From Kipferlia bialata (taxonomy: Eukaryota), in the NCBI GenBank assembly GCA_003568945.1, contig BDIP01000033.1, positions 1-40,275 of the forward strand: a DNA stretch of 40,275 nucleotides. Reading direction: 5' to 3'. Both the position numbers and the translations under genes were made by a program. The stretch's first letter is position 1. The number at the start of each line of letters is the position of its first letter. Below are positions 1-40,275 of this stretch, piece by piece. The notes below the pieces were generated by a model that worked only from the letters and a program-made list of their open reading frames with translations, was not told the DNA's origin and searched no databases.

Positions 1-52
<52 letters not shown>
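1..52. repeat. (AT)n microsatellite, representative of the abundant intronic (TA)n, (GA)n and (CA)n tracts
   Basis: Perfect AT dinucleotide run at the window start. Confidence 0.95.
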
Positions 53-54
<2 letters not shown>

Positions 55-196
55 TTATATATATTGATCTATATATACCTGCTGGGCACTCAATACCAGT
101 TCGTACAGCTTGTTGTTCAGTCTTATCTATATATATACACCACTAGTCATATACCAAAGACAATATATAGTACATTAGTAGATATCATGAATATAC

Positions 197-3147
197 CTGC
201 TGTGCACTGAGGACCAGTTCGTACAGCTTGTTCTTCTGGGTGCCATTGTCGGGGTCACCGATGTCCCTGGGGATAAATACAAATAAATATATACCATTAA
301 TATATACCACAATATATATATATACTATATACCACAATGTCCCTGATGTCATATATATATAGTACTCATATATATATATATATATATATAAATATGAATA
401 TTTACAAATATATACTGATACTGCCATTGTCGGGGTCACCGATGTCCCTGGGTAACCGTAAACAAATATATGTGAATATCCAAATTGGCGAAATGATTCA
501 TGAATAGAGTCCAAAGATAAGTAGGACATAGACATACGAATGTATTTACCTTGCAATCTGGATGACTAGATATATATATACAAATATATATATATACCAT
601 TAATATATACCATAATATATATACTATATATTAGTCAAAATATGCATACACATATATATACATATATACATATTCCATTGGAAACAATAATATGCTACTA
701 TTAATATTCATATCCAAATATATATACATGCATACCTTGCAATCTGGATGACGGTCTGCTGGGTGAAGGCCTGGAGACAGATCCTAAGGTTAGATTAGAG
801 ATTATATCTGTTCTGATAATATCATACTATTGTTCTAGCAAATAGAACAATTCCATTGTTCTACTTGTCTTTCTACATACACATATATACCGTAGAAATA
901 TATGTACCCGAAAAATATGAATTCTACTCTATCACTCCACACCTGACATGTGCAGGGCAGGGGGGACAGTGCACTATTGTATATATATACATATCATATA
1001 TCACTCTCTCTCAATATATACTATATACCCTATATATACTCTCTACACACTGTATACTATACTCTGTACCTGACCATGTGCAAGGCAGGGGGGACAGGAC
1101 TATCGAATATACATATATGTATATACTCATCTATATAGTATGTATATATATAGAGTATATACTGTCTGTATCTGTCTATATATATAAAATGAATAGTATA
1201 TCAACTGTATAGTATATATATATATATATACATGTACCTGACCATGTGCAGGGCAGGGGGGACTGTGCTGACTAGTACATCTCTCTATCTCTCTATATGT
1301 ATATATATGTATGTATTCTATATATGTGCTGTCTCTCTATATATACACCCCTTACCTGACCATGTGCAGGGCAGGGGGGACTGTGCTGTTGAAGGTGGCA
1401 TCCTGGGGGTGAGAAGTAACATACAATAGTAGTAGTAGTATTTGACTATGGCAACATGGAAAAAGAGTCGAAAAAGAGTCGAAAGAGAGCGAGAGAGAGT
1501 ACGATGAGTAATAAAAATGGTATACATACGAGTATATACACATAGATATATACACACACAGAGTGCCTGTGGGATATATATACCATATTGATACACCAGG
1601 TACTAGAGAGGTTGAGAGGTTGAGATGTGAATACTTGATATGTAAAGATACAAAAAGCATGAATTGTATGTATGACATACATATATATCCACTACCTGTG
1701 GCATGCACAGTGGTATACATACATAAGTATATACATAAATATACACACATATATATATATATATATTAATATATACACATTCAGTACCTGTGGCATGCAG
1801 AGTGGCACCAGGTGGGGCAGGATCTCAAGGCATATCCTGAAGAGTGAGAGGATAGAAGACACGGAGTACAGATACACTGTAATGAATATAGATTACATGT
1901 ATAATACATATACATACAAATACACACACAAATAATACAAGGACATATAGTAGTGAATACATACTAACCTGGCTGGCATTGTCTCCACATACTGGTACAT
2001 GAATACGTAAACACTATACTACGTCTACCATATTCACTACACATAGTAATAGTCTATCGATAATTCTAGATATATCTAACCTGGCTGGCATTGTCTCCAC
2101 ATACTGGTACAGAGTGTATATATATATAATAATAATATATATATGGATATTCATATATAATGAGTTTCATATGTATATTAACCTTGCTGGCATTGTCTCC
2201 ACATACTGGTACAGAGTGCGGGAGGCCTCCTGGGCCTATGGTGAGATGGACAGATACCAAACAATATATATATAATACTATAGCCTGGGCCTGTGGTGAG
2301 ATAGACAGATACAATAATAGTACAGGACAATACAGTATTACTATACTATACTATACTGTTGTAGATATATGTATATATGATGTAAGGTACAGAGTGCGAG
2401 AGGCCTCCTGGGCCTGTGGGTCAGAGGGATGCTAAATAGAACTTAAACATACATTCATAATTGCTAACCCTATGCTTATCACATCGAGAACATACTATTG
2501 ATACACATATGCTACACTGTGCACTACTCACACCTGCCGAAATAGTTATATGGACTCTACAAACCTACACATCTTAGCTACTTACCTTTGCCAACAGTTC
2601 CAGGTGTGATGCCGTTGGTAACTATATGTATACACCCATATATATATGTATACTTCATATGCATTATCTATCATATACCCACCTTCGCTACTAGCTCCAG
2701 GTGTGATGCCGTTGGCTGCTGGCCATTGGAGGCACGGGGCTGGGTGAGATGTTACCGATGATTTATGACAATACATGAAATGCTAACACACATGCCAAAT
2801 GTATGCTGCTGCTTGGAGGCAGGGAGTGCGAGGTACATGTATGCATGTATTGGTATATGAAACAATACCAATAAATATATAGATGAGTGTAACTAACCTG
2901 GTCAATATGCATGTGGAATGCGATCCCCCCATTCCTGTCATCCACTGCTCCAAAGGACACACAGGCCCGGATGGCATCCCGGGCACGCCTAAAGTAAGTC
3001 TATAAGCAATGAATAAGTCATGCATACAGACACACACACATACACACACATATATACATATATAAATAATATACATATTTGACACACAGGCACGGATGGC
3101 ATCCCTAGCACGTCTAAAGGTGAGGGACATACTATATAGGTATACTA

Positions 3148-3182
<35 letters not shown>

Positions 3183-6100
3183 CTGCTCCAAAGGACACAC
3201 AGGCCCGGATGGCATCACGGGCACGCCTAGAATGAGAACTCTACTAATCAACATGGTGAAATGTAATATATACATATAAGTAGATGTACACACATGCCCC
3301 GATGGCACGCCTTGGAGTGAGGGTAGAGTACACCACACTACACTATATGCTTTGAGTATACTATTAATACTATATGACTCTATTGTATGACTCACTTAAG
3401 TACCGCCATGTCTCTGTCGTAGTTGCTGGTGTCCCTGCTGCTGTTGATGAGGTGATCCACAAGCACCTCAATCTCGGCTGGGGTCAGGTGATGTACTCTT
3501 ATACTAACTTTGAGAATTTATAGCTCGAATATACTCGCTGACTATGCAATACCTGCCACATTGGCCAGCTTGAGCCATGCCGATGACATCAAGGGGGCGG
3601 CAACGGGTAGCAGCCTGGTATCAGTATGAGGTGTATATGTATGCAATATATGTACATAAATAGGATTGCTGTATATAGCTGGTTGGAGTCTGAGGGTGAG
3701 CATATGTATCGATACTACTGTATGTATTACACTACAATACCTTGGCTGGAACTGGTGTGTCTCCCTGACCTTGCCCACCAGGATGCAGAAGTGCTCCATA
3801 CACCGGTAACAGGCTAGTGTTAGTATACAAAGAATACAAGTATTCAATAGTATATATGGTATATAGTATGTTGATATACTTATCGGTATGCAGAAGTGCT
3901 CCATGCACCGGTAGCATGCTGGAATTAGATGATGATAAGTGAATATACCATATCACAAATGAGATATAATGCATCAGTATCATTGTATAAAACTCAACTT
4001 CCCATAGGAATGTCACTGCCTGGTTGCCACTTATACAGTTATACACATATATTCTTATATTGGATATGTATACAGGTACCAGTAAACATATGTACTTGTT
4101 ACCTTCCCCCAGGAATGTCACTGCCATATATATATAAATATATAAATACATACATATATATATATATATACATACATATATTTATATGTAATTGGATAGA
4201 CATTCACATAGAATCTATACATATTTATGTATATATGGCCTTTCTTACCTTCCCCTAGGAATGTCACTGCCTGGTTGCGCCTCTTGGGCTGCTTACAGGC
4301 ATGGACCTGGGTTAGATCATTATACAGATTATACAGAGATTTACAGAGTATGTAAAGGCATGGACCTAGGTTAGTACATATACTCAAAGGAAATGACTGG
4401 CACACACATAGAGAACAAGACATACAGTTAGTAGTAGAGAGTACGAACCTGGTTTGTGATCTCGACCATCTCTGCATAGACCCTCTCACTACTAAACCTG
4501 GGGTGGGGGACATAATATACATATCACAAGTACATACTACATATAAATACTATATGAATATGTAATATGGAAACCGCTGAACCTGGGGTGAGGGATCAGA
4601 GAGGTAGAGAGACCGTAATATATGCTATTATGTATCAGTTCCACTTACATTGCGTGCTGCAGACTGATGTCTGCTGATATCCTGGGCTGTACAGCTGACC
4701 CATGTACTATATATANNNNNNNNNNNNNNNNNNNNNNNNNNNNNNNNNNNNNNNNNNNNNNNNNNNNNNNCTATATATATTATATATATATACTTCTATC
4801 TATATATGTCTTACATTGCGTGCTGCAGACTTATATCTGCTGATATCCTGGGCTGCACAGCTGGTACAGCAGCAGCAGTGTTGAAGGCATGGGACACAAT
4901 GTCGGTGCGGCCTACATGTTAGGAATAGAGAAAGAGAGTGTTTAACATGGAATGTACCATAAGTATATATATAATATAGGATACATAATGTAGTGTTGAA
5001 GGCATGGGACACAATGTCGGTGCGGCCTGAGGGTAGGAGAGATTTGACTGTCAAGCAAGTGATATGGGAACGAAGAACCACATGAAAGAATACAGTATAC
5101 ATAGAAAACTCAACGGACACTCACCCAGTATCTGGTAGAGCCCTGCCATCTTGAGGCACATCCTGGCATAGAGGTTGTTGCGGTACGTCCTGGGGTTAGA
5201 TATATAGATAAATAAATCCCGTGGTACAATTATTCAATATAATATATATATAATTATATATTATATATAATTATATATATAGTATATTATTATATATATA
5301 TATTATTATATATATATATTATATATATATTATAGAGGTTGTTGCGGTACGTCCTGGTGTTAGATTAAGTAAACTCATGATAAAGTATCACTTCAACACA
5401 CTACATAAGGTGTATATACTATTAGTAATGTGTTGCGGTACGTCCTGGGGTTAGATTAATAGACAAATCCCATGGAACAATTATTCAATACCACACACAA
5501 TGTATAATAATTAGAATATTGCTTGCTACTATAAAGTTAACTAAAGTGTGTTATGAATATATAGTGAAACATGTATAATATATCCACGTACTTGTTGGCC
5601 AGAGTTGACAGTGCAGCACTGACGTCAATGGGTGCAGTCACCGGATGCTCCTGCTTGACAACAGTCTCTCCCTCGGTAGGGGCAGGGTCGTCCTCCTATA
5701 TGATGAGCACTCAGTATATATATATATACACACAATATATGCAAAGTATACACTATGAGGATGTAATAGTACTTCTTGATATATACAGTTCACAGACCTG
5801 GGCAGACACAGTAATATACATACACACTATTTGTATGTATCACTTCTATATATACAATATATATTATATACAGTGGCTAATTGTCCCACATACCTGAGCA
5901 GACACAATGTGGAGTCGGGACATGGCACCTGGGGTGAGAATACAGGTATATAACTATATATATGTATAAATGATACATACACACACACACACAAACAAAT
6001 GTATAATTATATATATACATGGAACCTGGGGTGATATCTAATTATGTTAATACACCGCTAATAGTAACACTAATCTAAATACATACAATACGCACTGTTG

Positions 6101-6525
6101 AGACTGTGCACTGCATGTTACAGGATACGTACACATATTATATATATGTATATATATATGTGTGTGTGTGTATGTATGTACTGTATATATATATACATAT
6201 AGTAATAATATGAAATATATTTGTATACTACTCTATACGCACTGTTGAGCCTGTGCACTGCCTGCTGGTACATACCGTATACATACTATATATATGGAAT
6301 ATATATACATACATATATATACATCGTAATAGTATCCAATATAATACTATACGCACTGTTGAGCCTGTGCACTGCCTGTTGGTACATACTGTACACATAC
6401 TATATATATGTTTAGATAGTATAATATATATACATATATATAGAGAGAGAGACATATGCTATGCGTACTGTTGAGCCTGTGCACTGCCTGTTGGTACATA
6501 CCGTATACATACTATATATATGGAA

Positions 6526-6556
<31 letters not shown>

Positions 6557-8671
6557 GTTTCCACACATGTATAATGTGTTACGCACTGTTGAGCCTGTGC
6601 ACAGCCTGTTGGTACATAGTATATATATACTATATATATTGTATATATACATGTGTATATATATGTAATATATATATCTAGAGAGAGAGGGAGAGAGATG
6701 GTTCGTACTGTTGAGCCTGTGCACTGCCTGTTGGTGCATATCGTACATATATAGTATATACATATATATATATATATGTTTCATATATATACACTATACG
6801 CACCGTTGAGCCTGTGCACTGCCTGTTGGTACCGGCCACACTCATGGTCGATGGAGGCTAGGGCAATGGTCCTAGGATGAGGCATACACTTCTATATGTA
6901 TACACATATGTATGTATATATGTATAAATACATCAATATATGCATAAGCCAACATATTTGGTCATGATGGTCCATATACACATCCCAATACCTTGCGGGT
7001 ACCGTAGGCTCTGGTACACTGAGGCTGTGACCCATAGGATATATATATATATACATATCAATACCAATATATATATATATATATATTATATACCTTGCTG
7101 GCACAGTAGGCTCGGGCACACTGAGACTGTGCACAAGAGGCACACCAGTACCGGACTGCATGGACACAGTGCGTCCATCCCTCTCTCTCTCTCTCTCCCC
7201 CTGTGCAAGTGGGGTAGTAGCACCGAAGTACCCTGACACCCTGGGGGTGGGGGCACCACTGTCATTGGACATCCTGGATGGTTAGTACAGACTCAAGTCT
7301 ACGATAACGTATATACACATTGCCAATATACGAACCCAATATATGTAGAACAAACTAGTGACAGAATATTGTATACATCCATACATATCCCATAATATAA
7401 TACCCACCTTGACAGTCTGTCCCTCCCGTCAATGAAGAGTCGGTGACGCCAATATATACGTATATTGCTATATACTAGTGCTCGGATATGAGTATGATAC
7501 ACATAGATATGAATACTCATATTTATAGCCCTCAAGTACCTTGACAGTCTGTGCCTCCCATCGGTTGATACTGATACTGATACTGATACTGAATGACTAT
7601 ATATATAATGACTATACATATATAATGACTATATATATACCTATATATTACTATATCCTCATACCTTGACAGTCTGTGCCTCCCATCGGAGAAGTCACCG
7701 GAGCATGTGACCTAGGATGAGTCATCTACATACACACATACAAATCGGACATTGAATATACATGAAGAGCCATACAGAGAAAGAAATACTGGGTATAGGC
7801 ATGGTGGGATGAGAGGGGTAACACGAGTGACATTACACTCATGGAAGAAATGAGAGAGTGATACACTGATATAAAAGAGTGAATATGATCACGTCACTGG
7901 ATCACATAGAGAGAGAGAGAGAGAGTATATCAACCTGGTGTGCCTTTGCGAACTCCAGACAGTTGGACAGGGTGGAGACAGAGGCAGTCAGACTGGGAGT
8001 CAGAATAATACAATGATATATACTATATATACATATATACATATTCATATATATATAGATATTAGGTATATTGAGAAGAGTAGTCTCCAGACAGTTGGAC
8101 AGGGTGGAGACAGAGGAGGTCAGGCTAGGGGTTAGATTAAATCAATGATATATACTATATATATATATAGAGACAGAGAGATATTAGGTATATAAAGACA
8201 GGGTGGAGACAGAGGAGGTCAGGCTGGGAGTCAGAATAATACAATGATATATACTATATATATATTTAGAGACAGAGAGATATTAGGTATATAAAGAAGA
8301 GTAGTCTCCAGACAGTTGGACAGGGTGGAGACAGAGGAGGTCAGGCTGGGGTTAGACTAATACTACACGAAAAGGATCACATATCTACATTTTAGGTATA
8401 TTAAGGAAATTCTGTAGAATATACATATGTGATCGTAAGAAAGTCAGATACGAGGGTAACAGTGATATTGACGAACTATGTATATCATTCTACGCATGTG
8501 AATATGTGTGTATATATGTATGTTGGTACACATGTATACCAACCTCTGATAGGATGGGTGCTGGGGTCCGAGCATACTTGCCCGTTGCACAGTGAGGGAT
8601 AGATCCCTGGACAGAGACTGACACAGAGAGGCTAGGGGGGCATTGCGCCTGGTGTCAGTATACTGATACTT

Positions 8672-8708
<37 letters not shown>

Positions 8709-8782
8709 CTGGCACAGAGAGGCAAGGGGAGCATTGCGCCTGGGGTCAAAATACATACCGTAATGTATCTACATGTATATTT

Positions 8783-8825
<43 letters not shown>

Positions 8826-8899
8826 GGCACAGAGAGGCAAGGGGGGCATTGCGCCTGATATCAGTATGTATGCCGTACTGTATCTACATGAATACTTAT

Positions 8900-8937
<38 letters not shown>

Positions 8938-11625
8938 TATGTTACAGAGAGGCAATGGGGGCATTGCGTCTGGTGTCAGAATGAATCCATGTATAGATGC
9001 AATACCCCACTACTCTATACATTGTCTCAGGCTGCAGCATATGTTGTCAAGGGCCCCAAGAATATGGAGTAGTATATATAGTAAGGTGTATAGTATAGCG
9101 TATATATACATATATACTTATACGGTATTTACCTAGTCCCAGGCAGCACGATGTCGAGTGCCCCCCTTGTGTACTTATAGAGTACATGGTATGTAGTATT
9201 TGTATATTTATAGAATAAACAGGTATATATATGTCCTATGTACCTAGTCTCAGGCCTCAGCATTATATCCAGTGCCCCCCTTGTGTACTGTGCCATCACA
9301 TAGTATGTAGTATATGATTATATATATATATATGTATACTGTATATTCTGACCTTGTTTCGGGTTGTAACATAATGTCGAGTGCCCCCCTTGTGTACTGT
9401 GCCATCACTGACTCAGAGGTCACAGTCTCTCTCTCCCTCTCTCTCTGGCTCTCACCACTCTTCATACTGTTTGCTTCAGGTCCCCACTTGGTCAGATTGT
9501 CAATCATATCAGTAGTGGCAGGACTGTCCAAACCCTCCGCAGGGGGGGAGAGAGAGAGAGCGAACTGGGGGATGGGGGCAGTGCCAGCACTCTCGCGCAG
9601 CTCAGCACTGGAGGGTGAGACATATACACATTCAGTGATATATATCTGATGGTACTACCATAGTACGTACCACATCATCTCTAACGAGTCCCTTCTTCTG
9701 TCTGACCCCAGTTGGGTCAGGGCACATATAGAATAACTACTATATATATATATATAATATACATATATATATATGTGTGTGTGTGTGTGTTATACATATA
9801 TCACATACCACATCATCTCCAGTGAGTCCCTTCTTCTGTCTGACCCCAGTTGGGTCAGGGCCCGGTGAATCAAGTCGCCATACTGGGAGATGGAGGCATA
9901 GCCTGGTGGTAAGACAATGTGGTTGTACTACTGTATGCATGGAATGTGATATCTATAAAACTTCAGATACTATGCCTAGTAGTATTCTGGCAGTATTCTA
10001 GTAGTATTCTTACCACCGTTACTCAACAGTGACACTAAACATGGTGGTCTGATCACACTGGGTCACAATACAATAGTATGTATTGTTGTATATATATAGA
10101 GAGAGAGTATACATATAAATATATGTATATACACTCATACCATCATTACTCAATAGTGACACTGGGCATGGTGTCTGGGAGGCAGTAAAGATAAATATAT
10201 AGAATATACATACTCATAGTATCCTTATACTATTATATATATCCATACCATCATTACTCAATAGTGACACTGGACATGGGGTCTGGGAGGCAGTATATAT
10301 ATACATATAGAATATGTGTATATATACATATATATTCATATATATGCTACACATACCATCATTGCTGAGTAGTGACACTGGACATGGTGTCTGGGAGGCA
10401 GTCGCAAAGGCATGGTCCGTGGCTGGAGGGTTAGAACCATGGTTACACATGTACAATATCAATACTAATACAAGAATTTACAATTTATCATTAACATATA
10501 TGTATGTATATACCATCAATTGCAAAGGTATGGTCAGTGGCTGGAGGAGTAAGAATCTTGTTACACTTCAATAATAACAAGTACACTGTATACAATATAT
10601 AATGTATACCTGTCCACATGTCTATGGTGTGCAGGGCATAACCAACATATCACTGAAAATATAATATGTACACATATATATAATACACATACATATATAA
10701 TATATGTACCTACATATACAAAGATAGGTATATATACATAACATACCTGTCCACATGTCTATGGTGTGCAGGGCATCACCGGCTAGGTTCAGACACAACA
10801 TGGCATTGACCACGGCTGGGAGTTAGTTACTGAATGCTGCTATTACAAACTAGTATACATACTAGATTGTATAGACACATCCATCTACTAATAACCATGT
10901 CAGGTTCAGACACAGCATGGCATTGACTACGGCTGGGGGTGAGCTATAAAGTAACTATGTGGAATATATACTACAGGATCAGACACAATTCCGATGTATT
11001 GTGCAATGTGTCCCACCTCGCGTATCCACCTTGAACCAGATGTCTGCCAGATACATACTCACTAATACGATGTATACACATCCATATGAGGGCAAATATA
11101 CACAACCTGATAAAACACACCTCTAGTGTCCACCTTGAACCAGCTGTCTGCCAAGTGCATAATACATTCATATACATATACACATATATACATGTGTAAC
11201 ACATGTATATATACTAATACTTTATGATATATACATACAGCTACATACCTCTAGTATCCACCTTGAACCATGTGTCTGCCAAGTGCTTGGACATGGTCAG
11301 AATCATGTCCCTGGGGTGAGTGGATTCTGTGTAAATAGTACATATATCATAATAGGGTATATACATGTCATAATAGTATGTCTACCAAGAGGATATATAC
11401 AGTATCCACATATCATATACTATATGCTAAAGACATATACATACCTAGGCATCTCCTGTCCCCCTCTGTTGGGTACATATATCATGATATATCAATGTAT
11501 ATACCTACATATATATATATACATATATGCTACATATATATATACCCATATACCTTGGCATCTGGTGTCTCCTGTCCCCCTCTGTGGGTGTCAGCATCAG
11601 TCTCAGGGTGTGGAGCACAAGGGAT
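197..11625 (-). CDS. 3' portion (27 exons, 3'-incomplete), probably the same gene; weak resemblance to the FAT region of PIKK-family kinases (ATR/ATM/TOR-like)
   Basis: Exons in transcript order: 11554-11625, 11249-11310, 10747-10815, 10357-10422, 9809-9902, 9353-9607, 8544-8648, 7935-7992, 7665-7711, 7094-7273, 6804-6871, 5894-5928, 5592-5695, 5125-5189, 4815-4911, 4449-4497, 4249-4306, 3741-3813, 3553-3614, 3396-3477, 2898-2988, 2683-2739, 2183-2235, 1788-1836, 1356-1402, 736-783, 197-266. Phases chain without stops. Peptides SAWLKLA, VETMPARICLEILPHLV and RICLQAFTQQTVIQI recall the end of the PIKK FAT region. No kinase motifs lie in the window, so the family call is only about 0.35. Confidence shown is for the coding structure. 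Confidence 0.8.
4716..4770. other. Assembly gap (N run) inside an intron
   Basis: 55 Ns flanked by (TA)n. Confidence 1.
5190..5199 (-). promoter_or_regulatory. Representative fused branch point and 3' splice site, CTAACCCCAG
   Basis: Plus-strand CTGGGGTTAG. Variants CTCAC/CTGAC/CTTAC-CCCAG close most introns, with no polypyrimidine tract. Confidence 0.85.
6089..6830 (-). repeat. Array of six donor-side half-exon copies of exon 6804-6871, separated by (TA)n-rich spacers
   Basis: Unit TACGCACTGTTGAGCCTGTGCACTGCCTGTTGGTAC recurs near 6090, 6237, 6350, 6463, 6580, 6703 and in the exon near 6798. Confidence 0.9.
7094..7273 (-). CDS. Internal exon (180 nt)
   Basis: Acceptor CTAACCATCCAG; reads MSNDSGAPTPRVSGYFG...HSLSVPEPTVPA; GTATA donor. 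Confidence 0.85.
9353..9607 (-). CDS. Internal exon (255 nt)
   Basis: Acceptor CTCACCCTCCAG; reads AELRESAGTAPIPQFALS...DSPATTDMIDNLTKWGPE...ALDIMLQPET; GTCAG donor. Confidence 0.85.
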
Positions 11626-12066
11626 CTGAGGTGATTTTAGTATAATTAAGAGCAATATACATATATATGGAATACATGTATGCATACACATATATATAGC
11701 ATCAGTCTCAGGGTGTGCAGGACAAGGGATCTGGTATTATTACACCTATATGCATACATATATATATATATATATATATATGGTGTATATATATAGAGAG
11801 AGATAGTAGATGTTGGTGTCAGCATCAGTCTCAAGGTGTGCAGGACAAGGGACCTAGTATCAGCAATTCATTCTATATCTATCATTCATTCTATATATAT
11901 GGGGAGAGAGAGATGGTATCAGCCTCAGGGTGTGCAGGACAAGGGACCTATATGTAAGACATTTGGAATATATATATATACAGAGAAAGAGATGGTATCT
12001 GTTGGTGTCACCCTCAGGGTGTGGAGCACAAGGGACCTGGTATAAGATACTAAGTCCATATATACC

Positions 12067-12112
<46 letters not shown>

Positions 12113-12256
12113 CTGTTGGTGTCAGTCTCAGGGTGTGGAGCACACGGGACCTGGAATATTAGTCATTTGGTATGAATCAAACATATACGGTAGTACCAGT
12201 CTCAGCGGGGGGGGGGGGGGCATATCTTGATACCGATGTGGAGAACAAGGGGCCTA
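11590..12256 (-). repeat. Array of acceptor-side half-exon copies of exon 11554-11625
   Basis: CTCAGGGTGTG(G/C)AG(C/G)ACAAGGGA(T/C)CT recurs about six times; variants are synonymous in the SLVLHTLR frame. Confidence 0.85.
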
Positions 12257-12343
12257 CAAGTACATGTATATGTATATTGACCACCCAACTTGACACCAGC
12301 AGCACTTGAATCGTAGGAGTGTCCGTATAAGACTTGATATACA

Positions 12344-13144
12344 NNNNNNNNNNNNNNNNNNNNNNNNNNNNNNNNNNNNNNNNNNNNNNNNNNNNNNNNN
12401 NNNNNNNNNNNNNNNNNNNNNNNNNNNNNNNNNNNNNNNNNNNNNNNNNNNNNNNNNNNNNNNNNNNNNNNNNNNNNNNNNNNNNNNNNNNNNNNNNNNN
12501 NNNNNNNNNNNNNNNNNNNNNNNNNNNNNNNNNNNNNNNNNNNNNNNNNNNNNNNNNNNNNNNNNNNNNNNNNNNNNNNNNNNNNNNNNNNNNNNNNNNN
12601 NNNNNNNNNNNNNNNNNNNNNNNNNNNNNNNNNNNNNNNNNNNNNNNNNNNNNNNNNNNNNNNNNNNNNNNNNNNNNNNNNNNNNNNNNNNNNNNNNNNN
12701 NNNNNNNNNNNNNNNNNNNNNNNNNNNNNNNNNNNNNNNNNNNNNNNNNNNNNNNNNNNNNNNNNNNNNNNNNNNNNNNNNNNNNNNNNNNNNNNNNNNN
12801 NNNNNNNNNNNNNNNNNNNNNNNNNNNNNNNNNNNNNNNNNNNNNNNNNNNNNNNNNNNNNNNNNNNNNNNNNNNNNNNNNNNNNNNNNNNNNNNNNNNN
12901 NNNNNNNNNNNNNNNNNNNNNNNNNNNNNNNNNNNNNNNNNNNNNNNNNNNNNNNNNNNNNNNNNNNNNNNNNNNNNNNNNNNNNNNNNNNNNNNNNNNN
13001 NNNNNNNNNNNNNNNNNNNNNNNNNNNNNNNNNNNNNNNNNNNNNNNNNNNNNNNNNNNNNNNNNNNNNNNNNNNNNNNNNNNNNNNNNNNNNNNNNNNN
13101 NNNNNNNNNNNNNNNNNNNNNNNNNNNNNNNNNNNNNNNNNNNN
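12344..13144. other. Assembly gap (N run)
   Basis: 801 Ns. Confidence 1.
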
Positions 13145-13301
13145 ATATAATTATATTTAATATAAATCCTATTGTATCATTGTATCTTTAGTATATATAT
13201 ACACATATATTAATACCTGCACTGCTGTATCTGCCTCATGCCCCTTGTAATAACATTGTATTCTTATATATATAGATATATATATATACACATATTAATA
13301 C

Positions 13302-16300
13302 CTGCACTGCTGTATCTGCCTCATGCCCCTAGTTCTCTTGGGCACCACTCCCTTGGCATTGATGAGGAGGTGGCCTACGGTCCTGGAGGTTAGTATCCGA
13401 GTTCAACACGAACTGACAACATATTAGAGTATGCAGAGTTATATACTCAATATTATATATATACTGTCAGTATCACCATAAGAGGAGTGTTACCCCTGCC
13501 AGGGTTAGATACATGCGGCAAATATGATATATCCGGTATGATATAGAAATATATATGTTATATTACAAATATTTATACTAACATATATCTACTAAAAATA
13601 TACTCACCATGACAATAATGCCGCAGCCAGGATATGGTCCTTGATAAGCAAAGGGAGCAGAGACATGGCCACAAGCTCACACTCGCCACTCGTGGGATCC
13701 GGTAGAGATCTGGGAGTGAGACTACATATATATAGTATCCAATACATATATGTAGGTATATAGTATATGTATGTATATCAAGATACATCAGGCAACGACC
13801 TAGAGGTTAGCTCAATAATGCAAGGTGTGACATATAGTTGAACAAGCACATAAGGAATATTCATAAGTATAGATATTCCTGTGTCAAATATATACATACC
13901 TACCTAATTACCACCATACATAGGTGTGTGAGGTACAGGGCAGCCTTGTCTGTCTCATGATGTATAAGTATATACATTATTATAAGCATATATATGTACA
14001 TACACACACATACCTATATACATATATGTATATATATACCTTATGACTACCATACACAAGTGTGTCAGATACAGTGCAGCCTTGTCTGTCTCCACACTGT
14101 CTCCCTCTCCGTCGGTGTCTCCCTCCCTCTCTGCATCACCAGCCATGTCGACATCACCAGAGGTAGTGGCACTGGGGTGAGAAGAGAACACTATAGAAGT
14201 ATATTATCATACCTTACATATATTAATTAATAATATACATATATATGTACATATCTACCATGTCGACATCACCAGAGGTAGTCGCACTGGGGTTAGAAGT
14301 TTAGAATATACAAAAGATATCAGATGTAGTATATCTATATCTCCATCACCAGCCATATATCTGCATCACCACCCATGTCGACATCACCAGAGGTAGATGT
14401 ACTGGGGTTAGAAGTATATAATATACAAAGAAAATCAGATGTAGTATATCTATATCTGCATCACCACCCATGTCGACATCACCAGAGGTGGTGGCACTGG
14501 GGTTAGAGATTATACATATACATATACACAACTGTATATGATACATTTCTCTGTATATACAGTATATCTATATCTGCCTCCCCAGCCATGTCGACATCAC
14601 CAGAGGAGGTTGTACTGAAGTTAGTGGACTATACATACATATATATACATATCAGTAAAGCGTGTATATATGTATATATCCACCATATACATCGACATCA
14701 CCAGAGGTAGTGGCACTGAAGTTAGTACACTATGTAAACACGCGTGAACCAATACAATACAAACTTATAAGAATACATGAAGTAACCGTACCTGAAAATG
14801 GGTTCGAACAGTCTGTCACTGTCTACTATGGGAATATACAACACACATACAATAATACATATATATGAGTACTAATATATACACTATACCAGCTGTATTA
14901 ACCTGTATATGGGTTCGAACAGTCTGTCACTGTCCAGCAGGTTGGGGATGCAAAGGGCGGAGTGGGTCTGGGGGTAAGTATATATATATGGAAAGTAGAC
15001 ACATATATATATATATACACACATAGAGAGAGAGAGAGAGGTTGGGGATGCACAGGGCGGAGTGGGTCTGAGAGTGAGGGAATGAATGTGTTTAGTATAT
15101 ATATACAGAGAGAGAGAGAGCGATGAGGTGCCAAAAACATATGTGCTATCACGCAGTTACATAGTGAACATATAATACTATAGTATATCAGTATGTGGTT
15201 ATCGTGTAGCACAAACGTTAACTTCTTGTAAAGTACATAATACAGTGTATTATAGTTTAGTGAAATACTGAAAGAGACAATAGGAGAGCAGTACAACAGA
15301 CCATACCTGGCTATCGTGTAGCACAAACTTTGACTTCTTGTATGGCTGCAGCAGGACAGAGACACCCTTGAGGACACTATCCCCCATCATGGGCATGGCT
15401 AGGACCTTGACATTAAGGGTATAGAGAGAGGGGGGGAGAGAAAGAGAGAGATAGATACTATCCCCCATCATGGGCATCGCTAGAACCTTGACATTAAGGG
15501 TGTAGGGAGAGAGAGAGAGAGAGAGAGAGACTAAGATATCCCATCATGGGCATGGGTATTGCAGTATTGATTCTGCTATACACACGTGGTGTATACATAC
15601 CTGCTGCACCGTGAACATTGTGAAGTATCCACTCTCTCGACCAGTCTGGGCCTCAATCTAATGGGTAAGAAAAATATATATCTATATAATATAAAGATAA
15701 ATATAATATAAAATATCTCAAATTGAATACCGACCAGTCTGGGCCTCGATCTAGAGGGTGAGTCATAAGAGAAGACAGAGTTTGATTAATAACACATCCA
15801 GTAGGTATCTGGCGATATACATACATGCACATACCAGTCTGGGCCTCGATCTAGGGGGTGAGTGGGTCAAAAGCAAGGCAGACTAGTTACTATTTATCAT
15901 AATACACATACACTCACCTGCGGCATCAACCATATGTCCAGTAGGTATCTGGCGAACTCCGCTGGTTTGTAGAGAAGGGTGGGGAGACCCACGGGCTGGA
16001 GGGCACACAGGGACCTGAGGAGAGTCAATCACATTATTATACATGTATATTTACTCAATAATATATATATACATCTATGATTGTGTATGGGTGGGGAGAC
16101 CCACGGGCTGGAGGGCGCAGAGGGACCTGGGATCAGTACTCTTGAATGTATGTGTAAATAGTACATGTGTAAGGCATACAATAATATATATGTCGTGCTG
16201 GAGGGCACAGAGGGACCTGGGATCTTAATTTGGAGTAGGGCAACCACATTCATATATACAATGTATATACATACACAATATACTACCTCAGTCTGGGGTG

Positions 16301-18100
16301 TGCCTCCGGGGCATTGGCCATGGATGCAGGGGGCTCGGGGAGGAGAGACAGGACACTAGAAACAGCCTGGGGTGTAAATACCAAATATTCAGTTTACGTT
16401 CAGTTTATACACGCGTCTGTGGGTGTTACTATTAATCCACTATATATATATATATATATAACAATATAGATATACTATATAATATTATTACTATACCTCT
16501 CTGACTGTGCCTGACTGTGTGCCCAGTGACAGTGTCCTGAGGACCCTTCTCAGCTCGGCAACTGTCTTGAGGGTGTCAGGCCTATACATTAGTCAAAACA
16601 TATAGGTATATATAGGTTTCAATCCGCTAATAATTATTATATATATGTATATAACCACTTGGATTCAGCTCTGCCACTGTCTTGAGGGTGTCGGGGCTGG
16701 GGAAGGATATATATGTGAAGAGCTTATGTACATGTGGGTGCGGTGAAGTATACTAAGCTTATGAGGCGAAAACTAATACACAAACCCTTCACTCACCGTG
16801 ACACAACTATATATATAAAAATGTGTGTATATATGTATATATATACACTCACCGAGGACATGGCGATGTGGGCATGAGCAGCTGCATATGGACAACATCA
16901 GTGCCAGCAGGGAACAGGGCAGTAGCCAGCTAGAGTGAGAACAGTAACATTTATATATATAGGTATTATACACGGAAACTCAGTATATATATATACACAT
17001 TTATATACATAGACAACATCAGTGCCAGCAGGGAACAGGGCAGTGGCTAGCTAGAGTTAGTATATATTACAATATATTTATATACTCATGTGTATATGGC
17101 ATATGTTATGTATACATATATGTACAACATCAGTGCCAGCAGGGAACAGGGCAGTGGCTAGCTAAGGAGTTAGCATAGTATGATATATATACATGTACAA
17201 TAGGTACAATATATGGAAGATGAGTATATAAATAAGAAATGTATATATATGGACATCAGTGCCAGGGGGGAACAGGGCAGTAGCCAGCTATAGGTAAGTA
17301 CAAGTAATGAGAAAGAATTATATGACGTGTGGTATAGTATGTATAGCGTTCACATATGGGTATAGCACTGCTAGGTAACAGGGAGAAACCAAGCTGATAG
17401 TTTACAACGTGTATCAAGACTCTGACATGGGATACCTCCACTGCGGCGTCTGCCCTGGACAACACATCATATATACTATGGTGTCTACTAAGAGAGTTCA
17501 CATTATACAGTAATATATATTTATACTCACACACTAATATATATTTATACTCACACACCTCCACTGCGGCGTCTGCCCTGGACAGCACTTGGTTGAGACG
17601 CTTAAGGGTGCAGAGGGAGCAGTGGATACTGGGGGTGGCTGGGATGAGAGATACATACACACAAACACATATATATACATAAATATATAGGGAGAGAGAT
17701 ACTCAGTCAATGCATTGGGCATATATACTATTCAACATATATACACACTCACAATGCAGTATGGCCACGCTGTCCCTCAGTATCTGCAGTGCCCTGTTAG
17801 AGAGGGAGTGGGATGGGTATATATATACATACTAATACATACATAATATATATACTATACTCACAATCTAGAATGGACAAGCTGTCCCTCAGCATCTGCA
17901 GTGCCCTGTTAGACAGGGAGGGGTATATATGTAAATACATAGCATACCCTATCTATATTTGTAACAATTCAATATACGTACAGTCCAAGATAGCTAAGCT
18001 GTCCCTCAGCATCTGCAGTGCCCTGTTGGACAGGGATGGATCATCCACAAGGAGGGACTTGGCGGTGGTGCATAGTCTGATAGTTAGTAAGGATAGTAGA

Positions 18101-18135
<35 letters not shown>

Positions 18136-20886
18136 TAGAGATGGGTCATCCAGTAGGGACTTGGTAGTACAAAACAAGATGTTGTTGCCATCCTACTTAC
18201 AGACATGAGGGGGGGGGAGATATAATATATCAAGTTAATAGTATCCCCCTTGAAATATATGTTAAAGTACCTCTTGTATAGAGAGAAGGAAGTATATGTC
18301 TGAACTGCTGCACATACCTAGGCAGGATGGCCGGGTATAGGTAACCATTAATATATGAACTGCTGCACATACCTAGGCAGGATGGCCGGGTATAGGTAAC
18401 CATTAATATACAAATACTATAACATACTAATATACCTAGGCAGGATGGCCGGGTATAGGTAACCATTAATAAAGAATATACATATATACATACATATATT
18501 GAACCATATATATATATATATATATATGAATGTGTATATATACCATAGCATACTATAATACCTAGGCAGGATGGCCGGGTAGGGCAGCTTGGGTCTGGAG
18601 GTGTGGTGCTTGGGAATACCGTTCCTGGGGGTTAGATGACACTAGAGACTGTATGACATGTTGACTATGGTGCATATATACACTCACTACAAAGCATATG
18701 TATGAATATATAATTTCTATTTATAATTATATTACTAAGACTGTCTGGAGGTGTGGTGCTTGGGATTGCCGTTCATATGATTTAGTCTAGGACTAACCAT
18801 GCAATATATAGAGATTAGGTATGTGCCGTTCCTAAGAGTAAAAGACTCAGGATATACACAATGATATACACAAATTCGTAAGCGAAAAGACACTCGAGTG
18901 ACAGTGTTTGAGGTAAAATAATAGAATATAGTAGGACATGTAGGTTCTGACGGGTCACTACACACCTTGCCCATGTGAATAAAGGGTCCAGACACATGGT
19001 GCCAAGGAGAGTGGCAGAGCGGGGGTTGGCTGGAGGTGAGTCAATATTCCGAGACAAGGTCAGTGATAACGCATCAAAATTGTATATAATTATACACTTA
19101 CTATACTTCTAAAGTATATTAATGTATATTTCTGTGACATAGTACTGCAGTAGGGGGATGGATATTTACAATGAACACTGTATACTGTAATGATATATAT
19201 ATCTATATATATATATACATACCTGTCACGCAGTGCTGTAACAGGTCCAAGAGGTAGATGGGGTCAAACAGATATAAGTATATAGGTATATATATAGATA
19301 TATACCCATGTGTATATATATACAGTACAAATATACCTGTGACACAGTGCTGTAAGAGGTCGAGCAGGTGAATGGGGTCAAACAAGGAGTGGGACTCAAA
19401 GGAGCGGGAACCCTTGGAAACCAAGCCTGAGTGTTATGACTATCAGATATATACATATCAGTGCTCATACATGTGTAAATGATAATGGTATATATATATA
19501 TATATATATATATGAGTGGGACTCAAAGGAGCGGGAACCCTTGGAGACTAGGCCTGGGTGTCATAATCAATCACTTTGAAAATTACCAATATATGTGAAT
19601 CGTTAAACATGACCATCCCTTCCCCTCACATTCGAAGGGTACATTCACACATACCCCATACACCACGATAGATAGAGATATGTATGTATATAGAGAGAAT
19701 GGTAATTAACGGTCTAGTTTCATACCTAGTGCCGCTGATATGTTCATGTACACCCTGACCCCTCTAATACATATATATACATAGAACATATATATATAGA
19801 TATAGAACATACTTATAAAATGTATATAGATCACCATAGTACCATACCTAGTGCCGCTGATATGTTCATGTACACCCTGACCCCTCCAGTCTTCTCAAGG
19901 TCACCCTAAACAGTTAGATAGACATATATATATGGATAGATATATATACATATACATATTGGCAAATATACAGAGAGAGTTCGACACATGTACACCCTGA
20001 CCCCACCAGTCTTCTCAAGGTCACCCTGGGGTTAGTATATATGTATATACACATATATACATATATATATATACATACATATATAGTTAGACAGATGTAT
20101 GATACCCCACCAGTCTTCTCAAGGTCACCCTGGGTTAGTATATATATGTATATACATATATGATATGTATATATACACATCAAGGCTCAAGGTCACCCTG
20201 GGGTTAGATGGACGGGTGTATGAAGAGGGGGTACTCTAAGAACACGACATTGTGTATGGAAGAGTACAACTATACACTTCTACATAAATAATGACGTACC
20301 GACTTGACGTCTGCATTGACTATGTGCATATATTCTATTAGTGTCACTTACATTGTTATAAATAAATATGTATATATATATGTAGGTATATAGTAATACA
20401 CATACCGACTTGACGTCTGCATTGACTATGTGCGTCCTAGTCATGTCATGGGCCAGTCTGACACCAGACAGGTACAGGAAGTCACCTAGAGTCAGATAGT
20501 ATAATCATTAAAAGAAGTACTATAGGAAATAGTGTATTATATATATAGTAGTAATCATGTCAAGGGCCAGTCTGACACCAGCCATATACAGATACATAGT
20601 CACCTGAAGAAAGAGAGGTGACAATACACTACTCTCAAATATATTCACTGATACACATACCAGGGCTAGATAGCACTATGCTCCTCTCTATGATGGGTGC
20701 TATTCTGCCGAAGAAGGCATCGGCACCGGTGTTAGTCAGGGCATGGTCAGTGTGGGTACTGTATCTATGATTAGTATGTATATGTAGGATGTCAGTAAGA
20801 GGGATATATATATAGAGAGAGAGAGAAAGAGAGAGGGAGAGGCATGGTCAGTGTGGGTGCTGTACCTAATAGTAAGGGAGAGACAT

Positions 20887-20919
<33 letters not shown>

Positions 20920-23900
20920 CGTGGATAGTGTGGGTGCTGTACCTATAGTAAGGGAGAGAGAGACATATATATAGGGAGAGAGAGAGAGAAAGAGCGAGAG
21001 AGGGAGAGACATGGATAGTGAGGGTGCTGTACCTAATAGTGAGAGAGGGACATATAGAGACCAAAGCGATAAGGAGGGAGACAATATTCATTATATATAT
21101 ATATTACATATGACTCACTGGCTTCTCTCCAGGTACTGAACAGTATACTACCTCTCTCTCTATATATATATGTATGACTCACTGGCACAATATACACTAT
21201 GTATATATATATATACACACTCTATATATATATATATGACTCACTGGCTTCTCTCCAGGTACTGCACTAGAACGCAGCAGGCCAGAACACGGCATCCAGC
21301 CTGGGGTCAATGACCAATCAGAATTGTATATATATATAGTACATATCTGGTAGAATGTACATCAATAATATATATTGTATATATACAATGTATATATTGT
21401 ATAAAAATTAGAAGCAGAACACGACAGCCAGCCTGGGGTTAGTGACTAATCAGTACATATACAATGTCATACAATATACAATGTCACACACACACAAATA
21501 TATACATACACACCTCATTGGCAAAGAGTGCAGTCTCTGCTGCCAACCTGGCTCCAGTCACATACCTAACAGTACTACATTATACTACTATATATATTAT
21601 ATGTATATGTATATGTATATATATACACACACCTCATTAGCGAACAGGGCAGTCTCTGCTGCCAGTCTGGCTCTGGTTCTGGTGGTCTTATTCCCCCTCT
21701 CTCTCTCTCTGTCTCTACTGTTGGCAGAGGCAGCTCTAACAGTCTCCCTGAAGGTTGGACTAAGACACTTATGGAATATAATGTATGTATCTACCCATAA
21801 GCACAATTGTATATACAAATCTTCATGTATTCAGTCTATAGTAAATATGGATATACACTGTTGGCAGAGGCAGCTCTAACAGTCTCCCTGGAAGTTAGAA
21901 AGAGACATTTAAGTAAAGAATAATGTATGTAACTGCCCATAAGCAATTGTATATACAAATATTCATATGCCCAGTCTATAGAATATGTGAATACATAACG
22001 TTGGCAGAGGCAGATCTAACAGTCTCCCTGGTTGGATAAAGCACACATACATATAAGGATATGACACTATATATATACGATGTAGAATATGCAATATAGC
22101 ATACTTTAGTACGGCAAAGTTCTGGTTGGACCAATGTAGACGTGAATATGGCACACATAATAGTACTCTGTGTGTATGCGTCATACCTCACTCTCTCGAG
22201 CTCATCTGTGAGACAGTTGTCTGTGCCGGTGTCCTTCTCGGCCAGTCTCACGCACTCCTTGTGCTTGGCAAGCCTAGCTATTAGATATATACATATATAA
22301 GATGGGGAGAGAGAGAGAGAGAATGACAGTCTCACACACTCCTTGTGCTTGGCAAGCCTGGGGGTGAGTGTATATACATATATAAGATAAGGAGAGAGAG
22401 AGAGAGAGGGAATGATTGTCTCACGCACTCCTTGTGCTTGGCAAGCCTGGGGGTAAGATGTGTATGAACAGTTATGAGTTATATACATGAATAGAAATAT
22501 ACTTGGATATATATATACATATAATCTATCTACGAATACCATGAGAACATGCTGCATAAGTATACCTGTTGCAGAGGGGAAATGCTACAATATACTAGAT
22601 GCGTATTCAAATATATGTATAGCTACATGTATGTGTATAATACCTGGTTAGTGCAGTGTGAGCCAGGTAGAGGGCCTTCAGGAACGCAGCCTGGGGTCAG
22701 AGGCGGACCCATAGAGTGGAAGAATTATAGAAAGACAGTAGAAATTGCATTATGAATCACATGTCGAAACACTCTATTATTATACTAAACATAACATTTC
22801 CAGTTAGAGTAATACATGGTCATAGATACCTGGAGGTCCGTTCTGTTACTCTGTGCGAATGCCATTCTGATGATACGCCTCAGACCCCTAATCTCTACGT
22901 TCTGAATCGAGTTCTTCCTAATAGTCAGAGATTGAGAGAGAGTAACCTAATCTTTGTAATAACACACACCTCTTGCAAAAATGAACTATATAGTACTAAA
23001 TATGTATAAGAGTCAGGGAGGAGAAGGGAGCGATAAAGAAATGTATATCTTAATAGAGAATGAAGTGTAATAATGAAATATTCAATTAACAATTGCACTC
23101 ACTTGCTTGCATTCGGGGCAATCTTGCCTCAATATGCACTGTTACGTATAGAACAACATAGTAAACATATCTCTTTGAACACTTAAGTGGACACTGTCAT
23201 ATAATCATACAGCAATAGTACTCACTTGCTTGCATTTGGAGCAATCTTGCCCATACAGTGTTAAATATTAAGATTGAACAGTACTCAATACGTTTAGAAC
23301 AACATGATAGTAACCATAACTCTCTGAACATGTAAGTGGACACTATTATAAATGAATGAAAATTCAAAGCAATTGTACTCACTTGCTTGCATTTGGGGCA
23401 ATCTTGCCCATACAGTGTGCATCCCAACAGAGCTGGGGTAAGGTATAAAGTGAATAGTATATATATAACAAATAGTAAGTTATATACAATATGTAATTGC
23501 CCATACAGTGTGCGTCCCAAGAGAACTGGGGTGACAGGTGGAGATATATACTAGTGTCCATAATGTGTCATGAATGCGTTGAAAACAAATGTGTAATGGC
23601 ATGCAAACAATGCGTACCTGGCCTGCCAGCAGTCCCGTGGCGTATATGTCGTCCTGGTTGAGGACAGGGATGGGGACCCAGTTGACATTGTTCTAGGGGG
23701 TAAGACAAGAGAGAGAGAGAGAGAGAGATGGAGAGAGAGAGAGAGAGAGAGGACAGGGATGGGGAGAGGATGGGGATGGGAACCCAGTTGACATTGTTCT
23801 AGGGTAAGATAAGAGAGAGAGAGAGAGAGAGAGAGGACAGGGATGGGGACCCAGTTGACATTGTTCTGAAAGGTAAGAGTATATGGATGTGTATATATAT

Positions 23901-24002
23901 ATAGAGAGAGAGAGATGGAGAGAGAGAGAGAGAGAGAGACGGAGAGAGGACAGGGATGGGGACCCAGTTGACATTGTTCTAGGGTAAGATACGAGAGAGA
24001 GA

Positions 24003-24035
<33 letters not shown>

Positions 24036-24074
24036 GACAGGGATGGGAACCCAGTTGACATTGTTCTAGGGTAA

Positions 24075-24114
<40 letters not shown>

Positions 24115-24459
24115 ATGGGGACCCAGTTGACATTGTTCTGGAAGGTGAGGCATTTGCAGAGACATACAAACGTGTATATAGTACATCTCAAGATACTCTA
24201 CTCACCGGAGGTGTGACCTCTCTCCCCGCCAGCCTGGCCACTGCAGAGACATAGATATGCAGAGACACATACATCCTGTATATATGTATGTAAATGTATG
24301 TACAAACTCACCGGAGGCGTGACCTCTCTCCCTGCCAGCCTTGCCACTGCTGTGAACTGGGCACAGACACGCTGCTGCTGCTCACTATTCTCAGCAGTCA
24401 AGTACCCTATGGTGAGTATACAGTAGTGCCATATACTACACTCTCTCAATATACTCCAC

Positions 24460-24505
<46 letters not shown>

Positions 24506-27500
24506 GGTGTCAACTGGGCACAGACACGCTGCTGCTGCTCACTGTTCTCGGTAGTGAGATATCCTGCAGTGAGTGTATCGTGTCGTAGGAATATAGCATG
24601 AGTACACATATGACTTCTTTACATATACCTAGCAGTTATCGCAGCGTCTAGCTGCGCACACTACCTCATATAAATATACGAGTGAGTATATGACATAATA
24701 CCTATACTACACACATATCAATTACCTAACAACCCCCCTGACACGTAGGGCAGTGTCTGGCTGCATAAATATATATATATGTATATAGATAGATACTATA
24801 TATATATAATATAGTAACTATATATACCTAGCAGCCCCCCCGATAACATATATGTCTATGTTAGGTTATATATACATACATATATATATACCTAACAACC
24901 CCCCTGACACGTAGGGCAGTGTCTGGCTGCATATCCGGGTGTTGATCTCAGCCTCTCTCTCCCTCTCCCTCTCTACATCAGCCTCTCCCTCTGTCTCAGG
25001 TGAGGCAGACCGGTCAGTGAAGTCCTCGCAGACACGTGTGACAGACACAATACTGATTGTTAGAGCAGAACTGACCCTGATATATTGGATATATGTAAAG
25101 ATGTACACCGATCGGTGAAGTCCTCGCAGACACGGGTGACAGACACAAGGCTACGGTAAGATATAAATGACACCATATATATATATATATATATATAGCG
25201 GATATGTATAAATGTAGATGTAGATGTAGACCGATCGGTGAAGTCCTCGCAGACACGAGTCACAGACACAAGGCTAGTGTAAGATAGAAATGACACTATA
25301 TATATATAGTAGATGTGTATATATGTAAAGATGTAGATGTACACCGATCGGTGAAGTCCTCGCAAACACGGGTGACAGAAACAAGGCAATAGTTAGACTG
25401 AGACAACAATGACTTTGATATATACTATGTTAGGTAATGATGAAATATATATGTAGGTGAAGTCTCACAGACGCGTGTCACTGACACCAAACTGAGGGTT
25501 GAAAGGAATCACTTCTTCATGCTGCTCTTGTATATTATACATATATATATCATATATTTATATATATAAATATACTCACCTCTTCATGCTGTCTCTGATC
25601 TGGTTGGCCAACTGGGTGGAGTGGTAGTCAAGCTGGGCCTGGCCTGGGGTTAGATTCAAGGTAATATTATGGTACATATACAAATGTAACTATATACTCC
25701 ATACCATAACTCACCTACTGTTACCCTATATCTGATGTGACATACATATGTCTAACTAAATGCGTATACGTATACATACAAGTATCTGTTTATACAAGTG
25801 TATACATATAGTATATATATACCCTACCTACTGTAGCCATGCCCTCTATCTGCTCTGGCACCCACTGGTGGGCATGTCTCAGAATGTCAGTACGAGCACA
25901 GGCCACACATATCTGATATTAATATTATATAGTAGTATTTAGATAGTACTACAATATATATATACTATATAGTGCATATTGATATATATATATATATGAA
26001 TATACACTGGTGGGCATGTCTCAGGATGTCAGTGCGGGCACAGGCCACACAGATCTGATATTAATATATATTTATATATATGGTACGTGCACAGGCTACG
26101 CAGATCTAGAGTTAGTATATATTAATATATATATATAATACTATAATAAATATATAATAGCTATACTGTATGTATGATAAATATGTATATATATAGACAC
26201 CGGTGGGCATGTCTCAGAATGTCAGTGCGGGCACAGGCAATACATATCTAGAGTCAGTATATAATATATGTATTTAACTAATATCAATACATATCATAGG
26301 ATGTCAGTGCGAGCACATACCATGCAGATCTGGAGTCAATACCACATATACATGTACATACACACGATGTAGAACTGTATACAAAACACATAGATAAGTA
26401 TGCACCATTGATACACTCTTACCTTCTTTACAGCGTGGTTTAAGTCACAGCATCATATACATCCAATACATGCAATACTCAACATGTCTAGTACATATAC
26501 CTTCTTCACAGCATGATAGGGCAGGATGCACTGGGCAGATATTTGCAGTAATCATATATAGTATACATATGGATACATATGTGTATTAATATATATGCAG
26601 TGTATATAGATACACCCATACTTTCTTCACAGCGTGATAGGGCAGGATGCACTGGGCAGAAGGGATAACAGACATGCGCTCAGGGTTGTCTGGAATGAGA
26701 AAGAACACAAAACTGTTAAGAAAGAAGAGAGTGAAACATGAAATCTATACAAGCATCAGTATATAGTCGAACTACTCACCCTTCCTCCTGAACTGCCTTG
26801 CTGCATACTCAGATATAACTGTATATGTATACATATTTGATATGCTCACGTACGTATATATATGTATATTAGATATGCTATGTGTGTTCTCACCTTTCCT
26901 CCTGAACTGTCTAGCTGCATACTCAGATATGTACACGGCCAGGGGCTCATACTTCTCTGCGGTGGGATGGGCAATACACGGTATCCATTGTATAGAGGGT
27001 ACATAATATCCACGTCTAACCCGCCATTTCGACTCCTGCCCTCGAGTGTATGTTGGGATCCCATATACCAATAACTATAAATACTCAAACATACTCAAAT
27101 ACCACTGTCACGTCTATATACCTGCCATCTCCACCACTGCCCTTGACTGTACACTGGAATCATATATAAAACACATTATGACACATTATGACACATTATC
27201 TGAGCATAAGTAAATATCATGTGAAAGGTATACCAACCTGCCATCTCCACCACTGTCCTTGAGTGTTGGGATCATCATATCAAATACATATGAATATACA
27301 TACTATCCTATATACATATATCCATATATATGGTACATATGTATATACCTGCCATTTCCACTACGGCCCTCGAGTGTATGTTGGGGTTGGGTCTGGGGCA
27401 GATATATAACTATTATATATGACTATACTATACTTTACTTGTATATACTATCTCTAATACTAACCTGCCATTTCAACCACCACCCGTGAGTGTATGTTGG

Positions 27501-27580
27501 GGTTGGGTCTGGGGCAGAACAGAGAGGGGGCAGAGGGGTTGCCATGCCTGGGGTTAGATATAATATGTATATTTGTAGCT

Positions 27581-27623
<43 letters not shown>

Positions 27624-30600
27624 AGAGACGGGGCAGAGAGGGGTTGCCATGTCTGGGGTTATGAGTATATAAATATATTGCTATGTATGAGGAGAGAGTT
27701 ACACCAATACCTAGTAAATGACATATAGAAAGTCTAATTGTATATCTATAACATAGAGATATCTTACCTGAGTGACGTGTAGACCTGTGATATGAACCTC
27801 AATTGGTTGACAGCTAGGTCAGGGGACATGCCTAAGTTAGTATATATATATATATATATACATGTATAGAGAGAGAGAGATAGAGAGAGAGAGAGAGCAT
27901 GAGCTGGTTGACAGCTAGGGCGGGGGACATGCTAAGGAATACATAGCATGATTATAGTTAAAGATCAATAATAGGGCATTCGTACCTGTCGGCAGAATGA
28001 GTATCCTAGATATGTATAGATATACATATATACATATACATAGAGAGATACATTCATATAACTATATGTAGACAGACAGGTACAGTACCTGTCGGCAGAA
28101 TGAGTCTCCCAGATATAGATAGACATCCATATACATATACATATATATATATATAAATATATAAAGATACATTCATAAAACAACAGGTATATATATATAT
28201 ATACAATACCTATCGGCAGTATGAGTCTGCCAGACTCTCTCATGAGGGCACACACGTTGGTCTCAATGCCTAGCGTCAAGATAATAAACATGTGAACACT
28301 TATGAATATTACAATATACCCTACCTTGAGAACACATCCTTTCATAAGCAGCACAGCCAAATGGATCAGCAGGTACCAGAGGGAGCATGCACAGACCGAC
28401 AGCAAGGAGGGCAAAGGTGGAGTCGACAGGCTCAGTAGAGCCAGACCCGCAGTGCAGGATGGGACTGACCATGGTCTGGGGGGTGAGGTCCATCATGGAA
28501 TAGTACATACATACACTATCAGTCAATGATAATGTGGAATGGACGTATTTGGCGGTCTATGTCCAGTCCCGATGCATTGGAGTACCCCCATCAGTATCAT
28601 AATCAATATATATAAACTCATATGAACGTATGTATGCAAGCACGTATCTATATGCATGTGTACCTGTCTGTCTATGTCCAGTCCCGATGCATTGGAGTAC
28701 AGGCAGAGCAGGATGACCCTGGATGTGAGATAGGTACTACATGTATATATGTACCTACACATGTATATATATATTATCCATATATACTATAGTAATAGAT
28801 AGCATATATCCTATGCATTGGAGTACAGGCAGAGCAGGATGACCCTGGGGTTAGTAGAGGGTACAGGTATATATGTATATGTGTATAATCACCATATATA
28901 CACTGTAGTGACATGTGGTGTATGTAATGCATTGGAGTACAGGCAGAGCAGGATGACCCTGGGGTTAGAGGGAGAGACACGGATACTACAATAAATACAT
29001 ACTAAAACAATATATATTACACTATGTAACTCTGTTAAATCTAAGCATTTTACCTTGCGAGAGAGGTAAGTGCTTGCGCACTTGTGGCGAGCAGGTCTAT
29101 GTGACATGCCAGGGCATACAGGCAGTCGGCCAGGTCGACAAGTGACATGTACTCAGAGGGGGACTCAAGGACCTGCATTGAGGGGGTAGAGAGAGGGGGA
29201 GGGGAGAGAGACTCATATATATTGCCCGTATATGTACTTATTAATTATTAACACTTAACCTGAGTTATATACTGCACCATGTCCACTAGGAATGTGGCCA
29301 GTTCACTTACTGATAGAATATAGCGTATAAACCACTATACAATATTATACACACAACATATTCATATGTATACGTATATAAACGTGTATATACATAGACA
29401 CGTTACCTGTGTTATGTACTGCACCATGTCCACTAGGAATGTGGCCAGTTCACTCAGGGCAGAGTCGGTGTGGGTGGTGTGTCCATCTCCTTGGCTCATA
29501 CTGTGATTAGGATGACTATGGTAATAATGTTAGATTACTGCAAGTATAGGAAGAATACCAGGATTACAATCTGCATGCCCATACCTGACTCCGTCCCATG
29601 TGCACACTATACTTGTACACATACAGAGTATATATACAACTACATATTAGTATGTATATACTATGGTATAGGTATTAGATGCCCACACCTGACCCCGTCC
29701 CATGTGCCACTGAGTCCACCCCTGGGAGTGAGTAATACATATATACATATATATACATATATATATGAATACTATATGTTTATAGATTTCATATATTAAT
29801 AAAGAAATTGATATCATCAGTTTCATGTCCCACTGAGTCCACCCCTGGGAGTGAGTGAGGTTATGAACAGTAATATACATATATGTAAGTTCATGTTCAT
29901 GCGTAGTACAGTGTATATACCTAATATGCGCCAGTGCATGGCATACCCCCTTGGCTGTATCCACCTTGTCACTGGGTCTCTGGCCAACAGAGTCAAACCT
30001 GTATTGTAAGATGTATAATATATATATATAATGAATATTTGTATATATATAATTGTATACGTATAGACCTTGTCACTGGGCCTCTGGCCAACAGAGTCAA
30101 ACCTGGGTTAACCACGTATGTGACACTTCCATGTAATATAAATAAATATATATATATATAGGGACATTGTCACTGGGCCAGAGGCCCCACAGAGTCAAAC
30201 CTGCAAGGTAACTAATGGGGACAAAGAATACTGCTGAATGCACGATTTATGACACTATACTCTAGAGAACATTACTTTGGTGTGTCTCTAATACATCTTG
30301 TGTCCTACCTCCCGTGTATCTGCAGAACCAGTATATGTGTAAATATATATATTGTATACACAAGTATAAATATATATATATATACCTCCCGTGTATCTTC
30401 AGGATCAGTATCCTCAGCGTATAATAGACACAAACACATATATATATTCAAAAGTACATAGTAGAATATGTATATATATATGCAGATACGGTACCTCCCG
30501 TGTATCTGCAGGACCAGTATCCTCAGGGTGGTGAGTCTGAGTGACAGAGAGGGGGCCATGGAGGGAATCTGGGGTGAGATGTAAAACATATGCATATCAA

Positions 30601-33600
30601 TAGAGAGATACATCGAGAGAGAGAGAGATAGAGAAAGAGAGAGAGAGAGAGGGGGCCATGGAGGGGATCTGGGCTGAGAGAACTACTATATAACTATGTA
30701 TAGAGAGGGGGGGGAAGAGGGGGAGGCAGAGAAAGAGAAAGAGAGGGGGGGGGCCATCGAGGGGATCTGGGGTGAGAAGAAAGAATTATATACTTAGATA
30801 GAGAGATACATCGAGAAAGAGAGAAAGAGAGAGATAGAGTGCGAGAGAGGGGGCCATGGAGGGGATCTGGGGTGAGAGAACTACTAAATAACTATGTATA
30901 GCGAGAGGAAGAGAGAGTGGGGGGGCAGAGAGGGAGCCATGGAAGGGAACTGGGGTGAGAACACAAATAAGAACACAAATATTTCTCACTCATATATGAA
31001 TATGTTAGCTAATAGAGAGACAGAGTTGACTATATGGACATACCTCGTTGACCATCCTGATCAGGACATCGGTGGCAGTCTGTGCCTCTCCATCACCAGG
31101 CACCAATGTAGAGACACCTGCAGTACCCCCAGTTCCTCTAGTCCCTATAGTTCCTATTGTCCCCTTGGCCCCTGCAATTAGGGCTTCAAAAATATAGAGA
31201 TAGAGATAATATAGTAAAAATATTTAGGCAATGTATTATATTTTTGAAGCCCTACCAGCAATATCCCTGAACCCCTCATACACAGGGTGTGATGAGTCAC
31301 ACACGCAGAAGTGCACGTGCGATGGGTCGAGGTGGGTCAGTGCACAGAAGCATGCAGTGTATACCGCTATGGTGTCTAAGGGTGCATCGGCAGCCTCCTG
31401 ACTCAGAGAACCATCTACAGAGGACACACCATGGGTGGATGCGTATCTGTACGTGACACTGGAGAGTATGCTGCGGTAGAGGCTACCCCCAACAGCAGCG
31501 TTGGACTTGGATAGTGACTGGACCAGGGTGAGTAAGGGGGAGAGGGCAGTGAGGGTACTCTGCATGGCGTGTGTCAGTATGGGAGACTCTGTCTCAGACT
31601 CTGTCGATGTCTCAATGCACTGGGATATCATGCCCAGGGTCAGGATACATGCCTAGAGTAAGAATACTAATGTATATAAAAGTACAAAAGATAGTGGATA
31701 TATGACACTGGGATATCATGCCCAGGGTCAGGATGCAGGCCTAAAGGTAAGAGATACAGAGGCAATACAACATGTATATATTGTACTACAAACATCAGTC
31801 ACTTATCATGCCCAGGGTCAGGATGCAGGCCTGGTGGTTACTGAGAAGTATATTGAACTGTCATAATACAATTAATGTGGTAATAGTAATACACACCTTC
31901 TCCACTGCTGGATCCCTCTTTCTCTCTCCCTCTCTCTGTCTCTCTCTCTCTCTATATATATCTATATATACGTATACATACTATGCACTGAAATTACCTT
32001 CTCCACTGCCTCTGGACTCAGCAGGCACTGGATCTCCTTGGTCCCACCCTCCATATCAATGTCCACTGCCATTGTGCTCTGATCCTGGTACATAAGGATA
32101 GACACTCCTTAGATATAGACCATATAGACCATATGTATACCTAATAGACCACATATACCTAATGGACCATATATATTGAGTAAATATGACTATCATGCAT
32201 ACCATGGTGCTCTGTTCCATGGATGAGTCGTCAAGCTGCAGCTCCTTGGCCCTGGCAGCCTTCTCCTGGTACATAAGAATAACAGTTGTTATAGTATAAC
32301 AATATAGTATAGTAACACTAATGTAATAAAGCAATACGACATGAATATAGATCCAGCTCCTTGGCACGGGCAGCCTTCTCCTGATGTATAAGATAAGACA
32401 CCATATATAATTACTACTCTAGTACATGAAATACTAAGAACTATATATATATATAGACTGCTCTAGTTCCTTGGCACGTGCGGCCTTCTCCTGGTACATT
32501 AGGGCCATACCCCATAGGAATATATAGTAATATTATACTAAAGAGAATTGTACATGTTTCTCTGTCATATACACTGTACCTCTCTCTCTGTCAGCTCCAT
32601 GTGGACAAAAGATACACATGATCTAAACATATACATATGTATAATACTATCATTCAAAACCATACCGTTATGATATACATGTATATATACGCAATATACA
32701 CTATAGTTGACCTGTCTCTCTGTCATACATACTATACTATATATACTATATATACTATATATATATACTATACTATATACTATGTATATACTATACTATA
32801 TATACCATATATGTATACTGCACCTGTCTCTCTGTCAGTTCCATGTGGACACACGTGAAGGGATGGCATACTAGTACTACTACAACCACATAATTTATAT
32901 ATATAAATATGTAAGATATGAGTATTGGTTACCTCTCTCTCTGTCAGTTCCATGTGGACACATGTGCCACACGCAGACAGCCTAAGGTGAATATTATATA
33001 TTATATTATTATATATTATTTAATTATATATTATTATTATATATTATATTATTATACACGTGCCACAAGCAGACAGCCTAAGGTAAGTATGATGATATAG
33101 TCTAATAACAACAGAATACAATAGAGATGAACTGTTGTCATACACGATAAACACATGTGCCACACGCAGACAGCCTGAGGTGAATGGGATACAGGAACTA
33201 ACACTACAGTATAATAGAAGTCTGTTCATAGAAGAGAGTCTAATAACCACAGAATACGATGGAGTGAACTATTGTCATATACACCATAAACACAAACATA
33301 CCACAATAGGGAGAAGCTCCTGCTGACTGTGTGTGTTGACACAAGAGATGCCGTAAGAGACAACACCCTGGCCATCTCTCTCGTTGGCATCACTCTCTCT
33401 CCCTCTGCTACCCCTTCTCTCTCTCTCTCTCCTTGCCGACTGGCCCTGACAAAGTCAAACGCTGAGACGCTCTCTCCCTCACCCCCACTAGAGAGGGAGA
33501 GAGAGAGAGAGTCCAGCAGGGACAGGGGCAGGGAGTGCAGAACGTGGAGAATGGCTGGGGTAAGAACAGTGTATAGTCACTTCAGATAGATGTATATGAT

Positions 33601-33637
33601 GTACGATACATGGAGGAAGACAGGGAGTGCTGTTGAT

Positions 33638-33669
<32 letters not shown>

Positions 33670-34105
33670 GCAGAACGTGGAGAATGGCTGGGGTGAGGGT
33701 AGATGCCTGTCTCTACTATATTACATATAAATGTGGGTGGGTGGGTATACATGCCACACCTGGATTGGCCCAGACCTCCACCTTGGCACGTATACGCTCT
33801 CTCTCTCTATAAATATATACAAATATATTCTCTCCTTCTCTAAACGTAGTCATATATATGTGAATGACGTGTATATGTATGAATATACTACACTATATAT
33901 GCCATACCTGGGTTGGCCCAGACCTCAACCTTGGCCAGAGACTGCAGTCCAAACCTAGGGTTAAACTATATATGAACATGTAGTATTAAAAACAACTATA
34001 TGTGAAACCTATGTGTTAGCAAAGAGACACGATACATTCACTTTACGGCCAGTGGAGGAAGTATGATATGTATACATATATTGAAATACAATAGGTGGCT
34101 ATGCA

Positions 34106-34148
<43 letters not shown>

Positions 34149-35007
34149 GCATACCTTGCCACCAATGGGGCAATGCTGGATCCGATGGTAAACTATAGTA
34201 ACATTCAGTTATTATATATAATGTTTATTCAATACAACTACATGTGGGTACCTAGCGACCAATGGAGCAATGCTGGATCCGAATGGAGTGGATGGAGTCC
34301 CTGAAACCTCCCCTTCTCTCCCTTCAGCCTGGTATTAGCAAGTAAAATAGAATAAAGAAGAATGGACTGGATATATTATGAATGGACTGGATATGGACAC
34401 TGTAGCATCTCCAGCTGTCCCTGCAGGCTGACAATGAGTACTAATTGTGTATACAGCTGCATATATTGGGAATGTACTGCATATATTGTGAATGGACTGG
34501 CTGGGGACGACGGGACATCGCCATCTCTCCCTGCAGGCTGGTATTAGCACGTCGAATAGAAGAACTATGTATCAAAATTGCATCAGTGATAGAGTATAGA
34601 TAGCAATTATATACAATTTGAGCTTCTTGTATTCAGGTACATACACGCCAACAGTCCTAGGAGAGACACTCGTATCTCTGATCTATGTTACTATATGATA
34701 TATTAATACAACTAATTACTATATATGTACCTTTGCATTTAGATACAGACATGCCACCAGTCCAAGTAGAGTGGACAGGGAGAGAGAGGACTACTGACAC
34801 GTATACTATGTATTAATATATATATATATATAAATATCTAATTACATGTACCTTTCCATTGAGGTACAAGCATGCCACCAATCCTAGTAGAGTGGACAGG
34901 GAGAGAGAGGCAGAGGAGACAGACTGGGGGGCAGACCCAGACGCTAGAAGCCTGAAAGTGAGACAGGCTATACCTCCACATATATATATATATATATATA
35001 TAGATAG

Positions 35008-35044
<37 letters not shown>

Positions 35045-35952
35045 CAGAGGACACGGACTGGGGGGCAGACCCAGAGGCTAGGAGCCTACGGTTAGACGTA
35101 CAGTATACAGACAGTGTCCCAACATCTTGGTAGTCATATGGTCATATTTGAATACTCATATACTTGCATACACAAAAATACACTGTACCTGTAAGCTGCT
35201 GCGTATAGTGATATGACACTCATCTGGTCCAGTCTCACACCATATACACTAATATATTCATAGAACAATACTATGATTGTATTCAGTGAGTGAATACTAC
35301 CGTATACACTGTACCTGTATGCTGCTGCGTACAGTGATATGACACTCATCTGGTCCACACTTTCACCATACACAATAATACAGCTAGAACTATATATATA
35401 GAATATATACATATAGAACTGAATATTTGCAGTGAAAGAACACTTATGTATATACTGTATGTACCTATATGCTGCTGCGTATAGTGATATGACACTCATT
35501 TGGTCCATATCAGCACAGGGCCAGAACACAGACTGCACGGCCTATGCATAAGTCTTTTACTATATATATATATATATTACTATATATATACTGTATATAT
35601 ACTGTATTTGTATGTACGGAACATGTAGTGTTAGTATGAAACTGGAGCAAGGTCAGAAGACAGACTCGGCTCTAGTGTCAGAAATGATACAAGACAATGT
35701 AATATAGAGACAGGGGAGGACTACATATCCACTTGGTGAATGTGTAACTACTTTACCTCTACTAGTGGCCTAGCAACTGTCAGCAGCCTGAGTCCCTCAG
35801 TGTACTCTGCCGCATGGGGGCTCAGGGGGTCAGCAGCGTCAGCTAGAAGGTAAGGGACAATCGTAGTCAAAGTTTTGAATGGAAATCTTGGATTCTATGG
35901 GTGGTCAGTAGACCAGTATCAGATACGGCTCCTAACAGGTGAGACTGTTATG

Positions 35953-35987
<35 letters not shown>

Positions 35988-38900
35988 GATAAGCTCTGTG
36001 CCATAGGATCTGAAGATCGGGTATCTGAAGATACAGATGAATAGTACCAGACATAGTAGAAATCAGGTACATGCACAATATATATGCATACATATGTATA
36101 TATATAACTATACCTTCCTCTGTTGCTACTGGCATTGGCTGCCTTCTGATCAGAACAGACATGCCCTCTAGCCACGGGATGACTGGGATTTAGTATATAA
36201 ATAGACAAGTATATGACTATATATATATATATATATACTTAGCGAACTATGAGCAGACATGCCCTCTAGCCACGAGATGACTGGGAGTACGGGAGAGAGT
36301 ATAGAGACCTGTATATATATATATATATATACGGAGTGAAGTAAGATCAGACATGCCCTCTAGCCACGGGATGACTGGGATTTAGTATAGAAAGAGAGAC
36401 GTATATGGATATATAGACGGAGTGAAAAATGCTGACATGCCCTCTCGCCAGCGGATGACTGACAGTTAGTATACACAGTAGTATACATATACACATGCCA
36501 GGAATGTATACTGGGAGAATGGGTTGCATACCTGCATGGAGGTTATTATATAGATGCACTGTATATGGATATGCACACTATTGGTATACTGTATATACTA
36601 CCCTACCTGTCTGGATGTTGTTCTTGCCCCCTGACAGCACTAGGAGAGCACCCAACTCCATGAGGACCTATTGGGTGAGAGATAGAGGCATACATCGTCG
36701 TATTTACGATAATTAGCAATATATGAATGGGTATACCTCCTCTATGTACCCCTGTGTGTGGCAGTACCCAAGGTGTATATATATACTGATACATACAACA
36801 ATGAATATATACATACATACTCATACATATACACACCTCCTCCCTGTACCCCTGTGTGTGGCAGTACTCACTGTGACCAGACATCTGCTCTCGGGGGTCC
36901 TCGGGTAAGACAGACACATATATGATAAGACAGACACATGTACTAAATAAACACTAAGACATAGGGACAATATAGGGGAAAGGGTGACACATCCATAATA
37001 TACACAAATAATTACAATCATATATATATACATATTGAGAGAGAGAGAGAGAGGGAGTGGGAGAGTATATACACCTTTGTCACCACCCTGGCAGGAGGGC
37101 GAGAACATATATAGTAAAAATGTCCACTTGAATACATATATGGACAGAGAGAGAGAGAGAGAGAGAGAGAACATATACATGCCTTTGGAACTACTCTGGC
37201 AGGAGGCAGGTCCCCGACAATCATAGACAGACCGGCCTGGAATTAGGGGTGTAGAAGGAGAGAGAGAGATACATTGTGTATATATATATATACCAAAACA
37301 CCCTGATAACACATATGAGAGAAAGAGAGAACTTCAACGTGTCAGTAAGTGGTGCAGTGTGGGGCACACTCATCAGACTATATATATATATATATATATA
37401 ACAATAATACAATAATATATGTAATACATATCCCAGATTCCTCAGATGGCAATGATAGACTGAGTGACAAGGCTAGGCATGCTAGTAATGGTGCAGTGTG
37501 GGGGGCACACTCCTCAGACTATATATACATATATATACATATAATAATATATATATGTATATATAATATAAGATGTATAACATACCCCTGACTCCTCAGT
37601 TGGCAGGGATAGACTAAGTGACAGTGCTAGGCATGCCAACAGGGGTGCAGTGTGGGGGGCACACTCCTCAGACTATATATATATATATATATATATATAA
37701 TAATAATATATAAATATGTATGTATATATATAATAATACATATATAACATACCCCAGACTCCTCTGTATGGAGTGACAAGCTTAGGGATAAGGCTAGGCA
37801 TGCTAGTAATGGTGCAGTGTGGGGGGCACACTCCTCGGGCAGTCTGCCAGCCAGGAGGTCACCACCTTTAAGGTTCCTAAGGGTTAGTCTAAAATAGTCT
37901 GAAAGTGTATGTGATATATATAAATATATATATATACTCCTCGGGCAGTCTGCCAGCAAGGAGGTCACCTCATTTCAGATTCCTAAGAGTGTAAGAATCA
38001 TTAATATCTCTTATACCATATTCACAATAGCTACCTTGGCGACTTGAGCACTGCCTCCCGTGGGAGTATGAGAGGGTCGAGTAGAGCATATGTAATATAC
38101 TGTACACACAATATATATATATATACCTAGGTAACTTAAGTACTGCCTCCCTTGGCAGTATGACAGGGTCCAGTAGGGCATCCTCCCCCTTGACAGTGCG
38201 GATGGCAAGGTCTAAGGGGTAAGGAAGGATATATAGTACTTAATAAGTACATATATAGTATATATATATAGTACATATATATATGTGCGCAAATATATAT
38301 TTCAATTGAAGGGCATCCTCCCCCTTGACAGTGCGGATGGCTAGGGCTACAGTTAATGGTATATATAATATATATTATACATGTATATATAGCTAGGTCT
38401 AGAGAGTGAGAAAGGATGTATAGTATATATAATACATATACATATATATGCGTGTGTGTAAATATATATATATATATGTATTGAAGGGCATCCTCCCCCT
38501 TGACAGTGCGGATGGCTAGGTCTAGAGAGTAAGAGAGGATATATAGTATTTAATAAGTACAAATTATAGCATATATACGGTACATATATATATGTGCGCA
38601 AAAGTATATATATATAAGGGCATCCTCCCCCTTGACAGTGCGGATGGCAAGGTCTAGAGAGTGAGGGGAGATGGTATATGTATCAGGACATTCAGATGTG
38701 GAAAACTGTGAGTGGTTGGGTGTAGGTGCAACATATGCGTTCCCTTGACAGTGTGGGTGGTCAGAGGTATGATATCAATGGAATGTATCCATGTATACTG
38801 TCAATACCACCATATATACTGTGAACACTACTACTATTACTATACTGTGACCACATGGTCATACCTCTGAGTGCCCTGATGAGTATGACAGGGGGTATGT

Positions 38901-39331
38901 CCATGGCAGACACAAGGACCTGGGTAAGAGATATGAATAGATAACAATAATACATTATGGTATCAATATATATATATATATATTGATAAATATATACATA
39001 ATGTACGTAGTGTGACTGGGGGTATGTCCATGGAAGACACAAGGACCTGGGGTAAGAGATACATACGAATAGATACATGTACATGTATTTGAATAGATGT
39101 AAATGTATATATTTGTATATACTGGGTATGTCTATGACAGATTCTAGGGTCTGAAGGGTGAGAGAGTGGCATATACAACTGAATACTATGTTAAACAGCT
39201 ATTTACACATATCAATACACTATATAGATACATATATACTATAGAGATACATATATGTATACACTACCTTACACGCCTCGACCTCTTGGGTGAAGTCACA
39301 CTCTATAGTATCGCATCCTACGATACCCATA

Positions 39332-39374
<43 letters not shown>

Positions 39375-40091
39375 GGTGTGGGTGTGTGGGGGTGTACCTT
39401 GCACGCCTCGACCTCTTGGGTGAAGTCACCCGGTCCAGACAGGGCAGAGGTATTAGACAGACGGCCTAGAATGAGAAGTATACATCAATATATATATATA
39501 TATATATATACGTGTGTAGAGGGAGAGAGAGAATACTGGACCCGACAGGGCGGAGGTATTAGACAGACGGCCTAGAATGAGATACATATGCATAGAGAGA
39601 GAGAGAGTAGGACTAGAGTGAGACTAATACTATATAGACACTGGTCCAGACAGGGCAGAGAGAGAGAGTTGGAGAGACGGCCTGGGATCAATACTATACA
39701 GGCACACACACACTACTTCTATATACTTGTCAGCCAGTAGGGAGAGAAATACTATGGTATATATATATATACCATAATAGTGAATACTATATGATATGCC
39801 TGCGAATAGCAATGCCCTTGCCACATACTTGTCAGCCAGGAGGGAGGGCAGCGTGGTCACAAGCCTAGGGTGAATGACCCCAGAATCCAGGGTGGATAGA
39901 AACAAAGAGAGAGAAAGAGAGAACTATAGAGAGGAATGGGCGTGATATACGAGAAGAGAGGTGGGTCAGAATAGGACTCGAGTGTAAATTATTATACCTT
40001 CTGAACAGTGTTGGACTGCACTTGATGATCCTCCTGACATTCTGCTCGATGGAGAGGAGGTTGTTGGCATAGACACTCTCCTGGAGACCAC
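13302..40091 (-). CDS. 5' portion (62 exons, 5'-incomplete) of a very large multi-exon gene; helical-repeat-like hypothetical protein, possibly the N-terminal HEAT region of a PIKK
   Basis: Hand-spliced exons with matching phases and no in-frame stops, in transcript order: 39998-40091, 39800-39864, 39398-39465, 38865-38919, 38127-38211, 37753-37876, 37183-37236, 36837-36899, 36607-36667, 36114-36182, 35757-35842, 35465-35541, 34852-34951, 34252-34328, 33908-33954, 33302-33554, 32933-32981, 32203-32265, 31998-32084, 31256-31652, 31044-31171, 30495-30568, 29921-29998, 29689-29721, 29407-29500, 29054-29172, 28664-28718, 28325-28475, 28210-28269, 27768-27831, 27465-27547, 26894-26956, 26622-26689, 25828-25912, 25580-25643, 24892-25052, 24312-24406, 23618-23692, 23383-23432, 22830-22917, 22644-22690, 22187-22273, 21633-21747, 21245-21300, 20661-20764, 20406-20485, 19848-19905, 19337-19426, 18966-19029, 18562-18624, 17982-18076, 17559-17638, 16853-16929, 16497-16581, 16287-16366, 15918-16014, 15601-15657, 15307-15405, 14903-14967, 14040-14171, 13608-13709, 13302-13382. 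Exons are GC-balanced islands in AT-rich introns; synonymous variation in intronic copies independently confirms the frame. Product identity is inference. Confidence 0.85.
14140..14726 (-). repeat. Array of acceptor-side half-exon copies of exon 14040-14171
   Basis: CATGTCGACATCACCAGAGGT.G..GCACTG..GTTAG recurs five times between 14259 and 14726. Confidence 0.85.
23660..24147 (-). repeat. Array of five acceptor-side half-exon copies of exon 23618-23692, separated by (GA)n
   Basis: Unit GGATGGGRACCCAGTTGACATTGTTCT plus acceptor/branch motif repeated near 23775, 23840, 23955, 24040, 24115. Confidence 0.9.
31179..31254. mobile_element. 76-bp non-autonomous TIR element (hAT-like MITE / Introner) forming an 84-nt spliceosomal intron
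   Basis: Perfect 18-bp inverted repeats TAGGGCTTCAAAAATATA (31179-31196) and TATATTTTTGAAGCCCTA (31237-31254). Flanking 8-bp direct repeats CCTGCAAT (31171-31178) and CCAGCAAT (31255-31262), 7/8 identical. An 8-bp TSD and YAGGG termini are typical of the hAT superfamily. Confidence 0.8.
31256..31652 (-). CDS. Largest internal exon (397 nt) of the minus-strand gene
   Basis: Acceptor CTTACTCTAG; open frame ACILTLGMISQCIETS...YEGFRDIA; GT donor at 31254-31255; overlaps ORF 31236..31631. Confidence 0.9.
33302..33554 (-). CDS. Internal exon (253 nt) with SL/ER low-complexity patches
   Basis: Acceptor CTTACCCCAG; reads ILHVLHSLPLSLLDSLSLSLSSGGEGESVSAFDFVRASRQGEREREG...; GTATG donor. Confidence 0.85.
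33639..33669. repeat. (GATT)n tetranucleotide microsatellite
   Basis: About seven tandem GATT units in an intron. Confidence 0.9.
38175..38755 (-). repeat. Array of acceptor-side half-exon copies of exon 38127-38211
   Basis: AGGGCATCCTCCCCCTTGACAGTGCGGATGGC recurs near 38310, 38485, 38618 plus a remnant near 38742. Confidence 0.85.

Positions 40092-40275: not shown

Follow-up and report, generated by a model that had tools for sequence, protein, structure and literature searches.

A MITE-like element and its target duplication as the probable origin of one spliceosomal intron in Kipferlia bialata

The genome of the fornicate Kipferlia bialata holds 124,912 introns; whether they are ancestral or gained has been left open, with an ancestral origin favoured (PMC5874029). 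One intron in the window analysed here (a stretch of 40,275 nt of contig BDIP01000033.1) raises the question whether a transposable element has made an intron in this species. A first-pass annotation had described it as an intron created by a hAT-like MITE of the Introner kind, with terminal inverted repeats (TIRs), a duplicated target site (TSD) of 8 bp and exact removal by splicing. Our results indicate that this single intron was very probably made by a MITE-like element together with its target duplication, a reading that is backed by RNA. Gain of this kind is probably occasional, and membership of an Introner family is unlikely.

The intron and its removal from the transcript

The intron is 84 nt long, of the GT-AG type and in phase 1, and it lies on the minus strand at 31172..31255. 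It separates an upstream exon of 397 nt (31256..31652, minus strand, ending in ...DIA-G) from a downstream exon of 128 nt (31044..31171, minus strand), both given by a contig of sequencing run X2 and by the public gene model. All letters and coordinates were checked: the minus-strand order is ATTGCTGG at 31262-31255, the element at 31254-31179 and ATTGCAGG at 31178-31171. With the splice sites marked, exonic GAT ATTGCTG is followed by G, TAGGGCTTCAAAAATATA, 40 nt, TATATTTTTGAAGCCCTA and ATTGCAG, and then by exonic G GGCC. The 84 nt are made up of the 76-bp element and 8 nt, namely the final G of the first repeat and the first 7 nt of the second.

Four public runs were compared at 31000-31700, and contigs came from X1 and X2 only. 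One X2 contig (8309 nt, depth 13.5, exons without other letters) skips exactly the 84 nt 31172-31255, which are CT..AC on the plus strand (joint 31170>31255). We read this contig as spliced mRNA because its loose ends are the end of the preceding exon (32084-31998) and the start of the following exon (30568). In X1, a DNA run, the whole stretch is present in one piece and the 84-nt skip is absent. The public protein P0001 (KIPB_000304) contains DIAGAKG, a junction identical to that of the X2 contig; the frame across the joint reads DIA-G-AKG, while the unspliced form runs into a stop after GRASKI, i.e. six codons. The removal of 31172-31255 with this frame had been predicted by the first-pass annotation, as had the 31256/31171 junction for which it proposed an RNA check, and both predictions hold. 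Two in-frame AGs (31185-31184 and 31155-31154) were considered as acceptors and rejected; neither is preceded by a branch word at the spacing of native introns, and the joint that is seen is a different one. Our data support that the intron is real and excised exactly, at GT and AG and with the frame restored as in a spliceosomal intron, as seen in one contig of one sample. It should be kept in mind that the RNA support consists of a single contig and that X2 is RNA by a software guess, not by a recorded run type. Moreover, X1 and X2 stem from one sample, and the public gene model may have been built from these very data, so that these lines of evidence are not independent.

A skip of the same length would also be obtained from a young insertion allele, if the X2 contig stemmed from an empty allele or from DNA and not from splicing. 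The guessed RNA status of X2 leaves some room for this, as does the fact that contigs drop rare variants. However, the X2 contig is also without both adjacent introns, and X1 spans the stretch with no skip, which makes such an allele extremely improbable.

The element, its ends and its copies

The element occupies 31179..31254 and is a non-coding, MITE-like sequence of 76 bp with 25% G+C. On the minus strand it consists of a 5' TIR, TAGGGCTTCAAAAATATA (31237..31254), an AT-rich core of 40 nt (31197..31236) and a 3' TIR ending in CCCTA (31179..31196). The inverted repeat starts with TAGGG and is perfect over exactly 18 nt, the length given in the first-pass annotation; a short non-coding sequence with terminal inverted repeats is what is expected of a MITE. 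An 18-mer search allowing up to 3 mismatches finds 2 occurrences in the window, the two arms, versus 0.04 expected, and none of 100 shuffles reaches 2. Inverted repeats bordered by direct repeats were sought throughout the window; of the 8 candidates, 7 are AT-microsatellite sequence and the element is the sole exception. No terminal inverted repeat longer than 7 nt occurs in the 70 native introns of the gene, bar one TA run.

The element is flanked on the minus strand by two copies of a direct repeat, ATTGCTGG at 31255..31262 (7 nt exonic, the final G starting the intron) and ATTGCAGG at 31171..31178, which contributes the predicted branch A (31178), the AG of the acceptor (31173-31172) and the base with which the following exon begins. 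The 8-mers are identical at 7 of 8 letters. When repeat lengths of 2-12 were tried at the element boundary only 8 fitted, in agreement with the proposed 8-bp TSD; other lengths and shifted element ends were rejected. The single mismatch is synonymous (GCT/GCA, both Ala), again as annotated, and the T at 31257 in the first repeat is present also in the X2 contig, with 0 other letters. Between them, element (76 of 84 nt) and duplication (8 nt) fill the intron to both boundaries, as is characteristic of Introners.

It could be argued that the intron is older than the element, i.e. that the element landed inside an existing intron whose old sequence was lost, or that the direct repeat is the common AG|G exon context plus chance. 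Native junctions agree at 3-6 of 8 letters in the same register and 1 of the 70 reaches 7, so that the direct repeat alone is the weaker evidence; the gene is also intron-dense (71 introns) and often duplicates its splice regions. Against this, the 84 nt are fully accounted for, 7 of the 8 nt outside the element duplicating the exon end, and the boundary of the repeat family coincides exactly with the direct repeat's inner edge. We regard an old intron as very unlikely.

The boundary of the family is seen in the DNA run. At 31165-31330 there are 39 X1 contigs, of which 38 are not the locus. Summed depth comes to 381 beyond the limits of the element, 884 at 31171-76, 27,199 at 31177-82 and 44,237 at 31183-88, with a peak of 51,875, and it is 931 at 31231-54. 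This is a step of about 100-fold at the TAGGG end, to about 40,000 from 31179; a model in which the copies share a start at 31179 predicts about 39,900 per place and agrees best with the bin that follows. The ratio of peak to single-locus depth (117-136) would mean tens of copies or more, although depths added up in this way do not measure copy number, and the shared stretch is in part of low complexity. At least 4 records (5 and 6 of X1, 10 and 11 of X2) depart from the window sequence exactly at 31179, and 40-48 nt of the element end are found at 87-96% identity, within different flanks, in at least three long single-locus X1 contigs and in two X2 contigs. Taken together, these data support that the element is a multi-copy repeat whose common sequence stops sharply at TAGGG, which bears out the expectation that a search would find further copies of the TIR.

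What the copies have in common is largely one end. Among the matches listed, copies elsewhere agree with the element over 22-47 nt from one end before diverging; 31197-31225 of the core is common to other copies and 31226-31236 to one other contig only. The 5' arm is likewise covered by one other contig among those matches (depth 550), with the donor-making G alongside. They include no second copy from end to end and no other duplication, the loose ends being 30 merged letters, and many dispersed copies with a common terminus, as expected of a MITE, are seen for one end only. Three X1 contigs run 3-5 letters into the flank of the window itself (records 2 and 3; loose end 31174), with mismatches allowed. 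Within the 40 kb and the 70 other introns of the gene there is no second copy of the element, and blastn gave no degenerate copy in the window, its matches being low-complexity ones of 9-23 nt. The inverted repeat had no match in viral contigs, in metagenome contigs (one arm or both arms) or in prokaryote genomes.

Several features of these records are worth recording for their own sake. At least 4 X1 contigs mirror 31208-31216 past 31225, so that some copies look like long palindromes centred near 31221, and the longest palindromic loose end in X1 then reads TTGACCCAG, which resembles a branch word with acceptor. In X2, records 10 and 11 (31179-31225) show that the RNA-like run retains element ends of other copies; one X2 loose end reaches ...GCCCCTA about 77 nt from its start and resembles a second element end. 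Two X1 contigs, one of them apparently the contig that spans the locus, have T instead of A at position 31206, possibly a letter common in the family that was merged in during assembly.

To which superfamily does the element belong? MULE, P and Merlin elements make duplications of 8-9 bp. The four X1 contigs with mirrored sequence look like long-palindrome copies, which presumably recall MULE or foldback elements. The element could therefore come from one of these other cut-and-paste superfamilies, with the intron mechanism unchanged. A duplication of 8 fits at its boundary (7 of 8), though, while one of 9 does not (3 of 9), and the TAGGG ends agree with two described hAT groups, so we consider such an assignment unlikely. 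The descriptions of these groups give Ac/Ds ends as C/TAGGGATGAAA with an 8-bp duplication (PMC3260210) and hATm ends as TAGGGTG with a duplication of 8-9 bp (PMC6004678). The element looks hAT-type because its TAGGG ends and 8-bp duplication match such elements, and it is probably one of them, judging from five terminal letters and from the duplication at one copy (7/8). The hAT-like ends and duplication proposed in the first-pass annotation fit this assignment.

Splice signals at the border of element and target

In the native introns the branch word CTNAY lies 2-5 nt before the acceptor AG in 57/70 cases, and the most frequent spacing is 3 nt (26/70). A count that does not depend on the gene model shows this fused arrangement too, with 79 instances of CTNAY-N3-AG on the gene strand and 12 on the opposite strand. 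In the element intron the branch-like word CTAAT (31177..31181, minus strand) spans the end of the element and the direct repeat and stands 3 nt before AG, i.e. at the native mode, and the donor on the minus strand is GTAGGG, to which the 5' TIR supplies position +2 onward. CTAAT is found in 4 and the GTAGGG donor in 2 of the 70 native introns. The donor of the element intron outscores 18 and its acceptor 30 of these 70. The origin of the donor GT from the final G of the first TSD and the first T of the TIR, and of CTAAT from the TIR end and the start of the second TSD with AG inside the latter, had both been proposed previously and are confirmed. Our results support that the signals of the element match the native fused branch/acceptor rule. 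The claim that its CCCTA end fits this rule stands as far as native-like signals go; CCCTA gives only three letters of the branch word.

We suggest the following course of events. A 76-bp non-autonomous hAT-type element with TAGGG inverted ends likely entered a coding exon, duplicating 8 bp. The final G of the first duplicate, followed by TAGGG, would have given the donor, and the CTA of the element joined to the AT of the second duplicate the branch word, with AG at duplicate positions 6-7, 3 nt on. Removal of 76 + 1 + 7 nt would keep the reading frame intact. The branch A is predicted from the CTNAY consensus to be the first base of the duplicate. Most likely the original target was ATTGCAGG and the exon copy later underwent a silent A-to-T change. 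The mismatched letter is the one that serves as the A of the acceptor: a target carrying T would lack an AG here, and use of the AG that follows downstream breaks the frame, so the target probably had A. Native exons end in AG in 53/70 cases and in TG in 5/70.

The element does not bring the splice rule along with it, as branch A, acceptor AG and donor G are all derived from the target. Since the target has to give the donor G, the A-Y of the branch word and the AG, only targets of the form AYNNNAGG splice cleanly, and such targets make up 17 of the 6167 coding 8-mers of the host gene. The coding share of the K. bialata genome is 0.34 (PMC5874029). At this share, and with targets taken at random, 0.07-0.19 clean exonic introns are expected from 50-135 surviving copies. 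One such intron is thus plausible under random targeting, and many are not unless targets are preferred. The run-on of three contigs into the flank hints at a target preference. The predicted fold of the pre-mRNA poses an unexplained obstacle: its 18-bp stem (-28.1 kcal/mol, z -3.5) joins the intron ends and yet would cover donor and branch word.

The same numbers bear on whether the element belongs to a true Introner family that has made several introns across the genome, aided by a preference for targets with an AT start and an AGG end. Copies in tens or more would suit such a family. So would the three contigs running into the flank, as a shared target starting with AT would give, and the other contig with the same 5' arm that also carries the donor-making G. 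On the other hand, the expectation under random targets stays below one clean intron, two X2 contigs retain element sequence in possible RNA, and the window and the other introns of the gene hold one copy. An Introner family is recognised from a minimum of 4 similar introns that lie in unrelated genes, and the rows of the survey that uses this criterion list 0 families for K. bialata (PMC12130899). We therefore find it unlikely that the intron belongs to a family of this kind; the Introner label of the first-pass annotation is borne out in that a multi-copy element fills the intron, and not in family membership, with one intron known. Still, the survey could have overlooked a recently active hAT-type introner family in this fornicate, one in which CCCTA and the duplication rebuild the fused acceptor in several introns; we think this doubtful. 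The accompanying idea that target preference makes gains frequent, and that diverging cores hid the introns from all-against-all surveys, is as tentative. If the overlooked family were true, transposon-driven intron gain would be ongoing in one intron-rich fornicate whose introns have been argued to be ancestral. Our preferred reading is that the family probably makes introns occasionally rather than in bulk.

Related systems and the host gene

Ds is reportedly spliced as an intron, in work attributed to Giroux 1994 and Dennis 1988. The K. bialata element shares with maize Ac/Ds, as described for that system, TAGGG ends, an 8-bp duplication, non-autonomous copies and exonic insertion with removal by splicing, whereas only the first 5 letters of the inverted repeats agree and its 76 bp contrast with the about 400 bp of Ds1 (PMC3260210). 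The closest parallels are hAT introners with 8-bp duplications in which both splice sites are co-opted, described for Panicum virgatum (fam14), Styela clava (fam1) and Fusarium oxysporum f. sp. albedinis (fam2) in the rows of the survey (PMC12130899). Like the K. bialata element these are non-autonomous, have TIRs and target-derived splice sites and leave mRNA length unchanged; TA/TA termini are noted in the Fusarium row. They differ in being families of 6-12 introns, compared to one known intron in K. bialata, where moreover the branch word straddles element and target because the host keeps the branch-AG gap at 2-5 nt, and where the host is a fornicate with 0 families listed. Introners whose two splice sites come in whole or in part from the duplication have been reported elsewhere as well (PMC9860276). 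IE1 of Micromonas pusilla and similar MITE-like introners are likewise short, with inverted repeats, a target duplication and scarless removal, but in these accounts IE1 makes a 3-bp duplication, has its own donor and has given thousands of introns (PMC11282704, PMC9860276), while neither site is complete in the K. bialata element, which depends on a rare target.

Fused branch/acceptor introns are described in diplomonads and Trichomonas. The introns of Giardia, Spironucleus and Trichomonas resemble ours in a short, near-fixed branch-AG gap and in intron pairing that joins the ends; the spacing is looser in K. bialata, and theirs are not described as transposon-derived in passages of that study (PMC6679479). 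The survey rows give 0 introner families also for 14 entries covering Aduncisulcus, Carpediemonas, Giardia, Monocercomonoides and Trichomonas (PMC12130899). Titles and abstract starts outside subscription journals contained no transposon-derived intron in Kipferlia or metamonads. Single transposon-derived introns are described in many eukaryotes (PMC11282704, PMC3296678), so the mechanism class is already known, and one intron does not account for the intron richness of the genome. The value of the locus lies in the lineage and in an explicit target rule. It is RNA-supported evidence that a transposon was the likely source of at least one K. bialata intron, in a group whose entries in the largest survey (K. 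bialata and 14 further metamonad rows) show no introners, and it gives a testable rule: in a host with fused branch/acceptor, clean splicing of a TAGGG element that makes an 8-bp duplication is limited to AYNNNAGG targets.

The host gene KIPB_000304 (197..32274, minus strand) is a partial public model of 72 exons and 2058 aa with no family assigned. The upstream exon matches P0001 (2058 aa, 100% identical, hypothetical protein KIPB_000304), a protein that maps letter for letter onto 72 exons from 32274 to 197, with 71 introns. This model supersedes our 54 predicted exons, for which the acceptor search was built on the motif and hence circular. No ortholog of the upstream exon was found among 1.84 billion representatives, and no homolog of the gene among longer proteins. 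Neither P0001 nor 16 of the exons gave a Pfam family, and no solved structure matches the host protein. P0002 was dropped as an unrelated repeat protein, and an atlas search of the host protein leads weakly to helical-repeat proteins.

Near-copies of the flanking exon ends, with splice site, are present at 59 of the 71 host introns (197-32274, minus strand). There are 59 copies of exon ends, 55 of them followed by GT, and 75 copies of exon starts, 71 of them after AG. The first-pass annotation had remarked that the element intron, unlike its neighbours, has no half-exon copies. Both neighbours do have them (1+2 and 0+3), and these decoys are skipped in the transcript, but the absence is not diagnostic: 11 of the 70 native introns are also without copies, as are 8 of the 16 under 200 nt, and we do not take it to indicate a young intron. 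Duplication of splice regions on this scale looks odder than the transposon intron and poses the question how the correct sites are chosen.

Blocks resembling open exons persist 5' of the model start (32275-40275, minus strand), and the X2 contig reaches 638 nt before 31654, beyond what two modelled exons give. The gene model is probably partial, without some 5' exons, and a GC donor near 39799 may be used. Two N runs (assembly gaps, 12344-13143 and 4716-4770) lie inside host introns, and the public protein maps across both.
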